Source: Nitrososphaeria archaeon (GTDB taxonomy: Archaea; Thermoproteota; Nitrososphaeria; JACIWG01). From it: a stretch of DNA of 64,000 nucleotides. This document shows, one piece after another, positions 1-64,000 of the stretch (the first letter of the stretch is position 1; each line of letters begins with the position of its first letter). The notes beneath the pieces were generated by a model. That model saw only the letters and a program-made list of their open reading frames with translations, was not told where the DNA came from and did no database searches. The stretch covers positions 1,664 through 65,663 of the forward strand of contig JAOAKB010000004.1 of the NCBI GenBank assembly GCA_026413865.1. The letters run 5' to 3'. The translations under genes and the position numbers were made by a program.

Positions 1-1262
1 TTTGACATATACCTACTTACTATGAATGGTATTGACATGTTTTGGCTTAGAACAAGCTGTGAACCATCTCTTGAACCAATACACTGTATTGTTGCGTTAC
101 CATAATATATGCCAGGATTAACATTTGAGGCAATATATATTGGGCCAATAGAGAAGGAAGCAAATTCACCGTAGCCAAAATTAGCTTGCGATGTTGAATT
201 TATGATACTCTTCCCATAGGTGTCAATGAATCCTTTGGGAAGACTTACTATAATTAAAGTATCGCTTATAGTATATTCACCAAAATTTTGTACAATTAAA
301 TCCAAGATTATAGCACGGGAACCAGGATAGGCTCTTTCATAATTTCTCCAACTGATCTTCACGAGCCTAAGATTAGGTGAAGACTGTGCCATAATCTCAA
401 TATCTACTTGAATGGTATAAGATTGCACGTTTACAGCATTACCATAGCCTATAAAAGTGCAGTTAAAATCAAGTGGTAAACTATAAGTTCCAGGTCCAAT
501 GTTCACTGGTATCGAAATCTGATCAAATACTAGTGTAAAAATTTCATTTTTTCCTACACCATTTATTGTTGTAGTTGATATTTCAGGATAGAGAATACCA
601 TCTGAATCTAATTCAGCATCTATCCTGTTTACAGTTTCTTCACCCAAATTTTTTATTACAAAATTTAAATTGAGATTTCTGGCACCACTTGAGCCACTAA
701 CCCTATAGCCTGCAGATGTTGTCCAGTACGATTCAATAAAATCGAAGCTAAATTTTGGGAAATCGCTTACAGTAAACCATACACTAATATTTTCACGTTC
801 AACATAATAGTTTGAACCACTTACATACGAAAATTCTATTAAAGCAGTACAATTATAGTCCTTAGTCTCAGCATCATCCAAAACGTTTAACAGGAAATTT
901 GATTGAAAAACTTCACCAGAATTTACATAATATCTTATTGAGTCACCATCCTGCACATATCCCCTAGAGGTAATGTTATCTTTACCATCATAACTTTCTA
1001 TTCCAATAGGAAGATACAATGTAACATAAACACTAACCAAATTTGAACCAAAATCGTTTCTAACTAATACAATAAGATTAACATTAGAACTTCCAGGATA
1101 AACCCTTTGTGGACTAGCTAAGGAACCCCACTGTGAACCCAAAAACTTAAAATAAGAATCTACTTGAGCTTCAACAACAAAATTAAGGTTAAGCATACTA
1201 AATACCATACTATGCAAAATTACTAAGATAAGGACAAAAGAAAAAAACTTCTTAACCTTCAT
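1..1262 (-). CDS. Secreted repeat-domain protein (CARDB / archaeal S-layer-domain-like); its 3' end runs off the window edge
   Basis: ATG at 1262-1260 follows a GTGGGGG Shine-Dalgarno-like element. My own translation begins MKVKKFFSFVLILVILHSMVFSMLNLNFVVEAQVDSYF..., which looks like a signal peptide. The first ~40 codons were checked codon by codon and the rest was read more loosely with no stop noticed down to position 3. Beta-sandwich-like modules recur (LIVLVRNDFGSNLVSV, NFVIKNLGEETV, LDLIVQNFGEYTI). The ORF track lacks it, presumably because no stop falls inside the window. No competing ORF of 60 aa or more exists in 1-1262. Confidence 0.7.
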   Translation of the reverse strand, partial: MKVKKFFSFVLILVILHSMVFSMLNLNFVVEAQVDSYFKFLGSQWGSLASPQRVYPGSSNVNLIVLVRNDFGSNLVSVYVTLYLPIGIESYDGKDNITSRGYVQDGDSIRYYVNSGEVFQSNFLLNVLDDAETKDYNCTALIEFSYVSGSNYYVERENISVWFTVSDFPKFSFDFIESYWTTSAGYRVSGSSGARNLNLNFVIKNLGEETVNRIDAELDSDGILYPEISTTTINGVGKNEIFTLVFDQISIPVNIGPGTYSLPLDFNCTFIGYGNAVNVQSYTIQVDIEIMAQSSPNLRLVKISWRNYERAYPGSRAIILDLIVQNFGEYTISDTLIIVSLPKGFIDTYGKSIINSTSQANFGYGEFASFSIGPIYIASNVNPGIYYGNATIQCIGSRDGSQLVLSQNMSIPFIVSRYMS

Positions 1263-1324
1263 AGCCCCCACTCAACGACATTATATTTAAATTTCCTATA
1301 TACATTACTTTATAAACTATTGTA

Positions 1325-2047
1325 TTATTTCAAAAAAACACATTTTGTCGGATCAGGCACTTCCTCTCCACTGATCCTACCATCCCTAATATACAAAATT
1401 CTCTTCGAACATAATGCTACTTCAGGATTATGGGTTACCATAACTATCGTCTTACCAAGAACATTTAGTCTTGAAAAGGTTTGCATCACAATTTTCGACG
1501 AAGCCGTATCAAGATTGCCTGTAGGTTCGTCAGCCAATATAATTTCAGGATCACCCACAATGGCCCTAGCTATAGCAACACGCTGCTGTTGTCCTCCAGA
1601 AAGCTGATTAGGTTTCTTATAAAGCCAATCCTTTTCACCACCAGCCATCTCCAAAGCTTTTATAGCCAACTTAACACGCTCACTTCTAGGCAAACCTCTT
1701 AAAAGAAGTGGGACTTCAATATTTTCTAGAACAGACATTCTGTTAATAAGATTATATTGTTGAAAGACAAAACCAATCTTCCTATTCCTAAGTTGAGAAA
1801 GTTGGTCATCGTTCAATTTTGCCGTGTCAACACCCTCAAGAAGAACCTTTCCATAAGAAGGTTTATCAAGTAAACCTATTATGTTCATTAAAGTTGTTTT
1901 ACCATGGCCAGATGGACCCATTATAGCCAAAAATTCTCTTTCACAAACCTCTAAACTTACGTCTCTAAGAGCCCAAAACTCGTTACCTCCACTAATCCTA
2001 TAAACCTTTGACACGTTCACAACTTCTATCAACTTTTTCCTTTCCAT
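1325..2047 (-). CDS. ABC transporter ATP-binding protein (MacB/LolD/SalX-like)
   Basis: Walker A GPSGHGKTT, signature LSGGQQQRVAIARA, Walker B ILADEPTGNLD, H-loop VTHN. I prefer the ATG at 2047 (MERKKLIEV) over the upstream ORF-track start. Confidence 0.9.
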   Translation of the reverse strand: MERKKLIEVVNVSKVYRISGGNEFWALRDVSLEVCEREFLAIMGPSGHGKTTLMNIIGLLDKPSYGKVLLEGVDTAKLNDDQLSQLRNRKIGFVFQQYNLINRMSVLENIEVPLLLRGLPRSERVKLAIKALEMAGGEKDWLYKKPNQLSGGQQQRVAIARAIVGDPEIILADEPTGNLDTASSKIVMQTFSRLNVLGKTIVMVTHNPEVALCSKRILYIRDGRISGEEVPDPTKCVFLK

Positions 2048-2128
2048 ACAAATTCCCCTCAACAAGCTAGTCCAAAAACATGCAATTCATCTTTTTAACA
2101 TTTAACCCACATCATATATTGTAATAAG

Positions 2129-2136
2129 TTTTTATA
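2129..2136 (+). promoter_or_regulatory. TATA-like box (TTTTTATA) about 24 nt upstream of the ilvC ATG, implying a leaderless or very short leader transcript
   Basis: Sequence tttttata at 2129-2136. The spacing to the ATG at 2157 fits archaeal TATA-to-TSS geometry. AT-rich background makes this weak. Confidence 0.3.
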
Positions 2137-2156
2137 CACTTACCTTATAAGGTTTC

Positions 2157-3176
2157 ATGATAAAATTGAACAAGAGAATATTTTTGGATGGAGACATTTC
2201 TTTGTTAAAAGATAAGACCATTTCAGTCATAGGATATGGAAACCAAGGGAGGGCACAGGCAAGAATTTTGAAAGAAGTTAATGGTTTAAACGTTATAGTT
2301 GGAAATATAAGGGACAAAAGCTGGGATCAGGCAGTATTAGATGGCTTCAAAGTTTATAGCATAAGCGAGGCTTCAAAGTTAGCGGATGTTCTAATGATAC
2401 TTTTACCAGACGAGGTTGCACCAGAAGTTTACACAAAAGAAATTTTGCCAAACATAGAAAAGAAAGAGTTTTGTGTTATAGACTTTGCAAGCGGATACAA
2501 TATCACATATGGTTATATAAGACCTCCAGTCAACTCAGACCTAATTCTTGTGGCACCCAGAATGATTGGAGCAGGGATAACAGATGTTGTGATGGTTAAG
2601 AAAAGGGGATTTCCAGTACTTTTGGGGGTTCACCAGAACATTTCAGGTAAAGCATGGGATTACGCTTTAGCCTTGGCGAAAGGCATTGGAGCATTCTTAC
2701 CTGGAGGGGTTGCTGTAGAATCTAGTTTCGAAGAGGAAACGCTTATAGACCTTTTTAGTGAACAGTTTCTAGCACCAAGCCTAATAGCTTCTATGGTAGC
2801 ATCTTTTGAAGTTCTGACTGAAGAGTTTGGTGTTTCACCTGAGGCAGCACTTCTAGAACTTTATGCTTCAGGAGAAATGAGTGAAGTGTTTCAGGCGATG
2901 GCTGACATTGGATTCTTTAAGCAGCTAAAATATCATTCTAGAACAAGCCAATATGGCCAGCTAACAAACGCTTTTAAAATGTACAATAGTCCAGAACTTA
3001 AGGAAAACATTAGGAGAACATTATATAAGATATATGATGGAAGTTTTGCAAAAGAATGGGCTATGGAACAGAATCTTGGAAACCCAGTATTTAACAGACT
3101 ATGGAAAATATTTGAGGAATCCAAGATGTCTAAGGCTGAAGACAAATTATATAGAATTTTAAAGAGAAGAGAGTAA
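2157..3176 (+). CDS. ilvC: Ketol-acid reductoisomerase (class I)
   Basis: N-terminal Rossmann motif ISVIGYGNQGRAQARIL. Length of 339 aa and the C-terminal knotted-domain-like region are typical of class I KARI. Confidence 0.9.
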   Translation: MIKLNKRIFLDGDISLLKDKTISVIGYGNQGRAQARILKEVNGLNVIVGNIRDKSWDQAVLDGFKVYSISEASKLADVLMILLPDEVAPEVYTKEILPNIEKKEFCVIDFASGYNITYGYIRPPVNSDLILVAPRMIGAGITDVVMVKKRGFPVLLGVHQNISGKAWDYALALAKGIGAFLPGGVAVESSFEEETLIDLFSEQFLAPSLIASMVASFEVLTEEFGVSPEAALLELYASGEMSEVFQAMADIGFFKQLKYHSRTSQYGQLTNAFKMYNSPELKENIRRTLYKIYDGSFAKEWAMEQNLGNPVFNRLWKIFEESKMSKAEDKLYRILKRRE

Positions 3177-3188
3177 ACAGTTATCCTA

Positions 3189-4367
3189 CTATTCTCTCCT
3201 AAAACTTTTTTTAAGACATAAGAGAGCGAAAGCCTGCGTTAATATAGCGTACAATATAATATATATTATTTCGGTACCAGTGTCCAAAAATAGGCCGAAG
3301 ACAACACCACTTAAAAGGAAGCCTACACCATATATAGTATTAAATATACCATATGCGGTTCCATGAGATTCTTTTGGAACATAATATGATACTGCAGCCC
3401 TATAAACAGATTCTTGCATACCCAAAACAATGCCATACAAAACACATGATACAATAAGGTAAGTTAAGTCTAATGCGTAAAAAGCAAAAAAACATGTGAA
3501 TATTGAGAGAATAAATGGTGTTATCAAAATCCTTGTGCCAACACGATCAAAAACTATTCCAGAAAACAAAGCAGAAGGAGCATCAATCAACTGTATAAGC
3601 ATAAAAAGCAGAGGCACAACCCATTCCATACCAGATGGAACTAAAATAGTTGAAGCCTTATAGAGTATAAGTGAGGCTGGAACCAGTCCTAAAACATTAG
3701 AAAAAACAGCTAGGGAGTATACGTAAAAATCTTTAGAAAAAGTTTTGGACAGAAGTCTATCACCAGAACTTCGTCCCTCAGAAACTTTAAGCCTAACTTT
3801 ATAATATACATAAAATAGTATAGCAACAAGTATAATGTAGGGTACAAAAAGTGATGCAAAAGTAACTGAGTAATTATTAAATGTAAGCAGTATTATAGAA
3901 ACAAATAATGGACCTAAAACTGCACCAACCTGGTCTAGAAGTTCATGCAACCCGAAGGCTTTACCAACACCAACACCCTTACTAACAATAGAGACGATAG
4001 CGTCTCTTGCAGGAGCTCTAATAGCCTTACCAATCCTTTCCATTACAACCAAAAAGGCAGCGGCAAACCAAAAGTTGGTTACCGAAAGAAGAGGTATTGT
4101 TACAATAAGACCATATCCTATAAACATGAACATCCAATATGTACCACTTTTATCGGACAAGTATCCACTGATAAGCCTTATAGCATATCCTAAAAAATCT
4201 CCAAGGCCAGTGACAAAGCCTACAATAAAAGCTGAAGCACCTAAAATCTGAAGATAAGATGGTATAATTCCTCTACCACCCTCATAAACGATATCACCCA
4301 TCATACTAACTATTCCAATAAGAGTTATCGTAAAATATACAGATTTGGTTCTATCATCCAATACCAA
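3189..4367 (-). CDS. MFS-type transporter
   Basis: 392 aa with about 12 hydrophobic segments. Contains an MFS-like loop GKAIRAPARDA. A TTG start immediately follows the dys stop codon. Confidence 0.7.
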   Translation of the reverse strand: MVLDDRTKSVYFTITLIGIVSMMGDIVYEGGRGIIPSYLQILGASAFIVGFVTGLGDFLGYAIRLISGYLSDKSGTYWMFMFIGYGLIVTIPLLSVTNFWFAAAFLVVMERIGKAIRAPARDAIVSIVSKGVGVGKAFGLHELLDQVGAVLGPLFVSIILLTFNNYSVTFASLFVPYIILVAILFYVYYKVRLKVSEGRSSGDRLLSKTFSKDFYVYSLAVFSNVLGLVPASLILYKASTILVPSGMEWVVPLLFMLIQLIDAPSALFSGIVFDRVGTRILITPFILSIFTCFFAFYALDLTYLIVSCVLYGIVLGMQESVYRAAVSYYVPKESHGTAYGIFNTIYGVGFLLSGVVFGLFLDTGTEIIYIILYAILTQAFALLCLKKSFRRE

Positions 4368-5450
4368 TCACTTTATTTTAAGATTATAGGCACTCTTTAA
4401 TCGTTCTAGAAAATCTTTTCTTTCCAAATAAAGGTTTTTATGAGAGCATACATAGTTTTTAGAGAACATGTAGGAAAACAGTAATGGTGCTGAGACAGTA
4501 ATATCCATGTAGACAGTGACCTTATTTATATCCTCACGTGGCCTAATCTTACCCCAAGAAACAGCCTCCTGTAAAGTGGCACCAGATAAACCACCATACT
4601 GTGGAACATCAACAGTAAGTTGTATAACATAATCATGACCACCTCTACCAATGCCAAGTATTTGATCAAGCATGGGCTGAGTTTGAAAATAAAAATTTTT
4701 AGGAGAACCGCCACCCAAAACAATAACACCATTACTTTCACTACAATAAACTATTGCAGCAGTTTCAAGAACATCTAAGTCTGGGTCAATAATTATTCCC
4801 TTCCTATCAATTTTTACTTTTGCAACATTCATTCCAATACTTGAATCGCCCGAAGAAGGGGCATAGATGGGCACATTATATTTTGCTGCCATAGCAAGAA
4901 TCGATTCTTCAGGATTTGGAGCATTTTCAAGAAGCCACTTACCAAGAAGATAGTGAAAGTCTGAAGTTGAAAGTGGGCTACTAACTTTTTCGCTAATTTC
5001 ATAAACAATCTTTTGAACAGCCTTATCTGTTTCAAAAAGAGTTTCATCAGGAATAAAGATATCATATATTCTAACAATACCATGTTTCAAAAGCTTTTCA
5101 TCATCAACATTAGATGAGCCTTGATAAATTGGTAGATTTAAAGCAAAATGCATATCATGATAAAGGTTCGCTCCAGTTGAAATGATCATGTCAATGAGAC
5201 CTCTTTCCATTGCATGTATAATGTAACTTCCTAAGCCTGTTGGCGTAAAGGCGCCTGCAAGTGTCAGTGCAACTGTTGAACCAACCTTAACCATCTTCTC
5301 GTATACCCTACATGCCTCAGCAAGCCTTCCAGCATTATATGCGCCTGAAAGGTCAAAATTTTCTATAATATCAAGTATGTTAGAAAAGGTTTTCGGTTTA
5401 ATAGCTCTAATTCTCTTACCAGAAAGAAAATCTTCTCTCCTCTCCATCAA
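4368..5450 (-). CDS. dys: Deoxyhypusine synthase
   Basis: Family-typical blocks LAGAFTPTGLG, ISTGANLYHD and VLGGGSPKNF. This enzyme is an archaeal/eukaryotic marker. Confidence 0.85.
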   Translation of the reverse strand: MMERREDFLSGKRIRAIKPKTFSNILDIIENFDLSGAYNAGRLAEACRVYEKMVKVGSTVALTLAGAFTPTGLGSYIIHAMERGLIDMIISTGANLYHDMHFALNLPIYQGSSNVDDEKLLKHGIVRIYDIFIPDETLFETDKAVQKIVYEISEKVSSPLSTSDFHYLLGKWLLENAPNPEESILAMAAKYNVPIYAPSSGDSSIGMNVAKVKIDRKGIIIDPDLDVLETAAIVYCSESNGVIVLGGGSPKNFYFQTQPMLDQILGIGRGGHDYVIQLTVDVPQYGGLSGATLQEAVSWGKIRPREDINKVTVYMDITVSAPLLFSYMFSKNYVCSHKNLYLERKDFLERLKSAYNLKIK

Positions 5451-5465
5451 CGCCTTTCTACTACA

Positions 5466-5510
5466 CTATACATTTAAACTTATTTTAAAAAAATTAAAAA
5501 TAAAAAAATG
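5466..5510 (-). terminator. Oligo-T rich stretch downstream of the ABC substrate-binding gene (candidate archaeal terminator)
   Basis: The minus strand reads ttttttaacatttttttatttttaattttttt directly after the stop of 5526..6776. Archaeal termination uses oligo-T tracts. Confidence 0.3.
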
Positions 5511-5525
5511 TTAAAAAATTGGAGA

Positions 5526-6776
5526 CTATTTTGGAAGAGGAGTTTGAACCCCTTCAACATGCCAGTCCATGTTCCAGAGAATATCGTGTGTAGCCCTTTC
5601 TCCATCCTTTAATCTAACATTTCCATCCATATCTTTTATTGGACCAGTAAATGGTTCGAACAACATTTCCTTCATCTGCTGCCATCTTAAAGCAATTAAG
5701 GCTCTAACATTTTCTGGAATCACAGGATTTAATGGAGCAAGGTAGACAGCTCCATCATATTCAACCTTCGGATTTTGAAGATTAGCCCACTTATATGCCA
5801 TATAATCGCCTACTCTAGCCCAAATATCGACACTCCTCCAGCTTCTTGCATAAACTTGTGTGACAAAATCAACGTATATTGGGCCCCAATTTACTATCTG
5901 GCCTGTAAGGTGGGCGTTTGGACCTTCCTTACTCATATCACTATAATGACTGAAGCTCCAGACCCTTTTACCCTTCTTCTGATACGATTCAGCAACCTGT
6001 AGAACTGTGGGGGTATCTTCTGTGAAAGCTAACACATCCGCATTATTATTTTCAACAAGGCTTGTTGCAGCCTTATTTGCACCTTCTGGGTCAAACCATG
6101 CGTTCAGCCACTGAACATAAACTTTAATATTTTTACCTCTAGCCTTAGCAGACTCTTTAGCACCCAATACAAAAGCATTTATGTGCCTAATAACTTCAGG
6201 AATAGGTATAGCGCCAACGTAGCCTAAAACACCTGTTTCTGTTACAGCACCGGCTGCAAGACCGTTCAGGTAATATAGTTGATAGAATTCAGCAAAATAT
6301 GCACTAAGATTTTGAGGAGCATTTCCAGCTGCGCCACTCTTGTATCCGGAACAGTGTGCAAAGTATAAGTCAGGATGTTTTTGTGCAGCTTCAGCAGTAC
6401 CTTCCATAAAACCGAAACTTGTTGTAAAGATTATGTTAGCACCTTGGCCTATTAACGTTTCTATAGCACCCTGAACCTTAGCTTCTTCAACACTTTCAAC
6501 AATTTTTGTTTCAAGCCATGGGCACACCTTTTTCGCGTAAGCTCTACCTGCATCGTGTGCGTGAGTCCAACCATAGTCTGAAACAGGTCCGACATAAACA
6601 AATCCTGCTACAACCTTCCTTTCAGCAGCCTGAGTAGTAGTTTTTGTAACAGTCTGTGTAACAGGAGCGCGTCCACCACCAGCTGCGACATAACCTAATC
6701 CTGCGCCAACTGCAACGCCACCTAAAGCGAAGGCAGCATCTCTTAGAAAACTTCTTCTAGACTTCTCAACACTCAT
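5526..6776 (-). CDS. BMP-family (basic membrane protein/PnrA-like) ABC substrate-binding protein with a twin-arginine signal
   Basis: The N-terminus SRRSFLRDAAFALGGVAVGAG is a Tat motif. A Thr-rich linker follows. BMP-like blocks are present and the gene sits in an operon with two BMP-type permeases and a duplicated ATPase. Confidence 0.85.
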   Translation of the reverse strand: MSVEKSRRSFLRDAAFALGGVAVGAGLGYVAAGGGRAPVTQTVTKTTTQAAERKVVAGFVYVGPVSDYGWTHAHDAGRAYAKKVCPWLETKIVESVEEAKVQGAIETLIGQGANIIFTTSFGFMEGTAEAAQKHPDLYFAHCSGYKSGAAGNAPQNLSAYFAEFYQLYYLNGLAAGAVTETGVLGYVGAIPIPEVIRHINAFVLGAKESAKARGKNIKVYVQWLNAWFDPEGANKAATSLVENNNADVLAFTEDTPTVLQVAESYQKKGKRVWSFSHYSDMSKEGPNAHLTGQIVNWGPIYVDFVTQVYARSWRSVDIWARVGDYMAYKWANLQNPKVEYDGAVYLAPLNPVIPENVRALIALRWQQMKEMLFEPFTGPIKDMDGNVRLKDGERATHDILWNMDWHVEGVQTPLPK

Positions 6777-6834
6777 ATTTAACTCATTATAGTAAAAATT
6801 ATAATACTATATAACTTTTATTTACAAGTTTATG

Positions 6835-7770
6835 TTAAAGTTCTCTAGTATATGGTTTGCCAAGTGATGCAGGCATTTTACGTCTACGGAATCTTGTCGA
6901 AGAGAATATGACCAACACAACTATGGTTAAAAGATATGGAAGCGTTCGGAAAAAGTCTGTGGGTATCATTCTAAAGCCTATCGACTGAAAAGTAGCGTTT
7001 AATGTTCCAACAAGACCAAAAAAGTATGCGCCAAAGAAAGCATACAATGGATTCCATGACGAGAATATTACAAGAGCGACAGCTATCCAACCTCTACCAG
7101 CCGTTATACCATCATACCAGCTTGGATAATAACCTAGAATTAGTAGAGCGCCTGAAACACCACATAATGCACCCCCAACTAAGGTTGCAATATACCTTGT
7201 CAAGAATACGTTTATGCCAAGAGAGTCCGCCATAGAAGGATTTTCGCCTACAGACCTTAAATTTAGACCAAAACTTGTCTTGTATAAAATGAACCATAAA
7301 ATTATAACCATAACATATGAGAAATATACTAGAGGGTTCTGGTTAAAGAAGGATGGGCCGATGACAGGTATTTCTGAAAGAACTGGAATTCTAATACTTT
7401 CAAGGGGCTCTATCCTAACTCTTGATAGAGCAAGCGGTCGGCCGATAAAGCTGCTTAATCCTAATCCAAGTATTGTTATTGCAAGACCGCTGACAGTCTG
7501 ATTTACCTTTAATGTTATAGAAACAAATGCATGTATGAGACTTAGCATGAGACCAGCGAAAGCCGCTGCCAAAGTTGCTATAACCCAATTGCCCGTAAGA
7601 TAATATACAATAAATGAGGATAAGGCACCAAAACACATAAGCCCCTCAACACCCAAATTCAATATTCCAGAACGTTCTGTAAATATTTCGCCTAAGGTAG
7701 CTATAAGCAGTATACTACCTTCCTGAACCATAAGAATAAACATTGTAGTCAATATTATCATAGGGTCCAA
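6835..7770 (-). CDS. ABC transporter permease (BMP/nucleoside-sugar type)
   Basis: 311 aa polytopic membrane protein adjacent to the BMP-type substrate-binding and ATPase genes. Confidence 0.8.
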   Translation of the reverse strand: MDPMIILTTMFILMVQEGSILLIATLGEIFTERSGILNLGVEGLMCFGALSSFIVYYLTGNWVIATLAAAFAGLMLSLIHAFVSITLKVNQTVSGLAITILGLGLSSFIGRPLALSRVRIEPLESIRIPVLSEIPVIGPSFFNQNPLVYFSYVMVIILWFILYKTSFGLNLRSVGENPSMADSLGINVFLTRYIATLVGGALCGVSGALLILGYYPSWYDGITAGRGWIAVALVIFSSWNPLYAFFGAYFFGLVGTLNATFQSIGFRMIPTDFFRTLPYLLTIVVLVIFSSTRFRRRKMPASLGKPYTREL

Positions 7771-7773
7771 TCT

Positions 7774-8838
7774 TTATCGCCTCCAGACAAGCTTATACCT
7801 TTTAAAGAATTCTCCAGAAAGAGTAGTGATTAATAAGAGCGCTTGAAAAACATCAGTTATGCCAACAGATAAACCCATAGAACCCTGCAAAACTTCACCG
7901 CCAACCAATAGGCCTCCAAAAAATATTGAACCCAAAACAATAATAAAGGGATTCAAATTACATAACCATGCAACAATTATTCCAGTATAACCGTATCCTG
8001 GCGAAAAGTCAGGCCTTAACCGACCTATTACACCACTCAATAAAGACATTCCAGCCAAACCAGATAAGCCAGCACTAATCGCCATAACCAAGCACACAAC
8101 CTTAGAATAAGATATACCAGCATATTTTGCTGCAGAATAGCTGTCACCAACAACCTTAACCTCAAAACCAAATTTTGTCTTAGCTAAAATAACATATATG
8201 GCTATTGCTGCAAATATTCCAATAAATATACTTGAGTTTATTGTTGTTCCAGGAATAAGAGGAAATCTAGCATATTCTGGAAAGGGTGGAGAATGTGGAA
8301 AACCATAACCTTTAGGATCCTTCCATGGACCAATAACAAGGTAATTAGATATTATCTGCGCAATATAGTTCATCATAAGAGTAGTTAAAACCTCGTTTGT
8401 TTCAAACCTGGCTTTAAGTAAAGCAGGTATAATACCCCATACACTAGAAAATAGAAAGACAAATATGATTGCAATCGGCATAAAAAGTGGGTCAGGCAAA
8501 AATCTGTTCTGGGCATTCCATAATACTAGGAAAGTGATAACTATACCGCCAACATAAATTTGGCCTTCACCACCAACAGAAATAAAATTAGCCTTGTACG
8601 CCAGAGTAAGGCCTAAGGCAACAAGCATTATGGGTATAGCCCTAACAACAGCCTCAGAAAGCAACGCAGAATTTGTAAATGATCTGAAAAGGTTGTAGTA
8701 TGCTAAAATTGGGTCAACATTAGAAAAAACAAATATTATACCTGAAATAATAAAGGCTGAGAGTATAGAGGCTAAGCTTATTGCAAAAGACATAAGAGTT
8801 GAAATTCTTTCTCGTGGAAAAAATTGTATTCTGTTCAA
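7774..8838 (-). CDS. ABC transporter permease (BMP/nucleoside-sugar type)
   Basis: 354 aa polytopic membrane protein, separated from the next permease by a 3-nt gap. Confidence 0.8.
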   Translation of the reverse strand: MNRIQFFPRERISTLMSFAISLASILSAFIISGIIFVFSNVDPILAYYNLFRSFTNSALLSEAVVRAIPIMLVALGLTLAYKANFISVGGEGQIYVGGIVITFLVLWNAQNRFLPDPLFMPIAIIFVFLFSSVWGIIPALLKARFETNEVLTTLMMNYIAQIISNYLVIGPWKDPKGYGFPHSPPFPEYARFPLIPGTTINSSIFIGIFAAIAIYVILAKTKFGFEVKVVGDSYSAAKYAGISYSKVVCLVMAISAGLSGLAGMSLLSGVIGRLRPDFSPGYGYTGIIVAWLCNLNPFIIVLGSIFFGGLLVGGEVLQGSMGLSVGITDVFQALLLITTLSGEFFKRYKLVWRR

Positions 8839-8848
8839 TAAAATTCAC

Positions 8849-10372
8849 CTACGAAACAGCCGATCCAGCCATCATCAACCCAATCTTTTCAACATCAGCC
8901 TTACCAGAATCCATTTCACCCACAATCCTTCCATCGAACATTACAAAAATTCTGTCAGATATTGAGAGAATTTCCTCCAAATCTTCTGAAAAAAAGATTA
9001 TTGCATTACCTTGATCCCTCATCTTTAACAAAAGCCTTCTAACATATTCAGTTGCACCAACGTCAAGACCACGTGTAGGATACATTGCTACAATCACACG
9101 ACCATCACCACCTACTAGGCTACTCAATTCCCTAGCCAAAACAACCTTCTGCAGATTTCCACCCGAAAGAAGCTTTACAGGAACCTTTACAGAAGGACAT
9201 ACTATTTCAAAATCATTAACAAGCCTTTCAGCAAACTTTTGAATAGAGTCAAAGTTCAAGAAAACGGAGTCACAGAAGGGGCGATTATTATAACTTTTAA
9301 GGACCAAGTTTTCTGCAACAGAAAGATTTGGAGCAGTACCAACACCAAGCCGCTCTTCTGGAATAAAAAGAACACCATTTTCAAAAAACCTTCTAGGAGA
9401 AGCGTTCGTCAAATCCTTATCTTTAACAAAAATTTTACCACTTGAAACACGCCTCAACCCAGTTATAGCTTCAGCTAACTCCCTCTGCCCATTTCCAGCA
9501 ATACCTGCGACGCCAACAATTTCACCACTATTCAAACTAAAACTTACATCCTTAAGCCTAAGGTTACCATCTTCATCCAGAACACGAATATTTTCGACTT
9601 TCAAAGCTAAACCTGACAATTTAGGCGGATATCTAGAATATTCAAAAATGACTGGTCTACCAATCATCAAATTAGCCAATTCAACCTTATTCGTTTCTTT
9701 TGTGACCTTTGTAGCAACATTTTTACCTCGCCTTAGAACAGTCACCCTATCACTAATTTCTAAAACTTCATCAAGCTTATGTGTAATAAATATTATACTT
9801 TTTCCCTTAGAAGACATTTCCCTTAAAGAAGAAAAAAGCTCTTTCTTTTCCTGAGGAGTCAAAACAGCAGTAGGCTCATCAAATATCATAATACGAACAT
9901 TCCTATATAGAAGCTTTAGAATTTCAACCCTCTGCCTTTCACCCATAGAAAGTTTCCAAACTTCAGAAAATGGGTCAACCATTAGACCAAAAGATGAAGC
10001 CAAATTTTTAATTTTTTCACCCGATTTTTTCAAGTCAAGGATAAAACCATTTTTTTCAGAACCTAAAATTACATTTTCTACAATAGTATGTGCTGGAACA
10101 AGTTTAAAATTTTGATGCACCATACCAATACCAAGTTTTATTGCATTACGTGGAGAACGAATAGAAACTTCTCTACCGTCAACCTTGATAACACCACTGT
10201 CCATCTTATAAATTCCATATAAAATGTTCATTAAAGTTGTTTTGCCAGCACCATTTTCACCTAAAAGAGCATGAATTTCACCAGCCTTCAAAGAAAAATT
10301 TACTCTATCGTTTGCAACAACACCGGGAAAGACCTTAACTATATCCACCATCTCCAGAAGATTTTCACTCAT
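8849..10372 (-). CDS. ABC transporter ATP-binding protein with duplicated ATPase domains
   Basis: First Walker A GENGAGKTT with signature LSMGERQRVEI. Second P-loop GIAGNGQRE with signature LSGGNLQKVVLAREL. I prefer the ATG at 10372 (MSENLLEM). Confidence 0.9.
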   Translation of the reverse strand: MSENLLEMVDIVKVFPGVVANDRVNFSLKAGEIHALLGENGAGKTTLMNILYGIYKMDSGVIKVDGREVSIRSPRNAIKLGIGMVHQNFKLVPAHTIVENVILGSEKNGFILDLKKSGEKIKNLASSFGLMVDPFSEVWKLSMGERQRVEILKLLYRNVRIMIFDEPTAVLTPQEKKELFSSLREMSSKGKSIIFITHKLDEVLEISDRVTVLRRGKNVATKVTKETNKVELANLMIGRPVIFEYSRYPPKLSGLALKVENIRVLDEDGNLRLKDVSFSLNSGEIVGVAGIAGNGQRELAEAITGLRRVSSGKIFVKDKDLTNASPRRFFENGVLFIPEERLGVGTAPNLSVAENLVLKSYNNRPFCDSVFLNFDSIQKFAERLVNDFEIVCPSVKVPVKLLSGGNLQKVVLARELSSLVGGDGRVIVAMYPTRGLDVGATEYVRRLLLKMRDQGNAIIFFSEDLEEILSISDRIFVMFDGRIVGEMDSGKADVEKIGLMMAGSAVS

Positions 10373-10620
10373 CAGAAGCCACCTCAAACAAATTTCACAC
10401 TAATAATGGTGTATAATAAATTTTGAGCAACACATGATAATAATTCACTTAAAAATATTAAAAAAATCCTAAACTTTAAAGTAAGCTTATTACATAAAAA
10501 CTCAGAAAAAACAACTTCAAAAAAAACCATTTTCCCTCATTCACGCAATTTTAAGAGCGCATATTTAATCCTTTTTAACAAGAACTTGGAAAAAAAGGGG
10601 TTTTTAAGATGACCAAAATA

Positions 10621-10628
10621 CTTTTTAA
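10621..10628 (+). promoter_or_regulatory. TATA-like box (CTTTTTAA) about 27 nt upstream of the ATG at 10652
   Basis: Call rests on position and sequence only, in an AT-rich background. Confidence 0.3.
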
Positions 10629-10651
10629 CTAAAGCATATTCTCCTACTCAT

Positions 10652-10981
10652 ATGAGTCAAGAATATCCTGTTGAAGAATTCTGGAAATTTGATATAAGAG
10701 TAGGACATATTATAGAGGCTGAGAGAGTACAAGGTTCACAAAAACTGATAAAACTTACAGTAGACTTTGGGAAAGAGAAGAGGACAATTGTAACAGGAGT
10801 CGCTGACCAGCATGAACCTTCAGAGTTCAAAAACAAAAAAATGATTTTTGTACTAAATCTTAAACCTAAAAGGGTTTTTGGAGTAGAAAGTAAAGGTATG
10901 CTCCTTTTAGCTGAAGATGAAAATAAGCAGACTTATCTAGTTTCAGTAGAAGATGCACCTATAGGCTCACGTTTCTACTAA
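10652..10981 (+). CDS. tRNA-binding OB-fold protein (CsaA/Trbp111/EMAP-II-like)
   Basis: FDIRVGHIIEAERVQGSQKLIKLTVDFG...IVTGVA...KPKRVFGVESKGMLL matches the tRNA-binding-domain pattern. Confidence 0.75.
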   Translation: MSQEYPVEEFWKFDIRVGHIIEAERVQGSQKLIKLTVDFGKEKRTIVTGVADQHEPSEFKNKKMIFVLNLKPKRVFGVESKGMLLLAEDENKQTYLVSVEDAPIGSRFY

Positions 10982-11003
10982 AATGTCTATTTTAGGTGAG
11001 GAG

Positions 11004-11975
11004 ATGGTGGCTAAGCTCGTAGTAGGCATAGTTACAGCAGGAGGAGACGCTCCAGGAATGAATGCAGCAATAAGAGCTTGTGTAAGAAATCTTTTAGCTA
11101 AAGAAACCAAAGTTATAGGAGTTAAGAGAGGATACAAGGGTTTAATTGAAAAAGATTTTGAAACACTTACTTCAAGAAGCGTTAGTGGAATCATAAATTT
11201 AGGTGGAACAATATTAAAGACAGCAAGATGCGAAGAAATTCGTACAGAAGAAGGTTTAGAGAAGGCTGCAAGAAACTTAAATGAACTTTCATTAGACTAT
11301 TTAATAGTTATAGGAGGAGATGGTACATTCCGTGCTGCCAAAGAAATATCTAGAAAATCAGGTGTACATTGTATTGGTATTCCAGCATCTATAGATAATG
11401 ATATAGATGGAACCGAAGAGACAATAGGCTTCGACACTGCAGTCAACACAGCATTAGAGGCTATAGATAAGATAAGAGATACTGCAATTTCTCATGAAAG
11501 ATTTTTTATTGTAGAAGTTATGGGTAGGGGAAGCGGTTTTCTTGCAATAGCCGTCGGCCTAGCATCAGGTTCAGAATTCATTCTTATACCAGAGAAACCT
11601 CCTAATGTCGACAGCCTAATAGAAAGATATAAGGTGATGAAGTCCTTAGGGAAGACTTCAATGATCGCTGTTTTAGCTGAAGGCGCAATCGATGGCCTAA
11701 CATTAGTTAACATGCTAAAGAAAAGAATAGACGCTGAAGTCAGATTCTCGTCAATAGGCTATATACAACGTGGAGGCATACCTACTTTACGTTCAAGAAT
11801 ACTTGCAAACCTATTTAGCGCCAAAGCTGTTGAAATGATATTTGAGGGAAAAAAGGACCTTATGGTTGGAATAGTTGACAATAAAATAAGAACAAATGAA
11901 CTTACAGGAAAAAAGAGAACCATAGGCGAAGGAGAAATTTATATGCTTAACTTAGCAGAAAAGCTTGCAATATAA
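11004..11975 (+). CDS. pfkA: 6-phosphofructokinase, PfkA family (probably ATP-dependent)
   Basis: GIVTAGGDAPGMNAAIRA, IGGDGTF, PASIDNDIDGTEETIGFDTA, MGRGSG. The start at 11004 is preceded by GGTGAGGAG. The ORF-track alternative start is 10983. Confidence 0.85.
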   Translation: MVAKLVVGIVTAGGDAPGMNAAIRACVRNLLAKETKVIGVKRGYKGLIEKDFETLTSRSVSGIINLGGTILKTARCEEIRTEEGLEKAARNLNELSLDYLIVIGGDGTFRAAKEISRKSGVHCIGIPASIDNDIDGTEETIGFDTAVNTALEAIDKIRDTAISHERFFIVEVMGRGSGFLAIAVGLASGSEFILIPEKPPNVDSLIERYKVMKSLGKTSMIAVLAEGAIDGLTLVNMLKKRIDAEVRFSSIGYIQRGGIPTLRSRILANLFSAKAVEMIFEGKKDLMVGIVDNKIRTNELTGKKRTIGEGEIYMLNLAEKLAI

Positions 11976-12044
11976 TTAAAGAAAATTTTAAAATTTTGTT
12001 ATAAGTGTAATTAAAAATTTAATTTTTTAAAACGGAAACTTGGG

Positions 12045-13265
12045 CTATACTAGAGAAAGAATATGTTCTACTGAAGAGCCACTTTCAACAAGTGGAAAAT
12101 TTCCAAACATGCTTTTAATGTCCAAAACATCCTTTAATCCAGAACCAGTAACCACAGCAACAACTCTTTCAGAAGAATCTACTTTTCCACATTCAACCAA
12201 CTTTTTTAACCCAGCAATAGATGCAGCGGCACCAGGCTCTGAAAATACACCTTCCATTTTACCAAGCACCACCACAGCCTCAAGTATTTCTTCATCACTT
12301 ACATCAATGAATGTTCCATCAACTTCTTTTATGGCCTTTAGAACATCCCTCTTTTCTAAGGGACTCGAAACCTTTAGAGACTTGGCAACAGTTTGAGGAT
12401 TATCTATTGATGGTACATAATCTAATCCTTCTCTTACAGCTTTAACATATGGAGCTGAACCAGAAGCTTGAACACCAACAATCCTTGGAAACTTGTCAAC
12501 CTTTTTCATAATAGAAAGCTCTTTTATAGCCTTCCAAGTTCCAAGTACATGGCCACCACCGCCTGTAGGCACAATTATTACATCAGGTAAGGTATAATGC
12601 ATCTGTTCAAAGATTTCTAATAAAGTTGTTTTCCAACCCTCTAATGTGAAAGGTTTAAGGTCCCAGCTAGCTGATAAAATATTCTTTTTCCTCGAAAGTT
12701 CTATAGATAATCTTCTACATTCATCAAATATTCCTTTAACTTTTATAACTTTACCACCATAGGCTGCTATCATCACCATCTTTTCTTCAGGAGTATCTTC
12801 AGGAACCAGAACAATACATTTTATACCAGATAATGTGCATATTCTAGCTATTGCAGATGCAAAGTTTCCACTTGATGCAACATTCAACATTTTATAGCCC
12901 AAAACGTTTGCCGCAGACACGCCAATGACAGCACCTCTATCCTTAAACGAACCAGAGGCATTCCTTGTTTCATCCTTTATGTAAAGGTTTTCTAGCCCAA
13001 GAAACTTTCCAAGATTTTTTGCATGAACCAATGGTGTGTTTCCAACATTTACATCAATTATTTCCTTGGCTTCCAAAGGCATAATTGGAAGATATCTTAA
13101 TATGGGCTGAGTATAATCACTTAATGGAAAAACTTGAGGAAATTTGCTGTATTTTATCTGAAAAAGAGCGGAAGGGTAACCGCATCTTGGACAATCAACC
13201 CTAAAATCTTTAACATCCTTTTTATAGCCACAGGAAGGACATTCTAAAAAAATATCACTTCTCAA
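12045..13265 (-). CDS. Threonine synthase-like fold-type-II PLP enzyme with an N-terminal zinc ribbon
   Basis: CPSCGY...CPRCGY zinc ribbon and PLP-lysine block SGSFKDRG. The blocks ASSGNFAS (versus the usual STGNT) and LKPFTLEGWKT (versus NPxRxEGQKT) diverge from canonical ThrC. Confidence 0.7.
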   Translation of the reverse strand: MRSDIFLECPSCGYKKDVKDFRVDCPRCGYPSALFQIKYSKFPQVFPLSDYTQPILRYLPIMPLEAKEIIDVNVGNTPLVHAKNLGKFLGLENLYIKDETRNASGSFKDRGAVIGVSAANVLGYKMLNVASSGNFASAIARICTLSGIKCIVLVPEDTPEEKMVMIAAYGGKVIKVKGIFDECRRLSIELSRKKNILSASWDLKPFTLEGWKTTLLEIFEQMHYTLPDVIIVPTGGGGHVLGTWKAIKELSIMKKVDKFPRIVGVQASGSAPYVKAVREGLDYVPSIDNPQTVAKSLKVSSPLEKRDVLKAIKEVDGTFIDVSDEEILEAVVVLGKMEGVFSEPGAAASIAGLKKLVECGKVDSSERVVAVVTGSGLKDVLDIKSMFGNFPLVESGSSVEHILSLV

Positions 13266-13271
13266 AATAGC

Positions 13272-14417
13272 CTACCCTTTCCTAAAGCCAAGCTTTTTCA
13301 AAGTACCCTCTAAAGCTACCACAGTACGTTTTACAAAATCCATGTTTGCAGTATAACCCATGTGGCCAACTCTGATTATCTTTTCAGAAAGCTCGTCCAT
13401 TCCACCGGCAACCAAAATAGAATAGTCTTCTCTCATAACCTGCCTTATCTGCTTTCCTATCATACCTTCAGGCACTTTAAACGCTGTAACCGTTGGAGAA
13501 GCTATTGCTTCCTCTGGAAAGAGTTCTAGACCTATTTCCTTAATAAGTTTTCTCATCTCTAAAGCCACTTCTTCATGCTTTCTAAACCTATTCTCTAGTC
13601 CCTCCTCAACAATTATTTTAAGCGCCTCATTTAATGCTAAAATTAAATGCGTTGGAGGAATTACAGGAAAACTTCTCCTTCCACGCAAAAGCAGACCACC
13701 ACGCTCTTTTTTCACCCACATCTGTTTCCATCTCAACAAGTCTAGTGTGAAACTTTTTATGACAGGCCTTTTAAGAATCTTCTCCCAAGCATTTTGGCTG
13801 ACACTTACAATGGATACACCAGCCAAACCACCCAAAGCCTTTTGAGCGCCTGTAATACAGACGTCAACATTCCATTGGTCCACTGGAACGTTTGTACCGC
13901 CCATTGAAGAGATGGTGTCAACCATAAAGAGTTTATCCAATTTTTTTGCTAAACGTCCAAGCTCTTCAACCTCCTTACTGTATATTGCCGCAGTAGAAGT
14001 TTCATTATGAACCATCGCTATGGCTTTAATATTCTTATCATCTTCCAAAACTCTTCTAACATATTCTAAATCTATAAACCCACCTTTGGGAAAGGATAAT
14101 GTAAGAACATCAGCACCATAAACCCTTAAAATTTCAATAAACCAGTTTCCAAAAGTTCCACACGTGATAGCTAAAACCTTTTCACCCCTATCTATAAAAG
14201 ACAGGGAAGCACATTCTATACCAGTACGTCCAGAACCAGGCAACATTATAATATCATTTTCTGTCTGAAAAACAGTCCTAAGAAGATCCTCTGTTTCATC
14301 ATATAATGAGATAAAATCTTGGTCATAGTGATAGATAGAAGGCCTAATCATTGCCTTAATAACTCGTGGGTCGACTTCAGTCGGACCCGGCGTCATTAAA
14401 AGCAGTTTTTCATCCAT
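13272..14417 (-). CDS. Class V aminotransferase (serine-pyruvate / alanine-glyoxylate / archaeal phosphoserine aminotransferase family)
   Basis: LMTPGPTEV N-terminus, HNETSTA, and AQKALGG as the PLP-lysine region. Confidence 0.8.
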   Translation of the reverse strand: MDEKLLLMTPGPTEVDPRVIKAMIRPSIYHYDQDFISLYDETEDLLRTVFQTENDIIMLPGSGRTGIECASLSFIDRGEKVLAITCGTFGNWFIEILRVYGADVLTLSFPKGGFIDLEYVRRVLEDDKNIKAIAMVHNETSTAAIYSKEVEELGRLAKKLDKLFMVDTISSMGGTNVPVDQWNVDVCITGAQKALGGLAGVSIVSVSQNAWEKILKRPVIKSFTLDLLRWKQMWVKKERGGLLLRGRRSFPVIPPTHLILALNEALKIIVEEGLENRFRKHEEVALEMRKLIKEIGLELFPEEAIASPTVTAFKVPEGMIGKQIRQVMREDYSILVAGGMDELSEKIIRVGHMGYTANMDFVKRTVVALEGTLKKLGFRKG

Positions 14418-14475
14418 ATACTTGGGGTTTAGCAGAAACTATATAACATTTATTGCAACCTTTTCATTAGAAAAA

Positions 14476-16026
14476 TTAAACCCTATACTTTCTAAGCTTT
14501 GAGAAAATATCCTTAAGCCTAGAATATGAGTCCCTATAAATTTGATAAATTTCATCATAAATTTTTTCAAGCATTCTATCAGAAACTTCTTTACCAACAG
14601 ACTTAACGATCACAGCCCTCGCCTGCCTAAAATCTTTAAAAAATCCAATAGATTTTAGAAAAAGCATAACGTTACCTAAAGCGGCACAATCAATAGGATT
14701 CTCTAAAAGTAAACCATCAAACTTAAGATTCGATACAATAATCTTCCTTAAAAGCCTATTCTCTGCACCACCACCACAAAAAGCCAAATAGTCTATTCTA
14801 ATACCCATATCCTTAACATAAACTTCATAATTTTCTCTAAGTGCAAACCCAATACCTTCTAAAACAGATCTATATATGTGCTCTATACCGTGATTTATGT
14901 CCAAACCTATAAAAGCAGCCCTAGCTGAAGGATCCATAAGAGGACATCTTTCCCCAATTATGTAAGGAAGATATATTAAGCCACCAGAACCAGGTGGAAT
15001 ACTAGCACATTTTTCATTCAAAAAATCAATCGGATTCGAAACATTCTTTATTCCCAAATTATTAGAAAAATTATCTAAAAACCAGCCTACAGAATATCCA
15101 GATAATGTCGTTGCTGAAGAATACCATTGACTTTTAAGTACATGACATCTTACTGGAACCCTGCATTTAGGGTCCAGCCTCAATTCCTCTAAAGTTAAAT
15201 CGACTTCAGGCGCTGTACCAATATATATGTCTCCAGTGGCATCAGATATTGCACCAGCACCATATAATGTTGCAGCACAATCACCGGCACCGACAGTAAT
15301 TGGAACACGCTTGATTCCAAGCTCTTCTGCAATATCCCTTCTCAAATCTCCAACGATTTCCGTCGACTCCTTAACGTTAACCATTTTATCAGATGCAATA
15401 CCAGTTTCTTCAAGAACATCGTCTATCCATTCCTTTTTCCTAATATCATAGGCCATTGTCGCAGAAGCATCACTATAATCTGTGAAAGGCTCACTTTCAT
15501 CAATAAGGTTTTCTACAACAAAATCCTTGTGAAAGATAAACTTTCTAGTCCTTTCATACACTTTATTCATGTTTCTTTTAATCCACATCATCTTTAATAA
15601 AGTTGGAACAGGAGTTAGAGGATTACCTGTCCTCTCATACAAGAAAGATTCGCCAAACCTTTCCCTAACAAACTCAGTTTCATCCAAAGCCCTCATGTCA
15701 GAGTACATTGGAACCCTATCAACAGACGATACACCCCATCTTTCAATTGGAACAAGGGTGCCGACTGTTGCATCAACACAAAGACCAGCAACATCCTTCC
15801 TCAAATCACTATTCTTACACAAGATCTTAAGACATTTTATAGAGGCAGCAAGCCAGTCGGATGGATTCTGTTCGACGACATTACCTGGGCCAAAATAGGT
15901 CTTATAGCCTACCTTTGCAGAAGAAAGAATCTTTCCCTCCGAGCTAATCATATAACCTTTACATCCACTAGTTCCAAGATCCAAAGATAATATTATCAAG
16001 CGATTAAAGTATGTAGGTAAAAGCAT
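14476..16026 (-). CDS. FGGY-family carbohydrate kinase
   Basis: LSLDLGTSGCKG N-terminal phosphate-1 motif, C-terminal GGGAENRLL motif, about 515 aa. I prefer the ATG at 16026; the ORF-track TTG is at 16041. Confidence 0.8.
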   Translation of the reverse strand: MLLPTYFNRLIILSLDLGTSGCKGYMISSEGKILSSAKVGYKTYFGPGNVVEQNPSDWLAASIKCLKILCKNSDLRKDVAGLCVDATVGTLVPIERWGVSSVDRVPMYSDMRALDETEFVRERFGESFLYERTGNPLTPVPTLLKMMWIKRNMNKVYERTRKFIFHKDFVVENLIDESEPFTDYSDASATMAYDIRKKEWIDDVLEETGIASDKMVNVKESTEIVGDLRRDIAEELGIKRVPITVGAGDCAATLYGAGAISDATGDIYIGTAPEVDLTLEELRLDPKCRVPVRCHVLKSQWYSSATTLSGYSVGWFLDNFSNNLGIKNVSNPIDFLNEKCASIPPGSGGLIYLPYIIGERCPLMDPSARAAFIGLDINHGIEHIYRSVLEGIGFALRENYEVYVKDMGIRIDYLAFCGGGAENRLLRKIIVSNLKFDGLLLENPIDCAALGNVMLFLKSIGFFKDFRQARAVIVKSVGKEVSDRMLEKIYDEIYQIYRDSYSRLKDIFSKLRKYRV

Positions 16027-16145
16027 TATATATTTTACCAAAATAAAAAATTGTTATACATTAACCAGACTAGTATATTTTGAGAAAAATTAAAGATAAG
16101 AAGGATAAATTTTTAAAAACTTATATAATTTGGAAACAAACTAAG

Positions 16146-17330
16146 ATGGCAATGAGAAAAACATTATATATACCAGGACCAAGTGAAGTTGAACCTGAAA
16201 CATTACTTGAACTTGCAAAACCAGTTATAGCACATTACGGCCCAGACTGGCATCAACTCTATAATGAGACATGTGAGGTTGCTAAAAAAATTTTTAGCAC
16301 AAACGAGTATGTCACACTTTTACCATTACCTGGAAGCGTATGCTTGGAAATGTCAGCCTTCAACCTAATAGAAAAAGATGGAGAAAAGTTTGTTGCAATA
16401 ACAAATGGATTCTTTGGAGACAATATCGTTGAAATGCTTTCAGCACATGGAGCAAAAGTTTTAAAAGTTGAAAGCGAGTGGGGAAAAAATGTTGACCTAA
16501 AAAAATTAGAAGAAGTTCTTGACGAAAACCCTGAAACAAAGGCAGTATATTTAGTTCATAACGAAACTTCAACCGGAGTTTTAAATGACTTGAAAAAGGT
16601 TGCAGAAGTTGTTAAAAAAAGAGACAAAATTCTTGTTGTCGACGCAATTTCATCATATGGTGGAGTAGAACTTGATTTTGATCGTCTTGGAATAGATTTT
16701 GCTGTAGGATACGCGAGCAAGTGCTTAAGTGGAATAAACGGTATATGTCCAGTTGCTATAAGCAAAAGATTTATTGAGGAAGTGGGAAAACGTAAGACTC
16801 CAGTAAAAAGCCACTACTTTAATCTAACAACATATATGAGACTTTCAGAAGAATGGGCAAGTATAGGCCACCCGCATCCAACATCAATGCCAACACCTGT
16901 AGTAAGGGCATTTTATCATGTCGCCAAAAAAGCATTAGAGGAAGGACTAGAGATAAGGTATCGAAGGCATGCTGATGTTGCAAAAGCTTACAGAAAGGCT
17001 ATTAGAGCTCTTGGACTAAACATTTTACCCAAAGAAGAAGACGCATCACCGACAGTCACAACGTTTATTGTCCCAGAAAAAGTAAATGGAAAAATTCGGT
17101 CAACACTATATAAGAACTTTGGTTACATGATAAGTGGAGGCCTAGGAAAACTTGAGAATATAACTTTAAGAATAGGGCACATGGGTTACACAGCTAATCC
17201 AGAATTTCTAATAAAACTTGTCACAGCACTTGAGACAGTATTAAAACGTTTGGAGGTAATCAACCGTAACTTAAATATTACAGACGAACTTGCTGATATA
17301 TGGGAGAGCCTACGACAATATATAATATGA
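16146..17330 (+). CDS. Class V aminotransferase (second paralog, divergently transcribed)
   Basis: LYIPGPSEV, HNETSTG, YASKCLSG. ATG at 16146 (MAMRKTLY). TATA-like ttatataa lies at 16121-16128. Confidence 0.8.
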   Translation: MAMRKTLYIPGPSEVEPETLLELAKPVIAHYGPDWHQLYNETCEVAKKIFSTNEYVTLLPLPGSVCLEMSAFNLIEKDGEKFVAITNGFFGDNIVEMLSAHGAKVLKVESEWGKNVDLKKLEEVLDENPETKAVYLVHNETSTGVLNDLKKVAEVVKKRDKILVVDAISSYGGVELDFDRLGIDFAVGYASKCLSGINGICPVAISKRFIEEVGKRKTPVKSHYFNLTTYMRLSEEWASIGHPHPTSMPTPVVRAFYHVAKKALEEGLEIRYRRHADVAKAYRKAIRALGLNILPKEEDASPTVTTFIVPEKVNGKIRSTLYKNFGYMISGGLGKLENITLRIGHMGYTANPEFLIKLVTALETVLKRLEVINRNLNITDELADIWESLRQYII

Positions 17331-17406
17331 TTACAGGCAAACAGCTAATAAAAGGATAATGTTTTTATTTATATTTTTAGAAGGTAGGATTCGTTTGATG
17401 ATGTGA

Positions 17407-17652
17407 ATGTCCACCCAACCTAAAAAACCATTAAATGTGCTCCAAAAGATGCTTGACAAGGAAGTTTTCGTGAGACTAAAGAGCAACGTAGAATATCATG
17501 GCAGAATGATAAACGTAGACATTTACATGAACATGATACTAGATGATACAAAAGAATTTTACAATGGACAGCAGACTGCAAGCTATGGCACTGTCATAAT
17601 AAGAGGAAACAACGTCCTTTTTGTAGGATTAAAGAATAGTACAAATGTTTAG
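17407..17652 (+). CDS. Sm-like (LSm) archaeal RNA-binding protein
   Basis: Sm1 (VFVRLKSNVEYHGRMINVDIYMNMILDD) and Sm2 (VIIRGNNVLFV) motifs. Confidence 0.85.
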   Translation: MSTQPKKPLNVLQKMLDKEVFVRLKSNVEYHGRMINVDIYMNMILDDTKEFYNGQQTASYGTVIIRGNNVLFVGLKNSTNV

Positions 17653-17666
17653 AGAGGAGATAGAAG

Positions 17667-18872
17667 ATGGCAGTAAAACAATTTATTCACACAGAAGTAC
17701 TTTCAGGTAAACCTGTAGCAAAACAGGAAGTTGAAATTGTAGAAAGAAAAGGTTTAGGACATCCGGATACACTTATAGATGGAATATGCGAATCAGTTTC
17801 ACTTGCACTCTGTGACTACTATGAGAAACAGTTTGGGAGAATATTACATCATAATGTTGACAAAGGACTTCTAGTCGGAGGAGAATCTCGGCCAAAATTT
17901 GGTGGAGGAAAGGTTGTTAAACCAATACAGATTATAGTTGCTGGAAGAGCAGTCTCAAGATATATAAAGGATGGAACAAGGTATGAGATACCAGTAGAAG
18001 TTATTGCGAAAAAGGCAGCCAAAGACTATATTCGAAAGACAATAAGAAACTTAAATGTTGAAGAACACGTAAGATTAAGTTTTAAAATTAGAAACCCTTC
18101 AAGTGACCTAAGCTATCTTTCGGAAAAAGGAATAGCAAACGATACATCCATAGGAGTAGGATTTGCACCATTTACTGAGACAGAAAAGATTGCCTTAGGC
18201 ATAGAAAATTTTCTAAACGACGCAGGAACAAAGAAAAAATATCCGGAAATCGGTGAAGACATAAAGGTTATGGCTATGAGAAGAAGAGATGAGCTTGATG
18301 TTACAGTCGCGATGGCCATGGTGGACAAGTACATTCCAGACAAAGACCATTATATTAGCGTAATACAAGAAGTAAGGGAAAAATTATTAAACAATTTTAC
18401 TACAAGCAATCTAAGCCTTTCGATCAAAATAAACAGTGCAGATGACTATGAAAACAATAGCTTCTATCTAACAGTAACAGGAACGTCAGCTGAATCAGGT
18501 GATGATGGGAACACAGGAAGAGGAAATCGTGTAACAGGATTAATTACGCCTATGAGAATGTATTCTATGGAGGCTACTGCTGGAAAGAACCCGACTATAC
18601 ACACGGGCAAAATATACAATGCACTAGCACAGATTATTGCACAAAAGATTTCTGAAGAAATCAAGGGTGTTGAAGAAGTGTATGTGAGGATTCTAAGTAG
18701 GATTGGGAATCCGCTCACTGAACCAACGATCGCAAGTGTTGCATTACGTCTACAAGAAAATGTGTTATATAATAGTGTAAAAAGTGATATAGAAAATATA
18801 GTTTCAGAAGAACTTTCTAATGTACGAAATATAACATCAATAATTCGAGAGAGAAGGGTACCACTATTCTAA
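17667..18872 (+). CDS. mat: S-adenosylmethionine synthetase, archaeal type
   Basis: 401 aa. VERKGLGHPDTLIDGICE and TGTSAESGDDGNTGRGNR are characteristic of archaeal MAT. Confidence 0.9.
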   Translation: MAVKQFIHTEVLSGKPVAKQEVEIVERKGLGHPDTLIDGICESVSLALCDYYEKQFGRILHHNVDKGLLVGGESRPKFGGGKVVKPIQIIVAGRAVSRYIKDGTRYEIPVEVIAKKAAKDYIRKTIRNLNVEEHVRLSFKIRNPSSDLSYLSEKGIANDTSIGVGFAPFTETEKIALGIENFLNDAGTKKKYPEIGEDIKVMAMRRRDELDVTVAMAMVDKYIPDKDHYISVIQEVREKLLNNFTTSNLSLSIKINSADDYENNSFYLTVTGTSAESGDDGNTGRGNRVTGLITPMRMYSMEATAGKNPTIHTGKIYNALAQIIAQKISEEIKGVEEVYVRILSRIGNPLTEPTIASVALRLQENVLYNSVKSDIENIVSEELSNVRNITSIIRERRVPLF

Positions 18873-19756
18873 AACCTACTATAAGGCACCGTAACAAACT
18901 TGTACGCTTTGTCAAAAGGATAGTCTACACCGAACTTTTTTCTAAAAAACTTAAGAATATTGTTAATGTCTCTTGAAAGAAGAAATTGGCTGTTTGGAGA
19001 ATTTGCATCAACAGCCTGAGGCCAATCAATAACATAATATTTTTTCCCGTCATATAATATATTAAATTCACTTAAATCACCATTTATTATTGAAGCCTTA
19101 ACATAAGCCTTCTTTAAAGTAAAAAAAATCTCCTTTAACCCATTCAAAGGTGATTCAAGAAAATTAACTTTATTCAACATTGTTCCCTCAATTTTCTCCA
19201 TCAAAACAGCATGCCTCTCCCTTGCAAAAAATTTTGGAACCATACCACAAACAGAATAAACTTTAGAAAGAGCCCAAGCCTCCCTTTTAGCCGCATTAAT
19301 GCATGCCTTAAGCCAAACAGAACTTTCTTCAGCCAACATTATCCTCCTTTTCCTTCGAACATTTCTAAAACTAGTTCGACCTATCCTATAAAATTTCAAA
19401 ACATACATGTGGCCCCTATCATCCAACACATCAAAGACATCAGCCTCCTTTCCTACTCCAACATTGCCACCAAAAGAAGAAATAAAGCCCCTTTGAACAA
19501 GCGCATTCAATGCTATTGCATCAAGGCCACTAGAAACAAGATAATAGCCAGATTCGCCTTTAGCAACCAAACCCATTTCTCTAAGCCGTCCAAGGCGATA
19601 TGCGACTTCATCCTCATGCAAACCAGTTACCTTTTCAATATAATCTGCTTTAACCTGCTCAAAACTGTTTAAAGCCTTCTCTAGAGCATAAAGCACCCTA
19701 TAGTCTCTAGCTTCAAGTAAACGGACAAGGTTTGCTGCCACTTCAGCCGTAGACAT
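18869..19756 (-). CDS. rio2: RIO-type serine kinase Rio2 (N-terminal winged helix plus RIO domain)
   Basis: N-terminal wHTH (RVLYALEK...LVAKGESGYYL), VGKEADVF, LKFYRIGRTSF, and the catalytic region NGDLSEFNIL. Confidence 0.85.
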   Translation of the reverse strand: MSTAEVAANLVRLLEARDYRVLYALEKALNSFEQVKADYIEKVTGLHEDEVAYRLGRLREMGLVAKGESGYYLVSSGLDAIALNALVQRGFISSFGGNVGVGKEADVFDVLDDRGHMYVLKFYRIGRTSFRNVRRKRRIMLAEESSVWLKACINAAKREAWALSKVYSVCGMVPKFFARERHAVLMEKIEGTMLNKVNFLESPLNGLKEIFFTLKKAYVKASIINGDLSEFNILYDGKKYYVIDWPQAVDANSPNSQFLLSRDINNILKFFRKKFGVDYPFDKAYKFVTVPYSRF

Positions 19757-19831
19757 AAATAAAATTTAGAAAGAAATATGTAAAAAATATTTCGGTTAAG
19801 TTTAAATCCATTAAAAACAAAATATTAAAAG

Positions 19832-20329
19832 ATGAAAGCTAAAAGTGTCGCACTTCTTAGCATAATGATACCGCTGGTCACTGTAATGACTATAATAGTT
19901 AGAGTGCCGATTCCTGCAACACAAGGATACTTTAACTTTGGAGATGCAATGGTAATCCTTTCCGGAATAATATTTGGACCATACATTGGATTCTTGGCCG
20001 GAGGAATAGGTTCCTCGTTAGCTGACATAATTTCAGGATATCCACAGTATGCACTTGTAACATTATTAGCCAAAGGTGGAGAAGGAGCAATTGTTGGCAC
20101 ATTATTTAAAAGACTTTATCAGCACTCTAAAACTTTAGGATACCTTTCTGGACTAGTTGGCGGAACATTCATGATACTAACATATTTTGTCTTCCAACTA
20201 TACTTTTTCGGCATTGGAGCTGCTTTGATAGAATTACCATGGAACATTCTACAGTGTACTATAGGAACAGCTGTAGCTTATATGATTCACCTAATTTTAA
20301 AGCCTACACTTTCAAAGATACTCCGATAG
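19832..20329 (+). CDS. ECF-transporter S-component-like membrane protein (substrate unknown)
   Basis: 165 aa with 5-6 TM segments. VRVPIPATQGYFNFGDAMVILSGIIFGP is typical of S components. No ECF A or T genes are in the window. Confidence 0.6.
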   Translation: MKAKSVALLSIMIPLVTVMTIIVRVPIPATQGYFNFGDAMVILSGIIFGPYIGFLAGGIGSSLADIISGYPQYALVTLLAKGGEGAIVGTLFKRLYQHSKTLGYLSGLVGGTFMILTYFVFQLYFFGIGAALIELPWNILQCTIGTAVAYMIHLILKPTLSKILR

Positions 20330-21932
20330 CATTTCTTCTCCACATACTTGCTTCAATAAATCCTCTAAAAATTGGGTCAGGCTTACCGGGTCTACTAACA
20401 AACTCAGGATGATACTGTGAAGCCATATAGAATGGGTGACCCTTCAACTCAATAACTTCAACTCGTTTCATGTCCTCACTAAAGCCTGAGAAGACCATTC
20501 CAGCCTCCTGTAGGACACTCCAATATTTTGGGTTAATTTCATATCTGTGCCTATGCCTTTCTCTAATAACATTCTTTCCATAAAGCTTGTAAGCCAATGT
20601 ACCCTCCTTCAAGATAATATTATGCCCACCAAGTCTCATGGTTCCACCAAGCTTGTCTATTTCCTTCTGTTCAGGTAAGAGGTCTATAACAGGATATGGT
20701 GTATTGGGGTCAATTTCAGTAGAATTTGCACCCTCATAGCCCAACACATGTCTAGCGAACGAGACTACAGCAAGCTGTAGGCCAAAACATAGCCCAAGAT
20801 AGGGAATCCCCTTTTCTCTTGCAAAGTTTGCTGCCAAAATCTTTCCTTCAGCACCTCTACTGCCAAAACCTCCTGGAACTATTATACCATCATACTTTTC
20901 AAGTTCAGAAAGACTACTACTATCACATTCAAGATTCTCAGATTCTATCCAATGAATTTTAACCCTACATTTTAGTATGCCACCAGCATGGTATAGTGCA
21001 TGGTTAACACTAACATAGCTGTCAGCAAGTTCAGCATATTTTCCTACCATCGCAATATGAACTTCATCTTTTGATTCAAGCATATCTTTAACAATATTAT
21101 TCCATTCAGATAAATCAACATTCCTTGAAGGGATCTTTAACTGTTCAAAGATTATTTTAGAAAGACCTTGTTCTTCAAGTACCTGTGGAACAAGATATGG
21201 TGACTTAAGGTCAGGGCTTGAGAGAACATTTTCTTTTAGAACATTTGTGAAAAGAGAAATCTTTTCCCTATTTGATTCAGTCAAACGCTTCTTTGACCGA
21301 ACAATTATTAAGTCAGGCTGAATACCTATTCTTCTAAGCTCCTGAACACTATGCTGAGTAGGTTTAGTTTTCAGTTCACCAACCTCCTCTATTATAGGAG
21401 CAAGAGTGACGTGAACAAAAAGCGTATTATCCTTTCCCTCTTCAAACCTCATCTGTCTCAAAGCCTCAAGAAAAGGTAATGCTTCAATATCTCCAACAGT
21501 TCCACCAGATTCTACAATCATAATTTCAGCATTATCCTTTCTTGCGGCATATCTTATCAAACGTTTTATTTCATCAGTTATATGAGGTATTATTTGGACA
21601 CATTTACCCAAATACTTTCCCTCACGTTCCCGCTGTAGAACATTAAGATAGACTTGGCCAGTCGTTATATTATTTGCTCTAGAAAGATTTATGTCAAGAA
21701 AACGTTCGTATGTACCTATATCCATGTCGGTTTCAGCACCATCATCACAGACAAAAACTTCACCATGTACTAGAGGGTTCATTGTTCCAGCGTCAACATT
21801 AAGGTAAGGATCCATCTTCATCAAAGAAACTCTTATCCCAGAAGATTGGAGAATCTTTCCAATAGAGCCAGCTATAACACCCTTGCCGATTCCACTAATA
21901 ACTCCACCAGTGACAAAAATGTATTTGGGCAT
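20304..21932 (-). CDS. pyrG: CTP synthase
   Basis: MPKYIFVTGGVISGIGKG N-terminus, C-terminal glutamine amidotransferase block GLCFGLQ, and HRHRYE. Confidence 0.95.
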   Translation of the reverse strand: MPKYIFVTGGVISGIGKGVIAGSIGKILQSSGIRVSLMKMDPYLNVDAGTMNPLVHGEVFVCDDGAETDMDIGTYERFLDINLSRANNITTGQVYLNVLQREREGKYLGKCVQIIPHITDEIKRLIRYAARKDNAEIMIVESGGTVGDIEALPFLEALRQMRFEEGKDNTLFVHVTLAPIIEEVGELKTKPTQHSVQELRRIGIQPDLIIVRSKKRLTESNREKISLFTNVLKENVLSSPDLKSPYLVPQVLEEQGLSKIIFEQLKIPSRNVDLSEWNNIVKDMLESKDEVHIAMVGKYAELADSYVSVNHALYHAGGILKCRVKIHWIESENLECDSSSLSELEKYDGIIVPGGFGSRGAEGKILAANFAREKGIPYLGLCFGLQLAVVSFARHVLGYEGANSTEIDPNTPYPVIDLLPEQKEIDKLGGTMRLGGHNIILKEGTLAYKLYGKNVIRERHRHRYEINPKYWSVLQEAGMVFSGFSEDMKRVEVIELKGHPFYMASQYHPEFVSRPGKPDPIFRGFIEASMWRRNAIGVSLKV

Positions 21933-21973
21933 AAAAGGTAATCTAATCGATAATATAAATAATTATCGCATCA

Positions 21974-23047
21974 TTACAATTCAATCAGTTCTTTAGTAAA
22001 ATGTGTTAAACATTCTACATTTTCACCAACATAAACAGTGTCTTCAATACGTACACCAAACTTTTTAGGAATATAGACACCAGGCTCTACAGTAACAACG
22101 TTCCCTAATTCAAGCAACTCAGATTGATTTACTGAAAGAGTTGGAGGCTCATGGACTTCTAGGCCTACACCATGACCAGTACCATGAGTAAAATATTCCA
22201 GATAACCTTTTTCACCAATAAACTTCCTACACATAGAGTCGACATCACCAGCCTTAACACCCACTCTAACAGCCTTAATACCCTTCTCCTGAGCAAATAG
22301 AACCGCATCATAAACATTCTTGAATTCACTTGATGCACGGCCAAGAATAAATGTCCTAGTTTCGTCAGAAACATAGCCTCCGTATCTAAAGAAAAAATCT
22401 AACTTTATAACATCACCACGCCTAAAACGTCTTTCAGTAACCTGCGCATGAGGAAGAGAAGAATTTGGGCCTGAAGCAACAATTATTGGTGTAAAGTCAG
22501 TGTTAACATATGGTGTGTCAAGACCTAAGCCTATAGCTTCACCAACAATTCTAGAGGCAACCTCCCTCTCACTAACACCCTCCTTTATAATTTTGGTAGA
22601 AAGATCATATAGCATATCAATACGTTTAGAAGCCTCCTTCAATAGCCTAACTTCGTACTCGTCCTTAACCTTCCTAACATCATAAAAAATTTTAGGCTCA
22701 ACAACTAAACCTACATTCAAACTTTTCTCCAAACGTTCCTTCAACGAAAAAGGGATTTCGTCTACAAGAACACGAGTTCTAACATAATCTTTTAGAAGAG
22801 AAAAAGAAGATTCACCCAAAGGTGCAGAAACAACTTCGGTTTCAAAAGAATATTCAGAAGCCCTATTCTTTTCAAGAAGACCAGTAAAAAGTCGAGCACC
22901 ATCCTGAGTTAAAAGAAGATAGCCACCACCCCAGAAGCCAGTAAAATAGTAAATGTTTTCAACACCAGTTACAAGAACCTGTTTAAAGCCAAGCTCTTCA
23001 GCCTTTAAAAGAATCTTCTTCCTCCTAACTAAAATCTGGGAAATCAT
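21974..23047 (-). CDS. M24-family Xaa-Pro dipeptidase/aminopeptidase
   Basis: The pita-bread metal ligand pattern is present: DFFFRYGGYVSDETRTF, HGTGHGVGLEVHE, VTVEPG, RIED. Confidence 0.85.
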   Translation of the reverse strand: MISQILVRRKKILLKAEELGFKQVLVTGVENIYYFTGFWGGGYLLLTQDGARLFTGLLEKNRASEYSFETEVVSAPLGESSFSLLKDYVRTRVLVDEIPFSLKERLEKSLNVGLVVEPKIFYDVRKVKDEYEVRLLKEASKRIDMLYDLSTKIIKEGVSEREVASRIVGEAIGLGLDTPYVNTDFTPIIVASGPNSSLPHAQVTERRFRRGDVIKLDFFFRYGGYVSDETRTFILGRASSEFKNVYDAVLFAQEKGIKAVRVGVKAGDVDSMCRKFIGEKGYLEYFTHGTGHGVGLEVHEPPTLSVNQSELLELGNVVTVEPGVYIPKKFGVRIEDTVYVGENVECLTHFTKELIEL

Positions 23048-23098
23048 ATGCTCTAGGGATTTACTTTAGACAAATTTAACCTTATCCAAGAGATAACA

Positions 23099-24151
23099 TT
23101 ACATTCTAACATATTTTCCTCTAATAGGAATTTGTACACCACATTTTGGGCACCTTCCATCATCTGAAAGATAGTAGTCTAGAACTTTAAAATCAGACCT
23201 GACAATGACCCTTTCACCACAATTATGACAGTATGTGTGAGAAAAACGGTGACCTGGAACATTGCCAACATACGGATACCATATTCCAACCTTTTTCGCA
23301 AGATTGTAGGCCATTTCAAGAATCTCAACCTTAGTTGGTGGAGCCTTAAACTTGTATGCTGGAAAATATCTTGTGAAATGTATTGGAGTTTCTGGCCCAG
23401 CTTCCCTAACATGCCTTTCAACAATCCATCGAATACATTCTTCACCATCATTCACACCAGTAACAATAAGATTCACTACTTCAACATGTAAGCCAAGCCT
23501 TTTAGCCTCCCTAACATTCCTCCAAACTATTTCAACATCAAGATTACCAAGAAACTTACTGTATGTGTCGGCATCACCCTTAACATCAACCTTTAACCCA
23601 TCCAAACCACTATTCTTCAAAAAACGTAAAGCTTCAATTGTAAAATAACCATTACTTACATAACAACAGTACAATCCAAGTTTAGAGCCCCTACTAAAAA
23701 CATCTCCAGCCCATTCAGCCAAAAGAGTTGGCTCCTGAAAACTTGCACACAAGCCAAGGTCGCCACATTTTAAGGCAAACTCAACAACCTTTCCAGCATC
23801 AAGATATGAGGCCCTAGATGGAGAGGGTAAAGTTCTTGAAAGATGAAAATTTTGACACCAAGGACACATAAAGTTACAAGACCATGTTGAGAATGTTAAG
23901 GCTGTAGAACCTGGCCAATAATGATAGAATGGCTTAATTTCTATAGACCTACTTTCGATAGCACTAACATCACCATATACGAGCGTGTAAAGCCTTCCAT
24001 CAATGTTAATTCTTGTACCACAAAAGCCTCTATCGCCAACCAAAATAACACATCTTCTCTCACATAAGGAACATTTGACACTATCATTACCTAACCTTTC
24101 ATAAAAAATTGATTCCCTTACCGAAGTATATTTTAGAAGCTCTGACCCCAT
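23099..24151 (-). CDS. amrS: AmmeMemoRadiSam-system radical SAM enzyme (pyruvate formate-lyase activase-like)
   Basis: CNFMCPWCQN is the CxxxCxxC motif. N-terminal Cys cluster CSLCERRCV...FCG. C-terminal CHNCG...CPKCG zinc ribbon. Confidence 0.75.
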   Translation of the reverse strand: MGSELLKYTSVRESIFYERLGNDSVKCSLCERRCVILVGDRGFCGTRINIDGRLYTLVYGDVSAIESRSIEIKPFYHYWPGSTALTFSTWSCNFMCPWCQNFHLSRTLPSPSRASYLDAGKVVEFALKCGDLGLCASFQEPTLLAEWAGDVFSRGSKLGLYCCYVSNGYFTIEALRFLKNSGLDGLKVDVKGDADTYSKFLGNLDVEIVWRNVREAKRLGLHVEVVNLIVTGVNDGEECIRWIVERHVREAGPETPIHFTRYFPAYKFKAPPTKVEILEMAYNLAKKVGIWYPYVGNVPGHRFSHTYCHNCGERVIVRSDFKVLDYYLSDDGRCPKCGVQIPIRGKYVRM

Positions 24152-24216
24152 ACTACATTCAAATAGAATAAAAATTACTTTTTAGCTCTTTCTTACATTA
24201 TGATACTAGAAAATTA

Positions 24217-25182
24217 TTATTTGACATTATATGATGGAAGTGTAATAGTAAATGTTGTACCAACACCTTCTACGCTGTGGAAAGTTATTTGGCCACCCAA
24301 TAATTCTATAAGCCTTTTACATACAGCAAGACCCATACCCATGCCCTTAGATTTTGTTGTAAAAAGTGGTTCAAAGATTCTAGCTTGAATTTCTTTAGGA
24401 ATACCCTTACCCGTATCAGTAATAGTCAAAACCACTTTTTCACCTTCCCTTTTCCCTTCGATAGTCAATCTTCCACCCTCGGACATCGCTTGAACAGCAT
24501 TAGTTATAATATTTGAGAGAACATGCCTTAATATTATTGGATCGGAGACTACTGCTAACCTTTCCTCACAAAATATTTCAGTCTTTATATTTGATGGTAT
24601 TGGACTATAAGAAATTAGTTCTCTTATAAGCTCCCATAGATTAATTTCTGTTTTAACAGCTTTAATGGTTGTTCCATAAAAGTATAGGTCCGAAACAATT
24701 TTATCCACATATCTTATCTGAAACTTTATAGATTCCAATTTTTCAAGCAAATCTGGTTGAGGCTTCTCTGAAGCCTTAACCTTTTCCTCTATTAAGTATA
24801 TATTATTAAGGATAGATTGCAAGGGATTTCTAAGATCATGAGCAATAATTGTCGCAGTTTCACCAATAGCTGAAATACGTTCCTCTTGAATCTTGGCCTG
24901 AGCCCTTTCAAGCTTATCAAGCATACCATTAATAATCTTACACATGTTGGCTATTTCATCATCACCCTTTACACTCACTCTTGCAGAAATGTCTCCACTT
25001 TCACCAATCTTTTCTAACTCTTTATCAACGTCCTCAATATCCTTTAGAATACCATATTTGAACATCAAAAATATTCCTACACCAATTAAAGTTACACATG
25101 ATAAAGTTGCGAAAGCAAAGTTAAAGACATGAACTATTCCTTCCCTATAAATCTGTCTAGATTCAGTATATTCTGCAATCAA
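24217..25182 (-). CDS. Sensor histidine kinase, C-terminal portion (TM2, coiled coil, HisKA, HATPase_c)
   Basis: H-box IIAHDLRNPLQ, N-box SNIITNAVQAM, G1 DTGKGI, G2 GMGMGLAVCK. The same frame stays open upstream to about 25338 and encodes more of the extracytoplasmic domain. Confidence 0.8.
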   Translation of the reverse strand: MIAEYTESRQIYREGIVHVFNFAFATLSCVTLIGVGIFLMFKYGILKDIEDVDKELEKIGESGDISARVSVKGDDEIANMCKIINGMLDKLERAQAKIQEERISAIGETATIIAHDLRNPLQSILNNIYLIEEKVKASEKPQPDLLEKLESIKFQIRYVDKIVSDLYFYGTTIKAVKTEINLWELIRELISYSPIPSNIKTEIFCEERLAVVSDPIILRHVLSNIITNAVQAMSEGGRLTIEGKREGEKVVLTITDTGKGIPKEIQARIFEPLFTTKSKGMGMGLAVCKRLIELLGGQITFHSVEGVGTTFTITLPSYNVK

Positions 25183-25359
25183 AGCATCATTCCCATAAAT
25201 ATCCTTAAAAATAACATATCCAATAATATTTTCACTTAATGGTTTTACATAAATGCCTTCATAAAATGGTTCACCCTCAATTCTTTTAAACTCAGTCCCA
25301 AATGTGAAGATAGAAAAATTTTTCTTAAAGCAAATTTAATTTCATTTAATTGATTAGAG

Positions 25360-25920
25360 TCAAGATATCGTCCCATCAACAAAAAAACCCATCGAAGGCC
25401 CTTCACCTTCACTTGTCAAGATCTGGTGCATAGAGAATATTGTAGGCTTTTCCAAAATAATTATCCCACTTAAACCATTTTCCTTAATACAAAGTCTTAA
25501 AATCGTTGAATTAGGTTGAATGTGAATATTTAAACTGTCTGGTAACAGTATTATTCTTTTTGTTGTCAAATTATATGCTTGGCCCCAAAAGATTTTTCCA
25601 TCATTATCTACAAAGAGTATAAAATTTATCCTTAAATTTTCGAAAACTGAACTAACTAGATTATTTTCGATATAGGCTCTACTTTTTGTTTTCATAAAAT
25701 TATATGTATCATCCCAGTACGCCCAATCCCTAACAACCCTATCCATTTCTTTTATATTAGATTCAATGCCATTCTTTATGTCTATAAGGTCTTCAACCAT
25801 CTGCCTTTTCTCTATCGCTCCAAAATGTGAAAGCATAGTTTGACCTAAGATAAGCTGCACAATAATTATCACTATAGTTGAGATTATAACTATTAGGAAA
25901 GCCTTTTCACTTTTCTTCAA
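25360..25920 (-). CDS. Sensor histidine kinase, N-terminal portion (TM1 plus CHASE4-like extracytoplasmic domain)
   Basis: TM helix AFLIVIISTIVIIIVQLIL, then RDWAYWDDTYNFM, which resembles the CHASE4 signature. It is in the same reading frame as 24217..25182 but is separated from it by four stop codons. Confidence 0.65.
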   Translation of the reverse strand: MKKSEKAFLIVIISTIVIIIVQLILGQTMLSHFGAIEKRQMVEDLIDIKNGIESNIKEMDRVVRDWAYWDDTYNFMKTKSRAYIENNLVSSVFENLRINFILFVDNDGKIFWGQAYNLTTKRIILLPDSLNIHIQPNSTILRLCIKENGLSGIIILEKPTIFSMHQILTSEGEGPSMGFFVDGTIS

Positions 25921-25967
25921 AAATTTTCACTTCAAGTATGCGACGACGTTATTTAAAAATGTTATAT

Positions 25968-26930
25968 TCACTCACTTTGAAGATATCTAGTAGCCCATTT
26001 CATCTTCTTTTCCACATGAACACCTATTTCTTCATGACCCATTCCATAATATACTTCTATAGCCTTATCCTTTGAAAACAAATGATTGTATGTAGCAAAT
26101 ATTGTTGATGGAGGACATACAGTGTCTATTAGTCCAACAGAAAAAATTGTTGGCTGCATAATTTCTGGTGCAAAGTTCATTCCATCAAAGTAAGATAGCG
26201 TTTCCATAATCTTTTCCTCCTCCTCTGGCCTTATTCTAAGATAGTTTAATATTTCAAGATATGGCCCCGATTCTGCAACATATACTGCCCTGTCAAAGTG
26301 GCATAGGTATGGTACACTTGGCATTGCAATTTTAACTTTAGGATGCAAGGCTGCAGTCACTATTGATAGTCCTCCACCTTGGCTCATTCCAGAAACACCA
26401 ATCCTATCTTCATCAACATCCTTTCTTTCTAGAACATATTTTATTGCCCTATAACAGTCCATGAAAACGTATCTGTAATAGTATGTGTTTTTATCTTGTA
26501 TACCTTTTGTCATGTTTCCTGTAATGTTTCCAAATGGATATCTTGCATAATCTGGTGCTTCACCAGCCTGACCTCTAACATCAACAGCTAAAATTGAGAA
26601 GCCAAGCATTATCCAGCCAAGATAGTCTGTTATCACACCCTTGCTTGAACCATATCCATGGAAGAATACTATTGTTGGAGATGACTTTTTGTTCTTTGAA
26701 TCTTTTGCGAAGAAAGCTGTTATTGGAGTCTTGTCAATGTATCCGTCAAAAACAATTTTATAAATCTCTATTCTATTTGTAAAATATTCTATCTTCTTTT
26801 CATTAAAGTTTAGTGGCTGTTCTTCTGCAAATTTAACATTTTCCTCCCAAAATCTTTTAAAATCACTTTTTCTAGTTAGTGTAGGCTTGTACTCCTTAAG
26901 CTCTTTTAATGTTAAGTCTACAAGAGGCAT
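25968..26930 (-). CDS. Acetyl xylan esterase / cephalosporin-C deacetylase (CE7-like alpha/beta hydrolase)
   Basis: Nucleophile elbow GVSGMSQGGG, C-terminal GMGHEE, about 320 aa. Confidence 0.8.
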   Translation of the reverse strand: MPLVDLTLKELKEYKPTLTRKSDFKRFWEENVKFAEEQPLNFNEKKIEYFTNRIEIYKIVFDGYIDKTPITAFFAKDSKNKKSSPTIVFFHGYGSSKGVITDYLGWIMLGFSILAVDVRGQAGEAPDYARYPFGNITGNMTKGIQDKNTYYYRYVFMDCYRAIKYVLERKDVDEDRIGVSGMSQGGGLSIVTAALHPKVKIAMPSVPYLCHFDRAVYVAESGPYLEILNYLRIRPEEEEKIMETLSYFDGMNFAPEIMQPTIFSVGLIDTVCPPSTIFATYNHLFSKDKAIEVYYGMGHEEIGVHVEKKMKWATRYLQSE

Positions 26931-26975
26931 ACACTATATATTATATGGTTTAGTAATAAATTTTTTGTAAAGAAT

Positions 26976-28130
26976 TTATTTACACAGAAATGGTTCTAGC
27001 TTTCTTTCATTAACTTCTAGCCCTAGTCCCACATTCTCTGGAACCCTAACATACCCTTTAGAAAAAACTTCCACAGGTATATCACATATATTGTTTGAGA
27101 ATGGGTTTGGACTCTCTTTTATATCGTACACTTCATATGTTAGAAATGTTTCTGGAGAAATTGATGCTGAAAGATGTAATGTTGCAGCCCTACATCCTGC
27201 ACCAGACAAGCCTACATGTGGAGAATATTGTATATTGTAGGCTCTCGCAAAAGACACTATTCTTGAACATCCAGTTATCCCCCCGGCTCTTGCAATATCA
27301 GGCTGAATAATGTCTACAACACCATTTTCAATATAGTCCCTAAAATCATATACTGTGAAAAGGGATTCACCACAGGCTATCGGCACATCAACCTTCCTCT
27401 TTAAAGCAATATACCCTTTTAGGTCGTAGACTGGCAAAGGCTCCTCAAACCATCTTACTTCAAGCCTTTCAAGAAATTTTGCAAGCTTTAATGCGCTACT
27501 TAAATTGTAGGCCGAGTTCGCATCAACCATAATTTCAACATCTTTTCCCACTTCATCTCTAATTGTCTTAAGATTTTCGATATCACGTTCAACACCCATA
27601 CCGACCTTAACCTTAATCTGGTCGTGTCCTTCATCAACCCACTCCCTAGCCCTCTTAGCCATCTCCTCCGGCTTACCGAAGACTATAGATGAGGCATAAG
27701 CTTTCAATTGCCCTCTAAATTTTCCACCAAGAAGATCGTATACTGGCCTCTGAAGAATTTTTCCCTTAAGATCCCATATGGCAATATCTACGCCAGCCAA
27801 GGCTTCTATGAAATAGCCTCTTGTATGACCTCGATTCTTAAGGGAAGCAAACATTTCCTCCCACAAAACTTCCGTTTCTAAAGGACTTTTTCCTATAACA
27901 ATATTTTTTAAAAGCCTTCTAACAATTTCAGCTGTAGCTTGAGGAACCTCCCTAACCCAGCATTCTCCAAAACCATACAAGCCATCATCAGCAATAACCT
28001 TAACAAAGCATGAGGCGTACCCGCGTCTAACAGTTTTTTCAAGTGATTTCTGGAATGGTAGATAGCCTGAGATTGCAGAAGATGCTTCCGAGTAAACAGG
28101 ATATACTAGGACATCGACAATCCTTGACAT
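26976..28130 (-). CDS. Enolase-superfamily enzyme (mandelate racemase/muconate lactonizing family; probable acid-sugar dehydratase)
   Basis: KVKVG, MVDANSAYN, WFEEPL and ACGESL form the metal-ligand pattern. Confidence 0.8.
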   Translation of the reverse strand: MSRIVDVLVYPVYSEASSAISGYLPFQKSLEKTVRRGYASCFVKVIADDGLYGFGECWVREVPQATAEIVRRLLKNIVIGKSPLETEVLWEEMFASLKNRGHTRGYFIEALAGVDIAIWDLKGKILQRPVYDLLGGKFRGQLKAYASSIVFGKPEEMAKRAREWVDEGHDQIKVKVGMGVERDIENLKTIRDEVGKDVEIMVDANSAYNLSSALKLAKFLERLEVRWFEEPLPVYDLKGYIALKRKVDVPIACGESLFTVYDFRDYIENGVVDIIQPDIARAGGITGCSRIVSFARAYNIQYSPHVGLSGAGCRAATLHLSASISPETFLTYEVYDIKESPNPFSNNICDIPVEVFSKGYVRVPENVGLGLEVNERKLEPFLCK

Positions 28131-28163
28131 GCTGATTTTGTATCTAAGGCTATAGTATTTAAC

Positions 28164-28406
28164 CTATTCTATCTTTTCCAAAAAGATTGCAGAAACAGGA
28201 CAGACATCAGCACCCTCCTTAGCACACCCATATAGCTCATCTGGAATTACTCCAACAGATCTATCGGGCCCAAGCTCAACACTATATTTATCAACAACCT
28301 TATTTTTTCCATTGTCATTTCCCAACTCGTAAACTTTAGGGCATGTAGCTGGGGCAGCACCACAAGAAATACATAATCCCCTATCTATTGTTATTCTATA
28401 TGGCAT
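28164..28406 (-). CDS. Small [4Fe-4S]/[3Fe-4S] ferredoxin
   Basis: 80 aa with CISCGAAPATCP ... CPVSAI. Confidence 0.8.
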   Translation of the reverse strand: MPYRITIDRGLCISCGAAPATCPKVYELGNDNGKNKVVDKYSVELGPDRSVGVIPDELYGCAKEGADVCPVSAIFLEKIE

Positions 28407-28490
28407 GATATAACCTAAAACTTTGATATTAAAAAATTTTTAAAAACAGTATTAATCGTTTATATATAGGTCTTAATATTACATAAAATT

Positions 28491-28499
28491 TTAATATTA
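28491..28499 (+). promoter_or_regulatory. TATA-like box (TTAATATTA) about 24 nt upstream of the bcp ATG
   Basis: Call rests on position. An identical 9-mer is also present at 28473-28481. Confidence 0.3.
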
Positions 28500-28518
28500 G
28501 GTTTATAAAAAACTATTT

Positions 28519-28962
28519 ATGCTAAAAATTGGTTCGCCTCTTCCAGAAATTAGAGCATTAGACCAAAATGGGGAAGAAGTGAACTTTAAAGACTTTATTG
28601 GTAAAGTGACTGTAATATACTTCTATCCAAAAGATTTTACACCAGGGTGTACAAAAGAGGCATGCTCTTTCAGAGATAATATTGGCAAATTTAACAACAT
28701 AAACGTTGTAGGTGTGAGCGTACAAGATGTTGATTCTCATAAAAAATTTTACCTTATGCATTCATTGAATTTCACATTAATTGCTGATAACGATAAGAAG
28801 GTATCAGAAACGTTTGGAGTGCTAAGACCTACTGGAGTTGCTGAAAGAATTACATTTATATTTGATAAAGATGGTATTTTAAGATACATTTTCGACAAAG
28901 TTAATCCTGAAAATCATGCTGAAGAGGTTTTAGCAAAAATTAGAGAACTTGGTCTCCTATAA
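28519..28962 (+). CDS. bcp: Peroxiredoxin, Bcp type
   Basis: FYPKDFTPGCTKEAC is the peroxidatic Cys motif. Confidence 0.9.
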   Translation: MLKIGSPLPEIRALDQNGEEVNFKDFIGKVTVIYFYPKDFTPGCTKEACSFRDNIGKFNNINVVGVSVQDVDSHKKFYLMHSLNFTLIADNDKKVSETFGVLRPTGVAERITFIFDKDGILRYIFDKVNPENHAEEVLAKIRELGLL

Positions 28963-28975
28963 AGATGATTTGATT

Positions 28976-29380
28976 ATGGCTAAACGGCTCTCTGTTTTAG
29001 ATGCTAACAGGTGTACTGGATGCCAAAGCTGTATGTTTGCATGTTCTAGAAGATTTGGTGCTGGTGGACTAGCTTATTCAGCAATACATGTTCGTTCTGT
29101 TGGGGGAATAGAGCATGGCTTTGTTGTTATAGTTTGCAGAGCTTGTTCAAATCCACCATGTGCAAAAGTCTGCCCAGTTGATGCACTAAAAATTAGGATT
29201 GGTGGTGGAGTAATATTGGATGCTACAAGATGCATTGGATGCGGATTTTGTGTGAAATCATGCCCTTATGGAGCAATATTTTGGAATGAAAGGGAAAATA
29301 AACCCAATATTTGCATATACTGCGGATATTGTTCGAGATATTGTCCACATGATGTCATAGCTTTAGAGGAGATAGGGTGA
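28976..29380 (+). CDS. 4Fe-4S dicluster protein (electron-transfer partner of the downstream AOR)
   Basis: CTGCQSCMFAC, CRACSNPPCAKVCP, CIGCGFCVKSCP, CIYCGYCSRYCP. I prefer the start MAKRLSV at 28976; the ORF-track start at 28949 would overlap bcp. Confidence 0.8.
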   Translation: MAKRLSVLDANRCTGCQSCMFACSRRFGAGGLAYSAIHVRSVGGIEHGFVVIVCRACSNPPCAKVCPVDALKIRIGGGVILDATRCIGCGFCVKSCPYGAIFWNERENKPNICIYCGYCSRYCPHDVIALEEIG

Positions 29381-29386
29381 AAAGGT

Positions 29387-31144
29387 TTGGACGAGTTCAT
29401 AAAAAATATTTTATATATTGATCTTTCAAGAAAAAAGTTCTGGGTTGAGGATAGAAGAAAACTTTTTGAAGAATATTTAGGTGGTGTAGGAGTTGCTTCA
29501 AAGATTCTATTAGAAGAATGCCCTAAGAACGCTGACCCACTTGGACCAGAAAATGTGATCATTTTCGCAGTCGGCCCACTAAATGGGCTCTTTCCAATTG
29601 CATCAAAGACTGTAGCATGTTTTAAATCACCCTTAACAAAATCTTATGGAGAAAGTCATGCTGGAGGAAGAAGCGCGATAGCAATCAGGCAAGCAGGATA
29701 TGGTGCAATAGTAATAAAGGGAGCGAGCGATACACCAGTATATGTTGCAGTACATGGAAAAAATGTTCTTTTTAGAGACGCTTCAGCACTTTGGGGACTA
29801 AGGAATAGTATAACAGTCGGAAGAGTACTTAGAGAGATAGAAGGTGGTGCTGGTGTAAGAACAATAATGAGGATTGGGGTTGCAGGAGAAAATCTTGTAT
29901 CATATGCTTCAGTCAACACAGAAACATATAGACATTTTGGTAGACTTGGTTTAGGAGCTGTTTTTGGAAGCAAAAAATTGAAAGCCCTAATAGTTTCTGG
30001 AAAAATGACAATACCAGTATCTAATTCTAAAAAGTATAGGGAATTGTATGATAAAATCTATACTACATCCATTAAATCTACTTTAATGAAAAAATATCAT
30101 GATCTTGGAACAGCATCAAACATAATACCATTAAACACAATAAATGCACTACCAACAAAAAATCTGAAAGAATCAAGTTTCGAGTATGCAGAAAATATTT
30201 CTGGAGAAAGATTGGCTGAAAAATATCTTGGTAGAAGAGTTGCCTGCGCACATTGTCCCATAGCATGCATACACCTTGCATCTTTAAGAGAACCTTATAT
30301 TACAGAACCATACTTTTACAAAACTACAATGATATCATACGATCATGAACTATTATATGCTCTTGGCTCAATGATAGGTGTAAGTAATACTGAAGGAGCC
30401 CTAAAGCTGATAGATGAGGTTGAAAAGTGGGGTGTTGATGCTATGATGACTGGAACAGTGCTAGCATGGATGACAGAAGCCTATGAGAAGGGAATAATAG
30501 GAGAAAATGAGACACTTGGCTTAAGATTAGAATGGGGTTCAGTTGAAGCATATATTAAGGCTATCGAATATATTGTTAGGAGAGTTAACGAATTCTATAA
30601 GACAGCATCAGAGGGATTAGATGCCCTTGCAAGCCGATACGGTGGAGAAGAGTTTGCTCTATCATATGGTGGAAACGGTATGCCCGGATACCATACAGGA
30701 CCAGGGGCACATATAACATATTTAACGGGTGCAAGACACAGCCACCTTGACAGTGCAGGCTATAGCCTCGACCAGGAAACTTTAAAAGGCAAACAACTTT
30801 CGGGAAAAGAGATTTCAGAAAAACTATACCATGAAGAAAGTTGGAGACAGATATTGTCAAGTCTTGTGGTCTGCTTTTTTTCAAGAGGAATATATACGCC
30901 AGAAATTGTATGCGAGACACTAAATATTTTAGATTATAGTTTTAATGAAAAAGAATTAAAAAGATTAGGTGAAAAGATATTGAGAAATAAAAATGATTTT
31001 AAGGAACGTGAAGGATTCAACATGCTTAATCAAAAGTTTCCCAAAAGAATATTTGAAACACCAACACCATTTGGAAACCTTAATGAAGAATCACTTTACG
31101 AAAGTGTAAAAGAATTCTACAAAATACTTAAAGAACATACCTAA
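29387..31144 (+). CDS. aor: Aldehyde:ferredoxin oxidoreductase family (tungsto/molybdopterin) enzyme
   Basis: N-terminal ILYIDLSRKKFWVED...YLGGVGVASKILLEE, 585 aa, typical AOR_N plus AOR domains. TTG start. Confidence 0.85.
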   Translation: MDEFIKNILYIDLSRKKFWVEDRRKLFEEYLGGVGVASKILLEECPKNADPLGPENVIIFAVGPLNGLFPIASKTVACFKSPLTKSYGESHAGGRSAIAIRQAGYGAIVIKGASDTPVYVAVHGKNVLFRDASALWGLRNSITVGRVLREIEGGAGVRTIMRIGVAGENLVSYASVNTETYRHFGRLGLGAVFGSKKLKALIVSGKMTIPVSNSKKYRELYDKIYTTSIKSTLMKKYHDLGTASNIIPLNTINALPTKNLKESSFEYAENISGERLAEKYLGRRVACAHCPIACIHLASLREPYITEPYFYKTTMISYDHELLYALGSMIGVSNTEGALKLIDEVEKWGVDAMMTGTVLAWMTEAYEKGIIGENETLGLRLEWGSVEAYIKAIEYIVRRVNEFYKTASEGLDALASRYGGEEFALSYGGNGMPGYHTGPGAHITYLTGARHSHLDSAGYSLDQETLKGKQLSGKEISEKLYHEESWRQILSSLVVCFFSRGIYTPEIVCETLNILDYSFNEKELKRLGEKILRNKNDFKEREGFNMLNQKFPKRIFETPTPFGNLNEESLYESVKEFYKILKEHT

Positions 31145-31599
31145 ATTTCTTCTTCCGAAAAAACTTTGATACCATTACGTTTCAAAAGGGCTGTGGTGAC
31201 ACCATCACCTGAAACTAGCCTTTTAGAAAAGGTGCCATCATAGACCTTACCATTACCACACGATGGACTACCTTGCTTAAATATAGCTGAACTAATTCCA
31301 AAAATTTTTACAATCCTTAAAGTTTCCACCGCACCCCTAACAAAATTTAATGTAACATCCTTTCCAGAAACAGTTACGACTTTAGCCCTACCATCTAAAA
31401 CCATGTAACCATCCCCAACAATTTCAGAACTTTCTCTCGGAGTCGGTAGACCACCTAACTGTTCAGGGCACACTGGAATCAAAATTTCGCTTTCAAGAAG
31501 ATTCAGAACTTTAGTGTTAAGATTATCTTCTCCTCTATAATTGCATTTTATTCCAAGAAGACAGGCACTACAGAGCATCAAGATAATGTTCACCAACAA
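31141..31599 (-). CDS. DUF523 family protein (TudS-like Fe-S enzyme family)
   Basis: LCSACLLGIKCNYRG matches the DUF523 N-terminal Cys motif. The true start may be the GTG at 31593 or the ATG at 31578. Confidence 0.65.
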   Translation of the reverse strand: MLVNIILMLCSACLLGIKCNYRGEDNLNTKVLNLLESEILIPVCPEQLGGLPTPRESSEIVGDGYMVLDGRAKVVTVSGKDVTLNFVRGAVETLRIVKIFGISSAIFKQGSPSCGNGKVYDGTFSKRLVSGDGVTTALLKRNGIKVFSEEEI

Positions 31600-31654
31600 T
31601 ATACTATAATTTAGAAGTTAAAACTTTTTAATAACATAAACAATATCATATATT

Positions 31655-32182
31655 ATGAAAATTGACATTGATGCAACAAATATGCCCTTTTTACTACTTC
31701 CTAAGCCAGCACTATTGATAACATGTGGACCCTTTGAAAAAAGTAATATACTATCGATAGCATGGTCAATTCCGATTTCAAGAAATCCACCTCTAGTTGC
31801 AGTCGCAATATCTCCAAAAAGATACAGCTATCATCTAATTGAAGAATATAAGGCCTTTGCAATAAATGTACCAACATACGATCAATTAAATGCAGTAAAA
31901 GTGTGTGGAAGCACGTCAGGAAAAAATGTGAACAAATGGGAAATTATAAAGCTGACAAAAGAAAAAGCGAGAAAAATTGATACAGCAATAATAAAAGAAT
32001 GTATAGCCCACATCGAATGCGTACTAGAAAGAAAGGTTGAGCTAGGAGACCATGACTTGTTTGTGGGAAAAGTTGTTGAAGCATATGGTGAAGAAAAAGC
32101 ATATGAACTTGGAATCTTAAACACATCAAAGTTTAAGCCAATACTACATTTAGGAAGAGACAATTTTACAACCGCAATATAA
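31655..32182 (+). CDS. Flavin reductase-like FMN-binding protein
   Basis: 175 aa with split-barrel flavin reductase pattern (NILSIAWSIPISRNPPLVAVAI, GDHDLFVGKVV). Confidence 0.7.
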   Translation: MKIDIDATNMPFLLLPKPALLITCGPFEKSNILSIAWSIPISRNPPLVAVAISPKRYSYHLIEEYKAFAINVPTYDQLNAVKVCGSTSGKNVNKWEIIKLTKEKARKIDTAIIKECIAHIECVLERKVELGDHDLFVGKVVEAYGEEKAYELGILNTSKFKPILHLGRDNFTTAI

Positions 32183-32249
32183 TAATAATCCTAACTTTTG
32201 TGGTAAAGTTGAAATAGTGTTAAGAGGAAATATTTTTGGAGAGAAATAT

Positions 32250-33191
32250 TTGCATATTGCACAAATTGGTACAGGAAGAGTTGGTAGACCAACAGCATAC
32301 ACGATATTATGCTCGAATATAGCAAATGAGATAACAGTATGCGATATAAAGCCGGGCCTTGCAAAGGCTTTTGCGGAAGAACTAAAACATGTTTCAGCAA
32401 GCCTTGGTATTGATGTTAAAATAAACTCTTGTGAAAGAGATGAGGATGTGTCGGGCGCAGACCTTATACTTATTTCAGCAGGCAAGCCAAGAGTGCCCGG
32501 TGTAAGTATGAGCAGACGGGATTTAGCCGTGGAAAATGCTAAAATTGTAAAATATGTGTCTGAGGCTGTTGCATCATCGAATCCTGGAGCAAAATACATT
32601 GTTATAACAAATCCAGTTGATGCAATGACAATGGTTTGCAAAAAATATTCTAGAGCAGAGTTTGTGATAGGTACTGGAACATATCTAGAAAGTTTAAGAC
32701 TAAAGTCTAAACTTGCAGAATGTCTTCAGGTTCCTGTTTCAAAAGTTAGTGGTTGGGTGGGTGGTGAACATGGAGATTTAGCAACAATATTATGGACAAC
32801 GGTTAAAGTATATAATATGGCAGTAGAAGAGTATTCAAGAATAAGAGGCAAAAGTTTAGAAAAGAATGTTATAGAGGATTATATTAAGTCGATAACCAGA
32901 TTTATAATAGATAATGTTGGTGGAACAGAATACGGTCCAGCTGCAGCATTCAGAGATATCGTCAAATCTATAGTCGAGAATAGGAGAGAGATTTTCCCTA
33001 TAGATGTGCCAATAAGATTTGATAGCATACCTGAACCAGTTTACGTTAGTATACCAACAAGACTAGGGAGAAGTTTAGGAGAAAACATTTACAGTAAACT
33101 ATCTTTTGAAGAAAAAGAAAAAGTTTTTGAGGCTGCAAAGGCTATTTACAGAACATACGTTGACGCAATCTCGAACATCGAGAAAGTTTAA
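32250..33191 (+). CDS. mdh: L-lactate/malate dehydrogenase family protein
   Basis: IAQIGTGRVG Rossmann motif and ITNPVD. A TTG start at 32250 follows GGAGAG; the ORF-track start is 32217. Confidence 0.8.
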   Translation: MHIAQIGTGRVGRPTAYTILCSNIANEITVCDIKPGLAKAFAEELKHVSASLGIDVKINSCERDEDVSGADLILISAGKPRVPGVSMSRRDLAVENAKIVKYVSEAVASSNPGAKYIVITNPVDAMTMVCKKYSRAEFVIGTGTYLESLRLKSKLAECLQVPVSKVSGWVGGEHGDLATILWTTVKVYNMAVEEYSRIRGKSLEKNVIEDYIKSITRFIIDNVGGTEYGPAAAFRDIVKSIVENRREIFPIDVPIRFDSIPEPVYVSIPTRLGRSLGENIYSKLSFEEKEKVFEAAKAIYRTYVDAISNIEKV

Positions 33192-33256
33192 ATAATGTTC
33201 ATAGAACAGTTTAAGTCCCACTATAAAGGTTGTAGAGGAAGGTTTGATTTAAGAAA

Positions 33257-34099
33257 ATGTCATTCGAAGTACAAGATCTCTATGATGTGATAAAGATAGT
33301 TACACTATTGGTTTTGGGAAAAAATTCAAGAATCAAAGTATATGAACTAAAGAGTAAGATAGAAGAATTATGTGGAAAGCGCATGTGTGTTGAATCAAGT
33401 GATATAAATAGAGCATTAATGGAGCTTCAAAATGAGGGACTAATTATAGTTAAAGGAGAATATATTGAATTAACTTCGGTAGGCTTAAAAGTTAGCGAAG
33501 ACTGGAAAAGTCTACTATTAAAAAGTGAGCCAGTACTGGAGATTGTTGCAGGATTAACTGATGGGTCAGTAACAAGTTTAATGGTCATACTTTCTTCCTT
33601 CTTCGCAAAATTATCGTCTAAATTGACTATTTTTACAGCACTATTAACATTGGCCTCTGTAGCGATCACAAACTTTTCAAGCTTCTTTTTAGGAGGAGTT
33701 ACAGAAGACATTTCCGAAATTATTGCTATAAAAAGGTTAATGGACTATAGCTTAAATGACAACCCAGACAAAGTTCAAAGGCTAAAGTCAATAGAATTAT
33801 TAAAACATGTCTTCTCATTACTTAATAGAGAGGTTCGAAAAATAAATATTATATCAGCAATTACATGTTCCGTAACAACATTATTTGCAGGATTCATGCC
33901 AATAGTGCTCTACCTCATATTTCCAACACCCTATAGTCTTATAGCTTCAATAACATTTATTGGAGTAATTGTGATACTACTGCTTGTTAGATATCGTTCA
34001 AAGATGACAAAGGTGCCCCTAAAAATAACTTTAATAGAAACGCTTATAATAATTTTGGCAGCAACACTAGCATCAATACTATTGGGCTTAAATTTATAA
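33257..34099 (+). CDS. VIT1/CCC1-family membrane protein with an N-terminal winged-helix-like domain
   Basis: The C-terminal two-thirds contains GLTDGSVTSLMVILS (VIT-like) and about 5 TM segments. The N-terminal ~90 aa (KVYELKSKIEEL...INRALMELQNEGLIIVKGEYIELTSVG) looks like a wHTH. Confidence 0.6.
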   Translation: MSFEVQDLYDVIKIVTLLVLGKNSRIKVYELKSKIEELCGKRMCVESSDINRALMELQNEGLIIVKGEYIELTSVGLKVSEDWKSLLLKSEPVLEIVAGLTDGSVTSLMVILSSFFAKLSSKLTIFTALLTLASVAITNFSSFFLGGVTEDISEIIAIKRLMDYSLNDNPDKVQRLKSIELLKHVFSLLNREVRKINIISAITCSVTTLFAGFMPIVLYLIFPTPYSLIASITFIGVIVILLLVRYRSKMTKVPLKITLIETLIIILAATLASILLGLNL

Positions 34100-34103
34100 A
34101 AAA

Positions 34104-35093
34104 TCAAACTTTCTTGAAAAGATTCGCACTATCTAGAGCCCTTTTAGCCCACATAGGATCTTTTAAAAGTTGCCTTCCAACAGCAACTAAGTCAACATAG
34201 CCTTCCATCAAAATCCTATTAGCGTATTCATAGCTTCTTATTCCACCAACACCTATAACTGGAACACTAACAGCCTTCTTTATTTCATGAGCGTATGGTA
34301 TAAAGTATCCTTCAACACCCTCAAACTGGGCGGGCCTGCTACCACAAACTCCTCCACTGACATCTATAATATCCACACCCTTCTCTTCAAGCTTCTTAGC
34401 CAAAACCTTCGCATCTTCAACAGTACTGCCTCCGGGAGTCAAGTCATCAGCACCGATACGGTATAACAAAAGTTTGTTGCCAACCACATCCTTAATAGCT
34501 TCAACAACCTCTAATGGAAAACGCATTCTATTTTCTAGAGCACCACCATAGTCGTCAAGCCTCCTATTTGTAAGAGGAGAAAAGAACTGGTTTACTAAAA
34601 AACCGTGTGCACCATGAACTTCGACACCATCAAAGCCTGCAAGTATAGCCCTTTCAGCAGCCTTAGCGAACTCGTCAACTATAATCCCTATTTCTTTTTT
34701 AGAAAGTTCTTTCGACCTTCCATCAGAGGACGGTGCTAAAGGGATAGTATTTTGTAAAGTAGATTTTGAACCCGCATGAACTATCTGTAATACAACACAT
34801 GCACCCATTTCATGAACACCTTCAACAAGCCTTTTAAGACCATGAATCATGTCATCACAGTGTACACCAAGCTGTTTTTCCACATACTTTCCAGCTTCAG
34901 AAACATAGGAGGCTTCAACAATAACTAGACCAACATATGCAGCTCTCTTCAAATAATGTTCGACTAGAGCGTCTGTTACACTTCCATCATATGCTGCAAG
35001 ATTTGTTAACATGGGAGGAAGTACAAGACGATTTCTTAAAACAAGGCTTTTAACATGTAGAGGATCCGTTAATAGAACCATACTTAATAGCAC
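34104..35093 (-). CDS. NADH:flavin oxidoreductase (Old Yellow Enzyme family)
   Basis: LRNRLVLPPM and HGAHGFLVNQFFSPLTNRRLDDYGG. Confidence 0.9.
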   Translation of the reverse strand: MLLSMVLLTDPLHVKSLVLRNRLVLPPMLTNLAAYDGSVTDALVEHYLKRAAYVGLVIVEASYVSEAGKYVEKQLGVHCDDMIHGLKRLVEGVHEMGACVVLQIVHAGSKSTLQNTIPLAPSSDGRSKELSKKEIGIIVDEFAKAAERAILAGFDGVEVHGAHGFLVNQFFSPLTNRRLDDYGGALENRMRFPLEVVEAIKDVVGNKLLLYRIGADDLTPGGSTVEDAKVLAKKLEEKGVDIIDVSGGVCGSRPAQFEGVEGYFIPYAHEIKKAVSVPVIGVGGIRSYEYANRILMEGYVDLVAVGRQLLKDPMWAKRALDSANLFKKV

Positions 35094-35105
35094 CGAATTC
35101 TAAAT

Positions 35106-36089
35106 TTATTTTACTCTTTCAAACTTTTGAATAGCATGACATTCGTTCGGAACATTCTTGAATTCAGCAGAAGAGATAACAACCTCTCCAACATATATAT
35201 TTCCTTTTGAATCGACACAAAGTGCGTGAGGGGCTCTAAAAAAGCCTGGCCTACAGCCTTCATCCGAACCCCATCTTGCAACAATTTCACCGTTTAAGTC
35301 AAATACGGTTAACCTTGCAGCCTTGACCCCATCCTTTGGTGTAGTAGAAATAAGACTATGTCCAACATTATATCCGAGTTCCGTTACAAAAACATATTTA
35401 TCATGAACATAGACGTCAGTCGGTCTATTAACATACCATTCCTGCAAATATTTTCCTTCAGTATCAAATAATTGTATCCTACAATTTTCTCTGTCTGCAA
35501 CATAAACGACCCCATTATTAACATATATGCCATGTGGAAGATTAAACTGTCCAGGACCCCTACCAGGTTCACCCCAAGAAAGAAGCAGTTCACCATCTTT
35601 TGAAAACTTGTGGATTCTAGCATTACCGTAGCCGTCAGAAACATATATTGTTCCATCTTTTTCAACAAAGACATCAGTTGGAAGATTAAATGGTTCAGCA
35701 CCCCGCTTAATAGTCCTATAATCCTTATTCACACAACCACTATCAGATGGACAACCCTTTTTACCGAGCACCATCAGAAGATCACCATTTCTGGTGAACC
35801 TTTTTACTGTATGGTCACCGTCAGTGCAAAAGATTGTATCGTCTGGAGCAACATATAGGCCATGAGGCCAGCTAAATAGACCCCTACCCCAACATGTTAT
35901 AAAATCACCGTCTTCATCAAACACGAGAAGAGGGTCGACACCTCTAATGAATACATAAACATTGTTTCCACTATCGACAGCCACACCAGTAACTTCAACA
36001 AAAGGCGAATAGAAATGTTTACCCCAATCTTTAACAACCCTATACTTTAGAAAATCGCAGCCAAACATCAAATTCTTTAACACCATCAT
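35106..36089 (-). CDS. NHL-repeat six-bladed beta-propeller protein
   Basis: Repeated blades of the form PxGxxV..dG.iYVaD..N.RIq.F (for example FNLPHGIYVNNGVVYVADRENCRIQLFD). Confidence 0.75.
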   Translation of the reverse strand: MMVLKNLMFGCDFLKYRVVKDWGKHFYSPFVEVTGVAVDSGNNVYVFIRGVDPLLVFDEDGDFITCWGRGLFSWPHGLYVAPDDTIFCTDGDHTVKRFTRNGDLLMVLGKKGCPSDSGCVNKDYRTIKRGAEPFNLPTDVFVEKDGTIYVSDGYGNARIHKFSKDGELLLSWGEPGRGPGQFNLPHGIYVNNGVVYVADRENCRIQLFDTEGKYLQEWYVNRPTDVYVHDKYVFVTELGYNVGHSLISTTPKDGVKAARLTVFDLNGEIVARWGSDEGCRPGFFRAPHALCVDSKGNIYVGEVVISSAEFKNVPNECHAIQKFERVK

Positions 36090-36161
36090 CTATATTCGAA
36101 AAGTACTTTATAATTTTTAATTTTTTTAAAATTTTTATAACATGCTCACGGGTACATAAAT

Positions 36162-36890
36162 ATGCAGGCCATTATTCTAGCAGGAGGCTTTGCAAAAAGA
36201 CTTTGGCCTCTAACACTAGAGAAGCCAAAACCCCTACTTTCTGTCAACAATAAGCCAATAATAGAATATTTGCTTGAGAAGATAGATGAACTTGATGTTA
36301 AAGATATTATTGTATCAACAAACATGAAGTTTAAGAATAATTTTGAAAAATGGCTTTCTTCAACAGGTAGAAAAAATATTAGAATTATAGCTGAAGAGTC
36401 AACAAAAGAGGAAGAGAAACTGGGTGCAGTAAAAGCTCTTGCAAGATTATCAAATGAAATTATAGAAGACTGCCTAATTGCTGCAGGAGACAACATTTTT
36501 ACTGAAAGCCTTGTAGACTTTAAAAGAATGTTCGAAAAACTCAAGGCACCTATAGTATGCTTATATGATGTTAGGGAGGTTGAGCTTGCAAAAAATTATT
36601 CCATAGCAATTTTAGAAAATGATGGTAGAATAGTTGAATTTGTTGAAAAACCGCAGAATCCTAAAACAACACTTATTGGAACATGCTTGTACATTTTTCC
36701 AAGAGAAGTTTTTAAAAAATTGAACGAGTATGTCAGCATGGATAGGGATTGTGATGCACCTGGAAGATTTATTGAATGGTTATGTAAGGAAATTCCCGTC
36801 TACGGATACACAATGCATGGAATGTGGTGGGATATTGGAACCATAAAATCTTATGAGGATGCTAAAAGATACTTTGCTGGCAAAAGATAG
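36162..36890 (+). CDS. Sugar-phosphate nucleotidyltransferase (NDP-sugar pyrophosphorylase)
   Basis: MQAIILAGGFAKRLWPLT matches the GxGxRL motif. Confidence 0.85.
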   Translation: MQAIILAGGFAKRLWPLTLEKPKPLLSVNNKPIIEYLLEKIDELDVKDIIVSTNMKFKNNFEKWLSSTGRKNIRIIAEESTKEEEKLGAVKALARLSNEIIEDCLIAAGDNIFTESLVDFKRMFEKLKAPIVCLYDVREVELAKNYSIAILENDGRIVEFVEKPQNPKTTLIGTCLYIFPREVFKKLNEYVSMDRDCDAPGRFIEWLCKEIPVYGYTMHGMWWDIGTIKSYEDAKRYFAGKR

Positions 36891-36898
36891 TGGCCTAA

Positions 36899-38461
36899 AT
36901 GAGTGAAAACCTTTCAAACATTATTGAGGAATCGGCAAGAGGAGGATTTTTTCTCTTCATAGGCTATTTTATGTCACTGGTTATTCTTGCATTAGGCTCA
37001 ATGATTGTAGGAAGACTTCTAGGCCCAGAAGGATTTGGAATATTTTCTCTAGCATTTGTTGTTCCAACACTTATACTCGGATTTCTTGACCCAGGAGTTG
37101 GTGCTGCACTAACAAGGTATACGGCAAAATATAGAACAGAAAAAAAACTAGATTTTGCGAAAAGTATTCTAAGGACAGGATTATTGTATAAGGTTACCGT
37201 AAGCACCATAGCCACAATATCCTGTATAATATTTTCAGACAACTTTGCAACAATACTTCTTAATAGGCCTGAATTAGGAAACATTGTTAAAATAGCATCA
37301 ATAATAATATTTTTTCAGACAATATTCAACTATCTTGGAGAGGCATTTTCAGGCTTAGATAGGATGGAGGGTAATGCACTAATCTTGAACATAGAGGCTG
37401 TAGCCAAAACTTTTCTTTCGCCAATACTTATAGTTTTAGGGCTAGGAGTCATTGGAGCTGTCATAGGACACATAGCTAGTTATGCAGTAGCAGTAGTGGT
37501 TGGCATAATATTTTTTATTAAAGTCTATAATATGATGGGTAATCCTGCAGAAAACAGTTTTTTAGATAACATTAAGATGATGATATCATATGGTTTTCCA
37601 TTGTACGCGGCAAACTTTTTAAACACAATATCTTCACAGTTCCAGATTCTAGTTCTAGCATATTTTGCATCAAATAGTGAAATTGGAAACTTTTATGTCG
37701 CAGCAAGGCTTCTTGCACTCGTAGGCGTTCTAGCATACCCTTTCTCAGCACTATTTCCAGCATTCTCTAAAGTTAAAATAGGTTCAAAAGAACTTCAAAC
37801 ACTATTCAAGCTTTCGACGAAATACACTTCATTAGCAATAGTGCCTGCAACAGTTCTCGTGATGGCGCTTTCAAAGGATGTGGTTTACGCATTCTATGGT
37901 AGAAGCTACACACTTGCACCAGAATATCTTACACTATATGTTCTAACTAACCTATACGCTGGATTCGGGGCAATAATTTTTGGACACATGTTCAATGGAC
38001 TAGGATACACTAGAGTATCATTCTACAGCACTCTAGTAAACTTTATCACATTCATACCACTAGTCTATATTCTAACATCAAAATATAGTGTCTTAGGAAC
38101 ATTATATGCTATAATAATTTCACAAACCCTCTCTCTAGCATACAACATTTGGGCTTCAAAAAAAGTGTTAAACCTAAAATTTGAGACAATATCGTCGGCA
38201 AAAATTTATCTAATCTCATTCATTGCAGTAATACCATTAATTTTATTTTCAAATATACTTTATTTTCCATACTGGATAATTAACCTAATTGTAAGAGGAA
38301 CAACATATTTCATAATATATTTGACACTTCTACCACTTTCTAAAACCATAACAGAATATGACCTCGAAAATATTGAGACTCTAGTTAAAAGACATAGGCT
38401 CTTTAAAACCATAATGGGGCCAATAATAAAATATGAAAGAATTCTGGCAAAAATTTATTAA
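36899..38461 (+). CDS. Polysaccharide/oligosaccharide flippase (Wzx/MOP superfamily)
   Basis: 520 aa with about 14 TM segments, next to the nucleotidyltransferase gene. Confidence 0.75.
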   Translation: MSENLSNIIEESARGGFFLFIGYFMSLVILALGSMIVGRLLGPEGFGIFSLAFVVPTLILGFLDPGVGAALTRYTAKYRTEKKLDFAKSILRTGLLYKVTVSTIATISCIIFSDNFATILLNRPELGNIVKIASIIIFFQTIFNYLGEAFSGLDRMEGNALILNIEAVAKTFLSPILIVLGLGVIGAVIGHIASYAVAVVVGIIFFIKVYNMMGNPAENSFLDNIKMMISYGFPLYAANFLNTISSQFQILVLAYFASNSEIGNFYVAARLLALVGVLAYPFSALFPAFSKVKIGSKELQTLFKLSTKYTSLAIVPATVLVMALSKDVVYAFYGRSYTLAPEYLTLYVLTNLYAGFGAIIFGHMFNGLGYTRVSFYSTLVNFITFIPLVYILTSKYSVLGTLYAIIISQTLSLAYNIWASKKVLNLKFETISSAKIYLISFIAVIPLILFSNILYFPYWIINLIVRGTTYFIIYLTLLPLSKTITEYDLENIETLVKRHRLFKTIMGPIIKYERILAKIY

Positions 38462-38494
38462 CTAAATTGAATAGCTAGATAATGGCATCCAAGC

Positions 38495-40024
38495 TTGAAT
38501 GAATATAATAGTGGAGATAGAGTTAAAGAGCTTTTTAATACACTTGTAAAGTTTGCTCCGACAGCAATAATATTTTTAGACATGAAAGGAAACATTATCG
38601 AATGCACAGACCATACACTAAAAATATTTGAACTTCCAAAAGAACAACTTGTCAGAAAAAATTTTCTGGAAATAGTTCACGAAAGTGAAAAAGACAAAGT
38701 TTTAGCAGGATTAAAGCAGCTTATAGCCCAAAATACACCAATTAAATCACAATTGACCCTCTACAAAAGTGGTGGAAAAACGTTTGATGCAGAAGTTTAT
38801 GCTAACTTGGCAAAAGATGCTTACGGAAAACCTTTCCAAATCATAGTCAAAGTCCTAGACATTACAGAACATAAGAGGATAGAAATAGAACTCTATAATG
38901 CAAGAGAACTTTTAAACATATTAATGGAGGCTATACCAGATGCAATATACTTTAAAGATACTTTATCAAGATTTACTAAAGTAAATAGAGCTCACGCTGA
39001 AAGAATGGGTTTAAAGACTCCTGAAGAGGCGGTTGGAAAAACAGATTTCGACTTCTATAGTGAAGAGTTTGCAAGACAAACATACGAGGACGAACAGGAA
39101 ATTATTAGGACAGGTAAGCCTCTAATAAACAAAGTTGAAAAGGTTGTTGGAAAGGATGGTTTAGTACACTGGGTTACTGCAACAAAAATACCCATATTAG
39201 ACAAGAATGGAAAGGTTACTGGAATAGTTGGTATTTCAAGAGATATAACTGAGTTAAAACGTGTAGAGGAAACACTAAGAAGGTATAGTGAACAGTTAGA
39301 AAAGATGGTAGAGGAAAAGACGAAAGCACTTTTGGAGGCGGAGAGGCTAGCAGCTATAGGCGAGGTTGTTTCAATGATAGTGCACGACCTACGTTCACCA
39401 TTGCAAGTGATACTTTACAAGACATTTCTTTTAAAGGAGAAACTTAAACAACTACCAATACCATCATATGAGAAAGACAGTTTCAAAGAGACACTTGATT
39501 CCATTAACGAACAAGTCGAGTACATGAATAAGATGGTTTCAGATTTAAAAGACTATGCAAGAAACATTAAACCAGAATATCTTGAAATAGACATAAAAAA
39601 ACTTATTGAGGAGGTCCTTGCAACATTTATAATACCAGAAAATGTTAAAATAAAGGTTTCAGTACAGAAAGATTTTCCAAAACTTTTAGTAGATCCTATG
39701 ATGATAAGAAGAGTTCTTTCTAACCTAATATCAAATGCTGTAGACGCCTTACCACATGGAGGAAACATATATCTTGAGACAAAAATTGAAGGCGAGCAGA
39801 TAGTGATAAGTGTAGAAGACACGGGTGTAGGAATATCTGAAGAAAATTTAAGAAAACTCTTCAAACCTTTCTTTACAACAAAGGATAAGGGTACAGGCTT
39901 AGGGCTTGCAATATGTAAAAGATTTATAGAATTGCATGGTGGACAGATTTTTGTAGAAAGCAAGCCTGGTGTTGGAACAAAATTTACAATAAAACTTCCC
40001 CTAGAAGGGCACATTAAAAGATAA
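38495..40024 (+). CDS. Cytoplasmic PAS-PAS histidine kinase
   Basis: Two PAS/PAC-like segments, H-box MIVHDLRSPLQ, N-box LISNAVDA, G1 DTGVGI, G2 GTGLGLAICK. No TM segment. Confidence 0.85.
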   Translation: MNEYNSGDRVKELFNTLVKFAPTAIIFLDMKGNIIECTDHTLKIFELPKEQLVRKNFLEIVHESEKDKVLAGLKQLIAQNTPIKSQLTLYKSGGKTFDAEVYANLAKDAYGKPFQIIVKVLDITEHKRIEIELYNARELLNILMEAIPDAIYFKDTLSRFTKVNRAHAERMGLKTPEEAVGKTDFDFYSEEFARQTYEDEQEIIRTGKPLINKVEKVVGKDGLVHWVTATKIPILDKNGKVTGIVGISRDITELKRVEETLRRYSEQLEKMVEEKTKALLEAERLAAIGEVVSMIVHDLRSPLQVILYKTFLLKEKLKQLPIPSYEKDSFKETLDSINEQVEYMNKMVSDLKDYARNIKPEYLEIDIKKLIEEVLATFIIPENVKIKVSVQKDFPKLLVDPMMIRRVLSNLISNAVDALPHGGNIYLETKIEGEQIVISVEDTGVGISEENLRKLFKPFFTTKDKGTGLGLAICKRFIELHGGQIFVESKPGVGTKFTIKLPLEGHIKR

Positions 40025-40063
40025 AAGTTATAAACATGATATATTATATTATTTCGGATTCAA

Positions 40064-40285
40064 ATGGAAAACGGGATAGAAGAGAGAGAATACAGGTTAC
40101 TTGAAGAACTAATGTTTTCATATAATGCGACATCAGAAAAGAATGCTGTCTCAAAAGAAAATCTTATTTCAAAATTGAGTAAACTAGAGTTTTTTAAAGA
40201 AAAAGGCTATATTATGGAGCTTTCGGACGGCAGAATATTTCTTACACCAAAAGGCATGCAAGCACTTTTAGCACACTTTAGCTAA
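40064..40285 (+). CDS. Small winged-helix-like protein (73 aa), function unknown
   Basis: Helix-rich N-terminus followed by KGYIMELSDGRIFLTPKG, which looks like a wing hairpin. It directly follows the histidine kinase. Confidence 0.45.
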   Translation: MENGIEEREYRLLEELMFSYNATSEKNAVSKENLISKLSKLEFFKEKGYIMELSDGRIFLTPKGMQALLAHFS

Positions 40286-40340
40286 AAATTTTTAATATAA
40301 AATATAATAAGCACTACAACATTACCAATAATGTTGTAAT

Positions 40341-40646
40341 ATGAGCATGGATAAAGCGGATAAAATGTTAATAGAGGCAATAGATGAAGCTTTATCCATA
40401 CTAGGAAATAAGGCTAAAGAGATAATATACTATTTCTTAGATAAAGAATATGGGCTTAAAAGGGAAGAGATTTCATCAAATTTAAAGGGCTTCCATGATG
40501 GATTACACATGCTTTTTGGAATAGGCGCAAACATTATCGAGAAACACATCTATAACTGTGCCCAGAACAAGATTGGAGTTAGAATTCGAATAGAGCCAGA
40601 ACAAGATTTTGTTGAAGTTTTAAATAAACTAAAATCTTTCACCTAA
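40341..40646 (+). CDS. Small helical protein (101 aa), paralog of 47373..47738
   Basis: Shares LS[IV]LG...FL...LK..EE[IV]...F...L...FG[IL]GA...I....IG[VI]...FVE with the ORF at 47373. Confidence 0.55.
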   Translation: MSMDKADKMLIEAIDEALSILGNKAKEIIYYFLDKEYGLKREEISSNLKGFHDGLHMLFGIGANIIEKHIYNCAQNKIGVRIRIEPEQDFVEVLNKLKSFT

Positions 40647-42041
40647 CCTCCCCTTTTCTTTGAAAAAGTGAATAGGCTTTCCTACAGCATCTTCAGCAGC
40701 CTCCATTAATGCTTCAGAAATTGTTGGATGAGGATGCATCACAGAAGCCAATTTCCTAGCATCCAAACCCAATTCTACAGCAAGAGAAGCTTCACCAGCC
40801 AATTCGGAAACTTTAGCACCAACCATCTGTATGCCGATAACTCTAAAATCCTTTTTGTCTACAACAATTTTTACAAACCCCTCAGGAGAAGCTTCAGTAA
40901 GAGCCCTTCCTGAAGCATGCAATGGAAACCTGCCTACTGTAACATCAAAGCCATTCTTTCTTGCATCATCTTCACAAAAGCCTACAGAAACTACTTCTGG
41001 CTCAGAAAATATTACATTCGGTACAGCCCTAAAATTGTATTTAGCATTCTTTCCACATATGACTTCAGCGGCAACAAGACCTTGTTTAAAAGCCTTGTGA
41101 GCAAGATACGGTGGACCAGCAACATCTCCGACTGCATAAATGTTCGGAACATTAGACCTTAAAAATTCATCAACCAAAATATGATCCCTACTATCTAATA
41201 GGACACCAGCATCCTTCAAACCAGCTATAGGAGAAGGTCTTCTTCCAGCAGCAACAAGAACCTTTTCAACCCTAATAACTTCTTCTCCATTAGGTAAGCT
41301 AATTTTTGCTTCAACATCACCATCTGTATAAGATGCCTTCGACAATAAGGCACTTGTGTAAACTTTAACACCAAGCCTTGAAAGAGAACGCAAAAGATAT
41401 CTGGAAACATCTCTATCGAAGCCTGGTAGTAGTTGATTCATAACCTCAACTAAGATTACTTTAACATCAAGCTTAGATAGGGCTGAAGCAAATTCTACAC
41501 CAATGGCACCACCTCCAACTATTAGAATACTTTCAGGCAACTCTTCTAGGCTAAAAAAATCTCTTGAAGAAATAATTTTTTTACCATCAAAGGGCAAATT
41601 AGGTAACTGCATAGGTACAGAGCCTGATGCTACAACAACGTTTTCAGTTTCAAGTTCAGAAAAATGTTCGTTAACCTTTAAAGCAACAATATTTCTTGAC
41701 TTTAATAGAGCGTCACCTTCAAAAATATTAACACCATTTTTTTCGCAAAGAAAACGTATACCATTCCTAAGCTGTAAGACAATCTTATTCTTCCAAAAAC
41801 TAAATGTTTGAAAACTGTATTTTGGTTCAGCCAAGACACCAAGGTCTTTTCCACGTTTAGACTTCCAGAAAATGTTAGCGGATTCAATAAAAGCTTTGGT
41901 AGGTATGCATCCATAGTTTGTGCATTCTCCACCAAAATAATGTTTTTCAACCAAGGCTGTCTTTAAACCAAGCTGAGCAAGTCTAATTGCTGCAACATAT
42001 CCAGCTGGACCAGCACCAACAACCACAGCATTATATACCAT
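40629..42041 (-). CDS. lpdA: Dihydrolipoyl dehydrogenase-like flavoprotein disulfide reductase
   Basis: VVVGAGPAGYVAA, redox disulfide GGECTNYGCIPTK, and C-terminal HPHPTISE. Confidence 0.85.
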   Translation of the reverse strand: MVYNAVVVGAGPAGYVAAIRLAQLGLKTALVEKHYFGGECTNYGCIPTKAFIESANIFWKSKRGKDLGVLAEPKYSFQTFSFWKNKIVLQLRNGIRFLCEKNGVNIFEGDALLKSRNIVALKVNEHFSELETENVVVASGSVPMQLPNLPFDGKKIISSRDFFSLEELPESILIVGGGAIGVEFASALSKLDVKVILVEVMNQLLPGFDRDVSRYLLRSLSRLGVKVYTSALLSKASYTDGDVEAKISLPNGEEVIRVEKVLVAAGRRPSPIAGLKDAGVLLDSRDHILVDEFLRSNVPNIYAVGDVAGPPYLAHKAFKQGLVAAEVICGKNAKYNFRAVPNVIFSEPEVVSVGFCEDDARKNGFDVTVGRFPLHASGRALTEASPEGFVKIVVDKKDFRVIGIQMVGAKVSELAGEASLAVELGLDARKLASVMHPHPTISEALMEAAEDAVGKPIHFFKEKGRLGERF

Positions 42042-42122
42042 GATAATGGTTAGAATTAGAAAAAATTAAAGCTTTCCCCAAAAACCTTTTAATAGAGTAA
42101 AAGTGGAGAGCTAGAGAAAAAT

Positions 42123-42695
42123 ATGTGGGAACAGGTTCTAGTCTTAGACTTTGATGGCGTTATAGTAAAACTTAACGTTGAATGGCCAAAAGTTTACAAT
42201 AAGGTTTCAGAGCTAGCAGGCTACCCTGTCACAGACCTTATAACATTCTGGAAAAACACATTTGGAACAGAACTATATTATAAGGCTAACAAAATTATTG
42301 AAGAATATGAGATGATGGCGCTTTCAAAGAGTAGCATATACGCCGATGTTTACGAGGCACTAAAAATTTTTAATGGAACAACCTATCTTGCTTCAATGCA
42401 ATCACAGAAAGTTTTAGAAAGTTTTCTAGAAGAAAATGGGTTAAAATCGTACTTTAAAGAAGTTTTGGGAAGAGAAAGATTTGGAGTAAAAAGAAGACAA
42501 CTGGAATACATTATTGAAAGGGAGAAGGGAAAAAGAATTTACTTTATAGACGACTTGCAGAGAAACCTTGATGATTGCAGCGACCTTGACATAAAATGCA
42601 TTCTGATAAAAAGGTGGGAAGGAGAAAGTCTGCTCCAGAAGATTAAAGAAATATTTGAAATAAGGAAGACTTCAGCATTTTTGGGCTTATTGTAG
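42123..42695 (+). CDS. HAD-superfamily hydrolase
   Basis: N-terminal LVLDFDGV is the DxDG motif, and C-terminal YFIDD is present. Confidence 0.65.
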   Translation: MWEQVLVLDFDGVIVKLNVEWPKVYNKVSELAGYPVTDLITFWKNTFGTELYYKANKIIEEYEMMALSKSSIYADVYEALKIFNGTTYLASMQSQKVLESFLEENGLKSYFKEVLGRERFGVKRRQLEYIIEREKGKRIYFIDDLQRNLDDCSDLDIKCILIKRWEGESLLQKIKEIFEIRKTSAFLGLL

Positions 42696-43121
42696 ACTTT
42701 TCCAGCTATTATCGGCTGGCCTAAATTTGAACCCATAGCTTATTATTCCTTCCCCATCTTGTTCGAAAAGTTTTCTAAAACAGACTTCTACAGCCATTCC
42801 TATTTTAACTTCTTCAGGTTTACAGTCCACTATCTGTGACATTACCTTTGGACCCTCCTCTAGTTCTACTAGTGCCAAAATGTATGGCGTATATTTTTCA
42901 AACATCTTTGGCGCTGAATGAATTATTGTGTAAGAATATATTTTACCTTTTCCAGAAAATTCTGTTTGAACTATCCTTCCTTTTCTCCTGCATTTGGGAC
43001 AGACCTTTGTTGGAGGAAAGAAGGTGCTACCACAGTTTTCGCATTTTGATCCCAGTAGACGGTACCTTTCTTTTGCTCTTCTCCAATGTGCGGGTGGCGC
43101 AATATGGCTCAACCATTTCAC
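42687..43121 (-). CDS. DUF35 OB-fold/zinc-ribbon protein (scaffold of the archaeal thiolase/HMG-CoA synthase complex)
   Basis: CENCGSTFFPPTKVCPKC zinc ribbon plus OB fold. It overlaps the thiolase gene by 4 nt. Confidence 0.85.
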   Translation of the reverse strand: MKWLSHIAPPAHWRRAKERYRLLGSKCENCGSTFFPPTKVCPKCRRKGRIVQTEFSGKGKIYSYTIIHSAPKMFEKYTPYILALVELEEGPKVMSQIVDCKPEEVKIGMAVEVCFRKLFEQDGEGIISYGFKFRPADNSWKSLQ

Positions 43122-44293
43122 CTCCTAGCCAAAATTGTTACTACAGCCGTCGCCCCTGAACCACCTACATTATGTGCTAAACCTATTTCCGCATTGTTAA
43201 CCTGTCTTCCTCTCTCAACTTCACCTCTTAATTGTTTAACAATTTCCACTATCTGCTTAACTCCTGTTGCTCCAACAGGATGACCTGAGGCTTTTAAGCC
43301 TCCGTCCGTGTTTACAGGAAGATTTCCTCCAACATATGTTTGCCCTTCATCACACACCTTCCACCCTTCACCCTTCTTCGCAAAACCTAGGTCTTCTATC
43401 GCAAGCACTTCAGCAATAGTGAAACAGTCATGTACTTCTATCAAGTTTACTTGACTTCTTTCTATATGCGCTAGCCTGAAAGCTTTTTCTGCAGCATTTA
43501 CTGTAGCATCCAATGTACATATGTCTCTTCTTTTAAGCAGACTTAGTGTATCGGAGGCCATTACAGAAGATTTTACTATTATAGGTGTATCGGTATACTT
43601 TCTTGCTATTTCTAAAGGTGCAAGTATCACTAATGCTGCACCATCAGATATCGGACAACAGTCATATTTTCCCAGAGGCTCAGCAACCATTGGCGCAGAC
43701 AACGCTTCCTCCAAACTTATCCTGTTCATAAAGTGTGCTAGAGAATTCATGCTACCATGATAATGATTTTTTACAGCAACCTTTGCCAAAGTTTCCTTCT
43801 TTAAACCATACTCATACATATATCTTCTTGCCATAAGAGCATATATTCCTGGAAATGTTGCTCCAAAATAGGCTTCCCATTCAAAGTCCATTGCACCAGA
43901 AAGTGCTGTTGTAGCATGCTCCTGTTCAACGTCAGTCATCTTTTCAACACCGCCTACGGCAACAATATCATAAAGGCCTGAGGCAACAGCCATATATCCT
44001 TGGAAGAATGCTATACCTCCAGAAGCACATGCACCTTCAACCCTTAATGATGGAATTGGGTTTAAACCAAGAAAATCCGCTACAAGCGCACCTATATGCT
44101 CTTGGCCAACAAACATTCCACCAGACATGTTTCCTACAACAAGGTACTCGATATCCTTTCCACTTATACCAGCTTCTTCAACAGCCTTTACTCCAGCTTC
44201 CCAAGCTAAATCCTTTAGCCCCTTATCCCACTGCTCACCACATTTTGTTGCAGCAGCAGATATTATAGCAACATCCCTTTTCTTATACATCAT
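43118..44293 (-). CDS. Acetyl-CoA acetyltransferase (archaeal thiolase)
   Basis: Active-site EGACASGG and C-terminal GHPVGATG. The start MMYKKRDVAII at 44293 overlaps the HMGCS stop. Confidence 0.9.
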   Translation of the reverse strand: MMYKKRDVAIISAAATKCGEQWDKGLKDLAWEAGVKAVEEAGISGKDIEYLVVGNMSGGMFVGQEHIGALVADFLGLNPIPSLRVEGACASGGIAFFQGYMAVASGLYDIVAVGGVEKMTDVEQEHATTALSGAMDFEWEAYFGATFPGIYALMARRYMYEYGLKKETLAKVAVKNHYHGSMNSLAHFMNRISLEEALSAPMVAEPLGKYDCCPISDGAALVILAPLEIARKYTDTPIIVKSSVMASDTLSLLKRRDICTLDATVNAAEKAFRLAHIERSQVNLIEVHDCFTIAEVLAIEDLGFAKKGEGWKVCDEGQTYVGGNLPVNTDGGLKASGHPVGATGVKQIVEIVKQLRGEVERGRQVNNAEIGLAHNVGGSGATAVVTILARR

Positions 44294-44294
44294 A

Positions 44295-45338
44295 TCAACC
44301 TCTGTATAGACACTTGCTTCTCGCATACAATGCATAGTCTATATACTCCTTTCTTTCAACATAATATTTCACAGACGGGGCAAGATTACGCCTCTCCTCT
44401 ATAAGGTCCCTTACTATTATACTGAAAGAGTCCGAACCAGCTCCAGAACCATATGATGTTAAAAGAATTCTTTCACCAGACTTTGCGACATCTAAGACAG
44501 CAGCGAGACCTAAAAGAGATGACCCAGAATAGGTGTTTCCAATCTTTTCTACAACAAGTCCAATACGAACCTGTTCTATTGTAAAACCTAAAATTTTTGC
44601 AGCTCTCAAAGGAAACTTTCCATTAGGCATATGAAATACTACATAATTGTAGTCTGAAACATTTGTTCCAAGCCTTTCCATAAGACCCTTACTAGCTTTT
44701 ACCACATGCTCAAAATATGCTGGCTCACCAGTAAACCTTCCACCATGCCTGGGATATGGTGCACCCTCCCTTCTCCAAAAGTCTGGAACATCTTGTGTAT
44801 AAGAGAATGTACCCTCAATTTCTGCAACCAAATTTTCGCTACCAATAATATATGCTGCAGCTCCAGCTGAGGCAGTATACTCTAGAGCGTCTCCGGGAGC
44901 ACTCTGAGCCGTGTCAGCACCAATGCTCATACCATACTTAATGTATCCTCCCTTAACAAGACCCATACATGCTTGAATACCTGCAGTAGCAGCCTTACAA
45001 GCAAATTCAAGGTCAGCAGCAGTAGTATCTGGTACTATGCCTAAGGCTTCTGCAACCGTTGCAGCTGTAGGCTTAACCGCATACGGGTGAGATTCTGAAC
45101 CAACATATACTGCTCCAATTTCAGATGGTTTAACATCCTTAGCCCTCTTTAAGGCATTTCTTGCAGCTTCAACAGCCAACGTTGCTGTATCTTCATCTAA
45201 TGATGGCACAGACTTTTCTAGGACGCCAAGACCACTTTTTATCGAACCAGCATCATGACCCCACACTCTAGCAATATCTTCAACCCTTATCCTATATTTT
45301 GGAATATATGCACCATATCCGACAATACCTACACTCAT
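44295..45338 (-). CDS. Hydroxymethylglutaryl-CoA synthase (archaeal)
   Basis: [27 protein letters not shown] and FHMPNGKF. The alternative GTG start is at 45347. Confidence 0.9.
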
Positions 45339-45468
45339 AACCTTCACTCTTTTACGAATGCCAGCACGCTCTAAAACAACTATTTAAGATTTCTATCTAA
45401 AATAAAATGTTTGGAGAACGACTAATTTTTTGAAAAACTTTTATAGCATTAAACCAAATTTTTATTCG

Positions 45469-46878
45469 ATGATTAAAGATAGCATCTTTAGAGCATATGA
45501 TATTAGAGGAATATATGGTGTCGACATAGACGAGAATGTTGCAAAACATGTTGGAAAAGCACTTGGAACATTTCTAGGTGGAAAAGGCAAAAGCGTAGCA
45601 ATAGGATATGATGTGAGAAAAAGCAGCCCAACACTTAAGAAAGCACTAGTTGAAGGACTTACTTCATCAGGTGTAAACGTATGGGATATAGGGCTAGTGC
45701 CGACACCAACAGTATATTTTGCTATATCACATTTTGGCTTAGATGGCGGTGCCATTGTAAGCGCAAGCCATAACCCACCAGAATGGAACGGATTCAAACT
45801 TTGTAAAGAGAAGGCAATGTTATGCGGCTGGGGCATGGGTTTAGAAAAGATAAAGGAAATAATATCTTCAAAAGCCTATATTGATGGAGAAGCAGGAAAT
45901 GTATTAGACAAGGCCGAGGAAGTGAATAATGTTTACCAAAAGTTTTTGCTTGAAAGGACAAATATTAGGAGAAGACTAAAGGTTTTAGTAGACCCAGGCA
46001 ATGGTTCATGCTCACAATATGCTGACAAAATTCTTGAAAAGGCAAGATTAGAGGTTGTGGCAATAAACAACTTTCCAGACGGAAGTTTTCCAGCACGTTC
46101 ACCAGAGCCAACAGACGAATCACTCAAGGAGGTTAAGAAAATGGTTGTAGAAAATGGATTCGATTTTGCAGTAGCATATGATGGAGATGGAGACCGTGCA
46201 GTCTTCATAGACAACCATGGAAGAGTTATTGAAGGAGACAAGATGCTAGCCCTACTAATAAGACATTTTATACATAAAGCTGATGAAAAGGTTGTCTATG
46301 AGGTAAGCTGCTCAAAACTACTTGACGATATTGTTAAAGAAAAGGGCATTATCCCAATAATATCTAAGGTTGGACATTCATTCATACTTGAGAAAATGAT
46401 TATAGAAAACGCTATATTTGGAGGAGAAATTGCAAGCCACCTATATTTTAGGGACGTGTATGGAGCAGATGATGCAATATATGCAACATTAAAGGTTGCA
46501 GAAATGCTTTCAGCTTCACACGAAAGCCTTGCAGAAATGGTTAACAATCTACCAAAATATCAGACCACAAGAATAGTATTCAGTGTACCAGATGAAATAA
46601 AATTTTTTGTAATAGCAAAGTTAAACACAAAAGTTATTGAAAAAGGTTTTACACCCATTACATTAGATGGAGTAAGGGTAAATTTGGATAACGGATGGTT
46701 TATTGTAAGAGCATCAAATACACTACCACAGATAAAGGCTACAATAGAAGCAAAAGATAGCAACAGCCTATCAAAACTAGAAAATGAGGTAATAAGTCTC
46801 GTAACCGAGTCAGTAAAAGAAGTTAAAGGATTAGACAGAGAAGCGCAAGTAGAATTTAAAAGGGTGTCTATAACATGA
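45469..46878 (+). CDS. Phosphoglucomutase/phosphomannomutase family protein
   Basis: FRAYDIRG, active-site SASHNPPEWNGFK, and metal site YDGDGDR. Confidence 0.9.
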   Translation: MIKDSIFRAYDIRGIYGVDIDENVAKHVGKALGTFLGGKGKSVAIGYDVRKSSPTLKKALVEGLTSSGVNVWDIGLVPTPTVYFAISHFGLDGGAIVSASHNPPEWNGFKLCKEKAMLCGWGMGLEKIKEIISSKAYIDGEAGNVLDKAEEVNNVYQKFLLERTNIRRRLKVLVDPGNGSCSQYADKILEKARLEVVAINNFPDGSFPARSPEPTDESLKEVKKMVVENGFDFAVAYDGDGDRAVFIDNHGRVIEGDKMLALLIRHFIHKADEKVVYEVSCSKLLDDIVKEKGIIPIISKVGHSFILEKMIIENAIFGGEIASHLYFRDVYGADDAIYATLKVAEMLSASHESLAEMVNNLPKYQTTRIVFSVPDEIKFFVIAKLNTKVIEKGFTPITLDGVRVNLDNGWFIVRASNTLPQIKATIEAKDSNSLSKLENEVISLVTESVKEVKGLDREAQVEFKRVSIT

Positions 46879-47261
46879 GATACAGGCTGATGGATATTCT
46901 AGCATGCCCAATATGCAAAAACTTCCCCCTAAAACTTTACATGTTCGAACAGACTGAACTAAAAATTACAGAAGCACCAAAAAATACATGCGAACTATTC
47001 TGCGCCTACAAGAACATTAAGCCAGAAAACATGGAAAAAAACAGTCTTTTACAAGAATGCATAAAATGTTTAGCATACAATATAAAATGGGGTATAATAG
47101 TCTGTGAAAAATGTGGAAGATGGTACCCAATATCAGAAGAAATTCCAATAATGCTACCGGATGAAATGCGCAAAGTAGAAGACGATATAAATTTCCTAAA
47201 AATGTTCGAGAAAAATGTGCCAGATGATATACTTAAAAAGGGAAAACCACACCATCTTTAA
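46875..47261 (+). CDS. Trm112-like zinc-ribbon protein
   Basis: LACPICK...CEKCGRWYPISEEIPIML. It overlaps the PGM/PMM gene with an ATGA stop-start. At 128 aa it is longer than minimal Trm112, with a Cys-containing insert. Confidence 0.7.
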   Translation: MRYRLMDILACPICKNFPLKLYMFEQTELKITEAPKNTCELFCAYKNIKPENMEKNSLLQECIKCLAYNIKWGIIVCEKCGRWYPISEEIPIMLPDEMRKVEDDINFLKMFEKNVPDDILKKGKPHHL

Positions 47262-47372
47262 AAATTTATATAATAGTATAAGAACATACTTTGCAAATGA
47301 AAAGAAACAAGCTTACAAAACCACTAAAATTTTCTATTTATAAAAAATTTTTAAATAGAAAAATCTTATCAT

Positions 47373-47738
47373 TTGATGTGCCAAATAATGGTAATAATTA
47401 CAAAAGGTGAAACTTTGGAATACAAGGCTTTCAAAAAAGTTGTCAAAGACTCCATTGAAACAGGCCTTTCAGTATTAGGAGAAGGTCCAAAAAATGCTAT
47501 AATAACCCACTTTTTAAAAAGAAATAATTTAAAGTCACTAGAAGAAGTAGCAGAATATCCGAGAGAGTTTGAAGAATTTCTAAAATCTGTTTTCGGCTTA
47601 GGAGCACCATACCTTATCAAAACGATAGTTAAAAAAATGTATGAGAGTATTGGAATAGACTATATTTCTACAGAAACAGGATTTGTAGAATCGGTTTCAG
47701 AAATTAAAAAGATGATACAGCCAACAAAAAAGTTATAA
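47373..47738 (+). CDS. Small helical protein (about 115-121 aa), paralog of 40341..40646
   Basis: See 40341..40646 for the shared motifs, including LSVLGEG...FLK...FGLGA...IGI...FVES. Confidence 0.55.
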   Translation: MMCQIMVIITKGETLEYKAFKKVVKDSIETGLSVLGEGPKNAIITHFLKRNNLKSLEEVAEYPREFEEFLKSVFGLGAPYLIKTIVKKMYESIGIDYISTETGFVESVSEIKKMIQPTKKL

Positions 47739-47799
47739 AATTTGGCAACTTTTTAAAAAAGTATATATAATAAAGATAATTTAATTTTTTGGATGAAAT

Positions 47800-48306
47800 A
47801 TGATCAGAAAGATTACTGAAAAGAATCTTACTGAAGGATTTGCTGGAGAAAGTATGGCACACATGAGATATCTAATATTTTCTGAAATTGCGGAGAAAGA
47901 AGGTTTTTCTAATGTTGCAAGACTTTTTAAGGCAATAGCTTATGCAGAATATGTTCACGCAAAAAACCATCTAAACGTTTTAGGAAAAGTTAAGAAGTCA
48001 AAAGAAAATTTGGATGCTGCAATCGAAGGCGAAACATATGAGGTTGAGGAAATGTATCCAGCATTTAAGGCTGTTGCAGAACTTCAGAAAGAGAATCTGG
48101 CTCTAAGGTCATTTGACTGGGCATATAATGCAGAAAAAATACATGCGAAAATGTACGAGAACGCTAAGGCTTCTGTTGAAAAAGGTGTAGACGCTAAAAT
48201 TGGAGACATATACATTTGTCCACTATGTGGATATACTGTAGAAGGTGAGCCACCAGAAAAATGTCCAATATGTGGAGCGAAAAAAGAATCTTTCAAAAAG
48301 TTTTAG
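47800..48306 (+). CDS. rbr: Rubrerythrin
   Basis: Ferritin-like diiron ExxH-type helices (GESMAHMRY, EGETYEVEEMYP) plus a C-terminal rubredoxin CPLCGY...CPICGA. Confidence 0.9.
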   Translation: MIRKITEKNLTEGFAGESMAHMRYLIFSEIAEKEGFSNVARLFKAIAYAEYVHAKNHLNVLGKVKKSKENLDAAIEGETYEVEEMYPAFKAVAELQKENLALRSFDWAYNAEKIHAKMYENAKASVEKGVDAKIGDIYICPLCGYTVEGEPPEKCPICGAKKESFKKF

Positions 48307-48392
48307 GAAAAGTCTGAAATACTCTATTAAACTAAATTTAGCCAACATACATCATACTAAGGGTCAAATAAACCAATTATACCATAATTTTT

Positions 48393-49697
48393 TTAATAAT
48401 TGGATATCAGTCCTGAAAGCTTTAACTGTTCAAACTTTCTTCTAGCATTAAATATTATTTCCCTAGCGTAATCGTATTCCTTTTGCATACTTGTCTTTTT
48501 TCTAGCAAGATCTTCTAAACTTGCCTGATATGCTGCCGCAGCAGCTTCTCTTGGATAAACATCCCATTCTTCCATTGTTGGAACAATATATTCTTCACTT
48601 AGACCCTTTTCTTCAGCCATCTTAGCTATTTCATATGCTGCTGCAAGACACATTCCGTCAGAAATTCCTTTTGCCCTAACATCAAGTGCACCTCTAAATA
48701 TTCCCGGAAACACTAGTGAATTGTTTAACTGGTTAGGAAAATCAGACCTTGCTGTTGCAACAACTTTAGCGCCAGCATCCTTTGCTTCATAAGGCCATAT
48801 CTCCGGTATAGGATTTGCGCAAGAAAATACTATAGGATTATCATTCATTTTCTTTATCCATTCCTTTTTAATAACACCTGGACCCTGCCTTGACATTGCA
48901 ATACACACATCTGCACCATCTAATGCTTCAGCAATACCCCCATCCTTCCCCTCAAAATTAGTTCTCAAACATAGAGCCCACTTATATGGCTCACTTTTTT
49001 CAAGATCTCTCCTGTTCCTACTTAATATTCCCTTACTGTCAACCATCACAATCTTTCCCTCATTAACACCAGCCTTAACAATAAGCCTTTCAACACTAAC
49101 ATTTGCAGCACCAACACCCACCATTGCAACATTAACTTCATCCAACTTTTTTCCAACAACCTTTAAAGCATTAATTAGACCAGCACAGACAATTGTAGCA
49201 GTACCTTGTTGATCATCATGCCAAACAGGTATCGAAAGCTCATGCTTCAACCTTTCCAGCAGGGAAAAGCATTTTGGCTTCTCTATATCCTCCAAATTTA
49301 TACCCCCAAAAGAGGGTTCAACAGCCTTAACAATTCCAACAATCCTTTCCTCATCAGTGGTATTAAGGCATAGGGGAACAGCGTCAACACCACCCAAGTA
49401 TTTGAAGAGAAGAGCTTTACCCTCCATTACTGGAAGAGCAGCTTCAGGCCCAATATTTCCTAAACCAAGAACTCTAGTACCATCAGAGACTACAGCTATA
49501 GTGTTCCACTTTAATGTTAAGTCAAAAACTCTATCCCTTTCAGCCAATATTGTCTTACATACTTCAGCAACACCAGGAGTATACCATACTGCAAAATCTT
49601 CTAAACTAGAAATCCAGCACTTTGGAATAGTCTCAATTTTTCCTTGATAATATGCATGCAGTTTAACAGCATCCTTACCAGAAACATTATCATCCAA
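48393..49697 (-). CDS. NAD(P)-dependent malic enzyme (short prokaryotic type)
   Basis: VVSDGTRVLGLGNIGPEAALPVMEGKALLFK and GVGAANV Rossmann motif, 434 aa. Confidence 0.9.
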   Translation of the reverse strand: MDDNVSGKDAVKLHAYYQGKIETIPKCWISSLEDFAVWYTPGVAEVCKTILAERDRVFDLTLKWNTIAVVSDGTRVLGLGNIGPEAALPVMEGKALLFKYLGGVDAVPLCLNTTDEERIVGIVKAVEPSFGGINLEDIEKPKCFSLLERLKHELSIPVWHDDQQGTATIVCAGLINALKVVGKKLDEVNVAMVGVGAANVSVERLIVKAGVNEGKIVMVDSKGILSRNRRDLEKSEPYKWALCLRTNFEGKDGGIAEALDGADVCIAMSRQGPGVIKKEWIKKMNDNPIVFSCANPIPEIWPYEAKDAGAKVVATARSDFPNQLNNSLVFPGIFRGALDVRAKGISDGMCLAAAYEIAKMAEEKGLSEEYIVPTMEEWDVYPREAAAAAYQASLEDLARKKTSMQKEYDYAREIIFNARRKFEQLKLSGLISNY

Positions 49698-49826
49698 TTT
49701 TTATCCACAAAGGGTTGAATGCCACATACTTATATATCTATAACATGAACACCCCTTTTTAGAGAATATTTTAAAATTTTTAGAAAAGATTAAATTTTGC
49801 CAAACTAAAATTTTAGTTGACCAAAA

Positions 49827-50048
49827 ATGAAACTTAAGCTCTTTAGTCCACTCTCTGAAATCTTAGGTTTTAAAGAGAAGGAGATAAGATTGTCTGGAAA
49901 GGTTAGGATAAATGATATTCCAGAACTTTCTAAAATCAAGCTTGAAGAATATGTTATTTCATTAAACAAGGTTAGGGTTGTTTCAGCTGACACAGAAGTA
50001 GAAGATAAGGACGAGATATGGATATTGCCTCCAATAGACGGAGGATAA
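49827..50048 (+). CDS. MoaD/ThiS/SAMP-type ubiquitin-like beta-grasp protein ending in Gly-Gly
   Basis: 73 aa. The C-terminus DKDEIWILPPIDGG-stop matches the dgDev.i.PPvsGG pattern. Confidence 0.75.
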   Translation: MKLKLFSPLSEILGFKEKEIRLSGKVRINDIPELSKIKLEEYVISLNKVRVVSADTEVEDKDEIWILPPIDGG

Positions 50049-50199
50049 ACTAGCCAAACCAACGTCTAGAAAAATTCAGCATATAGAAAGAACAGTACCC
50101 ACATACCATAACCCTTAACCTTGAAGTGTACAGCGCCTCTAATTGATTTAATATACAAATATGATGACACACTATAATATAAGCGATCCTTTTAGAAGA

Positions 50200-51465
50200 T
50201 CACCATAGAACCATACTATCCTCTAAGACTCTTTCCAAAAATTTTACATTAACAGCTATAGGACTTAGTGCAATAAGCCTCTTCTGTAAAAGAGCCTTTT
50301 CAGCTAAAACATGCAAGTCTGATCGTCTAAAGCCAAGCTCACTTAAACCATTTGGAAAATCTAAGATACGCATGAAATTTGTGATAATTTCATAGATGTC
50401 GACATCATATTCCTTGTAGCCAAAAAGATAGCATATATTACCAATTTTTTCAACCAAATATGGTGTCAGCGATCTAAAGGTTGCAGGAGCAGTTATAGAA
50501 ACAGCAAGACCATGTGGAACCTTAATATTTTTTTCTAAAGCTTCACCAGCAATAGGATACGATAGAGCATGACATATATGTACACCAGCATTGCCAAAAG
50601 CCAGACCAGCTATTGTTGCTGCAACATGCATATTTGACCTAGATTCAAGATCATTACCATTAGAGTAGGCTTTTGGAAGATATTTTCCAATAAGAGTTAT
50701 TGCAGATTCGGCTAAAGTATCAGTTAGAGGATTGGAACCACAGTACACAGGCCTTTCAGCAATACTTGAAGGCATAGGCCTAGTATTATATGGTATTGTA
50801 GTATAGGCTTCTAAAGCATGCATTAGAGCATCCATACCAGTAGTGGCAGTAACCTTCTGGGGCATAGTAAATGTGACTAGGGGATCCAAGATAGCCATGG
50901 TGGGCCTCAAATAGTCATCAGAGATACCGAATTTAACCTTCTTTTCGGGAAAAGATACTACAGCCACACTTGTAGTTTCACTCCCTGTTCCAGAAGTTGT
51001 GGGAACAGCAATAAGAGGCTTTAGGGGTCCAGGAACCTTTAATCCTCTACCAAAAGGTTGTGCAAAATAGTCTAAAAAGTCTGTGGGATATGTAGTGTAA
51101 AGGTTTATTGCCTTAGCAGTATCAATTGCACTTCCACCACCTAATCCAATAAAGCAATCATAAGGCTTCTTTTTAGCAAAATCTATACCCTTTAGGATAG
51201 ATTGATGTGATGGTTCAGGTTCTACACCATCCCAAACATCCACTTCAACATTTTTATCACGTAAGCTGGAAACAACTCCTTCAACTACGTTAGTATTTTC
51301 TTTCAAAAAACTGTCCGTGACAATTAAAGCTTTTTTTACACCAAGTTTAGAAACATCATAACCTATCTCTTTCAAGACACTCAATCCGAACTTTATTGGA
51401 ACAGACCTAAACCAGAACGCATAATCTATAGGCAAACTAGAGCCAAACATAATATTCCCTACCAT
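50200..51465 (-). CDS. Iron-containing alcohol dehydrogenase family protein
   Basis: GLGGGSAIDTAK, plus the metal-ligand His region DALMHALEAY...HICHAL. Confidence 0.85.
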   Translation of the reverse strand: MVGNIMFGSSLPIDYAFWFRSVPIKFGLSVLKEIGYDVSKLGVKKALIVTDSFLKENTNVVEGVVSSLRDKNVEVDVWDGVEPEPSHQSILKGIDFAKKKPYDCFIGLGGGSAIDTAKAINLYTTYPTDFLDYFAQPFGRGLKVPGPLKPLIAVPTTSGTGSETTSVAVVSFPEKKVKFGISDDYLRPTMAILDPLVTFTMPQKVTATTGMDALMHALEAYTTIPYNTRPMPSSIAERPVYCGSNPLTDTLAESAITLIGKYLPKAYSNGNDLESRSNMHVAATIAGLAFGNAGVHICHALSYPIAGEALEKNIKVPHGLAVSITAPATFRSLTPYLVEKIGNICYLFGYKEYDVDIYEIITNFMRILDFPNGLSELGFRRSDLHVLAEKALLQKRLIALSPIAVNVKFLERVLEDSMVLW

Positions 51466-51517
51466 CTATTGTTTAAGATAAATATAAAGTTAAACCTAAA
51501 GTGAACAAAGAAAATTA

Positions 51518-51870
51518 TTAGAAAATGGGGAACCAGGTCGAACCAGCATCATAAAGGATTATACCTTCCTTTAAAACATTATAATCATACTAAATTCTTC
51601 TCCAGTATATCCAAAAGGTTCTATAGGAAGATTCTGATCATCAAGTTCGAGCAAAATCCTAATTCTTTCTAGACTGCTTTATAGTCTGCAAAAAATAAAC
51701 GCTCTCATATATTTTTAATATAATTATCTAGAAACTTTATTCAAATTTCTTATAATAATTAAATCTATATCAGGCCCTCATTAGAGTCGCCTCTTGTAAA
51801 TGAACCAAAAAGAAAAACTTTTTAGGCTTCAACTTATCTACAATTATATTCTTGTACGCTTCTATACCTT
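51518..51870 (-). pseudogene. Decayed minimal nucleotidyltransferase (MNT antitoxin-type) gene, broken by at least two frameshifts
   Basis: My three-frame reading of the minus strand gives VFLFGSFTRGDSNEG in frame a, then PDIDLIIIRNLNKVSR-stop in frame b. Further on it gives RIRILLELDDQNLPIEPFGYTGEEFSMII, then NVLKEGIILYDAGSTWFPIF-stop. Together these rebuild the GS...D.D nucleotidyltransferase motif and the typical C-terminus. Confidence 0.65.
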
Positions 51871-52238
51871 CAAAAATTTCTTTACTTCTATTAATATTGA
51901 TTCTGCACAACTTACAAATTTTTTCAGCCAACTCACTTGTATAGTATCTGTAGGGTGCACCTGAAGGAGAAACGTTCAGATATCTTGAACCAATATAATG
52001 CCTATCTAATGCTCTAGCAAAATTCATAAATGAGTTAAATCTTGCATCAAACTTAAACAACCAAAATCAAGAACAGAATGCTTTATTATGGCCCTAAACC
52101 TTTAAGGGCCTTTTCAGCCTCCCGCTCTGAAAAAAGATTAAGCATAATAGTTATCATCCTTAATACAATCTCTAGCTGTTTTAAGAACAGCTTCAGCCTG
52201 ATCAACTCGCCTGACCCTTTAATAAAATTTTTATCCAT
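51871..52238 (-). pseudogene. Decayed HEPN-domain (COG2250-like) gene, broken by frameshifts and stops
   Basis: ATG at 52238. The fragments are RRVDQAEAVLKTARDCIKDDNYYA (one frame) and FSEREAEKALKGLGP-stop-stop (another frame). ORF 51770..52060 then carries ARALDRHYIGSRY (the Rx4H motif) and APYRYYTSELAEKI. Confidence 0.65.
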
Positions 52239-52292
52239 AAAATCAGTTTTCTAAGAATTTAGCCAGAAACTTCTAATTTAATTTTCAAAGCA

Positions 52293-52305
52293 AAAGATTT
52301 AAAAT
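52293..52305 (+). promoter_or_regulatory. BRE/TATA-like element (AAAGATTTAAAAT) 22-34 nt upstream of tRNA-Arg
   Basis: Call rests on sequence and spacing relative to the mature 5' end at 52327. Confidence 0.4.
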
Positions 52306-52326
52306 CGTGCAATAAAAGTTATGTTT

Positions 52327-52401
52327 GGGCTCGTAGCTCAGCATGGATAGAGCGGCAGCCTCCTAAGCTGTAGGTCGGGGGTTCAAATCCCCTCGGGCCC
52401 G
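52327..52401 (+). tRNA. tRNA-Arg (anticodon CCU)
   Basis: Hand-folded cloverleaf. Acceptor GGGCUCG/CGGGCCC, D arm GCUC-AGCAUGGAUA-GAGC, anticodon arm GCAGC-CUCCUAA-GCUGU, T arm GGGGG-UUCAAAU-CCCCU, discriminator G. CCA is not encoded. Confidence 0.9.
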
Positions 52402-52546
52402 TTAAATTTTATCTTTGGATAGCGTTCAGAATTTATCTGACAGAAATTTTTCTTGAATAAAATTGTTTTTCACTTGCCTTTTTACAATTAACACTCTACC
52501 TTTAAGCATATATACATCTTTATTTTTGATATATATTTGATAAGGC

Positions 52547-53554
52547 TTGGAAAAACGTAAATTGATACGACTTGGAAGATCTACATTAGTTATATCTATA
52601 CCATCAGATTGGGTTAGAATTAATGGGTTAAATCCTGGTGATACAATTAATTTGGAGGTTCAAAATGATGGTGCACTTATAATTTATCCTAGTGAAGCTA
52701 GAACCTTTATGAATAATGAGATAATAATTTATGTTGACCAATTTAAGAGTGATGGTGAAATTGCTAGAGAGATACTATCTTACTATTTAAACGGATATAA
52801 CACTATAAAGGTTGTTTCAAGTAAGGTTCTCACTGTTAGACAACAAAAGTTGGTACGACAACTGGCTCAAAAACTTTACATGAACATAATTAGTGCGGCC
52901 TCGAGTGAAATGGTCATGCAAAGTCTACTTGACCTTTCAAAAATACCATTAGATACAAGCTTGACACGAATGTACACTATAACCTATTCAATGTTCTCCG
53001 ATCTTGTTAAGGCTTTAGAAAACTATGACCATGACTTAGCTGTAGCAATAATTTCATTGGACGATGAAGTAGATAACTTTTCATATCTTCTATTAAGACT
53101 TCTTAGGACAATGCTAACACACTCTAGCACATCTGAACAAATCAAGATTTCGAGGAACAGTTGTCTAGATGGACTTATAGTGGTACAGAATATAGAATAT
53201 ATCGCAGATAACATTGTCAATGTAGCTCAAAGATTTTTAGGTATACTAGAGGAGAAAAGGAGATTTCCAAAAGAACTTTTAGAACTTTTAAAAAAATTGT
53301 GTGAAGAATGCATAAAATATTATGATGATGCATTCAGAGCATACATTTCAGTAGACAGTGAACTTTCAAATAGAATTTTGGAAAGGCGTACAGTATTTAA
53401 TGAACTCAATTTAAGGATACTTGAAAGTCTGATTAAGCAACAGGACCCTGTTATTGTTTGTACAACATGCACTATAAACAGTAATATTCAAGCAATAATA
53501 GCTAGTTCTTCGAGGATAGCTGAAGCAGCAATAAATAAACATGCTATAAAATAA
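52547..53554 (+). CDS. AbrB/SpoVT-domain plus PhoU-domain regulator (archaeal 'phosphate uptake regulator' architecture)
   Basis: The N-terminus LIRLGRSTLVISIPSDWVRINGLNPGDTINLEV is an AbrB-like swapped hairpin. It is followed by two helical PhoU-like repeats. TTG start. Confidence 0.7.
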   Translation: MEKRKLIRLGRSTLVISIPSDWVRINGLNPGDTINLEVQNDGALIIYPSEARTFMNNEIIIYVDQFKSDGEIAREILSYYLNGYNTIKVVSSKVLTVRQQKLVRQLAQKLYMNIISAASSEMVMQSLLDLSKIPLDTSLTRMYTITYSMFSDLVKALENYDHDLAVAIISLDDEVDNFSYLLLRLLRTMLTHSSTSEQIKISRNSCLDGLIVVQNIEYIADNIVNVAQRFLGILEEKRRFPKELLELLKKLCEECIKYYDDAFRAYISVDSELSNRILERRTVFNELNLRILESLIKQQDPVIVCTTCTINSNIQAIIASSSRIAEAAINKHAIK

Positions 53555-53681
53555 ATATATTTATGTATATAATTTTATATTGTTTTCTATACCTATATAC
53601 TGTTTATATTAGTATAGTGGCAAAAAATATATACTCAAGTATGTCATCCGATGGATAATAACATAATAAGGGGCGAAAAGG

Positions 53682-54182
53682 TTGACAACTTCTGCAACAA
53701 GTTTAGATAAAAGATTAATTTTAGTGGATAAGACAATAGCTGTTCATGGAAACAGAAGAGATGCACTACTGGAAATTCTCCATACAGCACATAATGTGTA
53801 CGGATTTCTTGACAAGAAAATACTTTTGCATATTTCGGAAAAATTGAGGATTCCTCCTAGTCAAGTTTATGGAGTTGCAACCTTCTATAACTATTTTAAG
53901 CTGAAGAAGCCTGGTTCTCATTCGGTAACTTTTTGCCTTGGAACTGCATGCTATGTTAAAGGGGTTGAAGAAATACTTTCAGCATTAGAAAAAGAATTTA
54001 ATGTTAAAAGAGGAGAAACGTCCTCTGATGGGAAACTTTCTCTATTTGTTACACGATGTGTTGGAGCCTGTGCTATGGCTCCAAATGTTATAGTTGACGA
54101 TGAAATGATAGGTAAGGCTACAAAGGAGGTAGTCTTAGAGAGAATAAGAAAAATTTTGGAGAGTGAAAGGGTTGAAGCCTGA
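53682..54182 (+). CDS. hoxE: NuoE/HoxE-like [2Fe-2S] diaphorase subunit
   Basis: Thioredoxin-like 2Fe-2S pattern: FCLGTACYVKG ... RCVGACAMAP. Confidence 0.8.
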   Translation: MTTSATSLDKRLILVDKTIAVHGNRRDALLEILHTAHNVYGFLDKKILLHISEKLRIPPSQVYGVATFYNYFKLKKPGSHSVTFCLGTACYVKGVEEILSALEKEFNVKRGETSSDGKLSLFVTRCVGACAMAPNVIVDDEMIGKATKEVVLERIRKILESERVEA

Positions 54183-55824
54183 AGAAATTCAGAAGATTGC
54201 AGAAACAGAACATGACCTTAGAATGTCATATAAGTATCGTATTAATGTGTGTTGTTCAAGCGGATGCCTTCCTTTTGGAGCTCAAAAGCTTTTGAAAGCT
54301 TTTGAGGACACCATAAAAGAGTTGGGTCTGGAAAGGGTCTGTAAGGTTGCAAGGACAGGTTGTGTGGGAACATGTTCTGTTGCTCCAGTGGTTCTAATTG
54401 ATCCTGGTAATCATCTTTATCAGAATGTTAAGCCTGAGGATGCAAAAAAGATAGTTCAAGAACACATTATTAATGGACAAGTTTTAGAAGAATACCTTTA
54501 CAAAAATGAAGCATATTTTAGCAAACAGTATAGGCTTATATTAAGGAATGCTGGAAAAATTGACCCTTTAAGAATAGAAGATTATATTGCAGTTGGAGGA
54601 TATTCTGCTCTTGCAAAGGCCTTAACACAAATGACACCAGAGCAAATAATATATGAGATAAGTTTAAGTGGTCTAAGAGGGCGTGGTGGTGCAGGATTTT
54701 CTACAGGACAAAAATGGAATTTTGTCGCAAAATCTACTGCAAAACCAAAGTATATTGTAGCAAACCTAGATGAAGGAGATCCTGGAGTATTTGCAAACCG
54801 TACACTTGCGGAGGCAGACCCACATGCAATAATCGAGGGAATGACAATTGCAGCATATGCTGTTGGAGCAGAAAAAGGATTCATTTATATAAGGGCAGAG
54901 TACCCGCTTGCAATCCAAACTTTAAAGAAGGCAATAGAGCAAGCTAAATCATATGGTCTTCTTGGAAACAATATTCTTGGGTCAACATTAAATTTTGACA
55001 TAGAACTAAGACTTGGAGCAGGAGCGTTTGTTGCAGGAGAAGAGACTGCTATACTTTCTTCGATAGAGGGTCTTAGGGCTACACCTAGGCCTAGGCCACC
55101 ATATCCTGCTGTTTCAGGACTTTGGGGTAAGCCTACATTAATAAATAATGTTGAAACTTTGGCTAATGTTCCATTAATTATATTAAATGGTGGAACCTGG
55201 TTTTCTAAGTTAGGTACACCAAAGTGTACTGGAACAAAATGTTTTTCATTAACGGGTAAGGTAAAGAATCCTGGTCTTATAGAAGTGCCTATGGGTATAA
55301 CGTTAAAGGAAATCGTTTACGAAATTGGTGGAGGGGTGCCGGATGGTAAAAAGTTTAAGGCAGTTCTTGTAGGAGGGCCTTCTGGAGGATGCCTTCCTGA
55401 AAGTATGCTTTCACTGCCAATAGACTATGAATCGCTTACTCAAGCGGGAGCAATTATGGGGTCAGGGGGAATTGTTGTAATAGACGATGAATCATGTATT
55501 GTTGATACAGCACGATTCTTCATAGATTTTTGTATGGATGAATCATGTGGAAAATGTATACCATGCCGTGCTGGACTACCTAAGGTTAGAGAAATTTTAG
55601 ACAGGATTATGTTAGGTGAAGGAAAAGTAGAAGATCTTAAAGTTTTGGAGGAACTCTGCTATCTTATTAAAGATGCAAGCTTATGCGGTCTAGGCCAGAC
55701 AGCACCAAACCCTGTACTAACAACTTTAAACTATTTCAAACAAGAGTATCTTGCACATATTGTAGAAAAAAGTTGTCCAGCCAAAAAATGTATTCTTAAA
55801 AAAGTGGAGGTTGTGAAAGAATGA
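54163..55824 (+). CDS. hoxF: NuoF/HoxF-like NAD(P)H-binding FMN/[4Fe-4S] diaphorase subunit with an N-terminal 2Fe-2S domain
   Basis: GLRGRGGAGFSTGQKW is the FMN site. ESCGKCIPCR is the N3 cluster. The N-terminal region has CCSSGC...GCVGTCSVAP. Confidence 0.85.
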   Translation: MKGLKPEEIQKIAETEHDLRMSYKYRINVCCSSGCLPFGAQKLLKAFEDTIKELGLERVCKVARTGCVGTCSVAPVVLIDPGNHLYQNVKPEDAKKIVQEHIINGQVLEEYLYKNEAYFSKQYRLILRNAGKIDPLRIEDYIAVGGYSALAKALTQMTPEQIIYEISLSGLRGRGGAGFSTGQKWNFVAKSTAKPKYIVANLDEGDPGVFANRTLAEADPHAIIEGMTIAAYAVGAEKGFIYIRAEYPLAIQTLKKAIEQAKSYGLLGNNILGSTLNFDIELRLGAGAFVAGEETAILSSIEGLRATPRPRPPYPAVSGLWGKPTLINNVETLANVPLIILNGGTWFSKLGTPKCTGTKCFSLTGKVKNPGLIEVPMGITLKEIVYEIGGGVPDGKKFKAVLVGGPSGGCLPESMLSLPIDYESLTQAGAIMGSGGIVVIDDESCIVDTARFFIDFCMDESCGKCIPCRAGLPKVREILDRIMLGEGKVEDLKVLEELCYLIKDASLCGLGQTAPNPVLTTLNYFKQEYLAHIVEKSCPAKKCILKKVEVVKE

Positions 55825-56525
55825 GTGAGAGAATTGTTAAGCTTATAATAGATGGTAAAGAAATTTTTGCAAAACCAACAGACACAATATTAAAGGCGGC
55901 TATAGATAATGGAATACAGATTCCAACATTATGCTACCTTGAAGGTCTTACACCACATGGAGGGTGCAGACTTTGTGTTGTCGAAGTAAAAGGCAACCCT
56001 AAACTTATGACTTCATGCACGACACCAGTGAGCAATAATATGGAGATAATAACAAACTCGCCAAAACTTATAAAATATCGCAAACAGATAATAGAACTCT
56101 TATTAGCTGAAAGAATACACACGTGTTCAGTATGTATTGCAAATGGAAGTTGTGAACTCCAAGAATTAGCATCAAAATTTGGAGTAGACCATACAAATGT
56201 TTCAAGAAACTGGGAACGTTTTGAACTTGACATGTCACATGAACGCTTTGTCCTAGACCATAATAGATGCATACTATGTACAAGATGCATTAGAGTATGT
56301 GATGAAATAGAAGGTGTTCATACTCTTGACATAAAAAGGAGGGGAAAAGATTCGATGATTATAGTGGACTTAGATGAACCATGGTCAGCATCATACTCAT
56401 GTACATCATGTGGAAAATGTTCAGCTGTATGCCCAGTTGGAGCAATATATGTTAAGGGAAAACCTTTATCGGAGACCAAGAGAAAGGAACTTCCCAAATT
56501 TATTACCGAAAGAAGGAGGAGATGA
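55821..56525 (+). CDS. hoxU: NuoG-N-terminal/HoxU-like Fe-S subunit
   Basis: [2Fe-2S] CRLCVVEV...SC, then HTCSVCIANGSCELQ, CILCTRCIRVC, CTSCGKCSAVCP. Confidence 0.85.
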   Translation: MSERIVKLIIDGKEIFAKPTDTILKAAIDNGIQIPTLCYLEGLTPHGGCRLCVVEVKGNPKLMTSCTTPVSNNMEIITNSPKLIKYRKQIIELLLAERIHTCSVCIANGSCELQELASKFGVDHTNVSRNWERFELDMSHERFVLDHNRCILCTRCIRVCDEIEGVHTLDIKRRGKDSMIIVDLDEPWSASYSCTSCGKCSAVCPVGAIYVKGKPLSETKRKELPKFITERRRR

Positions 56526-57064
56526 TTGTGTTGGCTAAAGTTAAGGTTGCAACTGTATGGTTAAGTGGATGCTCAGGATGCCACATGTCATTCCTAGACC
56601 AAGACGAGAAGCTTATAGAATTGTCTAAAAGGATAGAGCTGGTCTATAGTCCAATAGCTGATGTGAAAGAGTTTCCGGAAAACGTTGACATAACATTTAT
56701 TGAAGGCGCTGTAGCAAACGAGGAACAATTTCATCTATTAAAGCTAATAAGAGAACGTACAAAACTTCTAATAGCATTAGGAGACTGTGCTGTAACAGGA
56801 AACGTTGTCACACTAAGGAACTGTTTCCAAGATAGTGTGAAGGAAGTTCTTGAAAAGGCCTATATTGAAACTGTAACATACAATCCACAATATCCAGTGC
56901 AGGTTCCTAAGCTTTTAGAAAAAGCATATTCAATTAACGAGGTTGTTAAGGTAGACTTTTACATACCCGGATGCCCTCCTTCAGCAGACCTAATCAACTA
57001 TGTTATAACAGAATTCTTAGAGGGAAGAGTACCCTCTATAGAGGAGAAATTTAAATATGGTTAG
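56522..57064 (+). CDS. hoxY: [NiFe]-hydrogenase small subunit, short HoxY type
   Basis: WLSGCSGCHMSF (proximal cluster), GDCA, PGCPP. At 180 aa it would carry only the proximal cluster. Confidence 0.85.
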   Translation: MIVLAKVKVATVWLSGCSGCHMSFLDQDEKLIELSKRIELVYSPIADVKEFPENVDITFIEGAVANEEQFHLLKLIRERTKLLIALGDCAVTGNVVTLRNCFQDSVKEVLEKAYIETVTYNPQYPVQVPKLLEKAYSINEVVKVDFYIPGCPPSADLINYVITEFLEGRVPSIEEKFKYG

Positions 57065-57074
57065 GTGAAATTTT

Positions 57075-58511
57075 ATGAAAGAAATTGTGATAAATCCTGT
57101 AACAAGAATTGAGGGACATGCAAAGGTTACAATATTCTTAGATGAAAACGATGAGGTTAAGGAAGCACGTTTCCAGGTAACAGACTTTAGAGGGTTTGAA
57201 AAATTCTGTGAAGGAAGACCCTTTTATGAAATGCCATCTATAACATCAAGAGTTTGTGGAATATGTCCAGTAAGTCACTTACTTGCTTCAGTAAAAGCAT
57301 GTGACCAGATAGCTTCTGTAATAATTCCTGAGACAGCTGAAAGGTTAAGAAGACTAATGCACTTTGGCCAAATAATACAGTCTCATGCACTAAGCTTCTT
57401 CCATCTATCATCTCCAGACCTACTGCTTGGAATGGACTATAGTCCAATGAAAAGAAACATATTTGAGCTAATAGAAAAATATCCTGAAATAGCAAAAAGA
57501 GGAATATTTCTAAGAAGATTTGGGCAACAGATTATAGAAAGATTAAGCGGTAAAAGAATACATTCAGGAGAATGGATAATGCCCGGCGGAGTTAAAACAC
57601 CACTTTCAAAAGAAAAGCGTGACATGATTCTTAGAGACACACCTGAGGCTTTAAAAATGATACAAGTAACATTAGAAGAATTCAAGAAGAGTATTGAAAG
57701 ATTTAGAGATGAAGTTGAGAGTTTTGGAAACTTTCCAACATACTATCTTGGCCTCGTATCAGAAAAAGGGCTTCTAGAACATTATGATGGAAAGATAAGA
57801 ATTGTTGGACCAGATGGTGAAATTGTTGCAGACAATCTTGAACCAACAAAGTACTTCGAATATATTGGTGAAGCAGTTGAACCATGGTCTTACATGAAGT
57901 TCCCATACTATAAGCAAAAAGGATATCCTGCTGGAGTATACCGTGTAGGCCCATTGGCAAGATTGAATATTGTCCAAAAATGTGGAACACCAATGGCTGA
58001 CAAAGAATTAAGAGAGTATAGAAAACTTGGCAAAAACGGTATAGTTGAAAGCACATTCTTATACCATTATGCTAGGCTAATAGAAATATTATATAGTGTA
58101 GAAAAAGTTAAAGAGATGCTTGAAGACCCCAAAATTTTAGACGAAAATGTTCAAGCAAAATCATATGCTTCAAGAGAAGAAGGTGTAGGTGTTGCTGAAG
58201 CACCAAGAGGGACACTAATACATCATTATAAAGTTGACAGAAATGGTAAAATAATATGGACAAACCTAATAATCGCTACAGAAAACAATAATCTAGCATA
58301 TAACATGGCGATAACACAGGTAGCAAAAAAATATGTTAATGGAAAAAGATTAGATGAGGGAATGCTTAACAGGGTTGAGGCTGTTATAAGAGCATTTGAC
58401 CCATGCCTAAGCTGTGCCACACACACATGGGGAAGGATGCCGCTTTCAATACATCTATACGATTCTAGAGGAAAAGAAGTGGACCGACTTATACAAGAAA
58501 ACCTACCTTAA
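57075..58511 (+). CDS. hoxH: [NiFe]-hydrogenase large subunit (group 3, HoxH-like)
   Basis: N-terminal RVCGICPVSH (RxCGxCxxxH). C-terminal DPCLSCATH followed by a 28-aa tail that would be removed by a maturation protease. Confidence 0.9.
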   Translation: MKEIVINPVTRIEGHAKVTIFLDENDEVKEARFQVTDFRGFEKFCEGRPFYEMPSITSRVCGICPVSHLLASVKACDQIASVIIPETAERLRRLMHFGQIIQSHALSFFHLSSPDLLLGMDYSPMKRNIFELIEKYPEIAKRGIFLRRFGQQIIERLSGKRIHSGEWIMPGGVKTPLSKEKRDMILRDTPEALKMIQVTLEEFKKSIERFRDEVESFGNFPTYYLGLVSEKGLLEHYDGKIRIVGPDGEIVADNLEPTKYFEYIGEAVEPWSYMKFPYYKQKGYPAGVYRVGPLARLNIVQKCGTPMADKELREYRKLGKNGIVESTFLYHYARLIEILYSVEKVKEMLEDPKILDENVQAKSYASREEGVGVAEAPRGTLIHHYKVDRNGKIIWTNLIIATENNNLAYNMAITQVAKKYVNGKRLDEGMLNRVEAVIRAFDPCLSCATHTWGRMPLSIHLYDSRGKEVDRLIQENLP

Positions 58512-60164
58512 AACGTACTTGAAAAGAGATTCGAACGCAGAAAGTATGCTGTTGCCATGAACATTCTTATTTATTAGGAAAAGGCAATGTGAACCGCCAG
58601 TTGAAAGTATATCTAGAGCGTGTCTAATCATCTTATACGCCTGCTCGAAACTTGTTAAAATAATAATATCACTTATATTATCGAAAACAATACAGCCACC
58701 GACTCTAGTAATAGTATTAAAAAAGCCTAGAATAGACGATATATCTCCTGCCGGAACAAAACTTATTCTTTCATTCAACTGCACAACCTTTGAATGTGTT
58801 GTTGAAAGGAAAACAAATTTTAAATTTTCAAACATATTAAGTGCATTTTCTAAAACACTACCCTTTCGTGTAAAAACATAAACATTTTCACCATTACATA
58901 AACATTCTTTAACAAAATCTAAAACTCTAGGTAAATAATCTTCTGAAGAAAATTCTAGAAGAAAATTTGATATTTTAAAAACATCATGTGTAATACCAAT
59001 ATTTTTAGAGAAAACTTCAAAGTCGTTTAAACTAAAACCTTTAGGCAAAAACATCTGCTTTAAATCTTTAGAAAACATTTCAAAAAGCCTTTCAGACCTA
59101 ACATAATTTTCATGCCTTTTAAGCACTTGAACAAGCGCTGCACCAAGCACACTATAATTTTTGTTAATAAATTCGACAAGAAAACTTCCAAAACTTTTAT
59201 CTAATTCACCAGATTCAAGTAGTGTGAGAGTAAGGTCTATGAATTTATTAACCGTATCCACTTCAATATCACCTCTAATATTTAATAGAATTCTAGAATC
59301 CTTACTATCAAAGGACAAAACGTCACCTAAACCTCTTTCATTCAAATAAGATAATATTCTAAAATATCTTATACCAAGCTGCTCAGGAAAACTTGACATA
59401 CTTTCAATAAAAGCCTTTAAAAGCTTAGAAAAGTCTTCAGCCATTTTAGAATAGCCTAAAGGAACCAGGGTAATAATATCCTTTGAAGGAATGTTTAACA
59501 CATGATATATTACTAAGAATGTTGCAAGATAAAAGAAGCCACCTAAAGGTGGAAAGTTGGGGTTCACCTGAAGCAGGATAAAGTTTGTGACCGTAACACC
59601 GATAGCCTGAAATATTATAAAAGAGACTAAAATGTAGAGTAAACTTTTTCTAAGAGACTTTGATGCAGCCTTAAGCCATAAAAAGATGAGGACAAAAAGT
59701 ATTGAAGCCATATAAATTGGTGTAAAAAAAATTATTACAAAAGTTGCGTGAGGAGCAATTATTGTATGATAACTCCATCCAAAAGCACCTTCAACCATTT
59801 CATATTCGACAAAAAATGTGTAAATGATGCTTCCAAATACACTTGGAGCAAGGCATAATAGATTCAATAATCTTGTCCTCCAAATGTTAAGAAATGTTAA
59901 GAAAAAGAAGCCTAAAATAAATGGATGAACTACACCTATTACCTTAAATATTTGAATAGAAAATTCGTATGTTGCCGCAGTCCTATGAATAAATACAAGC
60001 ACATCCCATAACACGATAGAAAAACCAAAAAGTGCAAGAGAAACACTAACAAAGTTTACTTTCAACCTGTAGAGAGTTAATATTGTTGCAAAAACTATTG
60101 CCAAGGCTCCAAGAATATATTCTATGAAGAGAAAAATATAGTTAAAAGAGAATGGTTCAAGCAT
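58503..60164 (-). CDS. Seven-TM membrane protein with a cytoplasmic linker and a C-terminal DUF835-like (P-loop-less KaiC-like) domain
   Basis: About 7 hydrophobic helices in aa 8-225. The C-terminal ~140 aa (NVYVFTRKGS...VVQLNERISFVPAGDISSILGFF...GGCIVFDNISDIIILTSFEQAYKMIRHALDIL...HCLFLINKN) follows the DUF835 pattern and has no Walker A. The start overlaps the upstream gene by 8 nt. Confidence 0.6.
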   Translation of the reverse strand: MLEPFSFNYIFLFIEYILGALAIVFATILTLYRLKVNFVSVSLALFGFSIVLWDVLVFIHRTAATYEFSIQIFKVIGVVHPFILGFFFLTFLNIWRTRLLNLLCLAPSVFGSIIYTFFVEYEMVEGAFGWSYHTIIAPHATFVIIFFTPIYMASILFVLIFLWLKAASKSLRKSLLYILVSFIIFQAIGVTVTNFILLQVNPNFPPLGGFFYLATFLVIYHVLNIPSKDIITLVPLGYSKMAEDFSKLLKAFIESMSSFPEQLGIRYFRILSYLNERGLGDVLSFDSKDSRILLNIRGDIEVDTVNKFIDLTLTLLESGELDKSFGSFLVEFINKNYSVLGAALVQVLKRHENYVRSERLFEMFSKDLKQMFLPKGFSLNDFEVFSKNIGITHDVFKISNFLLEFSSEDYLPRVLDFVKECLCNGENVYVFTRKGSVLENALNMFENLKFVFLSTTHSKVVQLNERISFVPAGDISSILGFFNTITRVGGCIVFDNISDIIILTSFEQAYKMIRHALDILSTGGSHCLFLINKNVHGNSILSAFESLFKYVLR

Positions 60165-61782
60165 TTTTACTACAGTCCCATAAATCTTCTATAATTTGAA
60201 ACTTTTCTGGAGGGACAATCTTTGGAGGCTTGTATTGTCCTAAAGGAACATTATTCCTAGCCTGTTTAATAGCATATCTTGTGAAAGTGCCTCTAGAAAG
60301 AAACTCAACCTTTATAGCCTCTGAAGGACTACTTATCTTAAAGTCCCTAACATAGTCTCTAAATTCAGGATGTATATTATAGAGGACATCAAATATCATC
60401 CTCTCAGCTTCACCTTCACTTAAAGCCCACTCCTTTTCAAAAAGAACATAAAGCTTTTCACGTGGATGCAATATTTTGGATACAACCCATCTGTCCGATG
60501 CCTTAAAGTTTGCTTCAACAAGAGCCCTAGCCATAATGTCTTCTGTAACCCTAAAATAATCGTATATTGAAAGTAGTGTCTGAACCCTCCCTTCAAAAGA
60601 GAAAACAGGCATACCATCATAGAAGTCTATAACCCTAAACATATCACCAATTCTATATCTTACAAGCATAGTATAAAATGGAGTGCCAACAAGCTCATAA
60701 GATTCACCCTTCTTCAACTCATAAAGCTTCTTAACCTCACCTCGGCCATTAATAAATTCAAAATATAGGCTTCTAAGGTTTGGCATGAAATCCATTTTCC
60801 TATCAGGCCGCCCGAACATAGCACTACCAAATTCTGTAGAACCGTACGAGTTAAGAGGCTGTACACCAAACTCTCTTTCAAAAAAGTCTGCATATAATCT
60901 TGCATCAGTACTTCCGATCAAAACACCCTTCAAAGGCATAATTTCTTTTAAATCCTTTTGACCATGACCACCTAACTTTGTTAGAAAAAGTTTTAAAAGT
61001 ATAAGAAACCTTTTACTCCAGTTGGATGACATCTTATAGGACTCCTTCAAAAAATATTCTTGATCCGAAAAATATTTGCAAATCATGTAGAGCAGGGCAC
61101 CACTACCACCAGCCATATGAATTTTATGCCCATTATCAATCATCCTCAATGCAATAGAAAATTTTTTACCCATATCCCTAATTTTGTCAGCGACTTCAAT
61201 AGGTGGGACAAAATTTAGGAAATTGCTCCAAAACTTTAGAGCCCAACCACTTATGTATGGCGGTGGTGCAATAAGGTTTAAGGCGTTTGCATTATTATCT
61301 AAAACGTTTTCCCCCCATTCTCTAGAAAATGCTATAAGAACAAGAGCCATACTACTTGAAATAAATGTCTCATAAAAATTTTTTCCATGAACAAAGTATT
61401 TTGGCTTACCTGTTGTTCCAGTCGTTTTAACACAAAAATATGGTTCATCAGGCAGAAAGCCTTCAACAAGACCACGAATATTTTGCTCAAATAGTCTCAT
61501 ATAATAATCATGCAATGTTTCTCCTTCAGCTACAGGAACAGCTTTTTCACATTGTTCTAAAACTTCTGTAACCTTATCAAGCATAGGGTAATCATTATAT
61601 TCTGTTATAGGCAAATCGTCAATACTTCTCACACTCCTATTTCCACAAACTTTCTTTGCAGTAGAAGTATTAAGCCAATGGCTCAAATGCTTTTCCAAAA
61701 GATAATTGTTGTATTCAAGCTGTTGCTCAAAAGTTTTTCTATAAAAACCACAATATTTTTCCCAAAGCTGAAGATTATCCAT
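60157..61782 (-). CDS. GH3-family (ANL-like) adenylate-forming acyl-acid amido synthetase homolog
   Basis: KTTGTTGKPKY (GH3 motif 1), NSYGSTEFG (motif 2, YxSxE), YRIGDMFRVIDFYDGMPVFSFEGR (motif 3, YRxGD). The N-terminal EQQLEYNNYLLEKHL...ITEYNDY also resembles the GH3 N-terminus. 541 aa. Confidence 0.65.
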   Translation of the reverse strand: MDNLQLWEKYCGFYRKTFEQQLEYNNYLLEKHLSHWLNTSTAKKVCGNRSVRSIDDLPITEYNDYPMLDKVTEVLEQCEKAVPVAEGETLHDYYMRLFEQNIRGLVEGFLPDEPYFCVKTTGTTGKPKYFVHGKNFYETFISSSMALVLIAFSREWGENVLDNNANALNLIAPPPYISGWALKFWSNFLNFVPPIEVADKIRDMGKKFSIALRMIDNGHKIHMAGGSGALLYMICKYFSDQEYFLKESYKMSSNWSKRFLILLKLFLTKLGGHGQKDLKEIMPLKGVLIGSTDARLYADFFEREFGVQPLNSYGSTEFGSAMFGRPDRKMDFMPNLRSLYFEFINGRGEVKKLYELKKGESYELVGTPFYTMLVRYRIGDMFRVIDFYDGMPVFSFEGRVQTLLSIYDYFRVTEDIMARALVEANFKASDRWVVSKILHPREKLYVLFEKEWALSEGEAERMIFDVLYNIHPEFRDYVRDFKISSPSEAIKVEFLSRGTFTRYAIKQARNNVPLGQYKPPKIVPPEKFQIIEDLWDCSKNA

Positions 61783-62483
61783 CAGAATACCTCTGGATAT
61801 GGAGTTATTACAATACCTTCATTAGGAACTATAGAATATTGATAGAACTTCATTTCATGCGCTACACCCCTCATTTTTAAAACTGCAAGCCGCCTCCTTA
61901 ACTCGCCTTTAACAGGCAAAAGCTCCAGCTTTATTATCCCGTCTACAACAAATTCTTCAACACCAGAACCAAGACTATCAACACCCCAAGGTGTTTCAGA
62001 TATGACAATACTTGTACAACCAAGCTTCCTAAGAAGCCTATGTATTATCGAAAGCACAACCCTTATTTCATCCTTCCTTTCTAGTGACATAGTCAAAGCA
62101 GTCAAAGAGTCTATCACAAGCCTTTGGGGAGAAAAAGAAAGGGCCTTTTCAAAGATCATGTCTAACATGCTTTCTAAACCAGACCTTTCTACAGCCATAA
62201 AATCAAGAATTTTAACCTTATCCTCTTCATCAAGTCTATCAAAATCCCATCCCATAGTCCTAGTAAACTGTTTTAAAGTCTGAACATTTTCATTAAATAT
62301 TATAAGCATACCTTTTTCAGAAAACTTTACAGCACCATTATACAGAAACTGTAAGGCTGTTAAAGTCTTTCCAGTTCCAGGACCACCAGCAATTAAGGTT
62401 ATTGAACCCCTCGGAAGACCGCCATTCAATATTCGATCCAATTCAGCTATTCCAGTAGAAGCCCTATCAATTTCAAAACTCAT
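61782..62483 (-). CDS. Single-domain KaiC/RecA-like ATPase
   Basis: STGIAELDRILNGGLPRGSITLIAGGPGTGKT (Walker A), RLVIDSL (Walker B), and C-terminal LKMRG..H. 233 aa. Confidence 0.8.
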   Translation of the reverse strand: MSFEIDRASTGIAELDRILNGGLPRGSITLIAGGPGTGKTLTALQFLYNGAVKFSEKGMLIIFNENVQTLKQFTRTMGWDFDRLDEEDKVKILDFMAVERSGLESMLDMIFEKALSFSPQRLVIDSLTALTMSLERKDEIRVVLSIIHRLLRKLGCTSIVISETPWGVDSLGSGVEEFVVDGIIKLELLPVKGELRRRLAVLKMRGVAHEMKFYQYSIVPNEGIVITPYPEVF

Positions 62484-63136
62484 TTTTCACCAACCTCAAT
62501 TATAAACTTTCCATAATCCTTAACAAGAGACTCAGAACGTCTAACATTAAACTTTTTATCATAAACCTTTTCAAGAAAACCTGCAATTATGCCTCTAATC
62601 AGATTCTCTGAAAGATTATTCTTAAAAGGTACACTTGAAACTGTAAGAAGACCATACCCTTTTTCATAATCCATTTTGGACAAGGATATTTCACCCCATC
62701 CATTCGACCTAAAAAGATTACAGAAACTTGAAATAAGATTTTCTTTTTCATCTGAAAACCTTTTCAAAAGCTCGCCATAAGTTCTTCCAATAGACAAGCC
62801 AATGTTAAAAACTATCAAAACACCACCAACACCAAAAGTTCCAACAATAACATTTAAAATATTATCCCAGCACACAGCAGGCACCATAATAGGTGAGCCT
62901 CCAGCAAACTCTTTTGTCGAAGGAAAAAACCTTTCAATAACATCATCACATAGTTCAACACTATAACCTTTTATTATTCCATTCGACTCCATCCTCTTAA
63001 TCCGCCTTGCAACAGTCCTATCTGAAACACCAACAACTTTAGCAATTTCATTACATTGGACTCTTGCATTTTCTTTAAGAAGCTTTAAAATTTTTAGGTC
63101 AAGGTCATCAATGTTACCTTTAACCAAACTAATCAA
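62480..63136 (-). CDS. AsnC/Lrp-type HTH regulator fused to a V4R-like ligand-binding domain
   Basis: The HTH is LDLKILKLLKENARVQCNEIAKVVGVSDRTVARRIKRMESNGIIKGY. The C-terminal NGWGEISLSKMDYEKGYGLLTVSSVPF...LIRGIIAGFLEKVY...GKFIIEV resembles V4R. TTG start. Confidence 0.65.
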   Translation of the reverse strand: MISLVKGNIDDLDLKILKLLKENARVQCNEIAKVVGVSDRTVARRIKRMESNGIIKGYSVELCDDVIERFFPSTKEFAGGSPIMVPAVCWDNILNVIVGTFGVGGVLIVFNIGLSIGRTYGELLKRFSDEKENLISSFCNLFRSNGWGEISLSKMDYEKGYGLLTVSSVPFKNNLSENLIRGIIAGFLEKVYDKKFNVRRSESLVKDYGKFIIEVGEK

Positions 63137-63173
63137 CTAGTATGACAGAAATCGTTATAAAAATATTATCTAA

Positions 63174-63219
63174 GACAAAAATTGTAGGACAAAAACATTT
63201 TTAGACAAAAAAAGACAAA
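63174..63219 (-). repeat. Four direct GACAAA(AA) repeats (TTTTTGTC on the coding strand) upstream of the HTH-V4R/KaiC/GH3 operon
   Basis: GACAAAAA occurs at 63174, 63188 and 63204, and GACAAA at 63214 (spacings 14, 16 and 10 nt). On the minus strand a TATA-like atatttttataa at 63153-63164 follows, and then the TTG start at 63136. Confidence 0.5.
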
Positions 63220-63234
63220 TTAAACCTAATGAAC

Positions 63235-63702
63235 CTACTCATTCTGGTACCTACCCCTATAGCCTTCCAAAGCCTTCCTTTCACATCTAACAAGCACAAG
63301 CTGAGCAAATCTTGCACCCTTTTCAATAACAATAGAGTTTTCAACCTTTAATAAAACCTTCGAAAAACCACTATATCCAGAATCCCAGAGGGCAGAACCA
63401 ACATAGGCGCCCATCCTAACCAGAGAAGACCTTGGAAAACATATTCCTACAGCATCAAGTGGTATAGAAATCTTTTCCCTAACTTGGACAACATAAACAC
63501 CCTTATCAAGAAAATATTGTCCTCTTTCATTACAGGAAACCTCAACATATTCTGGAAGAGTTACAACATCCCTTAATATGGCACCGGAACCCTTAATAGT
63601 GAAAATTTTTTCAACTGTCAAATCAACACCATTAACCTGAACTTGATTTTCACTAATTCCTTCAATAAACCTTGCAACATCATTACCAGCCAAAACAGAC
63701 AT
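63235..63702 (-). CDS. dut: dCTP deaminase/dUTPase-superfamily protein (short archaeal dUTPase-like)
   Basis: PRSSLVRMGAYVGSALWDSGYSG and C-terminal YRGRYQNE. I trimmed the start to the ATG at 63702 (MSVLAGND), because the ORF-track extension to 63855 runs into the tRNA-Tyr gene. Confidence 0.75.
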   Translation of the reverse strand: MSVLAGNDVARFIEGISENQVQVNGVDLTVEKIFTIKGSGAILRDVVTLPEYVEVSCNERGQYFLDKGVYVVQVREKISIPLDAVGICFPRSSLVRMGAYVGSALWDSGYSGFSKVLLKVENSIVIEKGARFAQLVLVRCERKALEGYRGRYQNE

Positions 63703-63760
63703 ACCCAAACCATAAAAAAGACAAGAATATAAAATTAAAAAAACGAGAAATAAGAAAACG

Positions 63761-63774
63761 ATAAAAATATATAT
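63761..63774 (+). promoter_or_regulatory. TATA-like element (ATAAAAATATATAT) 28-41 nt upstream of tRNA-Tyr
   Basis: Call rests on sequence and spacing only. Confidence 0.35.
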
Positions 63775-63801
63775 GGAAAAATTAGTCCATAATCTATCGA
63801 C

Positions 63802-63919
63802 CCCGGGGTAGCTCAGCCTGGCAGAGCTTCCGGCTGTAGAAGTTTGCCTTGGCAAACTCGTTCAGCCTGTCAGGCTTACAGAAACCGGAGTGTCGGGTGT
63901 TCAAATCACCCCCCCGGGA
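63802..63919 (+). tRNA. tRNA-Tyr (anticodon GUA) with a 44-nt intron after position 37
   Basis: Acceptor CCCGGGG/CCCCGGG, D arm GCUC-AGCCUGGCA-GAGC, anticodon stem UCCGG...CCGGA, anticodon GUA at 63836-63838, T arm GGGUG-UUCAAAU-CACCC, discriminator A. The two exons sum to about 74 nt. Confidence 0.85.
63840..63883 (+). other. Archaeal tRNA intron (canonical 37/38 position)
   Basis: The intron 3' segment UUACAG can pair with the exon anticodon-loop CUGUAG, leaving short bulges at both junctions in a bulge-helix-bulge-like arrangement. There are two internal hairpins: GTTTGCC-TT-GGCAAAC and AGCCTG-TC-AGGCT. Boundaries are ambiguous by 1-2 nt. Confidence 0.6.
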
Positions 63920-64000
63920 TCATAACTTAGAGAAAGCGAATTTTAGCTGAAAATAATAAATATTATCATTTAATTAGCCCAATAAAACAAAGAGGGAATA

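Follow-up and report, generated by a model that had tools for sequence, protein, structure and literature searches.

A GH3-like enzyme gene and a 7-TM sensor gene form a conserved pair in a putative archaeal signal-transduction operon

What is the role of a GH3-like enzyme gene placed among the genes of a KaiC-like ATPase, a helix-turn-helix (HTH) regulator (REG), and a membrane protein with seven transmembrane helices (7-TM)? The question was raised by the window analyzed here, a 64,000-nucleotide stretch of DNA from an uncultured hot-spring archaeon, in which these four minus-strand genes occupy 58503-63136. The best explanation, to which we give about an even chance, is that they form a signal-transduction operon around a conserved two-gene input cassette, the GH3-like enzyme and the 7-TM sensor. 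The features are as follows (positions in the window).

63173-63181, 63187-63195, 63203-63211, minus strand: three direct repeats TTTTTGTCY
63155..63167, minus strand: putative archaeal BRE/TATA element AATATTTTTATAA
62480-63136, minus strand: REG gene, 218 aa, initiated at a TTG (the TTG at 63127 would serve equally well); AsnC-type winged HTH at residues ~9-56, divergent V4R-like C-terminal domain at residues ~85-218
61782-62483, minus strand: KaiC-like ATPase gene, 233 aa, single-domain RecA superfamily; Walker A GGPGTGKT at 33-40, Walker B RLVIDS (D125), conserved Glu65
60157-61782, minus strand: gene of a cytosolic 541-aa enzyme of the ANL superfamily, a GH3-like ATP-dependent acyl-acid amido synthetase with all nucleotide-binding motifs intact
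58503-60164, minus strand: 7-TM membrane protein gene, 553 aa
59460..60164, minus strand: first part of the sensor input, 7-TM bundle, residues 1-235, N-terminus out, C-terminus in
59100..59459, minus strand: second part of the sensor input, cytoplasmic and mostly helical juxtamembrane domain, residues 236-355
58503..58982, minus strand: sensor transmitter, P-loop-less KaiC/RecA-fold domain (DUF835-like, "iKaiC"), residues ~395-553 plus stop codon

Open reading frame calls and direct reading of the junctions showed that the genes are chained by overlaps of 4, 1, and 8 nt: ATGA between REG and KaiC (62483-62480), TGATG with one base common to stop and start between KaiC and GH3 (61784-61780), and ATGCTTGA between GH3 and 7-TM (60164-60157). 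In the orthologous loci L001-L007 the GH3/7-TM gap was -8 nt, L008 had one of -4 nt, and KaiC and GH3 were separated by -1 to +1 nt, so the overlaps are not a chance feature of one genome. The chained unit described in the first-pass annotation was thus recovered in the sequence and in its orthologs, and the overlaps, together with one conserved TATA box located upstream of REG only, agree with its proposal of a single expression unit. Of the range that it had assigned to the operon (58503-63234), the genes account for the part up to 63136, while the upper end is only an intergenic boundary and 63137-63234 is a noncoding promoter region. The putative BRE/TATA element lies there, ~22-30 nt upstream of two candidate REG starts, and the block TTTTTATAA with its flanks was invariant in alignment with the orthologous upstream regions of L001-L003. 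It is probably the operon promoter, and its distance from the REG starts implies a leaderless or very short-leader transcript. The TTTTTGTCY repeats, spaced by 14-16 nt, lie just upstream of the TATA box. This motif had 8 matches in the window versus 4.0 expected, with 3 of the 8 inside the 39 bp 63173..63211, and the repeats were partly kept in L001 and L002. They are a candidate operator, possibly for autoregulation by REG.

All four domain assignments made at first reading hold according to Pfam, sequence profiles, and fold comparison, and the motifs quoted with them (GGPGTGKT, RLVIDSL, TTGTTGKPKY, YGSTE, and YRIGD) were all found. The HTH of REG was recognized by Pfam (HTH_24, 5e-16; HTH_AsnC, 1.6e-14). 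The V4R domain was not detected directly in REG (own Pfam match only E = 0.18); however, the REG profile (A3) matched the V4R protein MJ1460 (2osd) at 1.8e-4 over residues 132-215, and two paralogs (L044:5693-6511 and L045:12338-13150) pass PF02830 (1e-11) and match the REG C-terminus by BLAST (5e-8). The domain is therefore V4R-like but divergent: it lacks the C-terminal Cys pair carried by its V4R paralogs and is weakly conserved between the two clades having it (24-31% identity). It might bind a ligand of its own. Brockarchaeota-type loci encode a second V4R protein two genes downstream. The KaiC-like ATPase matched PF06745 (5e-61, residues 9-228) and NCBIfam KaiC-type models (1e-44 to 1e-28, all under the equivalog cut-offs), and its G33, G36, K39, E65, D125, and S126 were invariant in 14 orthologs, confirming a single-domain KaiC ATPase with intact Walker A and Walker B.

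The 541-aa protein matched GH3_M with 42 bits (1e-10; Pfam cut-off 23.6), and AMP-binding remained under its cut-off. In the PDB, its profile (A1) picked out plant GH3 enzymes alone (4epm, 2.4e-13), with no PaaK at E<=0.01. Foldseek comparison of the AF2 model (pLDDT 89.5) ranked AtGH3.15, GH3.5, GH3.12, and JAR1 first (1.5e-19 to 1e-16) and PaaK next (~1e-16 to 1e-15). The P-loop motif (K119, T120, G122-G125, K128), Y313/E317, R375/Y376/D380, and G515/Q516/K518 were invariant or >=90% conserved in 28 sequences, and the N-terminal ~100 aa were clade-specific. These archaeal proteins form a small branch of their own, with ~16 representatives after clustering at 50% that score below 1e-100 and a clear separation from the canonical GH3 tier. 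In a sister clade, the GH3 protein P0169 is fused to a phospholipid-methyltransferase-like membrane domain.

It could be argued that such a gene encodes a housekeeping acyl-CoA or PaaK-type ligase lying beside signalling genes by chance, as PaaK-family structures are the close second tier of fold matches and the JGI annotation of one fragment (P0072) reads "PaaK-like". Against this stand the profile results above and the gene neighborhoods. We compared 61 related GH3 loci, all from uncultured MAGs, in Nitrososphaeria, Bathyarchaeia, Hadarchaeota, Thermoplasmata, Brockarchaeota, and Hydrothermarchaeota. A homologous 7-TM gene was immediately adjacent to the GH3 gene in 53 of them, and most exceptions were contig ends. 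Among 45 same-strand downstream cases, the gap was <=5 nt in 39, and 14 overlapped. Conversely, the GH3 gene was directly upstream of all four 7-TM homologs found independently in metagenomes. No other gene was conserved across these neighborhoods. The GH3/7-TM adjacency is retained in six or more lineages of archaea, whereas every other neighbor varies. Chance placement of a housekeeping ligase is thus effectively refuted by synteny, and we leave it only a vanishingly small probability. No GH3-7TM fusion protein was seen among the 150 best matches of an exhaustive search.

The sensor has a modular structure. AF2 places its helices at residues 4-34, 38-61, 66-95, 99-117, 138-165, 169-200, and 208-223, with a hairpin at 120-135, and the positive-inside rule agrees (K+R 10.2 in inside loops versus 2.5 outside, 46 homologs). 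Because this topology puts the conserved motifs H60-R61, the G129-W130-S-Y132 beta-hairpin, N194, and P202..F-P-P-x-G208-G209 at the outer face, these residues are predicted to form an outward-facing pocket. Conservation in the 53-sequence alignment reaches approximately residue 355, beyond which the proteins diverge by output class. The juxtamembrane domain, with conserved L263, G264, G278, L279, L313, and H351, is common to partners of the DUF835 and histidine-kinase types; profile searches found no Pfam or PDB homolog of it, and one may speculate that it is a docking site for the GH3 enzyme. The first-pass view that the transmitter looks like a P-loop-less KaiC relative holds. Although DUF835 scored only 25.6 bits in the window protein (cut-off 33.1), 40%-identical orthologs carry PF05763 above the cut-off, and 21 of the 53 partners matched DUF835 at E<=1e-3. 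Its profile (A5) matched FlaH (4yds, 2.6e-5) and KaiC (0.027), and the top Foldseek matches were FlaH, PH0284, KaiC, and RecA (TM 0.45-0.57 on target). In hhalign, FLLEFSSE occupied the KaiC P-loop position and D495 fell on the Walker B Asp; this Walker-B-like Asp495 is the sole invariant residue. With a GH3-like rather than PaaK enzyme, a DUF835/KaiC-like tail, and conserved synteny, the signalling character first suggested for the operon is borne out.

The outputs attached to this input module are exchangeable. The sensor ends in a DUF835-like domain in 36 loci and in a histidine kinase (HisKA+HATPase or PAS-HK) in 15; REC, PAS-HK, and REC-GerE genes occur nearby, and the GH3 tree (NJ, midpoint-rooted) points to two or more output swaps. 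KaiC was upstream in 19 of 35 DUF835-type loci versus 0 of 14 histidine-kinase-type loci (Fisher p = 2.5e-4, loci counted regardless of phylogeny), and was missing from the neighborhood in about half of the DUF835-type loci. This exclusive co-occurrence supports docking of the DUF835 tail on, or its co-assembly with, the co-encoded ATPase, as we infer. The DUF835-type loci lacking an adjacent KaiC gene and the weak hhalign match of the tail to the operon KaiC (E 0.017, probability 2.6%) weigh against the main reading.

The first-pass annotation had proposed a different circuit. There, the V4R domain of REG would sense, inside the cytoplasm, an acyl-amino-acid ligand that the GH3 enzyme either produces or inactivates, and docking on or poisoning of the KaiC hexamer would be a separate task of the 7-TM/DUF835 protein. 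In its favor, the four genes are predicted to be co-transcribed and their full order recurs in 16 other loci, the REG C-terminus is V4R-like, and the second V4R protein of the Brockarchaeota-type loci fits it as well. However, in about two thirds of the loci, all 15 histidine-kinase versions among them, GH3 and 7-TM are present but V4R and KaiC genes are both missing, so a V4R regulator reading the GH3 product cannot be the general logic. Moreover, the V4R-like domain is weakly conserved and the enzyme strongly. We regard this circuit as highly improbable. Linkage of GH3 with a KaiC/V4R module, as first claimed, does exist in the form of the four-gene synteny, but what stays constant beside the GH3 gene is the 7-TM input module, with the outputs swapped.

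Whatever the output, the enzyme stays with the input module, so the receptor's ligand is its most likely target. We hypothesize that the cytosolic ATP-dependent carboxylate-amine ligase, translationally coupled to the membrane sensor, makes or removes an amide-conjugate ligand. Preferably, it would make an amphipathic conjugate of an acyl acid and an amino acid or amine, with a carboxylate retained, which would leave the cytoplasm or enter the membrane and be bound by the outward His/Arg-containing pocket, GH3 and 7-TM being a signal synthase/receptor gene pair. The DUF835 transmitter would then engage the active KaiC-like ATPase, and the state of this ATPase would control REG. The probable targets of REG are the TTTTTGTCY repeats of its own promoter. 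Elsewhere among the archaea, the outputs joined to this cassette are a histidine kinase and response regulators. Weighing against the reading, no exporter or ligand-supply gene is conserved beside the pair. Across phyla the enzyme is 37-47% identical and the receptor 20-26%, and the outward motifs are near-invariant, which argues for one common ligand and not for species-specific signals of the quorum-sensing type. For this reading as a whole, with its predicted contacts, substrates, and direction (synthesis versus removal), we consider the chances balanced.

The same synteny would be expected if the 7-TM protein senses an external or membrane-borne carboxylic acid and the GH3 enzyme conjugates ligand that has entered the cell, inactivating or trapping it and resetting the pathway, as with plant GH3 and auxin or as in vectorial acylation of imported acids. 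The high conservation of the enzyme and of the outward motifs is easier to reconcile with a widespread ligand from the environment or metabolism than with a private signal, and plant GH3.5, GH3.6, and GH3.8 are IAA-amido synthetases, according to the names of the matched PDB entries. These three have a role in auxin homeostasis. On the other hand, no uptake system is conserved beside the pair, and a bulk detoxifying enzyme would not usually be translationally coupled to a receptor this tightly (~1:1). We judge removal unlikely, although the present data fit synthesis and removal alike. Another alternative is membrane-lipid homeostasis, in which the enzyme makes N-acyl-amino-acid-type lipids and the 7-TM protein, sensing the membrane state, regulates or is co-regulated with their synthesis as an envelope-stress module without any ligand/receptor pair. 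The planctomycete GH3-like enzyme OlsH joins a fatty acid to ornithine to give lyso-ornithine lipid (PMC12493201), P0169 carries its lipid-related fusion, and a UbiA prenyltransferase gene follows the pair in three Hadarchaeota loci. But neither an OlsI-like O-acyltransferase gene nor any other lipid gene stays with the pair across loci, the near-invariant outward polar H60, R61, and N194 suggest a ligand site more than a sensor of the bulk membrane, and the archaeal clade is separate from canonical GH3. This makes a lipid role quite improbable.

The synthase/receptor reading can be compared with several known systems. REG resembles the MsvR-type regulators of methanogens in its domain order, a winged HTH at the N-terminus and a V4R-like domain behind it, but the likeness is weak (NCBIfam MsvR 31.6 bits, cut-off 220), the C-terminal Cys residues typical of V4R are missing, and the gene is coupled to that of a KaiC-like ATPase. 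HisKA_7TM (PF16927) serves histidine kinases of archaea and bacteria as a sensor domain (PMC5847659, PMC6944256); 8 of the 53 GH3 partners match it and the 7-TM modules are mutually homologous, whereas the window sensor falls below the model and its subfamily has the extra conserved cytoplasmic domain and the GH3 linkage. Plant GH3 enzymes (JAR1/GH3.11, PBS3/GH3.12, GH3.5/6/8/15) share with the archaeal enzyme the P-loop motif, YxxSE, YRxGD, the C-terminal GQYK lysine, and a two-domain ANL architecture besides being its best profile and fold matches, and their acyl acid-amino acid conjugation, known from the matched PDB entry names, is a precedent for the proposed chemistry. The archaeal enzyme is only 14-18% identical to them, its N-terminal ~100 residues and the Pfam GH3 N-domain are unrecognized, and it is encoded in an operon with a receptor. 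The view that prokaryotic GH3 homologs are uncharacterized is out of date, since OlsH (2025) N-acylates ornithine with fatty acids, joining a carboxylic acid and an amino acid with ATP and Mg2+, so GH3-type enzymes are active outside plants (PMC12493201). OlsH pairs with the O-acyltransferase OlsI in lipid synthesis, whereas the archaeal partner is a sensor.

Archaeal KaiC-like ATPases were proposed as signalling hubs acting with inactivated KaiC domains such as DUF835 and MEDS (Makarova, Galperin, and Koonin 2017, mBio 8:e01959-17; classification via PMC5847659). As far as that classification represents the proposal, our locus matches it: a KaiC-like ATPase is co-encoded with an HTH regulator and a membrane protein ending in a P-loop-less DUF835 domain, and KaiC appears only with DUF835-type outputs. 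It differs, within the same bounds, in that a dedicated GH3-type ligase tracks the 7-TM input, not KaiC, and that this input is also found on histidine kinases. In the searchable literature, a scope outside which the 2017 neighborhood tables fall, we found no paper that connects GH3 to KaiC or to a 7-TM sensor in archaea, and no description of the GH3/7-TM pairing itself.

Comparable gene pairs are LuxM-LuxN and CqsA-CqsS of bacteria, each made up of an autoinducer synthase and a membrane sensor kinase. Their enzyme families and receptor folds are unrelated to those described here, the archaeal partners are highly conserved across phyla, unlike the prediction for species-specific signals, and release of the archaeal product is hypothetical. 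Nevertheless, in both cases the gene of a small-molecule-forming enzyme adjoins that of a polytopic membrane receptor with a cytoplasmic transmitter, and in 15 of the archaeal loci this transmitter is likewise a histidine kinase.

The gene cluster consisted of four open reading frames (ORFs) on the minus strand, preceded by a set of direct repeats:

62480-63136, minus strand, regulator with HTH and V4R-like regions (REG), 218 aa
61782-62483, minus strand, KaiC-like protein, 233 aa
60157-61782, minus strand, GH3-like protein, 541 aa
58503-60164, minus strand, seven-transmembrane (7-TM) membrane protein, 553 aa
63173-63211, minus strand, three direct repeats of TTTTTGTCY at 14-16 nt spacing, directly upstream of the TATA box

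The gene junctions, read from the sequence, were ATGA (4-nt overlap), TGATG (one base in common) and ATGCTTGA (8-nt overlap), exactly the three overlapping stops and starts that the first-pass annotation had given. These overlaps were also present in orthologs at 40-88% identity and thus are not a chance feature of a single genome. The only spacer in the cluster was the 98 nt between REG and the upstream dUTPase gene; because there was no other, one transcript is the natural reading of the sequence, and the proposal of a single expression unit stands. The spacer contained a AATATTTTTATAA element, whose core was invariant in three orthologous loci and which lay 22-30 nt upstream of two candidate TTG starts of REG (63136 and 63127). 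Eight copies of TTTTTGTCY were counted in the 64-kb window, against four expected, and three of the eight fell within these 39 bp. The repeats were conserved in part in two other loci with a GH3-like gene (L001 and L002) and possibly represent a candidate REG operator. No riboswitch or leader was identified by Rfam in 58000-64000, where the sole match was a tRNA, and no paralogs of the four genes were found elsewhere in the window. Among the PADLOC anti-phage defence models, none matched the GH3-like and membrane proteins, and REG and the KaiC-like protein obtained only generic HTH and P-loop matches, nothing system-specific. One Nitrososphaeria MAG encoded a protein 100% identical to the membrane protein.

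The cluster was flanked by two further features. A tRNA with an intron (63802-63919, plus strand, 118 nt) matched the full model of Rfam RF00005 at 47.4 bits and was missed by ARAGORN; on visual inspection it resembles tRNA-Tyr(GTA). It was overlapped by the mechanically called ORF 63235-63855, so the dUTPase more likely starts at the ATG at 63702. At the other end, a five-gene operon of the NAD(P)-linked bidirectional [NiFe]-hydrogenase type (53682-58511, plus strand), encoding 2Fe-2S thioredoxin-like, Nuo51-like FMN, NuoG-like Fe-S, small and large subunits, converged on the sensor gene, with stop regions overlapping by 9 bp (58503-58511). This neighbor was retained in five loci with a GH3-like gene (L001-L004 and L007).

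With the GH3 profile, 72 loci were recovered from a set of genomes that represented each prokaryotic species once, and 61 of them were close relatives. The 61 loci came from MAGs labelled Nitrososphaeria, Bathyarchaeia, Hadarchaeota, Thermoplasmata, Brockarchaeota and Hydrothermarchaeota and from two bacterial-labelled bins. We found that a homolog of the 7-TM module directly adjoined the GH3 gene in 53 of the 61. When the two genes shared a strand with the 7-TM gene downstream, the gap was at most 5 nt in 39 of 45 cases and the genes overlapped in 14, and in a Bathyarchaeia clade the 7-TM gene was upstream of GH3 and divergent. Six of the eight loci without an adjoining partner lay at contig ends, one had the gene 2.9 kb off, and one had it split. 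In the reciprocal test, all four metagenome 7-TM homologs retrieved by the 7-TM profile alone had a GH3-like gene directly upstream, so that the enzyme and receptor genes were linked in both directions across lineages. Clustering of all ORFs of the 72 loci yielded no further gene conserved across lineages and no exporter, acyltransferase or substrate-supply gene as a third member of the cassette. The neighbors of the cassette were lineage-specific (REC, PAS-HK, two small Bathyarchaeia proteins, and UbiA in Hadarchaeota) and often included response regulators, PAS kinases and a REC-GerE regulator. The first-pass annotation had described the GH3 enzyme as embedded in a KaiC/V4R module. The full REG-KaiC-GH3-7TM order did recur, in 16 loci of two lineages; the tie of the GH3 gene, however, was to the 7-TM module and not to KaiC or V4R. 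We regard the original interpretation as partly supported and re-centre it on the GH3/7-TM pair.

Some cassettes had unusual settings. Two GH3/7TM-DUF835 cassettes occurred in the bacterial-labelled bins (L023 and L041, Dehalococcoidales and Neomarinimicrobiota), which reflects either transfer to bacteria or mis-binning; next to that of L023 were a PAS-HisKA_3 kinase and a REC-GerE (NarL-type) regulator, typical of bacteria. In Thermoplasmata, two paralogous 7TM-DUF835 genes followed a single GH3 gene in one locus (L049) and flanked it, one on each side, in another (L051), suggesting that the receptor was duplicated around one enzyme. Both cassettes were followed by a gene for an 819-aa PAS histidine kinase.

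GH3 enzymes catalyze the ATP-dependent ligation of a carboxylate and an amine. The 541-aa protein, first recognized by its adenylation motifs, matched GH3_M (PF23571) at 42 bits against a cut-off of 23.6, while GH3_C reached 16 bits, under its cut-off, and the N-domain PF03321 gave no match. A PDB profile search with the family returned plant GH3 enzymes only (best 2.4e-13, residues 309-531). The AF2 model (pLDDT 89.5) had the two-domain GH3 fold; its best 18 Foldseek matches were all plant GH3 structures (1.5e-19 to 1.5e-16), and PaaK-type ligases came second (about 1e-16 to 1e-15). Judged from these profiles and the model, the protein is best placed, as first annotated, within the GH3 branch of the ANL superfamily of adenylating enzymes. 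The motifs TTGTTGKPK (120-128), YGSTE (313-317), YRIGD (376-380) and GQYKPPK (515-521) aligned to GH3.12, with the C-terminal catalytic lysine within GQYK, and their key residues were invariant or at least 90% conserved in 28 homologs. Given this complete or near-complete conservation of the nucleotide-binding motifs and the GQYK lysine, the enzyme should be catalytically active. In an exhaustive profile search, about 16 representatives at 50% clustering scored below 1e-100 and made up a small core family. Clearly apart from it, the canonical GH3 proteins formed a tier that matched only from about residue 105 onward. Among the 150 best matches of the search there were no GH3-7TM fusion proteins, the longer matches belonging to the canonical sister tier. 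Two matches of that tier had additional domains, namely an N-terminal fusion to a phospholipid-methyltransferase-like membrane domain (PEMT) in P0169 and a caspase (Peptidase_C14) domain within the GH3 N-terminal region in P0189. The opinion that prokaryotic GH3 homologs are functionally uncharacterised is outdated, since they are now partly characterised: OlsH, a prokaryotic GH3 enzyme, makes an aminolipid (PMC12493201).

The AF2 model of the 553-aa partner (pLDDT 85.6) comprised seven TM helices, of which TM4 and TM5 were separated by a beta-hairpin, followed by a helical domain in the cytoplasm (240-357) and an alpha/beta domain at the C-terminus. The AF2 helices and the positive-inside rule concurred in placing the N-terminus outside and the C-terminus inside; in 46 homologs, the predicted inner loops had a mean of 10.2 K+R versus 2.5 in the outer loops. 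The strongly conserved residues of the bundle (H60, R61, the GWSY hairpin, N194, P202 and FPPxGG) were all located at outer helix ends or in outer loops. R61 was the only conserved positive charge on the outer side, and together with H60 it would suit carboxylate binding. HisKA_7TM (PF16927) did not match the window protein at E<=0.1; it matched the partner homologs in 8 of 53 loci (best 4e-08), and BLAST connected the window 7-TM part to these at 1e-25 to 1e-8. The N-terminal 7-TM and linker module had no significant sequence relative in the PDB. Homology to GPCRs was rejected, the Foldseek TM-scores of at most 0.47 being taken as generic seven-helix likeness.

The tail of this sensor had been described from sequence as a KaiC relative without a P-loop, resembling DUF835. 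DUF835 (PF05763) scored 25.6 bits on it, below the cut-off of 33.1; the domain was present in orthologs at 40% identity and matched 21 of the 53 partners at E<=1e-3. Its top Foldseek matches were FlaH (4yds), PH0284, KaiC and RecA, and a profile of the tail matched FlaH at 2.6e-5. No GxxxxGK[ST] was present, the P-loop position being occupied by FLLEFSSE, and D495, the only invariant residue of the tail, aligned with the Walker B Asp. An hhalign comparison with the KaiC family of the operon was in register and weak (E 0.017), and the assignment was based on the PDB profile match and the fold instead. On these grounds both parts of the description, about seven TM helices and the tail, were upheld, and the tail is best assigned to the KaiC/RecA fold without a P-loop (iKaiC-like). 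DUF835 has been listed as an inactivated KaiC domain (PMC5847659).

The cytoplasmic ends of the 7-TM partners were not conserved. A census of 53 genome loci (word-indexed protein searches gave 10 matches for the membrane protein and 14 for the N-module profile) counted 36 DUF835-like outputs, 15 histidine kinases and 2 split genes. The kinase outputs were HisKA+HATPase_c and, once, PAS-HisKA_2-HATPase. Homology between the DUF835-type and kinase-type proteins extended across the 7-TM bundle and continued for another ~120 residues into the cytoplasmic part, where it ended. In the midpoint-rooted NJ tree of GH3, the kinase versions formed one Bathyarchaeia clade and one separate case, indicating that the output was swapped at least twice. 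Downstream of one input, the two transmitter types are thus shown to be interchangeable, which is useful evidence that DUF835/KaiC modules are real signal transmitters. A KaiC-like gene lay directly upstream in 19 of 35 DUF835-type versus 0 of 14 kinase-type loci (p=2.5e-4, no phylogenetic correction). In the Bathyarchaeia kinase-output loci (L009-L047, e.g. L013:8404-9551), a conserved three-gene unit, encoding a ~130-aa membrane protein, a ~100-aa protein and a stand-alone REC, converged on the GH3 gene, and a TrmB-like regulator came next; the ~130-aa and ~100-aa proteins had no Pfam match.

The KaiC-like protein was, as originally read, a single-domain member of the RecA superfamily (PF06745, 5e-61) with both Walker motifs intact: GGPGTGKT (Walker A), D125 (Walker B) and the Glu E65 were invariant in orthologs, and the ATPase is predicted to be active. 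It was not the circadian clock KaiC proper, having a single domain rather than CI+CII and scoring 108 bits on circ_KaiC (TIGR02655) against a cut-off of 546. For REG, the AsnC-type winged HTH of the initial description was confirmed by Pfam (HTH_24 5e-16, HTH_AsnC 1.6e-14), and its PDB matches to Lrp/AsnC proteins mainly covered the HTH region (roughly residues 6-92). No RAM (AsnC_trans_reg) domain was found in REG, and a classical Lrp/AsnC protein was ruled out. The V4R part was not recovered by direct match, the C-terminal 150 residues having no significant Pfam match (PF02830 V4R E=0.18, 12.4 bits). It was recovered indirectly: a 19-sequence REG profile matched the V4R protein MJ1460 (2osd) at 1.8e-4, and two paralogs in Brockarchaeota-type loci passed PF02830 (about 1e-11) and aligned to the REG C-terminus by BLAST at 5e-8. 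From this profile match, these paralogs and their alignment, the C-terminal domain appears V4R-like but divergent; the terminal Cys pair of the paralogs is absent from REG. These second V4R proteins (L044:5693-6511 and L045:12338-13150), Cys-bearing and with PF02830 at ~1e-11, had an unrelated N-terminal region and were encoded two genes downstream of the sensor.

How archaea transduce signals is poorly understood. To our knowledge, almost no ligands of archaeal membrane sensors have been reported, and we know of no identified inputs to the proposed KaiC-like 'hub' pathways. Since the GH3 gene accompanies the input module regardless of the output, its enzyme would act at the level of the stimulus. 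In our preferred version, the enzyme would synthesize an amide conjugate that is bound by the sensor, in the manner of a synthase/receptor pair. The signal path in this lineage would continue from the DUF835 tail to the KaiC-like ATPase and from the latter to REG. The GH3/7-TM linkage could also be read by the logic of plant auxin homeostasis, in which the enzyme would remove or trap the ligand, and by analogy with OlsH (PMC12493201) its product may instead be an aminolipid. With both the enzyme and the outer sensor motifs highly conserved, a single common ligand is favored over species-specific signals. Returning to the synthase/receptor version, we advance only tentatively, and consider rather doubtful, its full form: that acyl-amino-acid-type amide conjugates make up a new class of archaeal signals, extracellular or membrane-borne, common to Nitrososphaeria, Bathyarchaeia, Hadarchaeota, Thermoplasmata and Brockarchaeota and relayed by either KaiC-type or two-component transmitters. 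If such a pair does exist, it would amount to a system, widespread in archaea, for cell-cell or autocrine signalling, and with the GH3 enzyme as signal synthase, chemical communication of a new and broadly distributed kind. A ligase of known chemistry that is genetically locked to one sensor input offers a direct experimental handle, and identifying the GH3 substrates would probably reveal what class of ligand is bound by a sensor family that many uncultured archaeal lineages possess.

The idea that archaeal KaiC-like ATPases serve as signalling hubs was reportedly put forward by Makarova et al. in 2017 (cited in PMC5847659), and the KaiC/DUF835/HTH part of the operon fits it. A search of one paper library found nothing linking GH3 with KaiC, archaea or HisKA_7TM in this way. 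Compared with the GH3 family, the operon enzyme is a divergent GH3. LuxM-LuxN and CqsA-CqsS are synthase/receptor gene pairs, and in the version preferred here the GH3/7-TM cassette would resemble them. As a signalling system the operon is related to known kinds, and its new element is the enzyme-receptor cassette.
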